58,100 nucleotides of DNA from Campylobacterota bacterium (GCA_034717975.1 JAYEMF010000012.1:1-58100), one strand, 5' to 3'. Positions 1 to 58,100 are shown, counted from the stretch's first letter. Translations and numbers: made by a program. Notes: generated from the letters alone by a model not told the origin.

Positions 1-251
1 ACATTTTCGTGATCAAGGCAGGTTCTTGTCAGCGTAGCAGGGCTACGGTGGCAAGGTTCTAACGCAGACTCACGGACATGTATGTAACGCCCTTCGGGAG
101 GGCAAATAAGGCACAATCTTCCGTCCTGAAATCTCTTGCACCCAAGGGCAGGCTTCGCACATTTACCTATGGGTAGTCCTTCAAGATTTTAAAACGAAAT
201 CTTGCACCTTCTTTGCCCTCTGATGATATCCAGGGTTTTTAGAGGTGCCCT
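1..251. mobile_element. MITE-like non-autonomous element, right part, ending in a 32-bp TIR (220-251); inserted in intI
   Basis: 220-251 CTGATGATATCCAGGGTTTTTAGAGGTGCCCT is the exact reverse complement of 57978-58009. Bases 1-83 are identical to 58018-58100. Internal hairpins, no transposase ORF. Confidence 0.85.
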
Positions 252-552
252 TTTGTTCTTGTGCGCGTAACGCTTGAATATTTTGGCTTTTCATATCAAT
301 ACCAAGTACTTCACCATACAAAAAGACTATGGCATAAAAAGCTTGGTTTTGCGTAGTGGAAGATACTTTTCTATCAACAGCCAAGTGTGTTAAAAACTGT
401 TCAATCTCTTCTTTTCCCATTTCAATTGGATGGCGTTTATTATGAAAGAATATAAACTGTTTTATCCACCCTACATAGCTCTTTTCTGTCTTCATACTAT
501 AATGTTTGAGCCTGATTTTGTCACGCGTGATATCGAGTAATTTCTTTTTCAT
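252..552 (-). pseudogene. intI: Integron integrase, N-terminal fragment truncated by the MITE
   Basis: MKKKLLDITRDKIRLKHYSMKTEKSYVGWIKQFIFFHNKRHP...VSSTTQNQAFYAIVFLY is a typical IntI N-terminal domain, divergent from a cassette array. The ORF tail KGTSKNPGYHQ... is translated from the TIR. No catalytic domain in the window. Confidence 0.9.
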
Positions 553-789
553 CTTGTTTCTCCAATTAGAACAAAACGTTCATTAAGTTTCAAAATAAGA
601 CTTAGCAACACATTTACGTTCAAATAAGTCTATTTTCAATACTTAGCACACATTCTTACCATGAGGAAGTTACTCCTAAAACATCAAAAAAATTAAAAAT
701 ATGACATCATGCAATAATCTAACGTATTTATACATCATTTCACAAATATGACTAAGTTAAGTCTTAAGTCTTAGTTGTATAAAATGTGT

Positions 790-810
790 ACTAATAAAGA
801 GTTATAGGTA
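790..810 (+). other. attI recombination site (crossover G|TT at 801/802)
   Basis: CTAATAAAGAG|TTATAGGTA resembles the attI1 core CTAAAACAAAG|TT. GTTATAGGTA (801-810) is the exact reverse complement of TACCTATAAC (1401-1410) at the start of attC1. Confidence 0.8.
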
Positions 811-827
811 CTAACAAAAGGAAAGAA

Positions 828-1409
828 ATGAAATGCTCGATATTTATTGCCCCGAGTGTAGATGGGTATATTGCAACTGAAGATGGAGGAGTCCATTGGT
901 TAGAAACAGCTGGAAAATCTGTATCAGACATTGATGAAAAATCTGAGTTAATGCAACATTTCAACAATTCTATGCCAAATTATATGCAGAATATTGATTG
1001 TATGATCATAGGACGAAAACTAATGGAAGTACTTTCAAGTTTTAACTTGACTCCTGAACAATGGCCCTATGGAAACACCAAAATTATTGCGCTCAGTAGT
1101 ACAATAAAAGAAGCACCCGAAAATTTACAAGAACATGTCGAAATATATTCCGGATCAATCCCTTTGTTAATATCTAAACTAGAGAATGAAGGATACAAAC
1201 ATGCTTATGTTGATGGTGGCACGACTATCACATCTTTTTTTAATCTAGAACTTATTAATGAAATGACATTGACACTAGCCCCTGTGTTATTAGGGTCAGG
1301 AATACCACTTTTTGGTAAATTGTCAAAACAGATAAAACTTGAAGATGCAAAAGCAACGACATTTCCAAATAATTTTGTTGAACTTAAATACAGCGTAAAA
1401 TACCTATAA
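828..1409 (+). CDS. Cassette 1: dihydrofolate reductase-fold / RibD C-terminal domain protein
   Basis: Motifs IAPSVDGYIA, IIGRK, YVDGG..TI, APVLLGSGIPLF. Stop codon lies in the attC1 R'' box. Confidence 0.85.
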   Translation: MKCSIFIAPSVDGYIATEDGGVHWLETAGKSVSDIDEKSELMQHFNNSMPNYMQNIDCMIIGRKLMEVLSSFNLTPEQWPYGNTKIIALSSTIKEAPENLQEHVEIYSGSIPLLISKLENEGYKHAYVDGGTTITSFFNLELINEMTLTLAPVLLGSGIPLFGKLSKQIKLEDAKATTFPNNFVELKYSVKYL

Positions 1410-1474
1410 CAATTACGAGGAGAGAAATCTGTGACCGCGAGCGGATCACAGATTCCTCACGACGAACGTTAGCG
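1404..1474 (+). repeat. attC1
   Basis: CTATAAC...GAGGAGAGAAATCTGTGACCGCGAGCGGATCACAGATTCCTC...GTTAGCG; imperfect palindrome with TAAC/GTTA ends. Confidence 0.9.
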
Positions 1475-1484
1475 AAGGAAAAAT

Positions 1485-1784
1485 ATGAATGCCGGAACTG
1501 TATGGTTATTAATTTTTGCTCTTGTTCAATTTACACCTACATTGATAATTATATTTTCTGGTCGTGTTCAAGGTCGAAAGAAGTTTTATTGGATACTTAT
1601 CTCACTTCTGTCGGTAATAATCTTGCCAATAATTACAATTACTGTCTATGATGGTAATTTTTCTCAACATAGTATGATTGGTTATAGCTACTTGTATGTA
1701 TGGCTAGTGTTATGTGTATTCATATTAATGAATTCAAGAAAAAGACTACAAAAAGCTAACAACACTTTGGAGAGAAATAGTTGA
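1485..1784 (+). CDS. Cassette 2: small hypothetical membrane protein (~3 TM)
   Basis: 99 aa, hydrophobic, SD AAGGA; reads into attC2. Confidence 0.75.
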   Translation: MNAGTVWLLIFALVQFTPTLIIIFSGRVQGRKKFYWILISLLSVIILPIITITVYDGNFSQHSMIGYSYLYVWLVLCVFILMNSRKRLQKANNTLERNS

Positions 1785-1823
1785 CCCTGCGGGCACAACT
1801 ATTTCTCTAGTCCAACGTTATGT
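1754..1823 (+). repeat. attC2
   Basis: AGCTAAC...GGAGAGAAATAGTTGACCCTGCGGGCACAACTATTTCTC...GTTATGT. R'' complements the cassette-2 start GTTAGC. Confidence 0.92.
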
Positions 1824-1854
1824 TCAAAAGCAATATTTACTTCAATAAAATTCA

Positions 1855-1863
1855 TGTTATAAT
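1855..1863 (+). promoter_or_regulatory. Cassette-3 internal promoter (extended -10)
   Basis: TGTTATAAT upstream of SD AAAGGA and ATG 1891. Confidence 0.6.
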
Positions 1864-1890
1864 TATCCGTATAATTAAAAGGATAATATT

Positions 1891-2184
1891 ATGGTGGCAT
1901 ATACACAAAATGAGTTAGCATCTGCAACTGAAATATCCAAACAATTTGGAGAATACATCTCTAAAGTTAAAAATGGACTTGTTGATAAAATTGGTGTACT
2001 AAAAAACAATAAGCTAAATGCAGTAATTTTATCTGTGGAAGAGTACGAAAAAATGTCAGAAGCAATGGATTTACTTGAAGATATGACAATATATGAAGAG
2101 ATTAAAGATAGATTAGCTTCAAATCAAAAACTACTTGATGGTGATGATGTATTGAAAAAGCATGGGCTATCTTTAGATGTATGA
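1891..2184 (+). CDS. Cassette 3: Phd/YefM-type antitoxin
   Basis: SATEISKQFGEYI...VLKNNKLNAVILSVEEYE pattern; overlaps the downstream toxin. Confidence 0.85.
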   Translation: MVAYTQNELASATEISKQFGEYISKVKNGLVDKIGVLKNNKLNAVILSVEEYEKMSEAMDLLEDMTIYEEIKDRLASNQKLLDGDDVLKKHGLSLDV

Positions 2185-2488
2185 CTTCAAGTTTTATGAA
2201 GAAGCAGAAAAAGACCTTTCAAAGTTAAACAACAGTGTGAAAAAACTTTTTGTTAAAAAATTAACTCAAATTATCAACAATCCGGAAATTGGTAAAGATT
2301 TAGGTAATAAAAACAACTTAAACCTATCAGGTCTAAAAAAAGTATATTTTGACAACAAAAGATATAGAATAGTTTATGAGATCAAAAACAAAGAAATTAT
2401 TATTCATATCATTGCTATTGGCAAAAGAGACAATATGAAAGTTTACAAAGAAGCAAGCCAAAGACACGAAAAACATAACAAGTCGTAG
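2177..2488 (+). CDS. Cassette 3: RelE/StbE-family toxin
   Basis: FYEEAEKDLSKL...RYRIVYEI...IHIIAIGKR..VY. Confidence 0.88.
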   Translation: MYDFKFYEEAEKDLSKLNNSVKKLFVKKLTQIINNPEIGKDLGNKNNLNLSGLKKVYFDNKRYRIVYEIKNKEIIIHIIAIGKRDNMKVYKEASQRHEKHNKS

Positions 2489-2542
2489 CACACCAATAAA
2501 AACCCTCGAACGAGTTTTTATTAGTGAACTCAACCGTTAACT
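2473..2542 (+). repeat. attC3
   Basis: ACATAAC...CACCAATAAAAACCCTCGAACGAGTTTTTATTAGTG...GTTAACT. R'' complements the cassette-3 start GTTATGTT. Confidence 0.9.
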
Positions 2543-2563
2543 TTCAAAACAACATTTCACAAC

Positions 2564-2593
2564 TTGACAAAAAAAGTATAATTAAAGTATAAT
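2564..2593 (+). promoter_or_regulatory. Cassette-4 internal sigma70 promoter
   Basis: TTGACA (2564-2569), 18 nt, TATAAT (2588-2593); repeated AAAGTATAATT motif. Confidence 0.7.
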
Positions 2594-2618
2594 TTCTATA
2601 TCTACAAAAAGGACTTGC

Positions 2619-2891
2619 ATGAAATTTGAGTATGATAAGAATAAGAGCCAAATCAATAAAGAAAAACATGGTATTGATTTTGTTGATGCACAAAATTTAT
2701 GGCAAGATGAAAATGCACTTATTGTTCCAGCAAATATTATTGATGATGAAACAAGGTATGCCTTAATTTCAACATTTAAAGATAAATGCTATACAGCTAT
2801 CTTTACACTTAGAGATGAAATATATCGAATAATTAGTGTTAGAAGATGCAGAAAAAATGAGGAAAGAAATTATGAAAAAAATAACAGCTGA
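2619..2891 (+). CDS. Cassette 4: BrnT-family toxin
   Basis: MKFEYDKNKSQINKEKHGIDF...ETRY...YRIISVRR. Confidence 0.9.
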   Translation: MKFEYDKNKSQINKEKHGIDFVDAQNLWQDENALIVPANIIDDETRYALISTFKDKCYTAIFTLRDEIYRIISVRRCRKNEERNYEKNNS

Positions 2892-3141
2892 AGAATTTGA
2901 TACTAAATTTGATACTGGTGAAGATATTGATGAATACTTAGATTTCTCAACAGCAATTAGACTTAAAGATGTCCAGAAACTCAAAACAGAAACAAAAAAA
3001 GTAAATGTAGATTTTCCTGAATGGGTAATTGAATCTTTAGATAAAGAAGCAAAAAAAATAGGTGTAACAAGACAATCAATTATTAAAGTTTGGATAGCTG
3101 AACGACTTAAAGAAGAGGCTGGACATCTACAAGTAAGTTAA
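2872..3141 (+). CDS. Cassette 4: BrnA/CopG-type (RHH) antitoxin
   Basis: MKKITAEEFDTKFDTGEDI...VNVDFPEWVIESLDKEAKKIGVTRQSIIKVWIAERL; ATG at 2872 preferred over the track start. Confidence 0.88.
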   Translation: MKKITAEEFDTKFDTGEDIDEYLDFSTAIRLKDVQKLKTETKKVNVDFPEWVIESLDKEAKKIGVTRQSIIKVWIAERLKEEAGHLQVS

Positions 3142-3203
3142 CAAAACCTCGTAGCCAATAAATGCCCTAACGGACATTTATTAGCTAGAGTCAACCGTTA
3201 TCT
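3136..3203 (+). repeat. attC4
   Basis: AGTTAAC...AGCCAATAAATGCCCTAACGGACATTTATTAGCT...GTTATCT. R'' complements the cassette-4 start GTTAACTT. Confidence 0.9.
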
Positions 3204-3217
3204 CCAAAACCACAAAC

Positions 3218-3246
3218 TTGAAAAAAGTTAACATTTATGTTAACAT
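3218..3246 (+). promoter_or_regulatory. Cassette-5 promoter with palindromic operator
   Basis: TTGAAA-17-TAACAT overlapped by the inverted repeat GTTAACAT-TT-ATGTTAAC (3227-3244). Confidence 0.6.
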
Positions 3247-3252
3247 GTACAT

Positions 3253-3585
3253 ATGAAAGAAATAAAATTCTATCAAAAGTCCTATTGAGAATTTTCTTAA
3301 TTCACTCTCTGCAAAAGAAGCTCAAAAAGTAACTTGGGTTTTGAGTTTGATTGAAGAGATGGAAACAATTTCCACAAAATTTTACAAAAAGCTTAGCAAT
3401 AGTGATGGGATTATAGAAGTTAGAGCTCAAATTGGTAAAAAAATTTTAGACTTTTAGGTTTTGAAGATGAAGGGACATTTGTAGTACTCACAAATGGCTT
3501 TAAAAAGAAAGATCAAAAAGTTCCAAAATCTGAAATATCATTGGCTCAGCAAAGAAAAGATGAATATCTTTCAAGAGGAGATTAA
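3253..3585 (+). pseudogene. Cassette 5: HigB/RelE (Gp49-like) toxin with two frameshifts
   Basis: Reconstructed MKEIKFYQ / KSPIENFLNSLSAKEAQKVTWVLSLIEE...[12 protein letters not shown] / [46 protein letters not shown]. Frame breaks near 3276 and 3440. Confidence 0.82.
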
Positions 3586-3586
3586 T

Positions 3587-3862
3587 ATGAGTGACTTAAA
3601 AAAATATATCGCAAAAAGAAAAAAAATCGATTCAGAGTTTGCAGAAAACTTTGAAGATGGCTATCAGGAGTTTAAAATTGGTGAAATGTTAAAACAAGCT
3701 AGAAAAGAGACTGGACTAACACAAGAAGAGATGGCTCTTGCAATGCACACAAAAAAGTCTGCAATATCAAGAATAGAAAATCATGCTCAAGATATTAGAC
3801 TTTCAACACTTCAAGCTTTTGCTCACATTATGGGTAAAGAACTAAAGATACAACTCGTTTAA
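3587..3862 (+). CDS. Cassette 5: HigA-like XRE HTH antitoxin
   Basis: MSDLKKYI...LKQARKETGLTQEEMA..MHTKKSAISRIEN; SD GAGGAG before ATG 3587. Confidence 0.88.
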   Translation: MSDLKKYIAKRKKIDSEFAENFEDGYQEFKIGEMLKQARKETGLTQEEMALAMHTKKSAISRIENHAQDIRLSTLQAFAHIMGKELKIQLV

Positions 3863-3864
3863 AG

Positions 3865-3934
3865 AGATAACAAATCATCGAAGAGAAATAGTTGACCCTG
3901 TGGGTACAACTATTTCTCAAGTCCAACGTTAACC
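3865..3934 (+). repeat. attC5
   Basis: AGATAAC...GAGAAATAGTTGACCCTGTGGGTACAACTATTTCTC...GTTAACC; near-identical to attC2. Confidence 0.92.
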
Positions 3935-3939
3935 ACTAG

Positions 3940-3968
3940 TTGATTTTTTTCAACCATTGTAGTATAAT
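3940..3968 (+). promoter_or_regulatory. Cassette-6 internal promoter
   Basis: TTGATT-17-TATAAT upstream of SD AAAGGA. Confidence 0.65.
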
Positions 3969-3989
3969 GTAGATACAAAAGGATACAAT

Positions 3990-4217
3990 ATGAAAAAAGC
4001 AATCAATATCCGTATGGATGAAACCCTATTAACAGATTTAGACTCTTATGCTCATGAGTTAGAGCGTTCACGGACTTATATTATAGAAAAAGCTGTAAGC
4101 ACTTATTTTGATACTTTAGATGAAATGATTTCAGACAAAAGAATAGATGAACTAAAAACTGGAAAAACTGAAGTTTATTCCCTTGAAGAAGTGGCACAAA
4201 AACTTGGTCTTAATTAA
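3990..4217 (+). CDS. Cassette 6: ribbon-helix-helix (RelB/CopG-like) antitoxin
   Basis: KAINIRMDETLL..LD..A..LERSRTYIIEKAV...YSLEEVAQKLGL. Confidence 0.85.
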   Translation: MKKAINIRMDETLLTDLDSYAHELERSRTYIIEKAVSTYFDTLDEMISDKRIDELKTGKTEVYSLEEVAQKLGLN

Positions 4218-4468
4218 TGTTCAAAATCATCATTCCAAAAGCCACTTTTAAAGAATTAGAAAAAATTTATATTGAAAATCAAAAACTTATTTATTCAAAA
4301 ATACAAGACTTAGAGAAGGGTTTATTTACAACGGATAAAGCCCTTAAAGGCAAATACAAGGGGAAGTTCCGAAAAAAAGCGGGTGATTATAGAATTGTTT
4401 ATTTAAAAGAAAATGATATTTTAGTTATCACTTTAATCAGAATAGCTCACAGAAAAGAGGTTTATTAA
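4217..4468 (+). CDS. Cassette 6: RelE/StbE-family toxin
   Basis: KALKGKYKGKFRKKAGDYRIVY...IRIAHRKEVY; TAATG coupling with the antitoxin. Confidence 0.9.
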   Translation: MFKIIIPKATFKELEKIYIENQKLIYSKIQDLEKGLFTTDKALKGKYKGKFRKKAGDYRIVYLKENDILVITLIRIAHRKEVY

Positions 4469-4470
4469 AG

Positions 4471-4540
4471 GTCTAACAAAACCTAGGAGAGAAATAAGTA
4501 ACCCTGGCGGGCGACTTATTTCTCAAGTCAACCGTTAAAC
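4471..4540 (+). repeat. attC6 (last of the array)
   Basis: GTCTAAC...GGAGAGAAATAAGTAACCCTGGCGGGCGACTTATTTCTC...GTTAAAC. Confidence 0.88.
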
Positions 4541-4691
4541 ACAAAGAAATAAATTGCATGAAATAATGAAGAGCATCATATTCAAACGATCAGTATGAAA
4601 AAACAGTCGATCAAAGCGAGTATGTATTTCTCTCAATGTATGGCCGACCGTTTAACGATGGTATAATTAAAGCAACGATAAGAGGGGGAAT

Positions 4692-5216
4692 ATGATGAGA
4701 AAAATTGCATTGATAATGCTGTTTGCCCTGCCGCTGTTTTCGGCTTCATTGAGCCTGAAAGAGGGTTTTGTAGCGGCACATACCGAAATGATGATAGATA
4801 GCACGATCAATCCGATGGCAACGCATCTGGAAGCCAATATTGAGATGGATGATGATGTGACGTCGCTTCGTGGCGAGGTCACTGTCCGTGTAACTGATTT
4901 CAGCAGTGACAATTCGGATCGTGATAAAAATATGCATGAGACCCTTGAAAGTGATAAGTTTGAAGAAATGGCTTACACGATTAGATCGGTCACGAAGCAG
5001 GAGTCTGGCTACAGTATCGATGGAGAGTTGAACCTTCATGGCGTAAGCAAGCCTGTTTCGTTTGAAGGCGAGATCACCAATAGTGAAGAGAGTGTCGTTA
5101 TCCGTGCAAAATCGTCGGTATTGTTTAGTGACTTTGATGTTGAAATGCCCTGCCTGCTCTTTATGTGTGTGCGTGATCAGGTAGATCTCTTCATCAAAGC
5201 TTCATTCAGCAAGTAA
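4692..5216 (+). CDS. YceI-family periplasmic lipid/polyisoprenoid-binding protein
   Basis: Signal peptide; SDNSDRDKNM, GELNLHGVSKPV motifs. Confidence 0.85.
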   Translation: MMRKIALIMLFALPLFSASLSLKEGFVAAHTEMMIDSTINPMATHLEANIEMDDDVTSLRGEVTVRVTDFSSDNSDRDKNMHETLESDKFEEMAYTIRSVTKQESGYSIDGELNLHGVSKPVSFEGEITNSEESVVIRAKSSVLFSDFDVEMPCLLFMCVRDQVDLFIKASFSK

Positions 5217-5228
5217 CGAGGTCATCTG

Positions 5229-6008
5229 TTGAGCGAAATTATCATTATTGCGGCGATTGCTCTTTTCGCCGTACCGGGCATTCTATTCTACCTTTTTCAG
5301 CATAAGCTCGTTTTCTCTCCCCATTACTATCCTGAACGCTCTTTTTTTGCTGAGCACTCGCATGATTATCAATTTCAGCATCTGAATGTGGCTCCCGGCA
5401 TTGAGCTGGAAGGGATGATCTACTCGCCGGAGAATCCGATAGCGACGGTGCTCTATTTTGGCGGGAAAGAACAAGACAGTGTTGCTCTCATCGGCAGGCT
5501 TTCGCAGCGCTATCCGAATGTACGTATTGTCACTTTTAACTATAGGGGTTATGGCCATAGCGGTGGAGTGCCGAGAGAAGCTGCTATTCTTTCTGATGCG
5601 GTGGTTCTGTATGACTGGGCAGTACAAAGATATGACTATGTCGATCTTTTAGGCTACAGTCTTGGCTCATCGGTCGCTGCTTATGTTGCATCAAAACGAA
5701 CAACAGGAAAGGTAGTGCTGGTGTCGGCTTTTGATTCGGCGCAGGCACTGATAAAGTCAAAGACGGCTATTGTTCCCAAGTGGCTGATCCGATGCCGGTT
5801 TGAGACGGTTGAGTATGTAAAGGATATCAGTGCGCCTGTCTATCTTTTCACTACGCTGGATGATGAAGTCATTCCGCAATCGCATATCGATAACCTGCGC
5901 GGACATATCCGGAATTTAGCCGGAACTAAAGCATTCAGCGGGTACAATCACGCCCAATTACTCTTCAGTGACGAACTGAAAATTGAACTGGACAAGGTGT
6001 TCTCGTAG
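5229..6008 (+). CDS. Alpha/beta hydrolase
   Basis: YRGYGHSGG and the GYSLG nucleophile elbow; N-terminal anchor. Confidence 0.85.
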   Translation: MSEIIIIAAIALFAVPGILFYLFQHKLVFSPHYYPERSFFAEHSHDYQFQHLNVAPGIELEGMIYSPENPIATVLYFGGKEQDSVALIGRLSQRYPNVRIVTFNYRGYGHSGGVPREAAILSDAVVLYDWAVQRYDYVDLLGYSLGSSVAAYVASKRTTGKVVLVSAFDSAQALIKSKTAIVPKWLIRCRFETVEYVKDISAPVYLFTTLDDEVIPQSHIDNLRGHIRNLAGTKAFSGYNHAQLLFSDELKIELDKVFS

Positions 6009-6961
6009 TGAGCAAAGAAGCAGTCATATTACTTAATATGGGAGGGCCGAACAACCTCAATGAGGTAGAACTATTCCTCAAAAATATGTTCAATGATCCG
6101 AATATCCTTACTATGAAAAGCTCCCTGCTGCGCAAGTTTGTAGCAGGTATGATCACTTTTAGCAGGGCAGAGTCATCTCAGGAGATATATCGGGCGTTGG
6201 GTGGAAAGTCACCTATTGTCGATCATACGAAAAAACTGGTGGCTACCCTGCAGGAAAAGCTTTCAGATGAGAGTGTCATCGTTGATTTTGCCATGCGCTA
6301 TACCCCGCCATTTGCTACGGATGTCCTTGAAAGCCTGAAAGAGCATGATATCTCCAAGATCTACCTGATCCCTCTTTATCCTCAGTATTCAAGTACGACC
6401 ACGAAATCATCACTGGAAGATTTTGAAGAGGCCTTTCATAAAAGCGGCATCGATGCCGTGCTGGTCGAGATCAAACACTATTATGAGAACACGCTTTACA
6501 ATAAGGCCGTTCTTGAACGGATAAAAGAGCAGGTTGAGGGGAGAGAGCTTCATGATTTGGATCTCATCTTTTCGGCACATGGGCTGCCTCAGAAGATCGT
6601 CGAGAGCGGTGATCCCTATCAGCGCCACATCGAGCGTCATGTCGATATCCTCAAGGCGATACTCAAAGAGGAGGGGATGGAGTTCCATGATGTGCATCTG
6701 GCCTATCAGTCCAAAGTCGGGCCGATGAAATGGCTTGAACCGGGTCTGGAAGAGAAGCTTGGCAAGATACGCAATCGCGGTGTCGTGATCTATCCTATCG
6801 CCTTCACCATCGATAACTCCGAAACAGACTTTGAACTTGGTGTTGAGTATAAAGAGATCGCCGATGAGATGGGTTTTAAAGAGTACCTGGTCTGCGAATG
6901 TGTAAATGACCATCCGCTTTTCGTGGATGCCCTTACGGATATCTATCATAAGATGAAATAA
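6008..6961 (+). CDS. hemH: Ferrochelatase
   Basis: LLNMGGP, PLYPQYSSTTT, FSAHGLP, YQSKVGPMKWLEP. Confidence 0.95.
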   Translation: MSKEAVILLNMGGPNNLNEVELFLKNMFNDPNILTMKSSLLRKFVAGMITFSRAESSQEIYRALGGKSPIVDHTKKLVATLQEKLSDESVIVDFAMRYTPPFATDVLESLKEHDISKIYLIPLYPQYSSTTTKSSLEDFEEAFHKSGIDAVLVEIKHYYENTLYNKAVLERIKEQVEGRELHDLDLIFSAHGLPQKIVESGDPYQRHIERHVDILKAILKEEGMEFHDVHLAYQSKVGPMKWLEPGLEEKLGKIRNRGVVIYPIAFTIDNSETDFELGVEYKEIADEMGFKEYLVCECVNDHPLFVDALTDIYHKMK

Positions 6962-6988
6962 AAAACGTTACGTTCTTTAAAATCAGTT

Positions 6989-9487
6989 TTAATGAACGCT
7001 AACTATTTTTTCTCTTCCAAATACTTTAAACATCACGATCAGTTTTGGCAGTAGCAGCAGGTCTGTGATCAGTGCCATTACCATAGCGACAACGGTCAAC
7101 AGCCCGAAATAGATAGTCGGAATAAACGGTGAGAGTACCAGTACGAAAAAGCCGATGGTGATGGCAGCTGATGTGTAGCTCATCGCGTAACCGATACTCG
7201 CATGTGAACGTGTCATAGCCTTATCGTAATTACTGGTTATTATAAACTCTTTTCTGAAACGGTAGAGATAGTGGATGGTGTTGTCAACCGCGATACCGAT
7301 ACTGATGGAGGCGATGGTGATTGTCATCATATCCAGAGGGATATCGAGCCATCCCATCAATCCAAAGACCATACCGATCGGCACAAGATTGGCGATGATC
7401 GCAACCAGGCCGATGCGAAGTGATCTGAAAATAAACCAGAACATTGCGAAGAGCAGGGCTACCATAGCGCCAAGGGTAAGGATCTGTGATGAAAAAAGAC
7501 TCTGCAGCATATTGTTGTAAAGTACCATGATCCCGGAGAGATGGACCTGCTCAGCCGGAATTCCTACTTTCTCTGTCAGTTCCGTACGAATCTTCTTTAG
7601 CAGAGCATTACGGCGGAGGGTTGGATCAGAGTCGACAATACGGACATAAAAACGGGCCTGATCATTTTCAATGCTCAGGTAAGGTTTGATGATAAGCTGT
7701 GCAAACTCCTCAGGCAGTTCGTTATAGAGCAGGGCAAGTTCGAAGTTGTCCAGATCTTCGCCCTCATTAAGAGTTCTCCCGACACGTTGCATCGTTCCGA
7801 ATGAGAGTACCTTACCAACTTCCGGGAGCGATTCCAGGTAGGCATGAACTTTTTCAATGCGCTGCATCTTATCCGAAGTAAACCAATACTGATCCTGCTG
7901 CTCTTCTTCTTTAAATTCAGCTTCAAAGTCATCAAAAAACTCATCCTCTTCCTCAGCTGGAACATCAGCTTCATCTTCTTGGGTATCAGGAAAGTCGATG
8001 GTGATATCCAACGGTGTCGTTCCACCGAGTTGCCGATCTATCATGGCCATGCCCTGATAGATCTCGGTGGATGATTTGAAATAACTGATGAAACTGTTTT
8101 CAACACGCAGTTTGGACGATCCGGAGAGACTGAAAAAGATCATCAGCAGAGTCGCAATAAAGATGGCTGTACCGTAACGTCTGACAATAGTGGCAAAAAC
8201 TGCAGTGACCGAGAACTCTCTTTCAAACTGGGTGTTGGGTTTGGTGCGCTTCACAAGGATCAAGAGCGTCGGGAAGAGCAGGTAGGTCAAAATAAATGAG
8301 ATGATCAGTCCGGCACTCATCATCCAGCCGAGGTTGATAACAGGCAAAATACCGGAGAGGATGAGTGATAAAAAACCGGCAATAGTTGTAATAACTGCAA
8401 AAAAGGTAGGTTTGTACATCGAGAGGACGGCATGCAGGACAAGATCTGCCTGCTTCTGTCTGGAGAAGTTTTTCGCCAGTTCACGGTAACGTACGATCAG
8501 GTGGATGATAATCGAGGTGGTGAGGATCAGCTGCAAGGAGACATAATTGGATGAGATGACCGTGACTTCCCAGCCAAAGAAGCCCAACAGACCAATGGAA
8601 GCGATAAGGGATGCCGTCAGAATAAGGACAGGGATAAAGACCCACTGCAGTTGTCTGAAAACGATCCATAAGACAGTAATGAGCAGAAGCAGGACGATGA
8701 TACCATAGCTTTTGAGATCATTTTTGACAAAGGTGACCATATCGTCCGCGATCATATTGACACCGCCGAGGAACATCTCTGCATCGTCACGATGCTCCTG
8801 CATAATGGAACGGATTTTTATGATATTGCCATGCTGGGCATCCCGGACACCATCACGGTAATCTCGGAATGTTTTCTGAATGGTGGCATATTGATGCTTC
8901 TGTGCAAGTGTCAGATTGCCATCTTTGGCGCGTTGACGCAGGCCATTGCGTTCATCCAGCATCTGGTAGTAGCGCTCATCATATTGAAGATTGATCATAA
9001 TGGCAGTTGATCTGAAGTCGGCACTTACAAGATTTTCCAAATAGAGTGGATTTGTAATAAACTCATTTTTTGCCATCGATATATTGACATCATTGGATGC
9101 AATGGTCGGGATATTGTCAACCAGATCCTTGACAGGTTTAGGAGGACTTTGCAGAAGAGGAACATTTAGAATTGATGTAACGGATTCTACCTGTGGAAGT
9201 TTTTCAAGTTTTTCGCTGAGACGGCGGATGTTCTCTCTTGTCGTCTCCGAGAGCAGGGGTGTATGCGGTGTGTAGGCGATGACAAGAAAATCGGGACTCC
9301 GATAGCGTTTATTGACCACTCTGCTGTAGGCGAGGTCTTTGTCATCTTCAAGCAACAGGGTCTCTGCCGAAGCATCTATCTTGAGGCTGAATGCCTGATA
9401 ACCAAGAAAACTGATCAAAAAGAAGATCAGCAGAAGGACGGTTTTAGGATAGACAAAGACGACGTTACGGTAAAATTTTTTCAGCAT
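6989..9487 (-). CDS. MMPL/RND-family transporter
   Basis: 832 aa, two-repeat TM architecture, SIGIAVDNTIHY motif. Confidence 0.88.
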   Translation of the reverse strand: MLKKFYRNVVFVYPKTVLLLIFFLISFLGYQAFSLKIDASAETLLLEDDKDLAYSRVVNKRYRSPDFLVIAYTPHTPLLSETTRENIRRLSEKLEKLPQVESVTSILNVPLLQSPPKPVKDLVDNIPTIASNDVNISMAKNEFITNPLYLENLVSADFRSTAIMINLQYDERYYQMLDERNGLRQRAKDGNLTLAQKHQYATIQKTFRDYRDGVRDAQHGNIIKIRSIMQEHRDDAEMFLGGVNMIADDMVTFVKNDLKSYGIIVLLLLITVLWIVFRQLQWVFIPVLILTASLIASIGLLGFFGWEVTVISSNYVSLQLILTTSIIIHLIVRYRELAKNFSRQKQADLVLHAVLSMYKPTFFAVITTIAGFLSLILSGILPVINLGWMMSAGLIISFILTYLLFPTLLILVKRTKPNTQFEREFSVTAVFATIVRRYGTAIFIATLLMIFFSLSGSSKLRVENSFISYFKSSTEIYQGMAMIDRQLGGTTPLDITIDFPDTQEDEADVPAEEEDEFFDDFEAEFKEEEQQDQYWFTSDKMQRIEKVHAYLESLPEVGKVLSFGTMQRVGRTLNEGEDLDNFELALLYNELPEEFAQLIIKPYLSIENDQARFYVRIVDSDPTLRRNALLKKIRTELTEKVGIPAEQVHLSGIMVLYNNMLQSLFSSQILTLGAMVALLFAMFWFIFRSLRIGLVAIIANLVPIGMVFGLMGWLDIPLDMMTITIASISIGIAVDNTIHYLYRFRKEFIITSNYDKAMTRSHASIGYAMSYTSAAITIGFFVLVLSPFIPTIYFGLLTVVAMVMALITDLLLLPKLIVMFKVFGREKIVSVH

Positions 9488-9503
9488 ATGATCTCAGTGT
9501 TAC

Positions 9504-10112
9504 TTAGGCTGGTTTCTCATCATCGTTTTCCAGCTTCTTCAGCAGCTCATCGAATGAGTGCTCTTTCAGGAAGCTTGCATACTGAGAACGGTAACTCTGT
9601 AAAAAACTGACACCGACAACTTCGACATCGTAGATGAGCCACTCTCTCTTTTTTGTCAGATAGAACTTATAGATGATCTCTTTGGTGTCGGTTTTTGTTT
9701 TGAGCGATGCAGTCACCTGTATACGGTTTTTCTTTACGCGTGTAGAGGCTTGAATAAGGACTTCCGTATCTGCAAAAATATCCATTTTATTCAGGTATGA
9801 CCTTTTTATACGTGCAACAAAGATGTCGCTGAACTGTTTGCGCTGCTCTTTGCTGATGGACTTCCATATTTTTTTATTGAGAGAGAGGCGTGCCATCAGG
9901 TTGAAGTCAAACAGCGGGGAGACCTCGTCAAGGACCTTTTGCTCGCGGGTTTCGGTGTCGCTGCTTTTATCTCTGAGAATAGAGTAGAATATTTCTGATT
10001 TCTCAATCATCATCGTTTTTAGCTCTTCTTCTTCCGTTTGGGCCGCACTAAGTGACAAAGGCGCAAAGAGAGTGAAGGTCAGGATTAGAAGGTAGGCAAT
10101 AAACTGTTTCAT
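9504..10112 (-). CDS. mlaC: MlaC/Ttg2D-family periplasmic phospholipid-binding protein
   Basis: FDFNLMARLSL, WLIYDVEVVGVSFLQSYRSQY. Confidence 0.85.
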   Translation of the reverse strand: MKQFIAYLLILTFTLFAPLSLSAAQTEEEELKTMMIEKSEIFYSILRDKSSDTETREQKVLDEVSPLFDFNLMARLSLNKKIWKSISKEQRKQFSDIFVARIKRSYLNKMDIFADTEVLIQASTRVKKNRIQVTASLKTKTDTKEIIYKFYLTKKREWLIYDVEVVGVSFLQSYRSQYASFLKEHSFDELLKKLENDDEKPA

Positions 10113-10114
10113 GG

Positions 10115-10915
10115 TTACTCCGCTATAAGGTTATTTCTATATTGTTCATATGAATCACGTAAAAAAGGATAAAGATCAATGGCATCCTCTGTGAGCTTCT
10201 GATAGGCTCCCGGAGTTAACGAATACTCATTGAAGTCTTCATATCCTCTGATCAGGATAGACTGCCAGTATGGTTCAACCAAATTGTAAAAACGGTCGTC
10301 GACATAATAGATCGGATCGACAACTCCATCCACAAATGTACCTGTCAGGTCACGCAGGTTTCGCTGGCCAAAAAATGGCAACACTACCGGGAAACCGCTT
10401 CCGACACCGTAAGAGCCAAGGGTCTGTCCAAAGTCTTCGATATGCGGTTCGATTCCAAACCAATCTTCAGCCGGATCAAACAGGCCAAGCAGGCCAATGG
10501 TCGAGTTGATCATAAAACGCAGGGTCTCATTCCCCGCATGGACCAACTTGAACTGTAGCAGATTGTTGGCAAAACTGACCGGATAGTAGAGATTTTGGAA
10601 AAAGTTGTAGACTGATTCACGTCCACCTTCCGGAACGACAAAACGATAGCCGTCAGTAGCCGGATCAACAACATTGATCAGCAAGACATCATTAAAGTCG
10701 GTCATCAAGCGATTGTAACCGCTAAGCGGATCAAAGATCTCTTCACTGGCTTTGTCATCTTCTGCAAACTCGTCGTCAAACTCATCAGCAAAATCATCAA
10801 ATGCTTCAGTTTCTTGAACTTCTATGGCTGCATTTTCTCTATCTTCAATGTTCAGCCCGGGCTTGGCAGTAGCAATGGCAATAGTAAAAAAAGATAGTAA
10901 TAATAAAAAACGCAT
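10115..10915 (-). CDS. mlaA: MlaA/VacJ-family protein
   Basis: DPLSGYNR, RFMINSTIGLLGLFDPA, EDFGQTLG, VVLPFFG. Confidence 0.9.
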   Translation of the reverse strand: MRFLLLLSFFTIAIATAKPGLNIEDRENAAIEVQETEAFDDFADEFDDEFAEDDKASEEIFDPLSGYNRLMTDFNDVLLINVVDPATDGYRFVVPEGGRESVYNFFQNLYYPVSFANNLLQFKLVHAGNETLRFMINSTIGLLGLFDPAEDWFGIEPHIEDFGQTLGSYGVGSGFPVVLPFFGQRNLRDLTGTFVDGVVDPIYYVDDRFYNLVEPYWQSILIRGYEDFNEYSLTPGAYQKLTEDAIDLYPFLRDSYEQYRNNLIAE

Positions 10916-11052
10916 ACCGCCAATTCGTGATTAAAATTAAAGGAAGATTATATCTTTTCTTTATTTAATTGTGGGAACAAAGCTGTTTGGTGGTCAGATG
11001 AGAATATAATTTCACTTATTAAAATGCTACGATAGGTAACTGGAGGTAAAAG

Positions 11053-11688
11053 GTGAAAGTCATTATTTTCGATATGGATGGGACGCTTATCGATTCTCAG
11101 TATGACATTACTATCTCGGTTAATCATGTCAGAGAAGAACATTACGGACTGGAACCTCTAAGCAGTGCTTTTATCGTTGAAGCGATCAACCGCCATCAGC
11201 GAAATCTTCCCGAACTCTTTTATGGGACAGCGGTCTATCATGAGCATGATCGCGATCTTTTTGAGGCGCATTATCATGAACAGTGCATTCAAAACCCAAG
11301 GCTGTACGATGGAGTTGAAGCACTTCTTCAGCATCTGAGCAGTGAAAAAGTCAAATTGGCTGTAGCCACCAATGCACCCGGCAAGTTCGCCAAACGGATG
11401 TTGTCTCACCTGGGTGTTGCTGATCACTTTTCTCATATCATCGGGGCAGATATGGTTGAAAAACCAAAACCGGACAGGGCGATGCTCTCACACATTCTCG
11501 ATTCGTTTGGTTTTCATCACGGAAGTGATCGTGCCTGGATGATCGGGGATAACTCCAAAGATATTGAAGCTGCCTTAAATGCCGGAATTCACAGTGTATT
11601 TGTCACCTGGGGGTTCAGCAGTGAGGGTAAAGGCGACCATGTGATCGAAAAACCGCATAAATTACTCAAGATTATTGCATCTGAGTGA
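11053..11688 (+). CDS. HAD-family phosphatase (phosphoglycolate phosphatase-like)
   Basis: FDMDGTLIDS, KPKP, MIGD motifs. Confidence 0.88.
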   Translation: MKVIIFDMDGTLIDSQYDITISVNHVREEHYGLEPLSSAFIVEAINRHQRNLPELFYGTAVYHEHDRDLFEAHYHEQCIQNPRLYDGVEALLQHLSSEKVKLAVATNAPGKFAKRMLSHLGVADHFSHIIGADMVEKPKPDRAMLSHILDSFGFHHGSDRAWMIGDNSKDIEAALNAGIHSVFVTWGFSSEGKGDHVIEKPHKLLKIIASE

Positions 11689-11727
11689 TATTTTTTGTAG
11701 AATAGACGAAAACCATTAGGAGATCTT

Positions 11728-12981
11728 ATGTTTGATCTCGATTTTATTATCACATTCGTCTTGATGGGTCTGCTTTTTGTACGGCAAACCATGGTCTTTA
11801 AAGATCAGAACAAGATCAATTATGCGCCGCTTCTGCTTGGTGTCGGCGGTATCGGAGCGATGATCCATCTGCTGCTTCACCCTGAATCCGAAAACTTCAT
11901 TCTTCTCTTTCGTGAATCGCTGCTGCCATTTTTTGCCGGTTTGATGCTTTTTGTCATTATGAATATCATGCATCAGACTAAACAGCGCGAAGCTACCATG
12001 CTGCAAAATGATTTTACAAAGCATCTTATGGATCAGGTCACACATCTGAAAGAGTATATTGGGATTTTAGAAACCAATCAGCATAGAATGAGTGAGCAAG
12101 AGAAGAATATACAGCTTGAGATACAGGAGGTCTTTAAAAAAGAGAAAAAGGCCCTTGGTGTTATCGTTGGGAATCAGGATAGTTTTGTGAAGAAGATCGA
12201 GTCGATCATTGAGCATCAGGAAAAGGCACTTAAAGAGTTTGAGACCTTTGCGCACAAAGAGTTGCCGGACATCGACAATGTGATGCATCGCCACATCGAT
12301 ATGCTGCGAATCTCCGAACAAGATCATTTCAACCAGATCAAACAGGTATTGAAGAACCGGGGAGATAACAGTAGACTTGAAAAGGAGGTGGTTGCTTTAC
12401 GAGAGCGTGTTGAGCAGCTTACACCACTTTTTAAACAGGCGGCTCACAAGCTGGTCACTGATACCGAAGATGAGATCGATACCATGCTGCGCAACTTTGC
12501 CCAACAGTTAAACACACTTCGTGTCCAGAGTGAAGGTATTGCGACGTCACTCAATGAAGATGAGAGTATCCTTGAAGATATAAAAGAGCAGAGTCAGATA
12601 CTGATGAAACAGATCATACTCTCTGCCAAACAGATGGATGAAGTGCACAACGAGAGCGGACGTATCAAAGAACTTTTTGAACCGCTTCAGGCGATGATCG
12701 ATGAGCTCTCCGGTGTTCACAGCGACTATGCTACGGCAAAACTTCAGCTAGATCGTCTCAATGAGTCGATCAAACATACAGAACTTGAGCAGATCGATCA
12801 GATGCGGGTACAGATCGATACGCTTGGAGAACAGCTTAATCAAAAGATCGAAAGCTCGATCGCCCAACTGCATGAACATTATCATATAGCTGAAAAAGAT
12901 ATCTCACAAACCGTCCAGGAACTCTCAACACGTGTCAAAATGCAAAAGAGTTACGCTGTAGAGCAGAGGGATGATACGTAG
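11728..12981 (+). CDS. Hypothetical protein: 3 N-terminal TM helices and a long coiled coil
   Basis: 417-aa ORF with SD AGGAG. Confidence 0.75.
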   Translation: MFDLDFIITFVLMGLLFVRQTMVFKDQNKINYAPLLLGVGGIGAMIHLLLHPESENFILLFRESLLPFFAGLMLFVIMNIMHQTKQREATMLQNDFTKHLMDQVTHLKEYIGILETNQHRMSEQEKNIQLEIQEVFKKEKKALGVIVGNQDSFVKKIESIIEHQEKALKEFETFAHKELPDIDNVMHRHIDMLRISEQDHFNQIKQVLKNRGDNSRLEKEVVALRERVEQLTPLFKQAAHKLVTDTEDEIDTMLRNFAQQLNTLRVQSEGIATSLNEDESILEDIKEQSQILMKQIILSAKQMDEVHNESGRIKELFEPLQAMIDELSGVHSDYATAKLQLDRLNESIKHTELEQIDQMRVQIDTLGEQLNQKIESSIAQLHEHYHIAEKDISQTVQELSTRVKMQKSYAVEQRDDT

Positions 12982-13001
12982 TTGGATAATGGATTGGAAA
13001 A

Positions 13002-13086
13002 CACTAAACAGTTCTCTCGCCGTAAGGCGTAGCTTTAGTGACATAGCGTCTAGCGTAGGTTTTGGGACTTTGTTCCAAATACCGTT
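13002..13086. repeat. REP-like structured repeat, copy A
   Basis: Hairpin CACTAAA..CGCC-GTAA-GGCG..TTTAGTG, then TAGCGTAG-GTTTTGG-GACTTTGTT-CCAAATACC-GTT, between convergent genes. Confidence 0.6.
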
Positions 13087-13940
13087 CAAATAATGTGGAT
13101 GACGGGAGAGAAGGCTTTGGTGCTGACTGTCACCTGCATACCGACTTTCAGGCGGTTGACATCGTCATGGTCGAGAACGACTTCAACGATCTGCTGGCCG
13201 ATAGCGACGATCGCAATATGAATGATATCGGCCTTGATGATATCGAGCAGTTCCCCTGTTAAAGAAAACTTTTGACTCCCTGTCGTATGAAGCAGGATCT
13301 CTTTGGGTGTGCCATCCTGTATGACTTTGCCATGATCGAGTACAATCACCCTCTGTGCAAGGCGATAGATCTCGCTGGGATCATGACTGACCATGATGGT
13401 AGTAGTGCCGAACTCTTTGTGCAGAGCCAAAATGTCATGTTGCAGCTTGGTGCGCATGGCTGGGTCGAGTGCAGAGAGCGGCTCATCCATCAGCAGGATT
13501 TTTGGCCGATTCATCAATGCACGGCAGAGAGAGACCCGCTGTTTCTGACCACCGCTGAGTGTATTGGGAAGACGCTGGGCAAGTTCATTCAAATCAGTCA
13601 TCTCCAGGAGGTGGTTGGCAAGATCTCTGTCTTTATTGACATAAAGCAGGTTCTGCTCAATACTCATATTGGCGAACAGAGCATAATCCTGAAAGACAAA
13701 GCCGATACCGCGCTGCTGCGGGGGCAATGCATATTTTTTATTTAACCATGATTCATCAGATACGCTGATTGTACCGGTGGCCCTCTCCAGGCCTGCCAAA
13801 ATCCGAAGCAGCGTTGTTTTCCCGCTGCCGCTCTGACCGGCAAGTGCAATAAAATCATGCTCTTTGATGCCCAGTTCAACATCCAGATCCATTGGCCCGC
13901 TACTGCCCTGAAGGGTTTTATGAATCTTCAGGTCGATCAT
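13086..13940 (-). CDS. modC: Molybdate ABC transporter ATPase
   Basis: GQSGSGKTT, LSGGQKQR, LLMDEP; in the mod operon. Confidence 0.9.
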   Translation of the reverse strand: MIDLKIHKTLQGSSGPMDLDVELGIKEHDFIALAGQSGSGKTTLLRILAGLERATGTISVSDESWLNKKYALPPQQRGIGFVFQDYALFANMSIEQNLLYVNKDRDLANHLLEMTDLNELAQRLPNTLSGGQKQRVSLCRALMNRPKILLMDEPLSALDPAMRTKLQHDILALHKEFGTTTIMVSHDPSEIYRLAQRVIVLDHGKVIQDGTPKEILLHTTGSQKFSLTGELLDIIKADIIHIAIVAIGQQIVEVVLDHDDVNRLKVGMQVTVSTKAFSPVIHII

Positions 13941-14623
13941 TATGCCACTCCGATACGTCTGTTGTGACGCTGATTGAAAAGATAGACTCCAAGCAGTACC
14001 ACAAAACTGAGTACGAGCATGATCGCGCTATAGATATGCGCCTGTGAGTAGTCCATCACCTCTACAAACTCATAAATAGCCACTGAAGCGACTTTGGTCT
14101 CACCCGGGATAGAACCACCGACCATCAGTACCACGCCGAATTCACCGACGGTATGGGCAAAGGTTACGATCAGTGCCGTCATCAATGCCGGTTTGATGTT
14201 GGGCAGTGCCACACGCCATAGGGTTTGAAATTGGCTTTTTCCAGCTATATAGGAAGCTTCGAGCATATTTTTGTTGAGTGATTCAAACCCGCCTTGCAGC
14301 GGTTGAACCATAAAAGGAAAAGAGTAAAAACAGCTGGCTATGACCAGTCCGGTAAAGTTAAAGACCAGTTTAATACCGAAAGTCTCCTCAAAAAAGGCCC
14401 CGACAGGGGAGTTCTGGGAGAGAGCAAAGAGGATGTAAAAACCCAGTACTGACGGTGGCAGAACGATCGGCAATGAAGTAACGGCTTCTACAAAAGGTTT
14501 ACAGCGACACTTCGTCCGGCTTAGCCACCAGCTGATCGGCAGTGCAACTATAAACAGGATAAGCGTTGTAATGCCTGCCAGTTTAAAGGAGAGCAAAAAG
14601 GGGGTGAAATCGAGTTCACTCAT
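13940..14623 (-). CDS. modB: Molybdate ABC transporter permease
   Basis: LPIVLPPSVLGFY, FAHTVGEFGVVLMVGGSIPGET; start MSELDF at 14623. Confidence 0.93.
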   Translation of the reverse strand: MSELDFTPFLLSFKLAGITTLILFIVALPISWWLSRTKCRCKPFVEAVTSLPIVLPPSVLGFYILFALSQNSPVGAFFEETFGIKLVFNFTGLVIASCFYSFPFMVQPLQGGFESLNKNMLEASYIAGKSQFQTLWRVALPNIKPALMTALIVTFAHTVGEFGVVLMVGGSIPGETKVASVAIYEFVEVMDYSQAHIYSAIMLVLSFVVLLGVYLFNQRHNRRIGVA

Positions 14624-15032
14624 TGTTAATTGCCTTGTTATGAATGCGAAAAATGGAGAGATCACTGGCCTGTATCAATGCTGTTACACTCTTTTGGGCT
14701 TGAAGGTTCATACGAATGGATGATTCACGTGTGATGATGCTTTCCAGGCTTGTCTCACCAAAATGCAGCAGGACACTGCTAAGCAGCGAACCGTTATTGA
14801 CACTTTCAATGCTAACGTCTATCTGATTGGAAATACTCAGTTCACCTTCAACATCTTTGGCCAGGGCTATTTTGGTAGCTTTAACCCCCAGCGTTACCTG
14901 TGAACCGACAACAAGGGTTTTATCCAGCTCCAGTGCCACCATGCGAAGCGGCTGTTCGTAAGCTTCAAAGGAGACGACACTCAGGCTGTCGGATTTTTGA
15001 ATGTCCGTTACGGTAGCGCCGATCTGGTTCAT
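14616..15032 (-). CDS. TOBE/Mop-domain molybdate-binding protein
   Basis: MNQIGATVTDI...LSISNQI...SIITRES...VTALIQASDL; tandem TOBE domains. Confidence 0.85.
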   Translation of the reverse strand: MNQIGATVTDIQKSDSLSVVSFEAYEQPLRMVALELDKTLVVGSQVTLGVKATKIALAKDVEGELSISNQIDVSIESVNNGSLLSSVLLHFGETSLESIITRESSIRMNLQAQKSVTALIQASDLSIFRIHNKAINNE

Positions 15033-15775
15033 TGAATGATGTATCCGTACCGTTTGAAGATCGCTTTGGCTTTTTCGCTGAGAATAAAGTCGTAAAACGC
15101 TTTATACTCACTGTTTTTCTCTCCATATTTCAAAAGAACGATCCCCTGTTCAATAGGGGTATAGAGAGTCGGGTCGACCGGTGCCCAGTTGATACTCTCT
15201 TTGTATTCACTCATTTTTGAGCTATAAAGCGACGATTTGGCGATCAATCCGATATCGGCCGCTGTAACGGCATAGGCAACAGTCTGGGAAGCTGACTCGG
15301 CATAGACAAATTTTGCTTTGACCTGGTCGTAGACCTTTGCGTTCTTCATCGCTTCAACCGCCGCTTTGCCGTAAGGGGCCGTTTTTGGATTGGCAATGGC
15401 GATTTTCTCGATCTTTTCACTTGTTACGAGGGCTATGCCTTTGGAAAAATCCTGCGGTTTTACACTCAGGTAAGCCAGACCGCCTTGTGCATAAACGATT
15501 GGCTCTGTTATGGCAAGTCCATTACTGTAGAGTGCCTCCGGGTACTTCATATTGGCACTCATAAAGAGTCCGTAAGGCGCACCGTTCTTGATCTGTGCTG
15601 TCAGCTTTCCGCTGCTTCCCAGTGTTACTAGGACTTTGGTGTCTGGATTGGTCTTGGCGAATTCGGCCTTGAGCTCATCTATGGCGTAACTTACATTGGC
15701 GGCTACGGCGATATTGATTTTAGCCGCGGTAAGGGTTGCAGCGGCAAGTAAAAGTGAGAGAAAAATCTTTTTTAT
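15029..15775 (-). CDS. modA: Molybdate ABC transporter periplasmic binding protein (ATA at the start position)
   Basis: Frame is open 71 codons upstream of the track start: (I)KKIFLSLLLAAATLTAAKINIAVAANVSY...LGSSGKLTAQIKNGAPYGLFMSAN. Also IAIANPKTAPYG. SD AAGGA precedes ATA at 15775. Confidence 0.88.
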   Translation of the reverse strand: MKKIFLSLLLAAATLTAAKINIAVAANVSYAIDELKAEFAKTNPDTKVLVTLGSSGKLTAQIKNGAPYGLFMSANMKYPEALYSNGLAITEPIVYAQGGLAYLSVKPQDFSKGIALVTSEKIEKIAIANPKTAPYGKAAVEAMKNAKVYDQVKAKFVYAESASQTVAYAVTAADIGLIAKSSLYSSKMSEYKESINWAPVDPTLYTPIEQGIVLLKYGEKNSEYKAFYDFILSEKAKAIFKRYGYIIQ

Positions 15776-15784
15776 TGTTGATCC

Positions 15785-17236
15785 TTAAAAGAAATAGTTA
15801 AATTCAAGTCGGTATTCATTGTAAGAGACATCGGTTTTCGTATTGCCGTTTATATCTTGGATATTATCGTCGGCATCGACGAAGCCAAGACGGATCTTCA
15901 TCTCCAGGTTCTCAGCCAGTTTCTGGAACATATCGATATGCAGGATATTGCTGTCTGCCTGGACACCAGGTTTTGCATCATCAAAATCTTGAATAGCGTA
16001 GCGACTCAGGAGTCTGAATCCTGGAAGCATACCGGCTTTATTGAAGTCGTAGTCGAAGCGGATCATACTGGTTTTGGTATTGGCATACCAGTTGTACTGT
16101 GCCATGGCACGGCTAAATCCACCTGTCGGAAATCCACGCCACGGTGCAACGATGTCGGCTTTGTCATCAATCTCGGAGTATCCTAAACGGACAAGCATCG
16201 GGCCATTTTTAAAATCGACACGTCCGGCGATCAGAGCACTGTCAAGGCTGGTTGGATTTGTATAGCCGTCTGCTTTAGCCTTGAGATTGGCTACTGAAAT
16301 GTTTGTGCCCAGTTCATCCATCTGTTTCATATAACGCATACCCGGAGTGATTGACCACGCACCCAATGGAATTTTGTAGTGTGCTTCAAGTGTGACGTTG
16401 CTTACTACATCCGGTACGATCATGTAGTTTACCGCGGCTTTTAGGTTTTCGACAGACTTATTGGTTGCAGAAGCAATAATCAGCTCATTGTCAGTGCCGA
16501 CAAGATCGGGTGTCAAACTCTTATTGACAGCAGAGTCATCATTTTCGTTCCAACTGTCATAGGCGATGACATCATGTGCATTCGTGTGGTCACGAAGTTT
16601 TTGTGCCGCAAAGTAGGCAAGTTTGATACTGGTCTGCGGTATCTCTTTGCTTATCATGCTTAGGCCGTCAAAAGTGTTTGGAATCATCTTGGTATCGTTA
16701 GACTTGGTATAGAGCGATTCAAAGAGTTGACGACCACCGATAAATGTTGTTTGGCTGATATCGTATTGTAAATAGGCCTGCCCAAGTACACTCATGCCAA
16801 AGTGACCGTCGTAACCACCTCCATTCTTGATGTTATTGCGTTCAAAGCTATCTTTACCGGCTTTAACATAACCGACATTCTCTTTGTCTTCACGGAAAAA
16901 GTCGGGATTTTGCGTGGTGTAAAGTCCTGCTGCTGCACTTAGGCCATTTAGCGGTGCCGTTTTATAGATAAGGCTGCCTCCAATCCCCATGGCGCGGTTG
17001 TCTTTTTGCTTGCCGTCGATCTCTTCGCTCCAATCCCAGTAAAAGGTGTTCATACGCAACCGGCCGTAAACCATCCCTTCTTGAAAAGCGTCCTGGAGAT
17101 TATCGACACTTTTTGGGAGTTGATTGTATACCAGGGTGCAGTTTTTGTTGAGCGTCACTTTATCCGTTTCAAGGGCTGATACGGTAGTTAGAAGTAGAAC
17201 ACCGGCTACAATAGAAGTTCGAATAAATGTTTTCAT
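15785..17236 (-). CDS. OprD-like outer-membrane porin
   Basis: Signal peptide, beta-strand-rich, NDTKMIPNTFDG, C-terminal EYRLEFNYFF. Confidence 0.8.
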   Translation of the reverse strand: MKTFIRTSIVAGVLLLTTVSALETDKVTLNKNCTLVYNQLPKSVDNLQDAFQEGMVYGRLRMNTFYWDWSEEIDGKQKDNRAMGIGGSLIYKTAPLNGLSAAAGLYTTQNPDFFREDKENVGYVKAGKDSFERNNIKNGGGYDGHFGMSVLGQAYLQYDISQTTFIGGRQLFESLYTKSNDTKMIPNTFDGLSMISKEIPQTSIKLAYFAAQKLRDHTNAHDVIAYDSWNENDDSAVNKSLTPDLVGTDNELIIASATNKSVENLKAAVNYMIVPDVVSNVTLEAHYKIPLGAWSITPGMRYMKQMDELGTNISVANLKAKADGYTNPTSLDSALIAGRVDFKNGPMLVRLGYSEIDDKADIVAPWRGFPTGGFSRAMAQYNWYANTKTSMIRFDYDFNKAGMLPGFRLLSRYAIQDFDDAKPGVQADSNILHIDMFQKLAENLEMKIRLGFVDADDNIQDINGNTKTDVSYNEYRLEFNYFF

Positions 17237-17317
17237 TTGATTGCCTTTGAGCTTATGTGCCTTCAATATTAACGTATAGTTTCGTGAAAATAGCTTAGTG
17301 TAAGCAATAAAGTGACA

Positions 17318-17704
17318 CTAAAGGAGCGCCATAACGACCATCGGCGGATAGACAAGCAGACCGATGTATGGCAAAAGCGGATGCAGTGGTGTCAAGAGCA
17401 TCATGGTCATCTCCTGGGAGAGTTCACGCTTCTCAAAAACCTGTTGGATCAGCAATATCTTTGTAGCGATGTCAACGGTCTTGATGAACAGCATGCAAAG
17501 TGCGGCAACAGAGTAGTCGGTCACCATGGCAAACCAGACAGTAAAGTAAAATGTCGGATGCAGGATCAAAAACCATAAAATACTCTGCTTGTAGCGCTTA
17601 TGCATCCTCAGCAGCATGCCCATCATGCTGTCAGCTTTCTGCCACTGTACTTCGAATACTTCCAGCATGATAATGACAATGACAAGGGTATAGAGGTTTT
17701 CCAT
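17318..17704 (-). CDS. Hypothetical membrane protein
   Basis: 128-aa hydrophobic ORF. Confidence 0.7.
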   Translation of the reverse strand: MENLYTLVIVIIMLEVFEVQWQKADSMMGMLLRMHKRYKQSILWFLILHPTFYFTVWFAMVTDYSVAALCMLFIKTVDIATKILLIQQVFEKRELSQEMTMMLLTPLHPLLPYIGLLVYPPMVVMALL

Positions 17705-17813
17705 CTAGATTCTTTATATATTTTTTGCACTCTAATTTCAATATATAGCTATATAATTCCGTGCAGACGTGCAATGATAGCACACAATAGTGGGTACAAT
17801 TATACTATTAAAT

Positions 17814-17945
17814 AGACTTCTTGTATAACCGGGTTATGCAAGAGTATTCTGCCTCGAAAGAGGCAAGCTTCAGTGCCGTAGCGGCGAGCGTAGCTAAACA
17901 GGACTTTGTTTTGTTCGGCGTTTAAATCAGAGTTAGAGGTGCCCT
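17814..17945. repeat. Composite repeat: collapsed inverted-repeat pair, REP-like copy B and a solo MITE TIR
   Basis: CTTGTATAACC-G-GGTTATGCAAG; TGCCTC-GAAA-GAGGCA; GAGCGTAG-CTAAACAG-GACTTTGTT-TTGTTCGG-CGTT; TTAGAGGTGCCCT at 17933-17945. Confidence 0.65.
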
Positions 17946-17975
17946 TAAGCAATAACTCTAATAATTGGAATAATT

Positions 17976-18716
17976 ATGACCGACTATTATATTTACCAAA
18001 ATGAAGATGACATAGCCGTCCGTACAGAGATGGACCTCTCACTTTTTGACGAAGCACCGCAGAACAAGCGTCCGTGGCTGGCATGGGTTTTTATCAAGAT
18101 GCAGAGCAGGGATGAGAACGGCTGGTGCCTGGAGCATGAGGGTGATCTGCTCTATCGACTCCAATCCGATGTTATTGCGGAGCTAAAAGAGAAGCTTGAC
18201 GCCGTTAACAGCGGTATCCGTATGCAAGATGGCTGGCTGGAACTTTTCTTTTATCTGCCGGGTTCCAAAAAATTCGATAATGTCATTCGTGGACTCTTTA
18301 CCAACTATAAAGGGTATGCTTACGAGACAGGTGCTTCACGCGATGAGCATTGGCAGCATTTTATCAATGAGATCTATCCGAACCCCTTGATGGAACAGCA
18401 GATCACCAGTCGCCATATTATCAGCGAGCTTGAAGAGGAGGGCGATACCCTTGAGAGTGAACGTGAAGTCGAACACTATCTCTTCTCTCAGACGAGAGCA
18501 CAGTGCGATCGTATAGTCAAAGCTTTGGAACAGCAAGGGTTTGGCTTTAAAGAGCGTGTTGAGAGTGATGGCGAGTTCGCCCATGGTGCCGTCGTGACAA
18601 AGGTTCATGATGTCACCGAAGCGACACTGATGAAGGAGACAACACTGCTGTTTAATGCGGTCAACGACGAAAACAGCATCTATGAAGGATGGAGTACGAC
18701 ACTGGCTGATGTTTAA
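17976..18716 (+). CDS. DUF695 plus RraB-like domain protein
   Basis: N-terminal DUF695-like region; C-terminal GDTLESEREVEHYLF...YEGWST. Confidence 0.7.
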   Translation: MTDYYIYQNEDDIAVRTEMDLSLFDEAPQNKRPWLAWVFIKMQSRDENGWCLEHEGDLLYRLQSDVIAELKEKLDAVNSGIRMQDGWLELFFYLPGSKKFDNVIRGLFTNYKGYAYETGASRDEHWQHFINEIYPNPLMEQQITSRHIISELEEEGDTLESEREVEHYLFSQTRAQCDRIVKALEQQGFGFKERVESDGEFAHGAVVTKVHDVTEATLMKETTLLFNAVNDENSIYEGWSTTLADV

Positions 18717-20532
18717 GATCAAGGGGACCTTCGCTTATATAGCGGCACTCTTTTTAAATGCCTTTACCGATCTTGGTCACAAGATCATCATTCAAAATAC
18801 GATCTTCAAGATTTACGATGATGAGATGCAGATCATGCTCACGGCGGTTGTCAACGCACTGGTCCTTCTGCCGTTTATCATGCTCTTTTCACCTGCGGGA
18901 TTTTTGGCTGACAAGTTTCCCAAAAATGTCATTATGAAACATGCCGCTGCAATGGCAGTTGTCATTACTCTTTTGATCACTCTTTCATACTACATGGGCT
19001 GGTTTATTGCTGCCTTTGTTTTTACCTTTTTATTAGCGATGCAGAGTGCTGTTTATGCCCCGGCGAAATATGGATATATTAAAGAACTTGTAGGAGAAAA
19101 ATATATCAGCAGCGGGAATGCTGCTGTACAATCTGCAACGACAGTCGCTATCTTGTCAGGCATTATCTTTTATACAGTTCTATTTGAAAACTCACTCGGA
19201 ACATTTCACTCTGAAAATGATGTTTTAAAACAGATCGCACCATTGGGATGGCTACTGGTTATCGGCTCGATCGTTGAGTGGTTTCTGGCTTCCTCTCTTC
19301 CTGATAAAATGAGTCGCAAGATCAAGAAACGCTTTAATATTAAGAAATATCAAAACGGCTATTATCTCCGAAAAAATCTGAAGATCATGTTTAGAAAACC
19401 CCTTGTATGGGAGGCTGTTGTTTCATTGAGTGTTTTTTGGGCAGTCTCACAGGTGCTGTTGAGCATCTTTGGTGCGCATGCCAAAAGTGAACTGGGCATT
19501 GACAATGCTATCGTGGTGCAAGGGGTTATGGCATTGGCTGCCATCGGCATTGTTTTAGGTTCAGTTGCTTCGGCAAAATTCTCTCGCTATTTCATCCATT
19601 TTGGTTCGATTCCGTTGGGCGCAATTTTGATGGCTGCCGCTGTTGCTGTTTTGCCTTACCTGAAAGATATTGAAGCGATAGCCATGATCTTTTTGCTCTT
19701 TGGTCTGGGTGCAGGGATATTCATCGTTCCGCTCAATGCCTACATCCAGAAAAGTGCTCCTCCCATCCATCTCGGAAGTATTCTGGCAGGGAACAATTTT
19801 ATTCAGACCATTTTTATGTTTGCAGCTCTAATGCTTACGACCTTTTTTGCCTACAATGGCTTGAGTACGATTATGCTTTTTTGGCTGCTGTTTATGGCAA
19901 CGGCAGGTATGGCGCTCTATCTGCTGAAAAAACATCTTATTGTTTTTATCTGGCTGATCTTTGAACTGCTTTTAAGCTTACGATACAAGATCGTATATGA
20001 AGGTACGGAACATCTGGGAAAAGAGGGGGCTATTCTACTTCTTGGTAATCATATCAGTTGGATCGATTGGCTGATCATCCAGTTCCCGGTAGAGCGGCGT
20101 ATCCACTTCTTGATGGATCGGGATATTTATGAATGGAAGTGGATAAATCCAATCATGCGTCTTGGCAAGGCTATTCCGATCTCTCCACGGGCTTCCAGAG
20201 AGGGGTTTGCGCTGGCTCGTGAACATATCGTTGCGAAAGAGGTAGTCGGTATGTTTCCTGAAGGTGCTATCAGCCATACGGGTGAGATGGAGAAATTTTA
20301 TCGAGGCTTCGAGTTGATTGGCGGCACATTACATGGTAAAATTGTGCCACTATATATCGATGGGCTCTACGGGTCCATCTTTTCACGCGCATATAAGCAT
20401 AAAACTGTTCACAAAAGCTTGTTCCGACGGGTGATTACTATCCGGTTTGGCGAGCCGATGCCTCTGCAAAGCAGTGCTGAAGAGGTGAAATCAGTGATAA
20501 CAGAACTAAAGGATGTCAGTGGCATTAAATAA
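18709..20532 (+). CDS. LplT-like MFS fused to a PlsC-type acyltransferase (Aas-like, no acyl-CoA synthetase domain)
   Basis: FLNAFTDLGHK, PAKYGYIKEL, NHISWID, FPEG. Confidence 0.85.
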   Translation: MFKIKGTFAYIAALFLNAFTDLGHKIIIQNTIFKIYDDEMQIMLTAVVNALVLLPFIMLFSPAGFLADKFPKNVIMKHAAAMAVVITLLITLSYYMGWFIAAFVFTFLLAMQSAVYAPAKYGYIKELVGEKYISSGNAAVQSATTVAILSGIIFYTVLFENSLGTFHSENDVLKQIAPLGWLLVIGSIVEWFLASSLPDKMSRKIKKRFNIKKYQNGYYLRKNLKIMFRKPLVWEAVVSLSVFWAVSQVLLSIFGAHAKSELGIDNAIVVQGVMALAAIGIVLGSVASAKFSRYFIHFGSIPLGAILMAAAVAVLPYLKDIEAIAMIFLLFGLGAGIFIVPLNAYIQKSAPPIHLGSILAGNNFIQTIFMFAALMLTTFFAYNGLSTIMLFWLLFMATAGMALYLLKKHLIVFIWLIFELLLSLRYKIVYEGTEHLGKEGAILLLGNHISWIDWLIIQFPVERRIHFLMDRDIYEWKWINPIMRLGKAIPISPRASREGFALAREHIVAKEVVGMFPEGAISHTGEMEKFYRGFELIGGTLHGKIVPLYIDGLYGSIFSRAYKHKTVHKSLFRRVITIRFGEPMPLQSSAEEVKSVITELKDVSGIK

Positions 20533-20893
20533 ACCGAAATATTCACTCTTTAAAAATGGCAGGTATGCCCTTGAAGGCTTTATCGAACTGGTGCAAAATG
20601 AGAGTTCATTTAAATTGCAAGTGCTTCTTTTTATCGTTATGACCATTGTAGCCTGGCTGCTACCGATTGATTTTGTATCGAAAGCGATACTGAGTATTTC
20701 GCTCTTTATCCCGATTATGGCCGAAGTGGCAAACAGCTCGATTGAACGGGTAGTGGACCTGGTTACCAAGGATTACCACATTCTGGCAAAACGGGCCAAA
20801 GATGCCGGTGCGACACTGGTACTGCTGAGTTTGATTGCAACGGGGGCGATCTGGCTGAGTGTAGTGCTTGTCGCTTTTAAAATTGTTGAGTAG
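20513..20893 (+). CDS. dgkA: Diacylglycerol kinase
   Basis: AEVANSSIERVVD, AKRAKDAGA. Confidence 0.92.
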   Translation: MSVALNKPKYSLFKNGRYALEGFIELVQNESSFKLQVLLFIVMTIVAWLLPIDFVSKAILSISLFIPIMAEVANSSIERVVDLVTKDYHILAKRAKDAGATLVLLSLIATGAIWLSVVLVAFKIVE

Positions 20894-20902
20894 GGAGTTT
20901 CT

Positions 20903-22081
20903 ATGGCAACTGTTCTGATTATAGGAGCTGGCGGAGTAGGCGGTGTTGTAACCCATAAGTGTGTATTGAACAAAGAGACGTTCACGAAGATTATCCTGGC
21001 AAGCCGACGAATTGAGAGCTGTAAAAAGATCCAGGATCAGCTCCCTGAAGGTGCGATCGATATTGCACAGGTAGATGCTGACAATGTCGATGAGACAGCT
21101 GCTCTGATCAATAAAGTCGGGGCAGAGATCGTTATCAACGTTGCACTGCCGTATCAGGATCTGAGTATCATGGATGCCTGTACAAAGACAAAGACACCTT
21201 ATCTCGATACCGCAAACTATGAGCATCCTGACGAAGCAAAGTTTGAATACAAAGAGCAGTGGGCGCGTGATGAGCAGTTTAAAGAGGCTGGCATCATGGG
21301 GTTGCTTGGAAGCGGTTTTGACCCGGGCGTGACCAATGTCTTCTGTGCCTATGCGCAAAAGCACTATTTTGATGAGATCCATACGATTGATATCCTTGAT
21401 TGTAATGCAGGAGATCATGGCTACCCCTTCGCGACCAACTTCAATCCGGAGATCAACCTGCGTGAAGTAAGTGCCAAGGGGCGTTACTGGGAAGCCGGAA
21501 AGTGGATCGAAACAGAGCCGATGGAGATCCATATGAGCTGGGATTATCCGGAGGTTGGGCCAAAGGAGAGCTATCTGCTTTACCACGAAGAGATGGAGTC
21601 ATTGGTCAAGCATATCAAAGGCTTAAAACGTATCCGCTTCTTTATGACCTTCGGCGAGAGTTACCTGATGCATATGAGGGCACTGGAGAATGTCGGGATG
21701 CTTGGTATTGAACCGGTTGAACATAAAGGAGAGAAGATCATCCCGATCGAGTTTTTGAAGACTCTCTTGCCTGATCCGGCATCACTGGGACCTAGGACCA
21801 AAGGGAAAACCAACATCGGTATCGTAGCCGAAGGTATCAAAGATGGTCAAAAATGCAAGATCTATATCTATCAGGTAAGTGATCACGAGGCTTGCTACAA
21901 AGAGGTCAAATCGCAGGCCGTCTCTTATACGACTGGCGTACCGGCAATGATAGGTGCCAAACTGATGCTTGAAAAGAGATGGAGCCGTACAGGGGTCTTT
22001 AATATGGAAGAGTTTGATCCTGACCCGTTTATGGAAGAGCTCAACAGCCAGGGGTTGCCGTGGAAGCTATTGGAACTGTAA
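20903..22081 (+). CDS. Carboxy(nor)spermidine dehydrogenase (saccharopine dehydrogenase family)
   Basis: IIGAGGVG, YLDTANYE, GFDPGVT, FATNFNPEINLRE; nspC nearby. Confidence 0.9.
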   Translation: MATVLIIGAGGVGGVVTHKCVLNKETFTKIILASRRIESCKKIQDQLPEGAIDIAQVDADNVDETAALINKVGAEIVINVALPYQDLSIMDACTKTKTPYLDTANYEHPDEAKFEYKEQWARDEQFKEAGIMGLLGSGFDPGVTNVFCAYAQKHYFDEIHTIDILDCNAGDHGYPFATNFNPEINLREVSAKGRYWEAGKWIETEPMEIHMSWDYPEVGPKESYLLYHEEMESLVKHIKGLKRIRFFMTFGESYLMHMRALENVGMLGIEPVEHKGEKIIPIEFLKTLLPDPASLGPRTKGKTNIGIVAEGIKDGQKCKIYIYQVSDHEACYKEVKSQAVSYTTGVPAMIGAKLMLEKRWSRTGVFNMEEFDPDPFMEELNSQGLPWKLLEL

Positions 22082-22110
22082 GTAGTTTCCGGTAGCTGGC
22101 AAATTAGTGA

Positions 22111-23109
22111 TCAACCAAATTTAGTCCGTGATTTTTCCATTCGGCGAACCTTGTTACGCATTGCTTTTTCGGCCTTCTTCATGGCCTTTCGCTTTTTAAA
22201 ATAGAAGGAGAGAGCACTTTTGGTGATCAGCAGCAAGATGATTCCGGCAAGGACTTCATAACCGATCGCCCAGACAGGGATAACGGCAAATATTTCAAAA
22301 ACCAAAAAGCTGCTGATATCACGGTTGGCAACAAAGAAAAATAGGAAAATCAAACCTGTGACATACGGGAAGATAAGAAAATAGATCCCCAGCAGAATAG
22401 CTTCAAACCCTTCGGGTAAAAAGATATAATCAGAGATGACAATCTGCTGTTTAAGAAAACTGCTTTTGGTGATGTCATCGTTAAAAGAGGAAAAAGCAGC
22501 TTCATTATGATGGCGTTTTCGGGTGTTGCTAAAGTTACCCATTCTTGAAAGGGCCTGCTCCTCTTGTCGAGCCTCCGCTTTTAAGCGCTCTACTTTCGCT
22601 TTTCTTTTAGCTTCCATCTCCTCTTGTACCTGGAGGTGCATATCAATGTTCTCATTGATCTTTGCCTGCTTCTCCTCGTCTGTTTCCGCTTCGACCTGTG
22701 CATCGAGTCGGTTTGGATCGTTAAGTATCTCCTTTTGTGCTTTTGCCTTCATCTGGCGGGCGGTAACATTTTTAAAGTTTTTCGGATCAGCCAGCTGTGA
22801 TCTTCGCAGCTCCTCTTTGCGGCGTTTCTCTTCGGCAAGAAGTTGTGCTTCAGCTTCCTCTTTCTCTTTAAGGAACTGCTCGATCTTGTCATCTATCTCA
22901 TTATGATGGTTATCGGGCTTTTCGTTCGTGGAAGTTGTTTGTGTTGTTGTGTCCTGAGGGGTGTCATCAGATTCAAAAATACGTCTTCTTAACTCATCTT
23001 TGGCTTTTCGCATTGCTTCTTCATCGTGGCCAGATAGCTGTTCTTTAAAATTTTCTATCTCACTATTATGCGAATCTATCGCTTTTTCATGAGGGTTGTC
23101 AGAAGGCAT
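22111..23109 (-). CDS. Hypothetical protein: charged coiled-coil N-terminus, C-terminal TM helices
   Basis: 332-aa ORF. Confidence 0.7.
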   Translation of the reverse strand: MPSDNPHEKAIDSHNSEIENFKEQLSGHDEEAMRKAKDELRRRIFESDDTPQDTTTQTTSTNEKPDNHHNEIDDKIEQFLKEKEEAEAQLLAEEKRRKEELRRSQLADPKNFKNVTARQMKAKAQKEILNDPNRLDAQVEAETDEEKQAKINENIDMHLQVQEEMEAKRKAKVERLKAEARQEEQALSRMGNFSNTRKRHHNEAAFSSFNDDITKSSFLKQQIVISDYIFLPEGFEAILLGIYFLIFPYVTGLIFLFFFVANRDISSFLVFEIFAVIPVWAIGYEVLAGIILLLITKSALSFYFKKRKAMKKAEKAMRNKVRRMEKSRTKFG

Positions 23110-23171
23110 ATAAGAAACCTTTCACTTGCTTAATACGCAGATAATAACATAAATAAACTATATATTTAAAC

Positions 23172-23663
23172 CTACGGGCACTCACTGGGACGAATAGTAA
23201 TTGACCAATTGATATTATGCTCATTGTCGACTTCATTGATCTCGGCACCGATCTCTAATTTTGTATTAAATTTTGATTCGATGGTTTTTTGCACAGATGC
23301 CAGTCGTTTGAACTCGTTGACGCGGCATACCAGTTTCGTGAAATGCTTCCGTGCACTCTGCTTTTCCCGAATAATCTCTTTGTCGGAGGTCGAGAAGAGA
23401 TTGGTTTGAAGTTCAACAAGCAGTGTGGTCTCGTTGATTATCATGGCATTGATCTTTTTATTATACTTGAAGGGATTGTATTTTTTGAACATGACCCGGT
23501 TTATCTTGGCTGTACGGAGCAGGGCCGGGGCAATTTTCTCTTTTTTGATGCCAACAATCGGATCTTCCTGAAAGGTGTCGATAAGTTTTGCACCGATAGC
23601 GACAATTCCAATGATCGTAAAAGCTACGGGAATAATGATAGTGACCAGTTTCCGAACACGCAT
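23172..23663 (-). CDS. Hypothetical membrane-anchored protein
   Basis: 163 aa, N-terminal TM, SD AAGGT. Confidence 0.6.
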   Translation of the reverse strand: MRVRKLVTIIIPVAFTIIGIVAIGAKLIDTFQEDPIVGIKKEKIAPALLRTAKINRVMFKKYNPFKYNKKINAMIINETTLLVELQTNLFSTSDKEIIREKQSARKHFTKLVCRVNEFKRLASVQKTIESKFNTKLEIGAEINEVDNEHNINWSITIRPSECP

Positions 23664-23801
23664 TGACTACTTACCTTTGTATATGTTATTAAAATAATAG
23701 CATTTTTTCTGTTGAGAATGGCAGTGATTGTCTAATTGCGAATTGATTGAGCTGATGAATGGCTATAATTAGATAAAAATTACTATGAATTAGATAGGTG
23801 A

Positions 23802-24947
23802 ATGATGAGCCGACTGGATCTGTCTCAGGTGCCGACTCCCTGTTATGTATGTGAAGAAGAACTGTTGGAAAAAAACCTGAAACTGCTCAGGCGTGTCAGT
23901 GATGAGAGCGGTGCGAAGGTTATTCTGGCCCTGAAGGGTTTTGCGATGTGGTCAACATTTGAGTTGGTCGGCCGCTATCTGCATGGGTGTACGGCCAGTG
24001 GCCTGCATGAGGCAAAACTTGCCAGAGAAGTAATGAATAAAGAGGTCCATACCTACTCACCGGCGTTTAAAGAGGAAGATATCGATGAGATCGCCAGAAT
24101 CTCTGATTATCTTGTCTTCAATTCACCTTCACAGCTGAAACGTTTTAAAAACCGTGTAGAAGCTGTGAACCCGGCCATCTCTCTCTCCCTGCGTATCAAT
24201 CCCGAGTACTCCTCTTCACCGGTTGACCTTTACAATCCTTGCGGACTCTATAGCCGTCTTGGGACAACGCTGGAAAATTTTGATACTTCTGTATTACGTG
24301 ACATTGACGGACTCAATTTTCATGCGCTTTGCGAACAGAACGTCGATGCGCTCGAAGGTGTCCTTGAAGCTGTTGAGGAGAAATTCGGCAACTATATTGA
24401 CGGATTGAAATATATCAACTTCGGCGGCGGTCACCATATTACACGGGCTGATTATGATGTCGGTCGTCTGATTGAAGTGATCAAAACGTTCCGTGATAAG
24501 CATAAAGGTATAGATGTCTATCTGGAACCTGGAGAAGCGGTAGGCTGGAAGACGGGTCCTCTGGTTGCCACTGTTTTGGATATTGTCCATAACGGGATGG
24601 ATATCGCTATTCTGGACACATCTGCGGAGGCGCATATGCCCGATACTCTGGCCATGCCTTACCGGGCAGATGTCCGTGGTGCGGGAAAAGCAGATGAAAA
24701 GGCCTATACCTATCGGCTTGCCGGCAATACCTGTCTTGCCGGTGACATCATGGGTGATTACTCATTTGACTGGAAACTCGAAATAGGGGACAAGGTCGTC
24801 TTTGAAGATCAGATCCACTACACTTTCGTTAAAAATACGACCTTCAACGGGATCAAACTGCCGAGCCTGGCTATCTGGCGTAAAGAGGGGGTTCTCGATA
24901 TTGTCCGGGAATTCGGGTATGAAGATTATAAGATGAGATTGTCTTAG
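23802..24947 (+). CDS. nspC: Carboxy(nor)spermidine decarboxylase
   Basis: LALKGF, FHALCEQ, FGGGHHIT, EPGEA, TCLAGD, HYTFVKNTTFNG. Confidence 0.95.
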   Translation: MMSRLDLSQVPTPCYVCEEELLEKNLKLLRRVSDESGAKVILALKGFAMWSTFELVGRYLHGCTASGLHEAKLAREVMNKEVHTYSPAFKEEDIDEIARISDYLVFNSPSQLKRFKNRVEAVNPAISLSLRINPEYSSSPVDLYNPCGLYSRLGTTLENFDTSVLRDIDGLNFHALCEQNVDALEGVLEAVEEKFGNYIDGLKYINFGGGHHITRADYDVGRLIEVIKTFRDKHKGIDVYLEPGEAVGWKTGPLVATVLDIVHNGMDIAILDTSAEAHMPDTLAMPYRADVRGAGKADEKAYTYRLAGNTCLAGDIMGDYSFDWKLEIGDKVVFEDQIHYTFVKNTTFNGIKLPSLAIWRKEGVLDIVREFGYEDYKMRLS

Positions 24948-25019
24948 GACATCTCCCGTTAAGAAGTTATACCGGTGGCATAACTTCAGGGAGTAAAATT
25001 AAATGGATGATATTGACCT

Positions 25020-26408
25020 TTATTTCAAAGCCACAATGAAAACCCGCCCGTTTCGGGTGATATAAACGCGTTTATAACTCCCTTTTGATTTGGCAAAGAT
25101 CTCTTTGACATCATCGAGTTCATCGATGGCCCACTGTTCGATCTGGATGATGACGTCACCTCTCCTGATCCCTTGCCTGGCCGCTTCACTCCCCTCCTCG
25201 ACTTCTGTGACGAGCACCCCCTCGACATTTTGCGAGATACGGTATTGGCGGCGTGTCTGTTCGTCGAGTTTGCTAAGCGACAAGCCTTCGATCATGGCGG
25301 CACCGCCTTCATGTTTGCTCTCGGCCAGCTTATCCAGTTTTACGGTAGCTCTGAGCAGCTCTCTGTCACGTTCATAGGTGACTTCAATCTTTATTCCCGG
25401 CATATAGAGGCCGATCTGGTTTTTGAGTGCTGCAGAGCTCTCAACAGCTTTGCCATTTACCTTGACAATGAGGTCGCCGCGTTTAAGACCCGCCTTCTCA
25501 GCCGGAGTATCGGGATAGACTTCATTTAAAATGGCACCTTCTTGATGTTTATAGAGTTTGCGCAGCTCTTTTGTCATATCGCCTATGCCTACACCAAGAT
25601 AACCGCGTTCGATAGAGCCATGTTCTACCAGCTTTTTGGCGATGTTTTTGACCATATCGATTTCAATGGCAAAACCGATGCCGTTATTGCCGCCGCTGCG
25701 GGTGATGATAGCCGTGTTGATCCCGATGAGTGCACCGCGGCTGTCAAGCAGGGCCCCGCCGGAGTTGCCCGGGTTGATCGATGCATCGGTCTGGATGAAG
25801 TTCTCATACTCGTTGATACCTACCCCGGTCTTATGCTGGGCAGAGATGATGCCCTGCGTGACACTCTGTCCGACACCGAATGGATTACCGATGGCAAAAA
25901 CGACGTCACCGACTTTGAGGTTTGATGAACTTCCCATAACGATGGGATTGAGACCTTCTGCATCTATTTTGATGACGGCAATATCTGACTTGGGATCTTT
26001 TCCGATCACTTTGGCCTCATACTCCTTGGCACTGTCTGGCAGGGTGACAATGATCTCCTCGGCATCGTCGATGACATGGTTATTGGTGATGATGTAGCCA
26101 TCGTTGGTGACGATCACACCGGAACCGAGTCCATGACGCTTTGGCGCCTTTTTAGGCATGTACTGCGGGCCGAAAAACTGTTCGAAAAAAGGATGCATCT
26201 GATTCATCATCTGATTGACGGGTTTTTGGGTCGTAGCGATGTGAACAATGGAGTTGGTCGTGTTTTTGATGGCTTCGTGATAAGAGAGAATACTGCCGTG
26301 CTGATTGGGAATAATACGGTGAATACCGGTTGAGGCTTCTTTAAAATCGATGGAGGCCGCCGTAAGCGAGAGAGCTAAAACGGCAGAGAGTAAAATAGAT
26401 TTTTTCAT
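25020..26408 (-). CDS. htrA: HtrA/DegP serine protease with two PDZ domains
   Basis: TNNHV, IQTDASINPGNSGG; start MKKSILL. Confidence 0.95.
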   Translation of the reverse strand: MKKSILLSAVLALSLTAASIDFKEASTGIHRIIPNQHGSILSYHEAIKNTTNSIVHIATTQKPVNQMMNQMHPFFEQFFGPQYMPKKAPKRHGLGSGVIVTNDGYIITNNHVIDDAEEIIVTLPDSAKEYEAKVIGKDPKSDIAVIKIDAEGLNPIVMGSSSNLKVGDVVFAIGNPFGVGQSVTQGIISAQHKTGVGINEYENFIQTDASINPGNSGGALLDSRGALIGINTAIITRSGGNNGIGFAIEIDMVKNIAKKLVEHGSIERGYLGVGIGDMTKELRKLYKHQEGAILNEVYPDTPAEKAGLKRGDLIVKVNGKAVESSAALKNQIGLYMPGIKIEVTYERDRELLRATVKLDKLAESKHEGGAAMIEGLSLSKLDEQTRRQYRISQNVEGVLVTEVEEGSEAARQGIRRGDVIIQIEQWAIDELDDVKEIFAKSKGSYKRVYITRNGRVFIVALK

Positions 26409-26673
26409 AATTTTCCTTATATATCGTTCTGTTTTGTAAGTATAAGGCAACGTGGTAAATGTATTTTAAATATATCTTATAGAAGTTGCGATACTCTATG
26501 TTAATGACCTTTCATCTCATGGTTTGTGCGGGTGGCGACCTGATCGATAGACTCTATGGGAAGATTACTTGTTTTAAAAGGTAAAAAATGTATGTGAACC
26601 TGTGTATTGATAATAACAAAAACAATCTCTTTCACTGTTGGCATCAGCTGATGGTAGGTGGGGGGATAGAGTT

Positions 26674-29406
26674 ATGAATCTCACCACTGCGTATGACATA
26701 GGAGTCAACAAGCCTGATATACCAGAAGAGGTACTTGCCATCTGGCAGGAGATGGTTGATTCGCTTAGCACTATTGCCAAAGTTCCTTCTGCACTGATCA
26801 TGCATGCGCTTGCCAACGAAATCGAGGTTGCACGCACCTCGGGAACACGGCCTGCAGAGAACCCCTATGAAGTTGATGAAAAAGCTCCTTTGGGAAGCGG
26901 TCTCTACTGCGAAACCGTTATGCAGGAAAAACGTGAGCTTTACGTACCAAATGCACTTAAAGATGAGGCCTGGAAAAACAATCCGGATGTAGCCCTTGGT
27001 ATGATCAGTTATTACGGACAGCCTCTGCTTTGGCCTGACAATACAATCTTTGGCACGATCTGCATTCTGGACAATAAAGATATGGTGCTCTCCGATCAGA
27101 GCAGGCAGTTCGTAGGGTTGTTTCGAAAAGCGATTGAAAATGACCTGAGGATCTTAGTCCAGGCTAACGAATTAATTGAAGCCAAGAAGCACGAAATAGA
27201 TTTGAACCGGCACCATTTTCAGAGTGTCTTTGAAGTGATGCCAAATATCCTGATCACGACAGACGGTGAGATGATCGACAAGGCCAATCCTGCCATGCTT
27301 AAGTTTGTTGGCTATGAAACGCTTGATGGCTTTAAAAATGAGCATGATTGCATCTGTGATCTCTTTGAGGAGGGGGAGGGGTACCTTCAGTCGGTTATGA
27401 ATGGCGTCTCATGGCTGGAGTATATGCTGGCGAACCCTATGGAGATACATAAAGTCTGTATGATAAGCAATGGAAAACGGCATCGCTTCATCGTCTGGGC
27501 AAAGCCGCTTAAACTCGATGAGAAACATCGCAGTGTGGTAAGCTTTACCGATATTACCGAGTTTGAAGAAGTTCGGGAACGGTTGGAGTATGCCATAAAC
27601 GGTGCAAATGAAGGTCTATGGGACTGGAACCTTGAAACCGATGAGGTTTACTTCTCACCCAACTGGAAAAAGATGTTGGGCTATAAAGATGACGAACTGC
27701 CAAATCTGCTTCAGACCTGGGAAGAGCGTGTCCATCCTGATGATTTGAAAAAGGCAGAGCAGGATATTGCTCTTTCTCATGCAGAGCCTGGAAGAGCATA
27801 CGAAAATATTTATCGTTTAAGACACAGGGACGGGCACTGGGTCTGGGTTCTCGACCGTGGCCAGACTATTTTTGATGAGAACGGCAAAGCTAAGCGTATG
27901 ATTGGTTTTCATACGGACATATCGGAACAGAAAAATCTTGAAAATCAGTTACGTGCATCGCAGCAGCAGTTTGAACGCTTTATGGAGAATATCCCGGCCG
28001 GTATCGTTATAAAAGATGAAGAGTGCCGCGTTCTCTATGCCAACAGATCCTCAGAGCGTTTCTTTGGCAGAGAGAGTATTTTAGGTATGAATGCCTATGC
28101 GCTCCTTCCCAAAGATACCTCCTCTCAGCTCAGGGCACTGAACGAACGGGCAAAAGAGATCGGCTACGCGGAAGCGGTCATAGAGTATTCAGATAGAGAT
28201 AGAGCTATTTTCAGAGTATTGACGTTTGCAATTGGAAAAGATGAAAAGAACCTTCAGACCGGGTCGATCTATCTTGATATCACCGAACAGTACAGAGACC
28301 AGCATGAGATCGCCAAGTTCAAACAGATTCTTGAAAAGAGTCCGGTTTCCATTGTGATCACTGATGTCGATGGAAATATAGAGTATATCAACCCGTGGTT
28401 TACCCAGGTGACAGGCTACAGCCAGGAAGAGGCTATCGGGCAGAACCCCCGCATCCTGAAAAGCGATTACCATTCTGCAAGCGACTATGAGGAGCTTTGG
28501 AGTGAGATCACCAAGGAGCGCGTCTGGTCGGGTATGTTCAAAAATATCAAGAAAAACGGCGAAGAGTACTGGGAGTCGGCGATCATTGCGCCGGTCGTCA
28601 GCGATGAAGGCGCTATCGTCAACTACATCGGTGTGAAACAGGAGATCACCGAGCAGGTCTATCTCAAAGCGGAACTGGAAGCTAAAGAGGAGATGATGAT
28701 CGTCCAGTCACGTCATGCGGCGATGGGTGAGATGATCGGGATGATCGCGCACCAGTGGCGACAGCCTATTACCGTCATCGCGATGGGAGCAAACAATATA
28801 CTCCTCGATATTGAGCTTAAAGATGTAAATGAAGAGAGTTTGAAAGAGAGTGCTCAAAGCATTCTGAAACAGACTCAATACCTTTCAAAAACTATCGACG
28901 ACTTCAGGAATTTCTTCCGTCCTGACAAAGAGAAAGAGAGCGTTGACCTTGCAGAGGTAATGACCGAAGCTGAAAAAATAATTGGCAAAAGTCTCGAACA
29001 TAGTGAAATCACGATAGCCGTCAAAAATGAAAATAGTAAAAGTGTTGAGACCTACTCCCGTGAACTGCTGCAGGTCTATATCAATCTGCTTAAAAATGCC
29101 AAAGAGGCACTTATCGATAATAAAATGTCAGATCGACATATTAATGTTCTCATCAGCAGTGATAAAGAGCATGTCGTTACGACTATCTGCGATAACGGCG
29201 GGGGGATTGACGAGGCTATCATCGAGAAGATTTTTGATCCCTATTTTTCGACGAAAGATGCAAAAATCGGGACGGGACTTGGACTCTATATGTCCAAGAC
29301 TATCGTCGAGAAGCATCTGCATGGTACAATCAGTGTAGAAAACAGCGATGAGGGAGCCTGCTTCAAGATTGCTATTCCGCTGGAGTGGGGGGGGATAGAT
29401 CTTTAG
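26674..29406 (+). CDS. Cytoplasmic GAF plus multi-PAS sensor histidine kinase
   Basis: GAF (LYCETV, FGTICILD), PAS repeats, H-box IAHQWRQP, DNGGG, GTGLGLY. Confidence 0.9.
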   Translation: MNLTTAYDIGVNKPDIPEEVLAIWQEMVDSLSTIAKVPSALIMHALANEIEVARTSGTRPAENPYEVDEKAPLGSGLYCETVMQEKRELYVPNALKDEAWKNNPDVALGMISYYGQPLLWPDNTIFGTICILDNKDMVLSDQSRQFVGLFRKAIENDLRILVQANELIEAKKHEIDLNRHHFQSVFEVMPNILITTDGEMIDKANPAMLKFVGYETLDGFKNEHDCICDLFEEGEGYLQSVMNGVSWLEYMLANPMEIHKVCMISNGKRHRFIVWAKPLKLDEKHRSVVSFTDITEFEEVRERLEYAINGANEGLWDWNLETDEVYFSPNWKKMLGYKDDELPNLLQTWEERVHPDDLKKAEQDIALSHAEPGRAYENIYRLRHRDGHWVWVLDRGQTIFDENGKAKRMIGFHTDISEQKNLENQLRASQQQFERFMENIPAGIVIKDEECRVLYANRSSERFFGRESILGMNAYALLPKDTSSQLRALNERAKEIGYAEAVIEYSDRDRAIFRVLTFAIGKDEKNLQTGSIYLDITEQYRDQHEIAKFKQILEKSPVSIVITDVDGNIEYINPWFTQVTGYSQEEAIGQNPRILKSDYHSASDYEELWSEITKERVWSGMFKNIKKNGEEYWESAIIAPVVSDEGAIVNYIGVKQEITEQVYLKAELEAKEEMMIVQSRHAAMGEMIGMIAHQWRQPITVIAMGANNILLDIELKDVNEESLKESAQSILKQTQYLSKTIDDFRNFFRPDKEKESVDLAEVMTEAEKIIGKSLEHSEITIAVKNENSKSVETYSRELLQVYINLLKNAKEALIDNKMSDRHINVLISSDKEHVVTTICDNGGGIDEAIIEKIFDPYFSTKDAKIGTGLGLYMSKTIVEKHLHGTISVENSDEGACFKIAIPLEWGGIDL

Positions 29407-29449
29407 CCATTACAGAAGCAGACCCGACAATTAACATCCGGAGAACAGT

Positions 29450-31471
29450 ATGAAGTTAAAGTACAAAATCACGGTTCTTATTATATTTTCCAGTCTCTTT
29501 ATCCTGAGTTCTGTCTCGTTGATATATAGCCTCTGGAGTTATAATAATGTCATGCAGAATGAGCAAAAAAAACTTGTTGAAAGAGTGGTGGACTCTGCAT
29601 ACCATAGCGAACTCGAGCTAAGTGAAAAACTTGCTGTTACCCAAACGGTTGCCTCGGCACCTGTAGTACTTGAAACGCTTCTGCAGAGCAATGACCACTA
29701 TGCAGCGCTTAGCGAGGTGCAGCAGAAAGAGGAGATCAAAGAGCTGAACCGAAAGTGGAAAGAGGCAGACGATGCCAACCACCCTTTTATTGCGCCCTAC
29801 CTCAATAACCCGCTTGCCAGACACCTGAAACAGCAGCAGGAGATACTGCCGGGGACATACGGGGAGATTTTTATTACAAACCGTTACGGTGCCATGATCG
29901 CCTCTACCGGAAAACTCTCTACCCTCGCCCATGCGCATAAGTATTGGTGGAAGGAGAGTTACAATAAGGGGAGAGGAAAAGTTTTTTTTGATGATCGCGG
30001 CTTTGATGAGAGTGTGCAGGGGTATGTGATCGGGGTGGTTATTCCTATTAAAAAAGATGGCGAGATCATCGGTATTTTAAAAAGCAATATAAATATTATG
30101 GGCACATTGAGTAGTGTTGTGGAACGTTATAGCAAGCTTGATCACGGTTCTTTGCAGATTGTACGGACCAAAGGGGTGATCGTACTTGAGCATGGAGCTC
30201 CTCCGCTATCTACACATATTAACCCTCAACTGCTGACAAATTTAGAAGGCATGGAGACAGGAGCCAGGATCGTTCAGGATGATGGCAAAACAAAAGTGAT
30301 GGCATACGCTCCCGTGCGACTGACGCTGGAGATGCCGGGTATTGCCTTTGGAGGCAAGCCGCAGACCGGCGATCATATCAAAGGCAATGAGGGAGAGATG
30401 TGGCATACCGTTATAGGCTATGATAAAGAGCAGGCAATGGCCGGGAACAGGGCAACGAATCAGATGATCATCTATATTGGCCTTCTCTTTACCTTTTTAT
30501 CGGCGCTGCTCGCCCTTTTAATCGGACGATGGCTCAGCCGACCGATCAGCGAGCTTTCGGTAATGGCTAATCGGATCGGGCAAGGAGAGCTTGACCTAAG
30601 AGCAAATATAACGGCACGTGACGAGATAGGCACACTTGCCAGGTCGTTTAACGAGATGCTTGATGAACTTAAAAAGACGACGGCTTCACGTGATGAACTG
30701 CGTGCGGAGATCGAAAAACGTAAAGAGGCAGAAGCAGAACTGAAAGAGAAAGACAAACTGCTGCTTGCGCAGTCACGACAGGCAGCCATGGGTGAGATAC
30801 TCGGGATGCTCGGGCATCAGTGGAGCCAGCCCTTAAGCGTTATCAGCATGGGGGTTAACAACATTCTTGCAGATATTGAGATGGAAAGCATGACATCAGA
30901 GAGTGTCCGGAAACAGTCCTACGTTATTTTAAAACAGACCAGGCATCTGTCGCAGATCATTGACGATTTTAAAGACTTCTTCACTCCGGAGCAAAAAAGA
31001 GAAGCGATGCCAATGTATACCGTTATAAAAGAGATAGATAATATCGTCGGACCGACTCTAGTTGATCACGCTATCGATCTGGAAGTTAAAAATGAGAGCG
31101 ATGCAATGGTACCGGTCTATAAACGTGAAATGATACAGGTTCTGCTCAATCTGATCAACAATGCCAAAGAAGCATTGATCGCACATACCGAAGAGAATAG
31201 ACGCATCACTATTCATATCACCGAAGAGAACAACAGGGTCGTCTGTAGTATCTGCGATAATGGCGGCGGAATCGATGAAGCACATATGCATAATATTTTT
31301 GACCCTTACTTTACGACCAAAGGGGTCTCCAGCGGAGTCGGCCTTGGACTCTATATCAGCAAGACTATTGTTGAACAGCATTGTCAAGGAACTCTTGATG
31401 TGCACAATGCCGATAAAGGAGCATGTTTTACAATAAAACTGCCTGTCGACGAGGAGAAGCGTGATGTGTGA
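29450..31471 (+). CDS. Membrane Cache-HAMP sensor histidine kinase
   Basis: 2 TM, periplasmic Cache-like domain, HAMP (DEIGTLARSFNEM), H-box GHQWSQP, GVGLGLY. Confidence 0.9.
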   Translation: MKLKYKITVLIIFSSLFILSSVSLIYSLWSYNNVMQNEQKKLVERVVDSAYHSELELSEKLAVTQTVASAPVVLETLLQSNDHYAALSEVQQKEEIKELNRKWKEADDANHPFIAPYLNNPLARHLKQQQEILPGTYGEIFITNRYGAMIASTGKLSTLAHAHKYWWKESYNKGRGKVFFDDRGFDESVQGYVIGVVIPIKKDGEIIGILKSNINIMGTLSSVVERYSKLDHGSLQIVRTKGVIVLEHGAPPLSTHINPQLLTNLEGMETGARIVQDDGKTKVMAYAPVRLTLEMPGIAFGGKPQTGDHIKGNEGEMWHTVIGYDKEQAMAGNRATNQMIIYIGLLFTFLSALLALLIGRWLSRPISELSVMANRIGQGELDLRANITARDEIGTLARSFNEMLDELKKTTASRDELRAEIEKRKEAEAELKEKDKLLLAQSRQAAMGEILGMLGHQWSQPLSVISMGVNNILADIEMESMTSESVRKQSYVILKQTRHLSQIIDDFKDFFTPEQKREAMPMYTVIKEIDNIVGPTLVDHAIDLEVKNESDAMVPVYKREMIQVLLNLINNAKEALIAHTEENRRITIHITEENNRVVCSICDNGGGIDEAHMHNIFDPYFTTKGVSSGVGLGLYISKTIVEQHCQGTLDVHNADKGACFTIKLPVDEEKRDV

Positions 31472-31486
31472 TTTTAGAGGTGCCCT
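31472..31486. repeat. Solo MITE TIR scar
   Basis: TTTTAGAGGTGCCCT equals the outer 15 bp of the TIR and fills the whole gap between two convergent stop codons. Confidence 0.7.
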
Positions 31487-32406
31487 TTAAACAGTTCGGT
31501 GGCAGAGATCTACTGCTGCTTTAATGGCATTGAGGTAACTTTGCGTTTTGGGTGCCTGTCTGTAGGCGATGTCAAATGCGGTTCCGTGGTCGACGGATGT
31601 TCTGATAACGGGTAGATTGAGCGAGACATTGATGCTCTCATCGAAATAGAGAGCTTTTAACGGCCCCAGTCCCTGATCGTGGTACATGGCGATAAAATAG
31701 ATGAACTGTTCGCGTGAGGCAGGTGTAAAGGCAATGTCCGGCACGAGTGGGCCATGGAAAGTGCCATTACAGCTGTTATTTGCATTGGCAATCGCTTTGG
31801 CTATAACCTCTTCTTCATTTCCCAGTACACCATTGTCGCCGGCGTGAGGATTGAGTCCTAAAACAGCAATCTTTTCTGCACCGGTTTCCCGCTGGAAGTC
31901 GATAAGAAAACGTGTCAGTGCCTCCTCTTCGATCTTCTCGGGTACTTTGGAAAGTGGGATATGCTCCGTATAGAGTGCAACATACATCTCATCACAACCG
32001 AGCATCATAATCGCTTCTTTCTCAAAGTGACGACGAAGCAGATCGGTATGGCCTACAAAATCCAGTCCGGCCAGTGACCAGGCTTCTTTATGAATGGGAA
32101 GGGTAGTGATGGCATCGACTGCATCTGACTCGGCAAGTGCGATGGCTTTCATAAATGAGTCGTAGGCGTATTGACCGCTCTGTGCAGAAACAGCAGCAGG
32201 CTCAATATCGAAATCGCCTGTGACATCAACTGTTTTAAAATCACTCGGGATGGTTTTGCCAAGCAGCGATGCCGCTTGTTTTAGCATGGAGTCGCTGATG
32301 CAGTAGAGCGGTTGACAGAGTTGAGTGATCTGTTCGTGCGCTTCGAAAGCGATAGCGATACCGATACCGTTCAGGTCACCGATACTGATGGAAATGCGCG
32401 GTTTCA

Positions 32407-32407
<1 letters not shown>
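31487..32407 (-). CDS. pdxA: 4-hydroxythreonine-4-phosphate dehydrogenase
   Basis: GDLNGIG, GHT, GLNPHAG, AMYHDQGL, RTSVDHGTAFDIA. Confidence 0.95.
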
Positions 32408-34321
<1,914 letters not shown>

Positions 34322-34384
34322 TTAACTTTTTTCGTATTTTAACTAAAAACGGTACAATAGCGGCTATTTAAATTCGGGTTTTAT

Positions 34385-35794
34385 ATGAAAAAGTTTCTAA
34401 TTATCAGTGACGGGACGATCGGCAAGCACCTGGTTGACCGTATCGTGGCAACATACAGCAGCGAAAATCTCTATTACATTATTCAACCGGGCAGTGTAGA
34501 GAAACCGGCTGATGCCAATCCTTCCCAATACAAATTTTTCAATTTCGATCCGACCAGTTTCCACAAACTCGCCAATGTTCTGAAGATGGATTTTGCCCAG
34601 GTGTTTGTCGCCATGGCGACGGCGAAAGATACCGAGATCACGATCAAAAACATCCGTACGATGAAGAAGCAGTTACGGGTTGTCGTCCTCGATCAGTTTG
34701 GTATCTCTTTTGAAGATCCCAATGTCGTCTCCATAAACTCCAATGAACTGCTGGCATCACGCCTTATCGATTATCTGCCAAATGTTCCGGTCATTGCACA
34801 AAATGTCGGGCTGGGCAAGGGCGAGATCATGGAGATCCTTGTACCGTTTGGAAGTTCGTTCGTTTACCGTCATATAGGAGTGATCGAACAGCGAAACTGG
34901 CGTATTATCGGGATCTATCGCAATCGTGAGCTGATCCTTCCCAAGCGGCGTACGATGATCCATCCGAATGATCTGCTCCTGCTCATTGGTGAGCCAAGTG
35001 TACTTAAGTCCGTATACCGTGCAATCAAGCGTGAGCTTGGGCAGTTTCCGGCACCGTTTGGATCAAACCTTTACCTTCATATTGATATGCGTTATGAAAA
35101 TGAAAAGTCCATCAGACGTCTGTTGGAACAGGCTACATTTATCCATCAGGAACTGGGAAAAGATCTCATTGTAAAAGTGTTTAATCCAAATGATTTTGAT
35201 CTTTTGCGGCATATCAAATCGTATCGTAGCAGCAATGTCATTATTGAGATCAATTACCAATCGGTCAAATCATCAGATATAACCCTAAATGACGTGAAAC
35301 AGTTTCATGTGGGGCTTATTCTGGTCTCACGTGACTGTTTCTCCTACCAGAGTATGCGTAAAACGCTGTTTGAAGCGAATGTTCCGGTATTGAGTCTTTC
35401 AGAGAAAGATATCTCCGATATCAAAGAAGCGATAGTCCTTGTCTCCGATAATCGTGACCTTGAAAAAGTCTCAACAGCTATCTTTGATATCTCTGCCCAG
35501 ATGGGGTATAACCTTGAACTCTTCAATTTTCGCAGTGAACATCAGGAGGAGAAAGAGCAGGTGATAGAACACTACAATAACCTCGCTTCCATCTTCTCCA
35601 AATCGATCAAGGTCATCGAGCAGGATCAAAATCCAATTCGGACGCTAAGGCAGAAGGATAACTTCCTTCAATGTCTGCCATTTACCGAAAAGATGACAGA
35701 GCGACCGATCCTCTCTCTTTTCTCAACAGACAGTGAGCGTCTATACCACCGTTTGAATCGTTATCATCAACTATTTATACCTGTAAGAATTTGA
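34385..35794 (+). CDS. COG3400-type protein with RCK/TrkA-C domain
   Basis: GEIMEILVPFGSSFVYRHI...WRIIGIYR. Confidence 0.75.
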   Translation: MKKFLIISDGTIGKHLVDRIVATYSSENLYYIIQPGSVEKPADANPSQYKFFNFDPTSFHKLANVLKMDFAQVFVAMATAKDTEITIKNIRTMKKQLRVVVLDQFGISFEDPNVVSINSNELLASRLIDYLPNVPVIAQNVGLGKGEIMEILVPFGSSFVYRHIGVIEQRNWRIIGIYRNRELILPKRRTMIHPNDLLLLIGEPSVLKSVYRAIKRELGQFPAPFGSNLYLHIDMRYENEKSIRRLLEQATFIHQELGKDLIVKVFNPNDFDLLRHIKSYRSSNVIIEINYQSVKSSDITLNDVKQFHVGLILVSRDCFSYQSMRKTLFEANVPVLSLSEKDISDIKEAIVLVSDNRDLEKVSTAIFDISAQMGYNLELFNFRSEHQEEKEQVIEHYNNLASIFSKSIKVIEQDQNPIRTLRQKDNFLQCLPFTEKMTERPILSLFSTDSERLYHRLNRYHQLFIPVRI

Positions 35795-35910
35795 CACACC
35801 GCCACTTGGTTTGAAGCGATTTTATATCCCTTTAATCCCGCTTTCACGCAGTTTTAAGGCTCCTTCAAGTATTATCTAAGACATTATAAAACATTCAATT
35901 CGGACCAAAA

Positions 35911-36960
35911 ATGACGGTAGACATCCCTCTTAAACATGAGACTGACAACTCATACCAAATAACTATTGACACACTTCCCCAACTCCATTTTGATACCAAA
36001 GTGGCCATTGTAACAAACCCGACAGTTTCAGGTTATCACCTGGAGTACCTAAAAAGCAGAATCAGCGCAAAAGAGCTTCATGTCATCACCATTCCTGATG
36101 GCGAGCAGTATAAAAACTGGGAGACAATCGAGTCTATTTTGGAGCAGATGTTTGAAAATCGCTTTAACCGCAAGTCACTGCTGATCGCATTCGGCGGCGG
36201 TGTTATCGGTGATATGACAGGGTTTGCCGCCAGTATCTACCAGCGCGGGATCGATTTTATCCAGATACCTACAACACTGCTTTCTCAGGTCGATGCAAGT
36301 GTCGGCGGCAAGACAGGGATCAATAACCGTTTTGGTAAAAATCTTGTAGGTGCCTTTCACCAGCCTCAGGCTGTCTATATCGACCCGTTTTTCCTCTCTA
36401 CGCTGCCTGAACGTGAGTTTGGTACCGGAGTTGCAGAGATCGTCAAGATGGCAGTCACCTTTGACAGAGCATTTTTTAGTTGGCTGGAGACAGCTGACCT
36501 GGTTGATCCTCAGCAGCTAAAAGAGGCGATCGCCAAGTCGGTCAAGACCAAAGCATGGGTAGTGGCACAGGACGAAAAAGAGCATGGCCTGCGTGCTGCG
36601 CTCAACTATGGACATACATTTGGCCATGTGATCGAAAATGAGACCGGTTACAGTACCTACCTGCATGGTGAAGGCGTCGCTATTGGCATGGTGATGGCCA
36701 ATGCTGTTGCTGTTTCACTGGGATGGATGCATCAGGAGGAGAGTGATCGTGTGAAAGCGCTGCTTGAGAAGTATGCTCTTCCGACGCATTATGTCATCAA
36801 AGATGTAGAGCGTTTTTACGAAACATTCTATCTTGACAAGAAGAGTGCCGACAGTGCAATCACCTTTATCATTCCGCGAAACCTTGGCGGGGTTGAGATC
36901 ACCGATGCAATCGATGAAATATTGATAAAAAATGTCTTGATGACATTTGGGGATGTGTAG
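35911..36960 (+). CDS. aroB: 3-dehydroquinate synthase
   Basis: GGGVIGD, PTTLLSQVDASVGGKTG, LNYGHTFGH. Confidence 0.96.
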   Translation: MTVDIPLKHETDNSYQITIDTLPQLHFDTKVAIVTNPTVSGYHLEYLKSRISAKELHVITIPDGEQYKNWETIESILEQMFENRFNRKSLLIAFGGGVIGDMTGFAASIYQRGIDFIQIPTTLLSQVDASVGGKTGINNRFGKNLVGAFHQPQAVYIDPFFLSTLPEREFGTGVAEIVKMAVTFDRAFFSWLETADLVDPQQLKEAIAKSVKTKAWVVAQDEKEHGLRAALNYGHTFGHVIENETGYSTYLHGEGVAIGMVMANAVAVSLGWMHQEESDRVKALLEKYALPTHYVIKDVERFYETFYLDKKSADSAITFIIPRNLGGVEITDAIDEILIKNVLMTFGDV

Positions 36961-38640
36961 ATGAAGCGAACGCTGCTGATCTTGCTTCTTCTCTTTTTAT
37001 GGATGAGTGCCGCTGCAGAAAATACCAAGGCAGGTGCGGTTGACCAGAACCTAAGTGCGGATCAGTTGGCTGAAAAAAAGCGCCAGGAGGGTATTCGTCT
37101 TGAACGAAAAAAGGAGCGTCAGTCCCTTGTCAGACACTACAAAGAGCAGCTTGAACTCAGCGACGAAGAGCTTTTGCATGATGATAGCCTCTGGCTGAAA
37201 AACTACAGCTCATACCTTACCTACCTGGATGTCAAAGAGGACTTGAAAGAACTTCATGAGCGTATTGATGAGCTCTCCAAACATGGCGATACGATCAGTG
37301 AAAAAGATGAACTGGCCGGGATTTTGGCAAAGGAAAAGATCCTCACCGAACAGATCATCCTGCTCAAAGGACATGGAGAGACACCGTTTTCTGCACTGCT
37401 TAAGCCTGTGGAACCGGGGGAGCGCCCAAATGTCACCAACCCTATAGAGATCTTTTCGGGGATCTCCTATCAGAAGCATGTTGATGATCTTTATGCCAGT
37501 TACAAGGCCAGCGAGGAAGAGCTCAGAAAGATCGTTATTCTGCTGCGTAAAAAAGAGGGGCTCTATAAAAATCTACTCGCTGTAGATAAAGAGCATGACT
37601 ACCGTCAGGATTACATCGATATAACCTATCAGCTTGAAAAGTTTGAAACGGCACTTGAAACGATTAGCGCAACGTCTGAGGTCTATGCAAAGCGTATTGA
37701 GAAGATCCACCAGGCGATCAATGATGATATCCAGGTGCAGGTCTACAAGCTCTTCAATATAGGTATTATCATTCTGATCCTCTTTATCATCTTCTTCCTG
37801 AGCAAGCTTGTCGTCAAAAAATATATTATTGATAATGAGCGCTACTATATGGCCAACAAGGTCATCAACTTTACCAACTTTACGTTGGTAGTGATTATTT
37901 TACTCTTCAACTATATTGAAAATGTCGGTTATATGGTCACGGTGCTCGGTTTTGCATCAGCAGGTATTGCGATTGCGATGAAAGACTGGTTTATGAGCAT
38001 GCTGGGCTGGCTGGTTATTGTCCTGGGAGGGTCGATCCACGTCGGTGACCGTGTCCGGGTCGATAAAGAGGGGATGAAGTATGTCGGTGACGTGCTAGAT
38101 ATTTCGTTGCTGCGCATTACGATACTCGAAGACATCACCTTGACGACATATATGGACAACCGCCGTGCGGGACGGATCATCTTCATCCCGAACAACTACA
38201 TCTTCACCCAGATGATTGCGAACTACTCGCATGCTTCGCTGAAGACGGTGTGGGATGGTATTGATATTACGATCACCTTTGATTCCAACCATAAAAAAGC
38301 GATGCATATCGCCAAGGAGATTGCGAGGAAATATTCCAAAGGGTATACCGATATCACCCGTAAGCAGCTCAACAAACTGCGCGACCGTTACAGCCTGAAA
38401 AACACCAATGTTGAACCGCGTATCTTCTCATTTGTAGAACCGCATGGTGTCCAGATCAGTATCTGGTACCTGACCAATGCCTATGCGACACTGACGCTTC
38501 GCAGTGTCATATCTACCGATGTGCTTGATGCTTATCTGGCCGAGGATGACATACAGATCGCATACCCTACGCAGCAGATCAATCTTGGTAAGAGTGCGAG
38601 AAAAGAGCTGCCTCCGGGCGAGCCGGATGAGATCGTATGA
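36961..38640 (+). CDS. MscS-family mechanosensitive channel with large periplasmic domain
   Basis: LGFASAGIAIAMKD, VGDRVRV, IPNN. Confidence 0.88.
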   Translation: MKRTLLILLLLFLWMSAAAENTKAGAVDQNLSADQLAEKKRQEGIRLERKKERQSLVRHYKEQLELSDEELLHDDSLWLKNYSSYLTYLDVKEDLKELHERIDELSKHGDTISEKDELAGILAKEKILTEQIILLKGHGETPFSALLKPVEPGERPNVTNPIEIFSGISYQKHVDDLYASYKASEEELRKIVILLRKKEGLYKNLLAVDKEHDYRQDYIDITYQLEKFETALETISATSEVYAKRIEKIHQAINDDIQVQVYKLFNIGIIILILFIIFFLSKLVVKKYIIDNERYYMANKVINFTNFTLVVIILLFNYIENVGYMVTVLGFASAGIAIAMKDWFMSMLGWLVIVLGGSIHVGDRVRVDKEGMKYVGDVLDISLLRITILEDITLTTYMDNRRAGRIIFIPNNYIFTQMIANYSHASLKTVWDGIDITITFDSNHKKAMHIAKEIARKYSKGYTDITRKQLNKLRDRYSLKNTNVEPRIFSFVEPHGVQISIWYLTNAYATLTLRSVISTDVLDAYLAEDDIQIAYPTQQINLGKSARKELPPGEPDEIV

Positions 38641-39884
38641 AACAAAAAGTCTTCTTCAAAACCTTCGGTTGCCGTACCAACCTTTTTGATTCACAGGTGA
38701 TGATGAGCCGTCTGAAGGACTTTGAGATTACCTTGAACGAAGAAGATGCCGACGTGATCGTGGTCAACTCCTGTACCGTGACCAATAGTGCGGACAGCAG
38801 TGCACGCGGTTATATCAACCAGATAGAAAAAGCGGGTAAATCGAAGATCTTCTTGACAGGTTGCGGCGCGCATACCAAGGGTGAGAACCTTTATGAACAG
38901 AATAAGGTGTTCGGTGTCTTCGGACAGTCCGAAAAAGAGAAGATCAATACGCTTTTAACGGAAACTACGCGTTTCTATGAACTGGGTGACCTTAACCATA
39001 TTGATGAGACGGTTGTTACCGATTTTGTCGGCAAAAGCCGAGCCTTCATCAAGATTCAGGAGGGGTGTAACTTCCGATGTAGCTACTGCATCATCCCTTT
39101 TGTACGCGGTGATGCGCGAAGTATGGAAGAGGAGAAGATACTTCATCAGGTGCGGACTCTTGCCGGTAACGGCTTTGGCGAGTTTATTTTGACAGGGACC
39201 AACGTCGGTAGCTACGGGCAGGGAGAAGGACGTTCGATTGCATCGTTGATGAAGAAGATGAGTCTTATCCGCGGAGTGAGACGTATCCGTATCGGCTCGC
39301 TTGAACCGATCCAGATCAGCGATGAGTTCAAAGAGATATTGGATGAGCCATGGCTTGAACGCCATCTTCACATTGCCCTGCAGCACACGTCGCCGGAGAT
39401 GCTGCGCATAATGAACCGTCGTAATCGCTTTGAACGAGACCTGCCACTTTTTGAAGAGCTTGCCGACAAAGGCTTTGCGCTTGGAACGGATTTTATCGTA
39501 GGGCATCCGGGTGAAACGGAGGCTCTCTGGCAGGAGGCGGTCGAGAACCTTCATAAACTTCCATTGACCCATGTCCATGCCTTTACCTACTCCAAGCGTG
39601 ATGGCACGCCTTCCGCGCAGATGAAAGAGATGGTGAACGGTACGGTCTCCAAAGCTCGTATGCGAGAACTCAATGCGATTGTCGATGCCAACAATCTGGC
39701 ATTTCGTAAACGCCAGAGTGTACCTCTGGAAGTGTTGATAGAGAGTGAGAAAGATGGCTTCTATCACGGGCTTGATCAGTTCTTCAATAAAATCCGTATC
39801 AAAGCCGATGAAGATCATACCGGTGAGTGGATGTTTATTGAAAACTATACCGTAGAGAAGGATGGCAACTATGTGGAACTCTAA
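38637..39884 (+). CDS. mtaB: tRNA t6A methylthiotransferase
   Basis: TFGCRTN, NSCTVT, radical-SAM motif GCNFRCSYC. Confidence 0.9.
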   Translation: MKQKVFFKTFGCRTNLFDSQVMMSRLKDFEITLNEEDADVIVVNSCTVTNSADSSARGYINQIEKAGKSKIFLTGCGAHTKGENLYEQNKVFGVFGQSEKEKINTLLTETTRFYELGDLNHIDETVVTDFVGKSRAFIKIQEGCNFRCSYCIIPFVRGDARSMEEEKILHQVRTLAGNGFGEFILTGTNVGSYGQGEGRSIASLMKKMSLIRGVRRIRIGSLEPIQISDEFKEILDEPWLERHLHIALQHTSPEMLRIMNRRNRFERDLPLFEELADKGFALGTDFIVGHPGETEALWQEAVENLHKLPLTHVHAFTYSKRDGTPSAQMKEMVNGTVSKARMRELNAIVDANNLAFRKRQSVPLEVLIESEKDGFYHGLDQFFNKIRIKADEDHTGEWMFIENYTVEKDGNYVEL

Positions 39885-41517
39885 ACAGAATCGGCTTGTT
39901 TTATTTATCTCGGCATTTGTTATCCTTGCACTCTTTGCGTATGCGCTTCTCAGAGACAAGGCAGAGCTGATTCCGCTTGAGCGTGCCCAGGTACTCTTGG
40001 AGACCAAACAGGTTAAAAAGGTGATCGCCACCGATAAGTACATCTATCTGGTTACGGCAGAGGGGAGATATAAAATCGCCGGCTCCCAGGTGACACCGGC
40101 AATGTTTTCCAAGTCCGAAGTTGAGATAGAGGGAAGCAGCACTGTCGTACTGTCACTTCTGGCGCTTGTATTGGTATTGGGCGGCGGCTCGATTATCTTT
40201 CGCTGGTGGCAAAAACGTACGGGTGGCGCAGAGACAAAAATATTGGGTGGCGGAGCATCATCGCAAGCTCCAATGGCGATGGAAAAAATCCGTCCGGTAG
40301 AATCGGATGTCACCTTTGCCGATATCGGCGGAATCAGTGATGTGAAAGTCGAACTAGAAGAGATCATTGACTTTCTGCGCAATCCGAAACGTTATCGAAG
40401 TTTCGGTGCACGTATGCCGCGTGGCGTGCTATTGGTCGGTCCTCCGGGTGTCGGTAAGACGATGATCGCCAAAGCTGTTGCAGCTGAGGCAGAAGTACCG
40501 TTTTATTATCAAAGCGGTGCTTCTTTTGTGCAGATCTATGTGGGGATGGGGGCAAAACGCGTTCATGAACTCTTTAGTGCCGCCAAAGCCAATACACCGT
40601 CTATCATCTTTATCGATGAGATTGATGCGGTGGGCAAAAAACGTGATGGTAACAGTAATGATGAGCGGGAAGGAACACTAAACCAGCTTCTGACGGAGAT
40701 GGATGGCTTTGAAGATGCCAGCGGTGTCATCGTTGTTGCTGCAACAAACAAGATCGATGTACTTGACTCTGCACTGCTTAGAGCCGGGCGGTTCGATCGC
40801 CGTATCTTTGTCGATCTTCCGACACCAAAAGAGCGCGAAGCGATCTTGATGAAGTACCTTAAACATGTTCCCAATGATGTTGAGAGTGAAGAGATCGCCA
40901 AAATGACGGTCGGTTTCAATGGGGCATCACTGGCCGCTCTGGTAAATGAGGCCGCACTGCTTTCACTTCGTCAAAATGATTTGCGTGTGACGATGGACCA
41001 TTTTCATCAGGTAAAAGACAAAGTCCTTTTTGGAAAGAAACGTCTTAAAATTCTGACAGATCAACAAAAAGCGTATCATGCACGTTACCAGGCGGGTAAA
41101 GCTCTTGTGGCGCAATGGTTTGATCTGCCATTTGATAAGGTTGTGCTTAGCAGTGAATCGATCAAACCCCCTATCAGCGAACAGATGCTCAAGCACGAGA
41201 TAGAGGGCCATATCAAGGTTCTGCTTGCCGGAATGGCAGCCTGTGAACTCCGTTTCTCAGAACATGCGACCAATGCGGCGGCAGATATTGAACGGGCGAG
41301 AGGACTCGTCCATCAGATGCTTGACAAATATGCGATGGGTAAGTCGCTTACACCGCAGGCAAATGACAAAATAGCGCTCTTGGACACTATTTATGAAGAG
41401 ACGAAAGCGCTGCTTGCGACGAAAGAGAGTGCCATCGGTGCTATCGAGAGCGTTCTATTGGAACGGGAAAGTATTTCTAAAGAGGCGGTCAAGAAGATAG
41501 TAGATGATCTTTTATAG
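39871..41517 (+). CDS. FtsH-like membrane AAA ATPase lacking the HEXXH protease motif
   Basis: GPPGVGKT, IFIDEID, RAGRFDR; YHARYQAGK replaces HEAGH. Confidence 0.88.
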   Translation: MWNSKQNRLVLFISAFVILALFAYALLRDKAELIPLERAQVLLETKQVKKVIATDKYIYLVTAEGRYKIAGSQVTPAMFSKSEVEIEGSSTVVLSLLALVLVLGGGSIIFRWWQKRTGGAETKILGGGASSQAPMAMEKIRPVESDVTFADIGGISDVKVELEEIIDFLRNPKRYRSFGARMPRGVLLVGPPGVGKTMIAKAVAAEAEVPFYYQSGASFVQIYVGMGAKRVHELFSAAKANTPSIIFIDEIDAVGKKRDGNSNDEREGTLNQLLTEMDGFEDASGVIVVAATNKIDVLDSALLRAGRFDRRIFVDLPTPKEREAILMKYLKHVPNDVESEEIAKMTVGFNGASLAALVNEAALLSLRQNDLRVTMDHFHQVKDKVLFGKKRLKILTDQQKAYHARYQAGKALVAQWFDLPFDKVVLSSESIKPPISEQMLKHEIEGHIKVLLAGMAACELRFSEHATNAAADIERARGLVHQMLDKYAMGKSLTPQANDKIALLDTIYEETKALLATKESAIGAIESVLLERESISKEAVKKIVDDLL

Positions 41518-42019
41518 CGGTTTTTCATTTACCAATGAGGCAGATCTTTTTGATGAGTATCTGCTTCGTGATGCCTATACGGTTGCCGGATTCAGTTACG
41601 GAGCGATCAAGGCCGCTGAACATGTTGCTGCTTCCAGCGACCGGATTGATCGGCTGCAACTCTTTTCACCAGCTTTTTTTCAGGACAAACCGGAGAAGTT
41701 CAAACGACTGCAGATGATGGGTTACAAGAGAGACCATACGGCCTATCTGAGGCAGTTCAAGCAGCTATGTTGTGATCCATACATGAGCATAGATACCCTG
41801 GGAGACAGCCAGACAAGTGCCGCTGAACTTGAAGAGCTGCTCTACTATGTTTGGGAACCGAAATTGCTTGAGCAGATCAAGAGAAGAGGGACCCGGATCG
41901 AGGTCTATCTGGGGAGTGAAGATCGTATTGTCAATGCCGAAGCTGCAAGAGAATTTTTTAAGCAATATGCAACTGTCTATTATATAAAAAAAGCAAACCA
42001 TTTTCTACAGGAGAAGTGA
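41504..42019 (+). CDS. bioV: Pimeloyl-ACP methyl ester esterase BioV
   Basis: Small alpha/beta hydrolase: GFSYGA, LQLFSPAFF, HFL; conserved position before mog. Confidence 0.75.
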   Translation: MIFYSGFSFTNEADLFDEYLLRDAYTVAGFSYGAIKAAEHVAASSDRIDRLQLFSPAFFQDKPEKFKRLQMMGYKRDHTAYLRQFKQLCCDPYMSIDTLGDSQTSAAELEELLYYVWEPKLLEQIKRRGTRIEVYLGSEDRIVNAEAAREFFKQYATVYYIKKANHFLQEK

Positions 42020-42022
42020 TAT

Positions 42023-42556
42023 ATGAGTACTATAAAAATTGGAGTTATTACTGCGTCAGATCGTGCCAGTGCGGGGATCTATGAAGATATTTCCGGGATG
42101 GCGATTCAAGATACGATGAAAGATTATCTGGTGTCAGAGTTTGAGATCGTCTACCGCTGTATTCCGGATGACCAGGAGCATATTGAAAGCACAATGAAAG
42201 CGCTGTGCGATGATGAGGGGTGCTGCCTGGTTGTTACAACAGGTGGGACAGGTCCTGCACCACGTGATGTGACACCGGAAGCGACTGAAGTCGTATGTGA
42301 CAAGATGATGCCCGGCTTTGGCGAGTTGATGCGTCAGGTGAGCCTGCAGTACGTTCCAACAGCCATCCTTTCGCGTCAAACGGCCGGAATCCGTGGTAAA
42401 TCACTCATTATCAATCTTCCGGGCAAGCCAAAATCGATCCGTGAATGCCTCGATGCCGTTTTCCCTGCAGTTCCTTACTGTATCGACCTGATCGAAGGAC
42501 CGTATCTTGAGTGTAATGAAGATGTTATAAAAGCATTCCGTCCAAAATCAAAATAG
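42023..42556 (+). CDS. mog: Molybdopterin adenylyltransferase
   Basis: SDRASAG, TTGGTGPAPRDVTPEAT, NLPGKP. Confidence 0.95.
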   Translation: MSTIKIGVITASDRASAGIYEDISGMAIQDTMKDYLVSEFEIVYRCIPDDQEHIESTMKALCDDEGCCLVVTTGGTGPAPRDVTPEATEVVCDKMMPGFGELMRQVSLQYVPTAILSRQTAGIRGKSLIINLPGKPKSIRECLDAVFPAVPYCIDLIEGPYLECNEDVIKAFRPKSK

Positions 42557-42571
42557 AGTGGGGCACAATCA

Positions 42572-43333
42572 ATGAGACACGATAGGGTACACAAAAGTAT
42601 TGCTGCTTATATGCGTCGTCATATCAGCCATAAGCCTGCCCGCCTGGATCTTATTCAGAGTGTCACGGGTCTGATCCTGGCTATCTTTATTGCAGGCCAC
42701 CTGCTTTTTGAAGCCAGTATTCTTATCAGTAAAGATGCAATGTACGCCGTAACACGTATGTTTGAAGGGTACTACTTTTTTGGAGAGACCTATCCCGGGA
42801 TCATCACGTTTCTTGCCGGAGCTATATTTGTCATCTTTATTGTGCATGCATTGACGGCTGTTCGCAAGCTACCGTCGAGTTACCGTCAGTACAGCATCTA
42901 CAAGAAGCATATGTCTGGTATGCAACACAGTGACACTTCATTGTGGTTTTATCAGGCAGTGACCGGTTTCATGATGTTCTTTCTTGGTTCAGTCCACCTC
43001 TATATGATGATGAGTACCCCGGATAAGATCGGGCCATACGCCTCAGCCGACCGTATTTACAGTGAATGGATGTGGCCGCTTTATCTGCTGCTTTTGATCA
43101 GCGTCATTCTTCATGCTGCCATTGGTCTCTACAGACTGGCGCTGAAATGGGGTGTGTTTGAGGGAAAAGATCCAAAAAAAAGCCGAAAATTGATGAAAAA
43201 GATCATGATCATTTCGATCGTTCTCTACATGGGCATCAGTCTGCTCTCATTGGGAACATACATGATGATCGGCCATAAACACGCCGATAAAGTCGGAGAG
43301 CGGTATCACCCTGTGAAGGAGCCAGGCCAATGA
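42572..43333 (+). CDS. frdC: Fumarate reductase diheme cytochrome b subunit
   Basis: [12 protein letters not shown]; 5 TM with 4 His; [10 protein letters not shown]. Confidence 0.92.
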
Positions 43334-45330
43334 AAATAACCTATACCGATGTTCTGGTCATTGGCGGCGGCCTTGCAGGATTGCGAACGGCTACCGGCGT
43401 GAAAGCACGTGGACATGATGTGATCGTTCTGACACTTGTCCCGCCAAAACGCTCACACTCTGCTGCAGCACAGGGCGGTATGCAGGCGAGTCTTGCCAAT
43501 TCGATGATGGGCCATGGGGACAATGAGGATGTCCACTTTGAAGACACCATTAAAGGAAGTGACTGGGGAGCCGATCAGAAAGTGGTGCGTATGTTTGTCA
43601 ATACGGCCCCCAAAGCGATCCGTGAACTTGCCAGCTGGGGTGTACCATGGAGCCGTGTCAAACGTGGTGATCGGCAGGCGATCATCAATGCAGAAAAGGT
43701 AACGATAACAGAAAGTGATGATGCACATGGACTGATAACTGCGCGTGATTTCGGCGGAACGAAGAAGTGGCGCACCTGTTATACCTCTGATGGAACGGGT
43801 CACAGTATGCTCTTTGCGATGGACAATAAAGCGCATGAACAGAAGATTGAAGTGCGTGAACGTATGGAAGCCGTAGCCCTGGTTCATGAGAATGGCCGAT
43901 GCTATGGTGCAATTGCCAGAAATCTGATGACGGGCGAACTGGTGGCCTATATTGCGAAGGCAACGACGATCGCGACCGGTGGTTACGGCCGTATTTACAG
44001 TGTCTCGACCAATGCGGTGATCTGTCAGGGAATAGGGCAGGCACTTGCCCTTGAAACAGGTGTGGCTACACTTGGAAATATGGAAGCGATCCAATTTCAC
44101 CCAACGGCAATCGTACCGGTCGGTATTTTGACAACAGAAGGGTGCCGCGGTGACGGTGGTCTGTTACGTGACGTTGACGGTTATCGTTTTATGCCGGATT
44201 ACGAGCCGGATAAAAAAGAGCTGGCATCACGCGATGTCGTCTCCAGGCGGATGACAGAACATATACGAAAGGGCAAAGGGGTACCATCACGCTATGGCGA
44301 TCACCTTTGGCTTGATATTACCATTCTAGGCCGTGAACATATTGAGAAAAACCTTCGTGAAGTCAAAGAGATCTGCGAAAGCTTTTTAGGTATCGATCCG
44401 GCAGAAGAGTGGATCCCTGTACGTCCGACACAGCACTACTCGATGGGCGGAATCCGTACTAACCATATGGGTGAGTCACAGACGATGAGAGGACTCTATA
44501 GCTGCGGTGAAGCAGCGTGTTGGGATATGCATGGTTTTAACCGTCTGGGTGGAAACTCGGTGAGTGAGACAGTAGTGTCAGGAATGCTGGTGGCAGAATA
44601 TATCTCTGATTATTGTGACTCTGAAGAGAGCGGTATCGATGTCAATACCAACGTTATCGAGCAGTTTATGGATAGAGAAAATAGAAAAATCGACCGTCTG
44701 CTCAATAACGACAAGGGTGAAGATGCTTATGAGCTGCGCGAGGCGATGGAGATGGTCATGATGGAAAAAGTTGGAATTTTCCGTAATGAAAAAGATCTGA
44801 AAGAGGCGGTTGATGAACTGGAGAAACTGCTGTTCCGAAGTCACAATATAGGAGTCAGCCGTTCCAAGTCCAGAGCTGCCAATCCGGCACTGGTGAATGC
44901 TTACCGTACACAACGTATGATCAAAGTGGCTTTGACAGTCGCTTATGGGGCACTGCTTCGAACGGAAAGCCGTGGGGCACACTCCCGTGAAGATTATCCG
45001 GAGCGTAATGATGCCGAGTGGTTAAAGCGAACGATAATGTCCTGGCCGGATGCAGACGAGACAATGCCGACAGTTAGCTATGAGGCGATCAGTGTTGATG
45101 AGATGGAGCTGCCTCCGGGTTTTCGGGGCTATGGTAAAGATATGACCATTCATCACCCCCAAAGCAGCATACGAAAGGCGCATGTCGATCAGGTAAAGGC
45201 TGAGATCGAAGAGGAGGGGCTGGACCGCTTCGAAGTTCAAAAAGCCCTGATGCCGTATGAAGAGCTACTTCCACAGCGCTATCGCGGAAAGAATGAACGA
45301 CTTAATGAAAGGTTTGAAGATGCCTGGTGA
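43330..45330 (+). CDS. frdA: Fumarate reductase flavoprotein
   Basis: [32 protein letters not shown]. Confidence 0.95.
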
Positions 45331-46057
45331 AGAAGCACGCTTACTGAAAATAACCGTTTTACGGTTTGACCCGCATGTTAAAGACGACAAGCCTCGAATG
45401 GAGACCTTTGAAGTCAAAGAAGCACCGGGAATGACGCTCTATATAGCACTGAATGATATCCGTAAACATCATGACGCCTCACTGAAATTCGATTTTGTCT
45501 GCCGCGCAGGTATCTGCGGCAGCTGTTCGATGATGATCAATGGTAAACCAGGCCTGGCATGTCGTACACTCACCTCCAAGATGGCCCCTGAGATCACACT
45601 GGCACCGCTTCCGCTGTTTGAGCTTATTGGTGACCTGTCGGTCTATACAGGCAACTGGATGCGAGGGCTTAATGAGCGTCTTGAGACATGGATCCATCAA
45701 GAAGAGGAGCGTGATGTCGCCCGTCTCGAGGAGCGGATGGAACCGGAGCTGGCTGAGGAGATCTATGAACTTGACCGCTGTATTGAGTGCGGTTGCTGTG
45801 TGGCAGGCTGCGGAACGATTCAGATGCGTGAAGAGTTTGTCGGAGCTGTCGGACTCAACAAAATTGCCCGCTATCAGCTTGACCCGCGTGACAAACGCAG
45901 CGCTGAGGATTACTATGAGCTGATCGGTGATGAAGATGGCGTATTTGGCTGTATGACACTGCTTGGCTGTGAGGATGTCTGCCCGAAAGATCTGCCACTA
46001 CAGTCCAAGATCGCCTATCTCAGACGCAAGATGGTGCAGATAGGCCTGAAGGATTAA
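45320..46057 (+). CDS. frdB: Fumarate reductase Fe-S subunit
   Basis: [28 protein letters not shown]; start MPGEE at 45320. Confidence 0.93.
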
Positions 46058-46830
46058 AGGGCGATACGGATACCGACCGGACAGTGGTCGGACCCCATGA
46101 TATCCTGAAGGATGAAGGCATCCTCCAGGCATTCAGCAAGATCATCGGAGATAAAAAAGTAATCAATACGCCAGCCGACATTCTTAGTCCGTGCACTGAA
46201 ACGGTAGGACCACCAGCTGTACTCCTCTTCGATGTCACCGTGAACATAGCGGAAAGTGTCTATATAGCCATGGTCGATCAGCTTATCGATCCAGGCACGT
46301 TCTTCCGGCAAAAATCCGGACGTTTTAGCATTTGATTTTGGGTTTTTGAGATCAATCTCTTTGTGGGCAGTGTTGACATCACCGCAGATGATGATAGATT
46401 TACCTTCATCCCGCAAGGCATTGCAATGATTGAGAAAATCATCATAAAACTTCATTTTGTACTGCAGGCGATCCTCATCTTTCTGGCCATTTGGAAAGTA
46501 GACATTAAAGAGGACAAAATCATCGAAGTGCTGTTCAACAATACGCCCTTCACTCATCACATCGATATCTTCCCGGATGGAAGTTTCCTCTGGCATTAAC
46601 GTACTCATCGTCATGGTACCGGAGTACCCCTTTTTTTCAGCACTGTTGACCTTTACGGCAGGGTAGCTGTAGTCAAAAAGATTATTCGGGATCTGCTCTT
46701 CACTGGCTTTTATCTCCTGAAAGCAGATAATGTCAGGCTGACGCTCATCGACCCATTTAAGTGCTTCTTTATTAGCAACAGCACGAATGCCATTGAGATT
46801 CCATGAGATGATTTCAATTGAGTCAGACAT
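46054..46830 (-). CDS. xth: Exodeoxyribonuclease III
   Basis: SWNLNGIRA, GDVNTAH, GWRIDY, SDHCP. Confidence 0.95.
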   Translation of the reverse strand: MSDSIEIISWNLNGIRAVANKEALKWVDERQPDIICFQEIKASEEQIPNNLFDYSYPAVKVNSAEKKGYSGTMTMSTLMPEETSIREDIDVMSEGRIVEQHFDDFVLFNVYFPNGQKDEDRLQYKMKFYDDFLNHCNALRDEGKSIIICGDVNTAHKEIDLKNPKSNAKTSGFLPEERAWIDKLIDHGYIDTFRYVHGDIEEEYSWWSYRFSARTKNVGWRIDYFFISDDLAECLEDAFILQDIMGSDHCPVGIRIAL

Positions 46831-46926
46831 AGTGAGTTTTCCAGAGATGAGAATTTTATTTTAAGTGAGGGTATTTAATAACATTGGCAAAGAGACTTAC
46901 AACAATCAATCAAGTGTTCGACTATT

Positions 46927-47015
46927 GCAGCCCTAAAGCGCAAAAAGCGCGAGGGCCTGCTGCCGAAGAAATCTCAGCGATAGCGCAGGCAAACGGACTT
47001 CGTTCGTTTGGCGTT
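46927..47015. repeat. REP-like structured repeat, copy C
   Basis: Hairpin GCAGCCCT..GCGC-AAAAA-GCGC..AGGGCCTGC, then TAGCGCAG-GCAAACG-GACTTCGTT-CGTTTGG-CGTT, abutting the sdhE stop. Confidence 0.6.
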
Positions 47016-47894
47016 TTAAACGAAATCAACGTCTGCTACGTGGTGGTGGAGACCCAGTTCGGCTGGTGTGCAGCCTAGGGCAAGACCTACCATCTGCTGC
47101 ATGTGCAGCACTGGCAGTTTAACATCACGACCGACAGCATGAGACGCATGCTCATACTGGGTGTCGAGTTTGAGGTGACACAGCGGACAAGGCGTTACCA
47201 TTAGGTCGGCATCCTGATCCATGGCACCCATAAGCGCATTACCAGTCAGGATAGAAGCGGTTTTTGGTGCCTGCAGCTCAACGTGGAAGCCACAGCACTT
47301 GTTTTTCTCTTCGTAGTCAACTGTCCCGCCACCGCAAGCGATGATAAGATCATCAAGTGAAGTAGGGTTGTAAGGGTTCTCGCCGCCATTTGACTCATTT
47401 TGAAGTTCAGAAGGGCGAATATTGTGACATCCGTAGAATGGCGCAATGTTGAGTTCATTCAATGGTCTGACAACCATCTCTTTTACTTTGTCAAGACCGA
47501 TATCATCGATAATGGCATAAAGGAAGTGAACGATTTCGCTCTCGCCTTTGTACTCAAGACCTACTTCGCCAAGCTTTTCATTCACACGCGCTTTGAGGTC
47601 AGCATCGTTGTCAAGACGATGTTTGGTCATTGCCGTATTAAGTTGACAGGTATTACAGATAGTCACCATAGTCAGCCCATGTTTTTCAGCATAAGCGATA
47701 TTACGGGCATTCAGGACCAGAGAGAGGAAATCATCATAATCCTGAAGGTGTGAAGCGCCACAGCATGAAGCTTCTGTCAGTTCAACCAGTTCAATCCCAA
47801 GTTTGTCGGCAACGGCGTAGGTTGACATCAATTGCTCTGGAGTACTCTCTTTGGCAGTACATCCAGTAAATAGTGCATACTTTAGTTTTTCCAT
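47016..47894 (-). CDS. sdhE: CCG-domain (HdrB-like) anchor subunit of a type-E succinate:quinone oxidoreductase
   Basis: Two CCG motifs (SCCGAS, KCCGFH), CNTC, PCPLC. Confidence 0.88.
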   Translation of the reverse strand: MEKLKYALFTGCTAKESTPEQLMSTYAVADKLGIELVELTEASCCGASHLQDYDDFLSLVLNARNIAYAEKHGLTMVTICNTCQLNTAMTKHRLDNDADLKARVNEKLGEVGLEYKGESEIVHFLYAIIDDIGLDKVKEMVVRPLNELNIAPFYGCHNIRPSELQNESNGGENPYNPTSLDDLIIACGGGTVDYEEKNKCCGFHVELQAPKTASILTGNALMGAMDQDADLMVTPCPLCHLKLDTQYEHASHAVGRDVKLPVLHMQQMVGLALGCTPAELGLHHHVADVDFV

Positions 47895-47904
47895 TTATGT
47901 ACTC

Positions 47905-48888
47905 CTAGAACTTTACAGTTGAAGATGATTTGACAAGTGCTTTGATCTCGTCAAGCTTATCAGATTTCGGCATGTTCCAAGGCATGACAATCTTGCCTTT
48001 TTTCCACATCTTGATCGCGACCGGAATATGTTTCATTACGCCGATATTACCTTCGGAGTAGCGAACCAGTTCACCTTCGTCAAGCAGACCGTGTTTTGCG
48101 ATAGAGTGTTTGAAGCCGACTGCGTGGCGTGTTGCAACGTTGTTAAGCGCATCATTACGTTCGAAGACCTGGTTGTGAAGTTTCGTGATCTTTTCGATCG
48201 GGTTGACCTCTTTTGGACACACTTCGGCACATTCAAAACATTTGACACAGTCCCAGACACCCTGACCAGGCGCGTTGATGATACCGATACGCTCATCGAT
48301 ACCTTCATCACGTACATCGGCATTAAAACGGTAAGCTTTTGCAAACGCTGCAGGCCCAAGGTAGTCTTCATTGATCTCAACAACCGGACAGGCGTAGTGG
48401 CAGAGACCGCACTGGATACATAAGTCTGATTCAAGCAGGGCGTCCGCTTCGGCAGGGGTTACGGCACACTCCATCTCCGGGTGCTCATCAATGTGACTGA
48501 TGAGATATGGCTCAACATCTTCATGTTTGACCCAGAAATCCTCTTTGTCGATGATCATATCTTTTATAGCACGCTTGGTGCTGAGTGGATCAAGTGTCAA
48601 TTCGGTTCCGAAAATGTCAATCAGGTCATTCATACGCTCTTTACAGGCAAGAACACCTTTACCATTTACTTTGATCGCACAGGCACCACAGATACCGTGA
48701 CGGCAGCTGCGACGGTAACTGAAGCTTCCATCGACTTCCCACTTGATACGGTTGAGGATATCCAGGACGACTTCTTCAGAAGTGACATCCATAACAACCT
48801 CTTGGTGGTACGGAAGGTAGTCAGTATCAGAGTTGAAGCGAAATACTTTAAACGTGATTTTTTGTGTTGTAATAGTATGGGTACTCAC
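47905..48888 (-). CDS. sdhB: SQR/QFR Fe-S subunit (type E)
   Basis: CRHGICGAC, CIQCGLCHYACP, CVKCFECAEVCP; C-terminal extension. Confidence 0.9.
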   Translation of the reverse strand: MSTHTITTQKITFKVFRFNSDTDYLPYHQEVVMDVTSEEVVLDILNRIKWEVDGSFSYRRSCRHGICGACAIKVNGKGVLACKERMNDLIDIFGTELTLDPLSTKRAIKDMIIDKEDFWVKHEDVEPYLISHIDEHPEMECAVTPAEADALLESDLCIQCGLCHYACPVVEINEDYLGPAAFAKAYRFNADVRDEGIDERIGIINAPGQGVWDCVKCFECAEVCPKEVNPIEKITKLHNQVFERNDALNNVATRHAVGFKHSIAKHGLLDEGELVRYSEGNIGVMKHIPVAIKMWKKGKIVMPWNMPKSDKLDEIKALVKSSSTVKF

Positions 48889-48897
48889 ATCGGCTCC

Positions 48898-50613
48898 TTA
48901 ATATGTTCTTTCTTTGAGTTCATGCTTGCCGAGAGTGACATTCATGTAGTCAAGAGAGAGATTGCCTTCACTGTCCATGTAGGCCATGGTGTGTTTCAGG
49001 AAGTTTTCATCGTCACGGGTAGGATAATCTTCACGGAAGTGAGCGCCACGGCTCTCTTTACGTGCCAAAGCACTCTCTACGATAAAGAGTGAATAGTCAA
49101 GCATGTGACCAAGCTCGATCGCCTCTTGAAGATCGGTATTGAAGATGTGGGATTTATCGTCGATACGGATTTTACTGAAACGTTTGCGAAGATCTTTCAT
49201 GATATCTACTTGTTTTGCAAGGGTCTTTTCCGTTCTGAATACACCGGCATTGTCAGTCATAGACTGCTGCAGTTCATCACGAAGAGCGGGAACTGACTCT
49301 TTGCCGTTTGATTTCAGGATAGTTTCAATCTCATTTATCATTGTATCGGCATCGGACTCTTCCGGCATACGCAGCTCAAGACCGTCATCAAGGTCTTTAA
49401 GTATTGTTTGGCCTACATGACGACCGAAGAAAAGGGCTTCCAGGACCGAGTTCGCACCCAGGCGGTTGGCACCATGTACACTTGAACAGGCAGTTTCACC
49501 GGCAGCATAGAAGCCTTCAACGAACTCATCGTTGTTTTTACGGACCTGACCATCTTTATTGGTTGGGATACCGCCCATAGAGTAGTGTGCAGTAGCACTG
49601 ATAAGGATCGGCTCTTTGATCATATCGAGACCGAGGAATGTGAGCGCAAGGTCACGAAGCTCAGGAAGGCGTTCCATAATAAGGTCTTTACCAAGGTGTA
49701 CGAGGTCAATATAGACAGCATCTTTACGAGGGCCGACACCGCGACCTTCACGGATCTCCTGGATAATAGCACGGCTGACAACATCACGGGAAGCGAGTTC
49801 AAGTTTTTCAGGTGCATACCTGGTCATGAAACGTTCGCCTTCAGAGTTAAGCAGTTTACCGCCTTCACCACGTGCAGCTTCAGAGATCAGGACACCGTTG
49901 CCAGAAAGTCCTGACGGGTGAAACTGTACAAACTCCATATCTTCTAGCGGTAGACCGTGGCGTGCTACGATAGAGAGGCCATCACCGGTATTGGCATGGG
50001 CATTGGAATTGATCTTGTAAGAGCGTGCGTAACCGCCGGTAGCAAACATTATAGCTTTAGCGGCAAAGATCGCTTTTTCCATATTGCGGATATTGAAAGC
50101 AACAACACCGCTTACTTTACCATCTTTATAGATGATGTCGGCAGCATACCACTCGTCCCAGAATTTGACACCGTCACGAAGTGCCTGCTCATAAACTGTT
50201 TGAAGCAGTGTCAGACCGGTACGATCTTTTGCAAAACAGGCACGTGGCGATGACTGGCCGCCAAAAGGGCGTTGTGCGATTGTACCATTCTCATTACGAC
50301 TAAAAGCTGCACCCATTCGTTCTGCCCAGCGGATCGTTTTAGGTGCTTCTTTACACATTAGCTCGACGGCATCCTGGTCTGCCAGGTAGTCAGAACCTTT
50401 GACCGTATCGAACTCATGCAGTTCGATGCTGTCCTCGTCACTAAGTGCTGCATTGATACCGCCTTGCGCAGCCCCAGAGTGGCTGCGAAGCGGGTGTAGT
50501 TTTGTGATAACGGCCACTTTTTTACCGGCTTTTTCAAGCTCGCGAGCGGCAGTAGAACCAGCAAGTCCTGCTCCGACGATAACCGTGTCATATTGATAGA
50601 TAGGAATACCCAT
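48898..50613 (-). CDS. sdhA: SQR/QFR flavoprotein
   Basis: [31 protein letters not shown]; no Tat leader. Confidence 0.92.
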
Positions 50614-50780
50614 ATACCTTCCCTTTACTATGAAGATTAAAATATTTGATGATTATAGCGCGTCAAGCCTTGGGGTTGGTTAAATAGTCGGATAGAAAAA
50701 AGGATGATTTGATTTGTTACAAAACGTACCACAAGTGTTTGTGGCAGAGCGGGGATACAAGGGGCTGTTAACGTGATGGG

Positions 50781-51977
50781 TCAGTGCATAATATCTTTTG
50801 ACTCCAGGAGGGTGTTTGGCCCTTTCTCCTTGGCAGCGCTGAGCACTTCCCGTGCTTGCTCAACTACTTCATCGATGGTGCTTTTTCCAAGTTTTGGCAC
50901 AACACCGGCACTGAGGGTAAGTTGAATGCTCTCTCCGTTTGGAACTTTGAAACGTGCTTCATCAAAACTTCTCATGATATCTTGTGTCTCTTTAAGAACT
51001 TGTTCACGGGTATTACGGGAAAACACAACCGCAAACTGGCTGTAGTCGGTACGTGCGATAATATCTGTCGGCTGCTCATATACATGCAGGTTGAAAGCCG
51101 TTCTTTTTAGAACAGATTGTGTGAAGCTTTTTGGATACTGTTTATCGATTTCGCTAAAGTTATCGATCTCAAAGACACAGACAGCAACATAGGCACGATC
51201 TTTGGAGCCCTTTTTATTGGCATAAGCCTGCAGTAACCCTTTATAGTTGTTTATCTCAGTGATCGGATCGATCAGGGCAGGGTTGTCGCTGGTCTGAGGC
51301 TTTCTATTCATTCGCTTTGCGATGATCTCGATCTCATCGGTGATAATAGTATGTGGTTCAGCACCGGCCTCAACGATATAGAGTGACTCAATATCTTTCC
51401 GAATAGCAGAAAAATGTTTCAGATTGGTGAGGAAGATAAAGAAGAGTAAAAGCATGGCAAAGTAGATCAGACCTGATTGAATCTGAAACTTTTCATGATC
51501 ATAGGAGATATTGATCTCGATCATTCTGTTAATATGGGCCAGTATGTTCTCTCTGGCGGAGAGCATTTTTTCTTCACGTTCTTGAAGGTTTTTCTCATTC
51601 TCTTCATACCAGATTTCGGCACTGTCCGTAAATTCCAGGGCAAGAAGCTTCAACTGCTCTAAATCGTTGTTGTACGCCATTGATTGACCCAGCAGGTATT
51701 GCCCCATGATGTCATAGCTGTTGAGATTGAGCAGTCTCTCATGTTCATAATGCAGCATAGTGCTTTTACCACGGTACTGGATACTCGCGAACTCAAGATC
51801 TTCACGCCCAATATCGGTAATAAAATTGACAAGTTTTTTCTGGTTTTGAAGGGTCGCGATCTTCTCGAATGAAGTGTATTCTTCCACTACTGTTAGTGTT
51901 CCAAGGCCAAGAACAAGGAGTAGAAAAAGTGTTGTTTTTTTCCAGCTGGCAAAATAGTTTTTGATGGATGGACGCAT
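50781..51977 (-). CDS. Membrane protein with a degenerate GGDEF domain
   Basis: 2 TM; DPITEINN, FEIDNF, LTLSAGV; ARTDYSQF where RxGGDEF is expected. Confidence 0.8.
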   Translation of the reverse strand: MRPSIKNYFASWKKTTLFLLLVLGLGTLTVVEEYTSFEKIATLQNQKKLVNFITDIGREDLEFASIQYRGKSTMLHYEHERLLNLNSYDIMGQYLLGQSMAYNNDLEQLKLLALEFTDSAEIWYEENEKNLQEREEKMLSARENILAHINRMIEINISYDHEKFQIQSGLIYFAMLLLFFIFLTNLKHFSAIRKDIESLYIVEAGAEPHTIITDEIEIIAKRMNRKPQTSDNPALIDPITEINNYKGLLQAYANKKGSKDRAYVAVCVFEIDNFSEIDKQYPKSFTQSVLKRTAFNLHVYEQPTDIIARTDYSQFAVVFSRNTREQVLKETQDIMRSFDEARFKVPNGESIQLTLSAGVVPKLGKSTIDEVVEQAREVLSAAKEKGPNTLLESKDIMH

Positions 51978-52140
51978 TAAATTCCTTGCGAAACATAAAA
52001 TGTTGTAATTTGTTGTGTTATTTTAGGCAGGAACCGTTTAAAATGCCCTTAATCAGCGTGATTTTAAATTGATAGGCTATCATTGCGTCTATAATAGAAA
52101 CCAGGCTTTGAGCTTAGATCCATAGATAACGAGAGAGTAA

Positions 52141-52965
52141 GTGAACGCTGAAGATTATTTCATATCTTTATTTTCCAAATCAACAGCACTGATTGGTGAC
52201 GATGGCGCCATAACCGGTGCATTGGTCTACTCTAAAGATGCTTTTTTTGAAAATGTTCATTTTAAACGTGACTGGATGAGCCTTGAGCAGATCGCCTACC
52301 GGGCAATGATGGTCAATATTTCGGATGCTGTTGCAATGAATGCAAAGCCGTTGTATGCCTTGCTGGCTGTTGCAATGCCGAGCTCGTTTAAAAGTGTGCA
52401 GATGCGTCAGTTAAGTGCCGGTTTTCATCGGGCAGCTTTAGAATATGGCGTTGAGATTATTGGCGGAGATACGATTTCCAACTGTAAACTCGATATTACG
52501 GTGACGATTGTCTCAACTACTTCTAAACCACTGCGTAGACGAGGCTTGAAAGAGGGTGATCTATTGGCACATACCGGCAGGCTTGGCAGGTCAGGCAAGG
52601 AACTGCGCTATCTGTTGGCTGGCCGTCGGGTACATGCGAGTTCAAAGTTTATTTCCTTCTCATTGAGAGATACTTTTGTAGCCGATAGCACAGGGGCACT
52701 GACTTGCGGAATGGATATCTCCGACGGTCTTTTCAGTGATCTGCAAAAACTGAGTCGTGCCAATGGCCTCGGCTACCGGTTTTTTGAGTCGATAGCTAAA
52801 CGGGAAGGCTGCAGCGGTGAAGAGTATGAGATGCTGATCGGGTTTTCGCAGAGAAAACGTAAAAAAATGATCCGTTTGGCTCAAAAAAACCGTACACCGC
52901 TAACGATTTTCGCTCAAGCCAGACGAGGAAAGTTTACCAATCGCTGTAAAGCACATCATTTTTAG
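52141..52965 (+). CDS. thiL: Thiamine-monophosphate kinase
   Basis: IGDDGA, VNISDAVAMNA, IIGGDT, MDISDGL. Confidence 0.93.
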   Translation: MNAEDYFISLFSKSTALIGDDGAITGALVYSKDAFFENVHFKRDWMSLEQIAYRAMMVNISDAVAMNAKPLYALLAVAMPSSFKSVQMRQLSAGFHRAALEYGVEIIGGDTISNCKLDITVTIVSTTSKPLRRRGLKEGDLLAHTGRLGRSGKELRYLLAGRRVHASSKFISFSLRDTFVADSTGALTCGMDISDGLFSDLQKLSRANGLGYRFFESIAKREGCSGEEYEMLIGFSQRKRKKMIRLAQKNRTPLTIFAQARRGKFTNRCKAHHF

Positions 52966-52986
52966 AGCCATCCCTAAGGAAAAACA

Positions 52987-54078
52987 ATGGACAGATTTTA
53001 TTCACTTACCCATGCACCGATACCGTTTCACTTCAAGCAGGGTATACGTGACTTTGTAGTCAATGAAGTTCCGCTATACCCATTTACCGGGTTTGGCGAA
53101 CATCTTATCTTGCATGTTCGGAAGAAAGGTCTCTCGACATGGGATCTCATCTCACTTCTGGCAAATCATCTCGGCATCAAAGGCAGGGAGATCGGTTATG
53201 CCGGACTGAAAGATAAAAATGCGATGACTACGCAGTATATCTCTCTACATAAGAAGTATGAGCGCAAACTGGAGAGCTTTTCGCATAAAGATGTAAAAAT
53301 TCTAGATAAGACCTATCATAAAAATAAAATTCATATGGGGCATCTCAAAGGGAACCGATTCTTTATCCGTTTGAAAAAGGTTGATCCTGTTGCGGCCAAA
53401 AAGATTGATGAAGCCCTCCGTCAGATTTCTGCGTATGGGATGCCAAACTTTTTTGGCTACCAACGGTTTGGAATAGGTGGTGACAACTATAAAAAAGGTG
53501 AAGCGATCTTAAGAGGCAGACTTAAAGAGCGTAATGTCAAGCTGAAAAAACTCTATATCAATGCCTATCAGAGCCATATGTTCAACCTCTGGCTCAGCCG
53601 TCGGCTGGAGATCAATACGATGTTGTCAAACTTCAAGCCAAAAGAGCTTGCCTCGCTGCTAAATATGCCTGAAACGATGATCAAGAAGTTGCAAAACCAG
53701 GAGCAGCCGTTCAAACTGATCGAAGGCGATGTGATGATGCATTATCCGCATGGCAGACCTTTTGAATTTGATGGTGAACCTGAAGAGGTTGAGCGTTTTA
53801 TTGAGCGGGATGTTGTACCGACAGGACTGCTTCTCGGAAAGCGTTCAAAACGTGCCAGCGGTCATGCCAGAGTGATTGAAAAACAGTTCGATGAGCAGCA
53901 TGACTCGATTGATGGACTGCGCCGTTATGCCTGGATATTCCCTGAAGAGGTTGAAGGGGAGTATAAAGAGAATGAAGCGTGGTACGAGCTTCACTTCTCC
54001 CTGCCAAAGGGCACTTACGCCACTGTGTTGATCGAAGAGATCGCGAAACGCCCCATCAATATTTCAGAAGAGGATTAA
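52987..54078 (+). CDS. truD: tRNA pseudouridine(13) synthase
   Basis: YAGLKDKNAMTTQ, GNRFFIRL, NFFGYQRFG, LPKGTYAT. Confidence 0.95.
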   Translation: MDRFYSLTHAPIPFHFKQGIRDFVVNEVPLYPFTGFGEHLILHVRKKGLSTWDLISLLANHLGIKGREIGYAGLKDKNAMTTQYISLHKKYERKLESFSHKDVKILDKTYHKNKIHMGHLKGNRFFIRLKKVDPVAAKKIDEALRQISAYGMPNFFGYQRFGIGGDNYKKGEAILRGRLKERNVKLKKLYINAYQSHMFNLWLSRRLEINTMLSNFKPKELASLLNMPETMIKKLQNQEQPFKLIEGDVMMHYPHGRPFEFDGEPEEVERFIERDVVPTGLLLGKRSKRASGHARVIEKQFDEQHDSIDGLRRYAWIFPEEVEGEYKENEAWYELHFSLPKGTYATVLIEEIAKRPINISEED

Positions 54079-54085
54079 ATATTTC

Positions 54086-54904
54086 ATGAAAAAACATATT
54101 ACAAGTCTTATCTCACAACAATTTGGCAGGTTTGCTTCACACGAATTTTCTCCATGGTTTCAAAACATTGTCAACAGTGGCTATGTCAATATTATGGGAC
54201 TCGATATGAGCGAGTTCCATGCGCCTTCAACCTACAAAACACTCAATCAGCTCTTTACCCGTAAAATGCGGGAATCAAGAAAATTTTCACTCGATTCAGA
54301 TGATTTTATTTCTCCTTGTGATTCACTGATTACGCAATTTGGCGACCTTGATGACACGAAAGCACTTCAGATCAAGGGGATGTCCTACTGTGTCAACGAG
54401 CTCCTTGGAGATAAGATCGATGATGAGGCAAAGGAGCGGCTGCAGCACGGTCAGTTTGTCAATTTCTATCTCTCACCGAAAGATTATCACCGCTACCATA
54501 TCCCGACCAATATGAAAGTCCTGAAAGCCGTGCATATTCCGGGAAAACTCTATCCGGTCAATATGCCTTCGCTCAATAAGAGGGTTGACCTCTTCATAGA
54601 GAATGAGCGTGTTGTAGTGGAGTGTGAGACCCAGCAGGGAAAACTGCTCTATATGGTACTTGTCGGTGCGCTTAATGTCGGTAAGATGCAGGTGGGTTTC
54701 GAGCCGCGTATCAAGACCAATGCCGATGCATTTCATCCTCAAAGCTACAGCTATGATGAACTTTACCTTGATAAAGGGGATGATTTTGGCTGTTTTGAGA
54801 TGGGATCGACAATCGTCATCATTGCCGAAAAAGAGATGTTTCAGTTCGACGTTGAACTGAATGAGAAGGTAAGTTTCGGTCAGACGATCGCTAAACTTCG
54901 CTGA
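54086..54904 (+). CDS. psd: Phosphatidylserine decarboxylase
   Basis: SPCD, YLSPKDYHRYH, ENER, FEMGST. Confidence 0.95.
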   Translation: MKKHITSLISQQFGRFASHEFSPWFQNIVNSGYVNIMGLDMSEFHAPSTYKTLNQLFTRKMRESRKFSLDSDDFISPCDSLITQFGDLDDTKALQIKGMSYCVNELLGDKIDDEAKERLQHGQFVNFYLSPKDYHRYHIPTNMKVLKAVHIPGKLYPVNMPSLNKRVDLFIENERVVVECETQQGKLLYMVLVGALNVGKMQVGFEPRIKTNADAFHPQSYSYDELYLDKGDDFGCFEMGSTIVIIAEKEMFQFDVELNEKVSFGQTIAKLR

Positions 54905-55504
54905 TTATCGATTGATGACATCAAGCTTGAAGAGCAGCTTGCCATCTTCGACATAGATCTCTATCTTTGAGTCGATCGGAAATTTTTGACGTCTTAGCAC
55001 GCCCTGAGCAGAATGAAGGACATGGGAGAATTTTTGAAACATTGGTACGATAACATAATCGATATTTTCATTTTTTAACTGTTCCGCCAGCTGCTCGACA
55101 ACACAATAGTAGGCAGCCTTGTTTATAGTACGCTGGGTTATATAATCGCGCATTAACTCTATATTTTTCAGATATGCTTTTTTTTCATCTTCATGCAGTA
55201 TTGTATTTTTCTTAATACGCTCAATCGTATTGGCAATATACATTTTCGTCTCTTTCTCCACCTTGGCAATGGAGGTCGATATATTTGGGCAGTATTGTGT
55301 GACAAGGTCATTGATTTCATGGTTGCTGAGTCTCATGTTATCGGCACTATAGGTGTAGACTCTCTCCGGAAGATAATCATGTTGAAGTGCTTTGATCAAT
55401 TGTATTGCGATATTGAGATAGACGTATTTATCTTCTTTATTCATATCAAAATCAACGCCATTCTTAGTGATTTCCACTTTTGGACCGACATACTGAAGTT
55501 GCAT
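54905..55504 (-). CDS. Hypothetical protein
   Basis: 199-aa ORF with SD AAGGAG. Confidence 0.7.
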   Translation of the reverse strand: MQLQYVGPKVEITKNGVDFDMNKEDKYVYLNIAIQLIKALQHDYLPERVYTYSADNMRLSNHEINDLVTQYCPNISTSIAKVEKETKMYIANTIERIKKNTILHEDEKKAYLKNIELMRDYITQRTINKAAYYCVVEQLAEQLKNENIDYVIVPMFQKFSHVLHSAQGVLRRQKFPIDSKIEIYVEDGKLLFKLDVINR

Positions 55505-55608
55505 CTGGACTCCTTCACCAACGCATAAGATACCAAATTATAGCGTATTTTATTACAGATACAGCTACCCCATGCTAAGCTCTTGGATACTAATGAATCG
55601 GAGTAACA

Positions 55609-56442
55609 ATGTCTAAAGTTCTATTTGCTCTCTTATCTGTTCTCAACACTCTCTGCCTCTTCGCATTGCCGCAACAGGCACTTGTCCCGGGCGGAGTTGC
55701 AGTGATTGAGATCGATGATTACAAACCCGGAACCAAAATCAGTTTTAACGGTAAGAAAACGACGCTTTTTGAGGAAGATGGCAAATTTTATGCTTTGGCA
55801 GGGATATCACTGGGTAGTAAGCCCGGTTCCTACAAGATCAGTATTGCTGATCCTTCCGGTAAAAAAGCCAGTTCCTCGGTTAACGTTATTGAAAAAAAAT
55901 ATGAAGAGCAGCATCTGACAATCAAAAATAAGCGTAAAGTCAATCCAAACAGCGATGATATGGAGCGCATCGGCAGAGAGGGTGTCATAAAGAAAAAGGC
56001 AAAAAACCACTGGTCCGATATGCTGCCGGATGTCTCATTTGTCTGGCCAACAGAAGGCAGGATAAGCAGTGTATTCGGACTGCGACGTTTTTTCAACGAG
56101 CAGGAGCGGCGTCCGCATTCAGGGCTGGATATCGCCGCCCCTGAAGGCACACCGATCATAGCTTCTGCAGATGGGACGGTTCTTGAAACAGGGGATTTTT
56201 TCTTTAGCGGCAATATGATCTTCATTGATCATGGCCATGGGCTTGTCACGCTTTATGCGCATCTCTCCCGGATCGATGTCAAAGCCGGCCAAAAGGTGAA
56301 AAAAGGTGAGTTGATCGGTGCCGTAGGAGAGACAGGCCGTGTAACCGGTCCTCATCTTCATTTTTCTGTTCTGATAAACTCTGTGTCAGTTGAACCGACC
56401 TGTTTTTTACCAGAGCATCATTCGAAGATTGCAAAGCAGTAG
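55609..56442 (+). CDS. M23-family peptidoglycan metallopeptidase
   Basis: HSGLD, YAHL, TGPHLHF. Confidence 0.92.
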   Translation: MSKVLFALLSVLNTLCLFALPQQALVPGGVAVIEIDDYKPGTKISFNGKKTTLFEEDGKFYALAGISLGSKPGSYKISIADPSGKKASSSVNVIEKKYEEQHLTIKNKRKVNPNSDDMERIGREGVIKKKAKNHWSDMLPDVSFVWPTEGRISSVFGLRRFFNEQERRPHSGLDIAAPEGTPIIASADGTVLETGDFFFSGNMIFIDHGHGLVTLYAHLSRIDVKAGQKVKKGELIGAVGETGRVTGPHLHFSVLINSVSVEPTCFLPEHHSKIAKQ

Positions 56443-56472
56443 TTTGTTGTTAAGTAGAAAATACGAAGAGAT

Positions 56473-56712
56473 CTAAATGGTAAGTTCCAGGTTCTTTCTC
56501 AGAGTGCTGTAGTCCTCTATGGCGTCGGCCTTCTCACTGTATTCGAGTGTCATGTCAAGGCTTTCAAGTTTAACATTGATAGCGTATGTGTCAGGATCTA
56601 CAATCTCTTTTGTCATGTTGGCATTCCATCGACGTCCGCCTTTGACGGTTTTAATGGTGCTTAAAAAGTTGATGGCGCCATCTTTAATATAATCACCATT
56701 TTTTAAAAACAT
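56473..56712 (-). CDS. Small hypothetical protein
   Basis: 79-aa ORF with SD GGAG. Confidence 0.6.
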   Translation of the reverse strand: MFLKNGDYIKDGAINFLSTIKTVKGGRRWNANMTKEIVDPDTYAINVKLESLDMTLEYSEKADAIEDYSTLRKNLELTI

Positions 56713-56808
56713 TCAAGCACTCCACTCTTTTTTTGTGAGTATATCAGATAAAACATTCTATTACGTTTTATCTTGTTCGAAATGTGAGAAGTTAGAGATT
56801 AAATCTAA

Positions 56809-56822
56809 AGGGCACCTCTAAA
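56809..56822. repeat. Solo MITE TIR scar
   Basis: AGGGCACCTCTAAA equals the outer 14 bp of the TIR, downstream of ychF. Confidence 0.7.
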
Positions 56823-56848
56823 TGATTTCTGCTGCATGGTATCAGTAG

Positions 56849-57949
56849 TTATACATTAAACCTGAAGTGCATGACATCACCGTCTTGCACAATATACTCT
56901 TTTCCTTCCAAACGCATCTTACCGGCCTCTTTTGCCCCCTGTTCACCACTGCAGGCGATAAAGTCATCATAACCGATCACTTCGGCACGGATAAAGCCTT
57001 TCTCAAAGTCGTTGTGGATCACGGCGGCTGCTTTTGGTGCCGCTGTCTCTTTACGGATTGTCCAGGCGCGGACCTCCTTGACACCGGCTGTGAAGTAGCT
57101 CATCAGGCCAAGTTTGTCAAAACCTTTGTGGATGATCTGCTCAAGGCCGGACTCTTCAACACCGAGGTCTTTAAGAAATTCATCACGTTCATCATCGTCC
57201 AGACCAACGAGCTCCTCTTCGATCTTTGCACAAAGCTTGATCACTTCACAGTTGTTCGCCTCGGCATGGGCTATAAGCGTCGTGACATGTTCATTGTCTT
57301 CGAGCATACCGTCTTCATCGACATTGGCACCATACATGATCTCTTTTGAAGTCAGAAAACGGAGGTCACGGTCAAGCTCGGCAAAGATATCGGAATCAGC
57401 TTCCGGGTAGTTACGTGCCAGATTTCCATCTGCCAGGAACTCGGCAACACTTTCGGCAAACTCCATCATCACTTTGGCTTTTTTATCGGCTTTTGCCTGT
57501 TTCTTCAGGCGTTCAATTCTATTGGTTACCGCTTCAACATCGGCCAGGATCAGCTCTGTCTCGATGATCTCGATATCACGCATCGGATCGATATTTCCCT
57601 CTGTATGAACAACGTTTTCATCTTCAAAGCAGCGGACGATATGCAGGATCACTTCCGTTTCACGGATGTTGGAGAGAAACTTGTTGCCAAGACCTTCCCC
57701 TTTGCTCGCGCCTTTGACGAGGCCGGCAATATCGACAAAGTCGAGTGTCGAGTGCTGGATACGCTCCGGATTGACGATCTTCGCCAGTTCATCAAGACGA
57801 CTGTCCGGTACCGGTACGATCGCTTTGTTTGGCTCGATGGTACAGAAAGGGTAGTTGGCCGCCTCTGCATTTTGTGCTTTGGTAAGCGCATTGAAAGTAG
57901 TTGATTTTCCGACATTTGGCAGTCCGACAAGACCGATGGCTAAGCCCAT
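56849..57949 (-). CDS. ychF: Redox-regulated ATPase YchF
   Basis: [30 protein letters not shown]-terminal TGS domain. Confidence 0.97.
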
Positions 57950-57977
57950 AATTACTCCGATATATTGATGTTATTTT

Positions 57978-58100
57978 AGGGCACCTCTAAAAACCCTGGA
58001 TATCATCAGCGTTACATACATTTTCGTGATCAAGGCAGGTTCTTGTCAGCGTAGCAGGGCTACGGTGGCAAGGTTCTAACGCAGACTCACGGACATGTAT
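57978..58100. mobile_element. MITE-like element, left part, starting with a 32-bp TIR (57978-58009)
   Basis: AGGGCACCTCTAAAAACCCTGGATATCATCAG; the last 83 nt duplicate positions 1-83. Confidence 0.85.

Follow-up and report, generated by a model that had tools for sequence, protein, structure and literature searches.

What kind of locus is an integron array in which two-thirds of the cassettes encode toxin-antitoxin (TA) pairs? The array lies in a stretch of 58,100 nucleotides from a Campylobacterota bacterium (GCA_034717975.1 JAYEMF010000012.1:1-58100), here called the window, between an FAD-oxidoreductase gene, located on contig C34, and yceI-hemH. It is a small chromosomal integron of a type common in Campylobacterota, and its host is a sulfur-oxidising bacterium. 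The explanation we favour, and consider probable, is that of a decaying chromosomal integron that has preferentially kept its addictive, self-promoted TA cassettes. The features of the locus are collected in Table 1.

Table 1. Features of the array and its borders, in window coordinates
Feature	Position	Strand	Content	Family matches and promoter-like sites
MITE-like element, right-hand 252-253 nt of ~292 nt	1..252	.	~31-nt terminal inverted repeats; inserted in intI	
intI remnant, N-terminal residues 1-102	253..552	-		Pfam Phage_int_SAM_4 9.7e-30; TIGR02249 model positions 2-95
intI-attI spacer	553..800	.	degenerate copy of relatives' conserved palindrome at ~690-715 (25-region alignment)	
attI	734..807	+	crossover between G801 and T802	
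Cassette 1	802..1468	+	RibD_C/dihydrofolate-reductase-like gene 828-1409; attC1	Pfam RibD_C 5.3e-13
Cassette 2	1469..1817	+	99-aa predicted membrane protein 1485-1784; attC2	
Cassette 3	1818..2536	+	Phd/YefM antitoxin 1891-2184, RelE/ParE toxin 2177-2488; attC3	Pfam PhdYeFM 2.7e-8, ParE_toxin 4.9e-10; NCBIfam phd_fam above cut-off; RelE_StbE marginal, 23.9 bits (cut-off 27.9); promoter-like site 1836-1863, 10/12 matches, with TG
Cassette 4	2537..3197	+	BrnT toxin 2619-2891, BrnA antitoxin 2872-3141; attC4	Pfam BrnT 2.1e-22; BrnA 113 bits (cut-off 60); consensus promoter 2564-2593, TTGACA-18-TATAAT, 12/12 matches
Cassette 5	3198..3928	+	higB pseudogene 3253-3585, intact HigA (HTH_3) 3560 or 3587 to 3862; attC5	
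Cassette 6	3929..4534	+	RHH (RelB-like) antitoxin 3990-4217, RelE/ParE toxin 4217-4468; attC6	Pfam RHH_1 4.8e-4, marginal, 20.4 bits (cut-off 20.5); Pfam ParE_toxin 3.5e-7; RelE_StbE 28.1 bits (cut-off 27.9); promoter-like site 3940-3968
attC1 to attC6	1404-1474, 1754-1823, 2473-2542, 3136-3203, 3865-3934, 4471-4540	+ (top strand)	68-71 nt each	
Junction of array and chromosomal gene yceI	4541..4691	.	yceI at 4692-5216	

A broken integrase gene beside the array

To judge from its sequence, the intI gene adjoining the array is dead: a MITE-like element interrupts it behind codon 102, and nothing is left past codon 171, the catalytic C-terminal half included. Residues 102-171 are found on contig C34 (20362-20580), and residues 172-321 were not found. 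The left end of the MITE lies on the same contig (20573-20611), with an 87-nt overlap with the start of the window, and the open reading frame listed at 181-552 runs from the intI remnant into the element. The MITE is multicopy, with 114 blastn hits spread over 42 of the 149 contigs (33 hits lie at contig ends), and has a GC content of 48%, as against 34% for the intI fragment. An intact paralogous IntI of 321 aa, scoring 408 bits on TIGR02249 (cut-off 265), is encoded on contig C95; the remnant is 71-77% identical to it, with 77% in the N-terminal part. An earlier reading had missed the broken intI, this paralog on another contig, and a higB pseudogene within the array.

Of the hallmarks of a complete integron, attI, attC sites and co-oriented cassettes are present, and an intact adjoining recombinase gene is missing. 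In IntegronFinder's terms (at least two clustered attC sites and no functional intI), the locus is a CALIN with an intI pseudogene. It does not have the large array of highly similar sites that marks a sedentary chromosomal integron (SCI), for which thresholds of more than 10 attC sites (10.1101/2022.08.03.502626) and of more than 19 sites or presence in all strains (PMC4889954) are given; its six attC sites, about 70 nt in length and clustered within 3.2 kb, are pairwise 53-83% identical.

The attC sites and their cassettes

The attI and six attC sites of 68-71 nt claimed in the earlier note are found where it had placed them, with hairpin folds, a covariance model (R1) and an alignment of 25 regions upstream of intI in agreement. 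When the window and 24 further such regions from Campylobacterota are aligned, the conserved AATAAAtAGTT ends exactly at the GTT of window positions 801-803, and over 70 nt the attI region is 80% identical to that of genome G019. A -10-like TATAAA in the spacer (778-783), absent from the list of our promoter scan, lines up with a conserved TATAAT of the relatives and is a candidate Pc with a putative promoter function. All six attC sites carry the R'' AAC and R' GTT triplets, and their bottom strands fold into imperfect hairpins of -9.6 to -16.4 kcal/mol, with a consensus fold of 20 pairs, 9 of which show compensatory changes. On the bottom strand, from the R box to the main stem, the 3' arm is 2 nt longer (10 vs 8 nt) in every site, which may correspond to the canonical extrahelical bases.

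R1 was built from the window's own six attC sites, which it scores at 62-86 bits (attC1 65, attC2 81.2). Outside the array, the genome (2.52 Mb) yields only three more full-length sites, all on contig C11, and similar sites are detected by R1 in 24 of 36 genomes of the same family. In 80 loci with IntI relatives, each of the 35 hits (E<=0.01) is located upstream of intI and has the strand that a divergent array would require, an independent check by which position and strand in relatives validate the model. A search of Rfam gave no match. A candidate attC relic in the junction, at 4598-4656, is unsupported, as R1 with its filters off assigns it only 6.6 bits (E=0.93).

The six cassettes are co-oriented, with every gene on the + strand, and the array is poorer in GC (30.9%) than the flank (45.7%). 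Cassette starts complementary to their own R'' boxes had been claimed for every cassette; the complementary stretch measures 10, 6, 8, 8, 8 and 4 nt for cassettes 1 to 6, with 4-6 nt for non-own pairings, and the claim thus stands for cassettes 1-5 and falls for cassette 6, whose match had already been called 'imperfect'. That the cassettes are independently mobile units is supported by cassette-sized homology in other genomes next to differing neighbours. Contigs of runs X1 and X3 span the joint from attC6 to yceI; contigs of public data are interrupted at the attC sites, and it is this assembly alone that gives the order from cassette 2 to cassette 6.

The two cassettes nearest attI are promoterless single genes with leaders of 27 nt (cassette 1) and 17 nt (cassette 2). 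The protein of cassette 2 belongs to no known family, having no hit in Pfam, NCBIfam or PADLOC. The TA cassettes have leaders of 57-83 nt, in each of which a promoter-like site of its own is located. As the region is not enriched in such sites over its shuffles (21 vs 20.0 +/- 4.2), it is by placement only that those of the TA cassettes may be argued to function.

By family and gene layout, cassettes 3, 4 and 6 are type II TA modules, each an adjacent or overlapping, intact and matching pair with its toxin profile covered nearly end to end. The HigBA module of cassette 5 lacks the intact toxin of such a pair. Its higB contains two frame breaks, the halves matching the intact HigB of genome G014 in different frames, with 84% and 87% identity, and the Gp49 model is matched only at positions 50-89, in a 48-codon open frame. 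The second break, a frameshift in an A-run, recurs in a contig of run X1, and the related copies in run X8 have the extra base. The four TA pairs that had been claimed for cassettes 3-6 are therefore upheld in their family identities by Pfam and NCBIfam, but one of them has a broken toxin gene.

All four types of TA cassette recur in other Campylobacterota arrays at up to 96% protein identity, against about 50% for a housekeeping protein. Cassette 4 as a whole has DNA counterparts in genomes G017 (88.5% identity over 676 nt) and G059 (78% over 626 nt); its BrnT and BrnA are 89% and 94% identical to those of G017, while the FAD oxidoreductases of the same genome pair share 46%. Genome G014 has homologs of cassette 3 (67% DNA identity) and cassette 5 (83%; HigA 88%), and the two proteins of cassette 6 are 96% and 80% identical to those of a cassette in the Sulfurovum MAG locus L083.

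Could the array still be at work, with the intact IntI of contig C95 acting in trans on its attI and attC sites? The score of this paralog and its similarity to the remnant would allow it, R1-model attC sites exist on a third contig, C11, and mobilisation of CALIN cassettes in trans is discussed as a possibility in PMC4889954. Moreover, metagenome contigs match the window up to attC borders (1756, 1820-1823, 2541, 3138, 3199) and then continue into other DNA. However, none of the metagenome contigs holds a precise cassette deletion with at least 30 letters on both sides. Two joints, 1788->3908 and 1792->4517, have sides of 21-23 nt with extra letters between them and probably stem from other attC copies. 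As, in addition, no R1-type attC site adjoins the intact intI, and the decay of higB and intI suggests a low turnover, we regard a working array as conceivable yet doubtful.

Toxin-antitoxin share and position in relatives

In large Vibrio arrays, TA cassettes are a small minority of the cassettes. Here, the two-thirds share put forward in the earlier note is borne out: four of six cassettes, compared with 12 of 95 intervals (~13%) in the arrays of relatives (6/67 and 6/28 in the two samples; Fisher one-sided p=0.005). These shares are rough, the intervals being defined by R1, a model from the window's own attC sites, with Pfam matches at E<=1e-3 and a minimum ORF length of 60 aa (130/166 ORFs in the 67-interval sample); TA counts are small and the sampled arrays phylogenetically related. 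Of the genome-wide hits of the ParE, BrnT and Gp49 toxin models, 4 out of 10 fall into this 3.7-kb array. The nearest genomes, with 66-68% identity in a flanking protein, have no attC hits on the contig with that gene.

Such a share could be a sampling accident, drawn without differential retention from a Campylobacterota cassette pool in which TA cassettes are frequent and widely shared. The sampled arrays are small, with 2-10 attC sites per cluster, and TA dominance is not unique to the window: L083 has three clear TA intervals out of four despite an intact intI, so that a dead integrase is not needed for it. Yet at the pool share of 12/95, the chance of at least four TA cassettes in six draws is 0.003. 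Furthermore, the attI-proximal slot holds a TA cassette in none of ten intI-adjacent arrays (hypergeometric p=0.015), and TA cassettes are distal in the window, L117 and L083, which speaks for an effect of position or age and against random draws. We therefore consider an accident of sampling unlikely.

A modular anti-phage or stress island, the other reading suggested earlier, in which the integron would have brought the four TA cassettes together and selection for defence (abortive infection) would keep them, is more improbable still. The storage of anti-phage systems in chromosomal integrons is a published idea (10.1101/2024.07.02.601686), TA cassettes may, according to a review, guard against invading elements (PMC8618304), and the arrays of relatives, in line with that general idea, do carry defence-like cassettes: GmrSD, Mrr_cat, DUF4238, GIY-YIG, an AAA_15/AAA_21 ATPase, an RVT_1 protein and a DNA methylase with HNH. 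Unlike anti-phage stores of this kind, however, the cassettes of the window match no PADLOC defence family beyond generic models: in PADLOC-DB 2.0, eight of nine cassette proteins have no hit, and HigA meets only generic HTH/control-protein models, a result that lends the suggestion no support. The modules are ordinary RelE/ParE, BrnT and HigB types with no extra sensor or effector domain in Pfam or NCBIfam, the higB toxin gene among the four is a pseudogene, and no phage-related context is present.

Known systems and the retention of addictive cassettes

The locus had been put forward as the best candidate for an undescribed system, a claim that does not stand, as both TA cassettes in chromosomal integrons and CALINs with intI pseudogenes (PMC4889954) have been published; what is unusual is how large a share of the array this known kind of cassette makes up. 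Self-promoted TA cassettes are described as enriched in chromosomal integrons and as stabilising them (10.1101/2022.08.03.502626, PMC6557892, PMC8618304) by countering cassette loss (10.1101/2022.08.03.502626). The published enrichment analysis was limited to arrays with more than 10 attC sites (10.1101/2022.08.03.502626). As in the Vibrio cholerae superintegron, a two-gene type II TA pair forms a single cassette with its own attC and promoter in an otherwise largely promoterless array, and the proposed role, punishing cassette loss, is the same (10.1101/2022.08.03.502626; PMC6557892). The difference lies in scale and state: V. cholerae N16961 is said to carry 19 TA systems (10.1101/2022.08.03.502626), whereas here there are six cassettes, four of them TA, beside a dead integrase and in another phylum. 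The Treponema-type oral metagenome cassettes have Phd with a plasmid-stabilisation toxin, BrnT-BrnA, and RelE/ParE with an XRE antitoxin in common with those found here, and 12 of the 23 that were promoter-active when measured were TA cassettes; they were recovered by PCR, without array context, and differ in host phylum and attC family (all PMC6557892).

With at least two attC sites, no functional intI, the remnant of one close by and an intact intI at another place in the genome, the locus resembles published CALINs, most of which are reported to have fewer than six attC sites, with intI pseudogenes near only 15 of 279 (PMC4889954). Here, the remnant adjoins a conserved attI, making the origin by integrase decay directly visible.

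How, then, could TA cassettes come to dominate a decaying integron? Incoming cassettes would be inserted at attI, and cassettes would be lost via attC x attC excision or deletion. The loss of a TA cassette, in turn, would free the stable toxin from its labile antitoxin and eliminate the cell. In this way, TA cassettes would, as we propose, accumulate distally and outlast other cassettes as well as the integrase. We infer their preferential retention, and the earlier idea that the array is the residue of a larger one from which addictive cassettes survived fits the dead intI, the decayed higB, the fact that every TA cassette is distal, and the ~13% TA share in relatives. With higB frameshifted and higA intact, the decay, as read from these genes, now extends to the TA genes themselves, while the cassettes might still be movable in trans by the intact IntI paralog of contig C95.

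Recombination sites of the array

The six attC sites of the window are real. Every site has an R'' box terminating in AAC at one end and an R' box opening with GTT at the other, and all six bottom strands fold into imperfect hairpins, with DNA energies of -9.6 to -16.4 kcal/mol. Their alignment contains 23 invariant columns and yields a consensus structure of 20 pairs, nine of them with compensatory changes, laid out as an R-box helix followed by an unpaired spacer, a long stem and a variable loop. Between R box and stem, all six have 10 nt in the 3' arm and 8 nt in the 5' arm, a difference of 2 nt; canonical attC sites have a comparable asymmetry, due to extrahelical bases. Protein families were assigned with Pfam, NCBIfam and PADLOC, and attC sites were detected with R1, a custom covariance model built from the six sites. 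An Rfam scan of positions 1-7000 at E<=1 was without match, so that Rfam supplies no independent attC model; this also ruled out a known RNA or intron in the GC-rich first 250 nt.

As R1 matches its own training sites by construction (62-86 bits), its real test lies in other genomes. The window is the entire contig C12 of a genome of 149 contigs and 2.52 Mb, in which R1 found only three more full-length sites, all on contig C11. R1 sites are present in 31 of the 61 genomes searched, this one included, and in 24 of the 36 from the same family, with at most 25 per genome; across 80 loci with an intact IntI, every one of the 35 matches at E<=0.01 is upstream of intI, with the strand orientation that a divergent array predicts. 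Hairpin folds, covariation and this placement bear out the attC sites claimed in the earlier note. A seventh, degenerate site between attC6 and yceI was rejected at 6.6 bits (E=0.93, R1 with filters off).

When the region upstream of intI is aligned with 24 others, a block ..TATAATGT..AATAAATAGTT is conserved and similarity is gone right after the GTT, the expected look of a common attI followed by different first cassettes. Most of the 24 Campylobacterota integrons in the alignment share a conserved palindrome (ATATGTCAAATTGACATAT-like) between intI and attI, which may serve as an operator in the regulation of intI or Pc. The proposal that each cassette start complements its own R'' box stands for cassettes 1-5, with 10, 6, 8, 8 and 8 nt uninterrupted. 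It does not for cassette 6 (4 nt); the 30 pairings with the R'' boxes of other cassettes give 4-6 nt.

Features of the array and of related loci (positions without a contig or locus name refer to the window)
Feature	Location	Content	Basis or remark
Left chromosomal flank		glyS, FAD-dependent oxidoreductase gene	
MITE-like element	1-252; 57978-58100; C34:20573-20611		
intI ORF	181-552	123 codons	match to N-terminal SAM-like domain only
Palindrome copy	~690-715	degenerate	loci L061-L132 compared, upstream of intI
attI GTT	801-803		
Cassette 1		RibD_C-like protein, 193 aa	Pfam RibD_C
attC1	1404-1474		
Cassette 2		membrane protein, 99 aa	without family match
attC2	1754-1823		
Cassette 3		Phd/YefM + RelE/ParE	Pfam, NCBIfam
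attC3	2473-2542		
Cassette 4		BrnT + BrnA	BrnA 113 bits on its NCBIfam equivalog
attC4	3136-3203		
Cassette 5		HigA + broken higB	intact G014 HigB matched in two frames
attC5	3865-3934		
Cassette 6		RHH (RelB-like) + RelE/ParE	Pfam, NCBIfam
attC6	4471-4540		
Right chromosomal flank		yceI, hydrolase gene, hemH	
Second integron platform (locus L040)	C95:1-3065	intact 321-aa IntI	
Its attI side		TIR-like protein, 136 aa; Sel1-repeat protein; 87-aa gene, then 110-aa RelE toxin	PADLOC TIR effector, 1.8e-7 (TIR-like protein)
Third cluster (locus L039)	C11:56674-58700	PhzF-like protein (cut by contig end), GIY-YIG protein, Fic/DOC protein	three R1-type attC sites (67.5, 29, 22 bits)
Sulfurovum MAG array, intact intI	L083:2300-7000	attI-proximal AAA_15/AAA_21 ATPase cassette, then BrnTA, ParE + 62-aa partner, RHH-ParE, weak HigB-like pair	

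Decay of the integrase and of one toxin gene

The intI beside the array is a remnant. Of the integron-integrase model, the window matches positions 2-95 and the end of contig C34 positions 93-166; the last 87 bases of C34 are identical to the first 87 of the window. With an intact IntI paralog as query, residues 2-102 are found at 77% identity and residues 102-171 at 71%, and nothing significant follows residue 171 (next best match E=0.3), so that the part expected to hold most catalytic residues is gone. Between the two pieces lies a MITE of ~292 nt with ~31-nt terminal inverted repeats, which explains the contig break here; a 3-nt target-site duplication by it would leave intI in frame. Its 114 blastn matches are spread over 42 of the 149 contigs, with 33 at contig ends; both ends of C12 stop within a copy, and the element is probably a main cause of the fragmented assembly.

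Could the array be serviced from elsewhere? A complete intI copy on contig C95 (408 bits vs a cut-off of 265 in the integron-integrase model) may act on it in trans. No R1-type attC was found beside this gene at E<=1; near C95:245-256, an R''-like ACCTAAC complementary to the attI-side GTTAGGT was seen by eye, without a convincing hairpin. A 70-nt GC-rich stretch adjoining the last attC of C11 is 91% identical to C95:70-139. Contigs from three public metagenome runs, all of one study and possibly of the source sample, hence not independent, match parts of the array with 0-2 differences; breaking at attC sites, they give no confirmation of the order of cassettes 2-6 or of excision. Some fit the window up to attC borders and continue into other DNA, and no trustworthy excision joint was seen among them, the candidates 1788->3908 and 1792->4517 being rejected for sides of 21-23 nt with extra letters between. 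One contig of run X3 (depth 6.2) is reported to jump from within higB (3332) back to a point upstream of attI (684), across 32 letters of other sequence.

By its disrupted frames, higB in cassette 5 is a pseudogene. The intact HigB of G014, a genome of another genus, matches the window in two different frames (46/55 and 41/47 identical residues), with an early stop ahead of the first match, and the Gp49 model covers only positions 50-89, inside a 48-codon open frame; HigA is identical to that of G014 at 88 of 100 residues. A contig of run X1, possibly the source sample, has 14 extra bases near the higB 5' end and, at the second break, an A-run equal to that of the window, so that this break, at least, is not an error of the present assembly alone; copies from run X8, less closely related, are longer by one A at that place. 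Neither broken gene was seen in the earlier note, whose four toxin-antitoxin (TA) pairs in a row are upheld as families by Pfam and NCBIfam, one of them with a broken toxin gene.

Mobility and position of the toxin-antitoxin cassettes

Homology with other genomes is cassette-sized, and the neighbours of homologous cassettes differ in every genome compared. Cassette 4 has a counterpart in G017 with 88.5% DNA identity over 676 nt, reaching from the GTT region before it as far as its own attC (BrnT 89%, BrnA 94% identical), and one in G059, from another family, with 78% identity along 626 nt; for cassette 5 the match is in G014 (83% over 751 nt), to which cassette 3 is also similar (67%), and cassette 6 matches G005 and G041 with 67-69%. 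The proteins of cassette 6 are 96% (RHH) and 80% (RelE) identical to those of a cassette beside the intact intI of L083, a Sulfurovum MAG locus. Between these genomes, the oxidoreductase of the flank shares just 46-51% identity. As such identities indicate, TA cassettes circulate between families. For cassettes 1 and 2, no homolog occurs in any fetched locus. No relative carries the same block, in agreement with the independent cassettes proposed earlier. Among 37 genomes, 31 have an ortholog of the FAD-oxidoreductase and nine have YceI; in G001, G011 and G019 the attC matches fall on other contigs or in other places than these genes, and thus there is no common insertion site and no ancestral array for comparison. 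Records with relatives of the IntI bear the titles Sulfurovum, Sulfurimonas, Sulfurospirillum, Arcobacter and Nitratifractor, so that an assignment to Campylobacterota is reasonable. Cassettes in relatives (loci L041-L060 and L064-L123) include many defence-like genes: GmrSD, Mrr_cat, DUF4238 (three times), several GIY-YIG, a 575-aa RVT_1 protein, a DNA methylase with HNH, RhuM and a PFIN fertility-inhibition domain.

For a census of TA cassettes, the stretches between R1 matches in fetched arrays were taken as cassette intervals and their ORFs scanned with Pfam at E<=1e-3. A first set of 21 loci gave 67 intervals, 21 of them without a known attI-side border; 130 of its 166 ORFs were scanned, the 36 under 60 aa being left out, and five intervals were clear TA (MazEF, BrnT, two ParE, HigBA) and one a possible DUF4160/DUF2442 pair. 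A second set held six TA intervals among 28, in nine intI-adjacent arrays; a tenth locus, L068, was dropped for the plasmid-like genes in its single 6.7-kb interval. The pooled share in relatives is 12/95 (13%) vs 4/6 in the window (Fisher one-sided p=0.005; binomial chance of at least four in six at the relatives' share, 0.003), in a rough census of related arrays, with R1 biased to window-like attC sites and some TA cassettes just past the last detected attC. The window is not unique in this respect, as the array of L083 is also TA-dominated; a 69-nt gap between two of its TA pairs suggests an attC missed by R1. Within the window's own genome, four of the ten matches to ParE, BrnT and Gp49 fall inside this 3.7-kb array, a count biased by the choice of models present in it.

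By position, TA cassettes tend to be remote from attI: in ten intI-adjacent arrays, the window included, the slot next to attI holds none of the 10 TA intervals (p=0.015), and in the window, L117 and L083 they are the distal ones. The four TA cassettes of the window have leaders of 57-83 nt, each with a promoter-like site, in cassette 4 a perfect TTGACA-18-TATAAT, and those of cassettes 1 and 2 measure 27 and 17 nt. Since the promoter scan found such sites at chance expectation (21 vs 20.0 +/- 4.2 in shuffles), only their placement in the TA leaders counts.

Origin and meaning of the array

All observations of the locus fit the published picture of TA cassettes and CALINs. TA modules are described among the commonest reported cassette functions (PMC8618304); TA cassettes carry their own promoters, and the TA families of the window also occur among Treponema-type cassettes (PMC6557892); a proposed role is the killing of cells that lose cassettes, TA cassettes being enriched in chromosomal integrons (10.1101/2022.08.03.502626); and attC clusters with intI pseudogenes form a defined class, the CALINs (PMC4889954). 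For Campylobacterota, the literature found holds only survey-level mentions of integrons, among them a table with IntegronFinder matches in Sulfurimonas autotrophica and Sulfurovum sp. NBC37-1 (PMC10295459).

Most likely, then, cassettes would have entered at attI, and non-addictive ones would have been lost more readily than addictive TA cassettes, a retention step that we infer. TA cassettes would thereby have built up distally, after which the integrase would have decayed, and the TA genes would now have begun to follow. This preserves in part the earlier suggestion of a residue of a larger array; the locus does not reveal a new kind of system, contrary to the further suggestion there of an undescribed one. 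That the TA cassettes were kept as an anti-phage or stress island is improbable and finds no positive support: PADLOC matched generic HTH models only, one of the four toxins is dead, and none carries an added sensor or effector domain. Some small likelihood stays with this reading because arrays of relatives do contain defence-like cassettes.

The locus is a clean natural case of integron decay, in which a MITE and a deletion killed the recombinase and a frameshift struck one toxin; TA cassettes make up most of what remains. The TA share is usefully extreme and the mode of integrase death visible. Judging by R1 in same-family genomes and by the IntI loci, integrons whose attC sites measure ~70 nt occur widely among sulfur-oxidising Campylobacterota. 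As the published enrichment covers arrays with >10 attC sites only (10.1101/2022.08.03.502626), the model of TA retention could be tested more broadly by a systematic count in small arrays. Tentatively, and with somewhat more doubt than confidence, we propose that in Campylobacterota integrons cosmopolitan, self-promoted TA cassettes cross families, as the 96% protein identity between this genome and the Sulfurovum MAG indicates, ratchet distally in small arrays and outlast both other cassettes and the integrase, leaving TA-dominated 'fossil' arrays. If true, fossil arrays of this kind would give natural evidence for the policing of cassette loss by TA modules, from small arrays and from beyond Vibrio.
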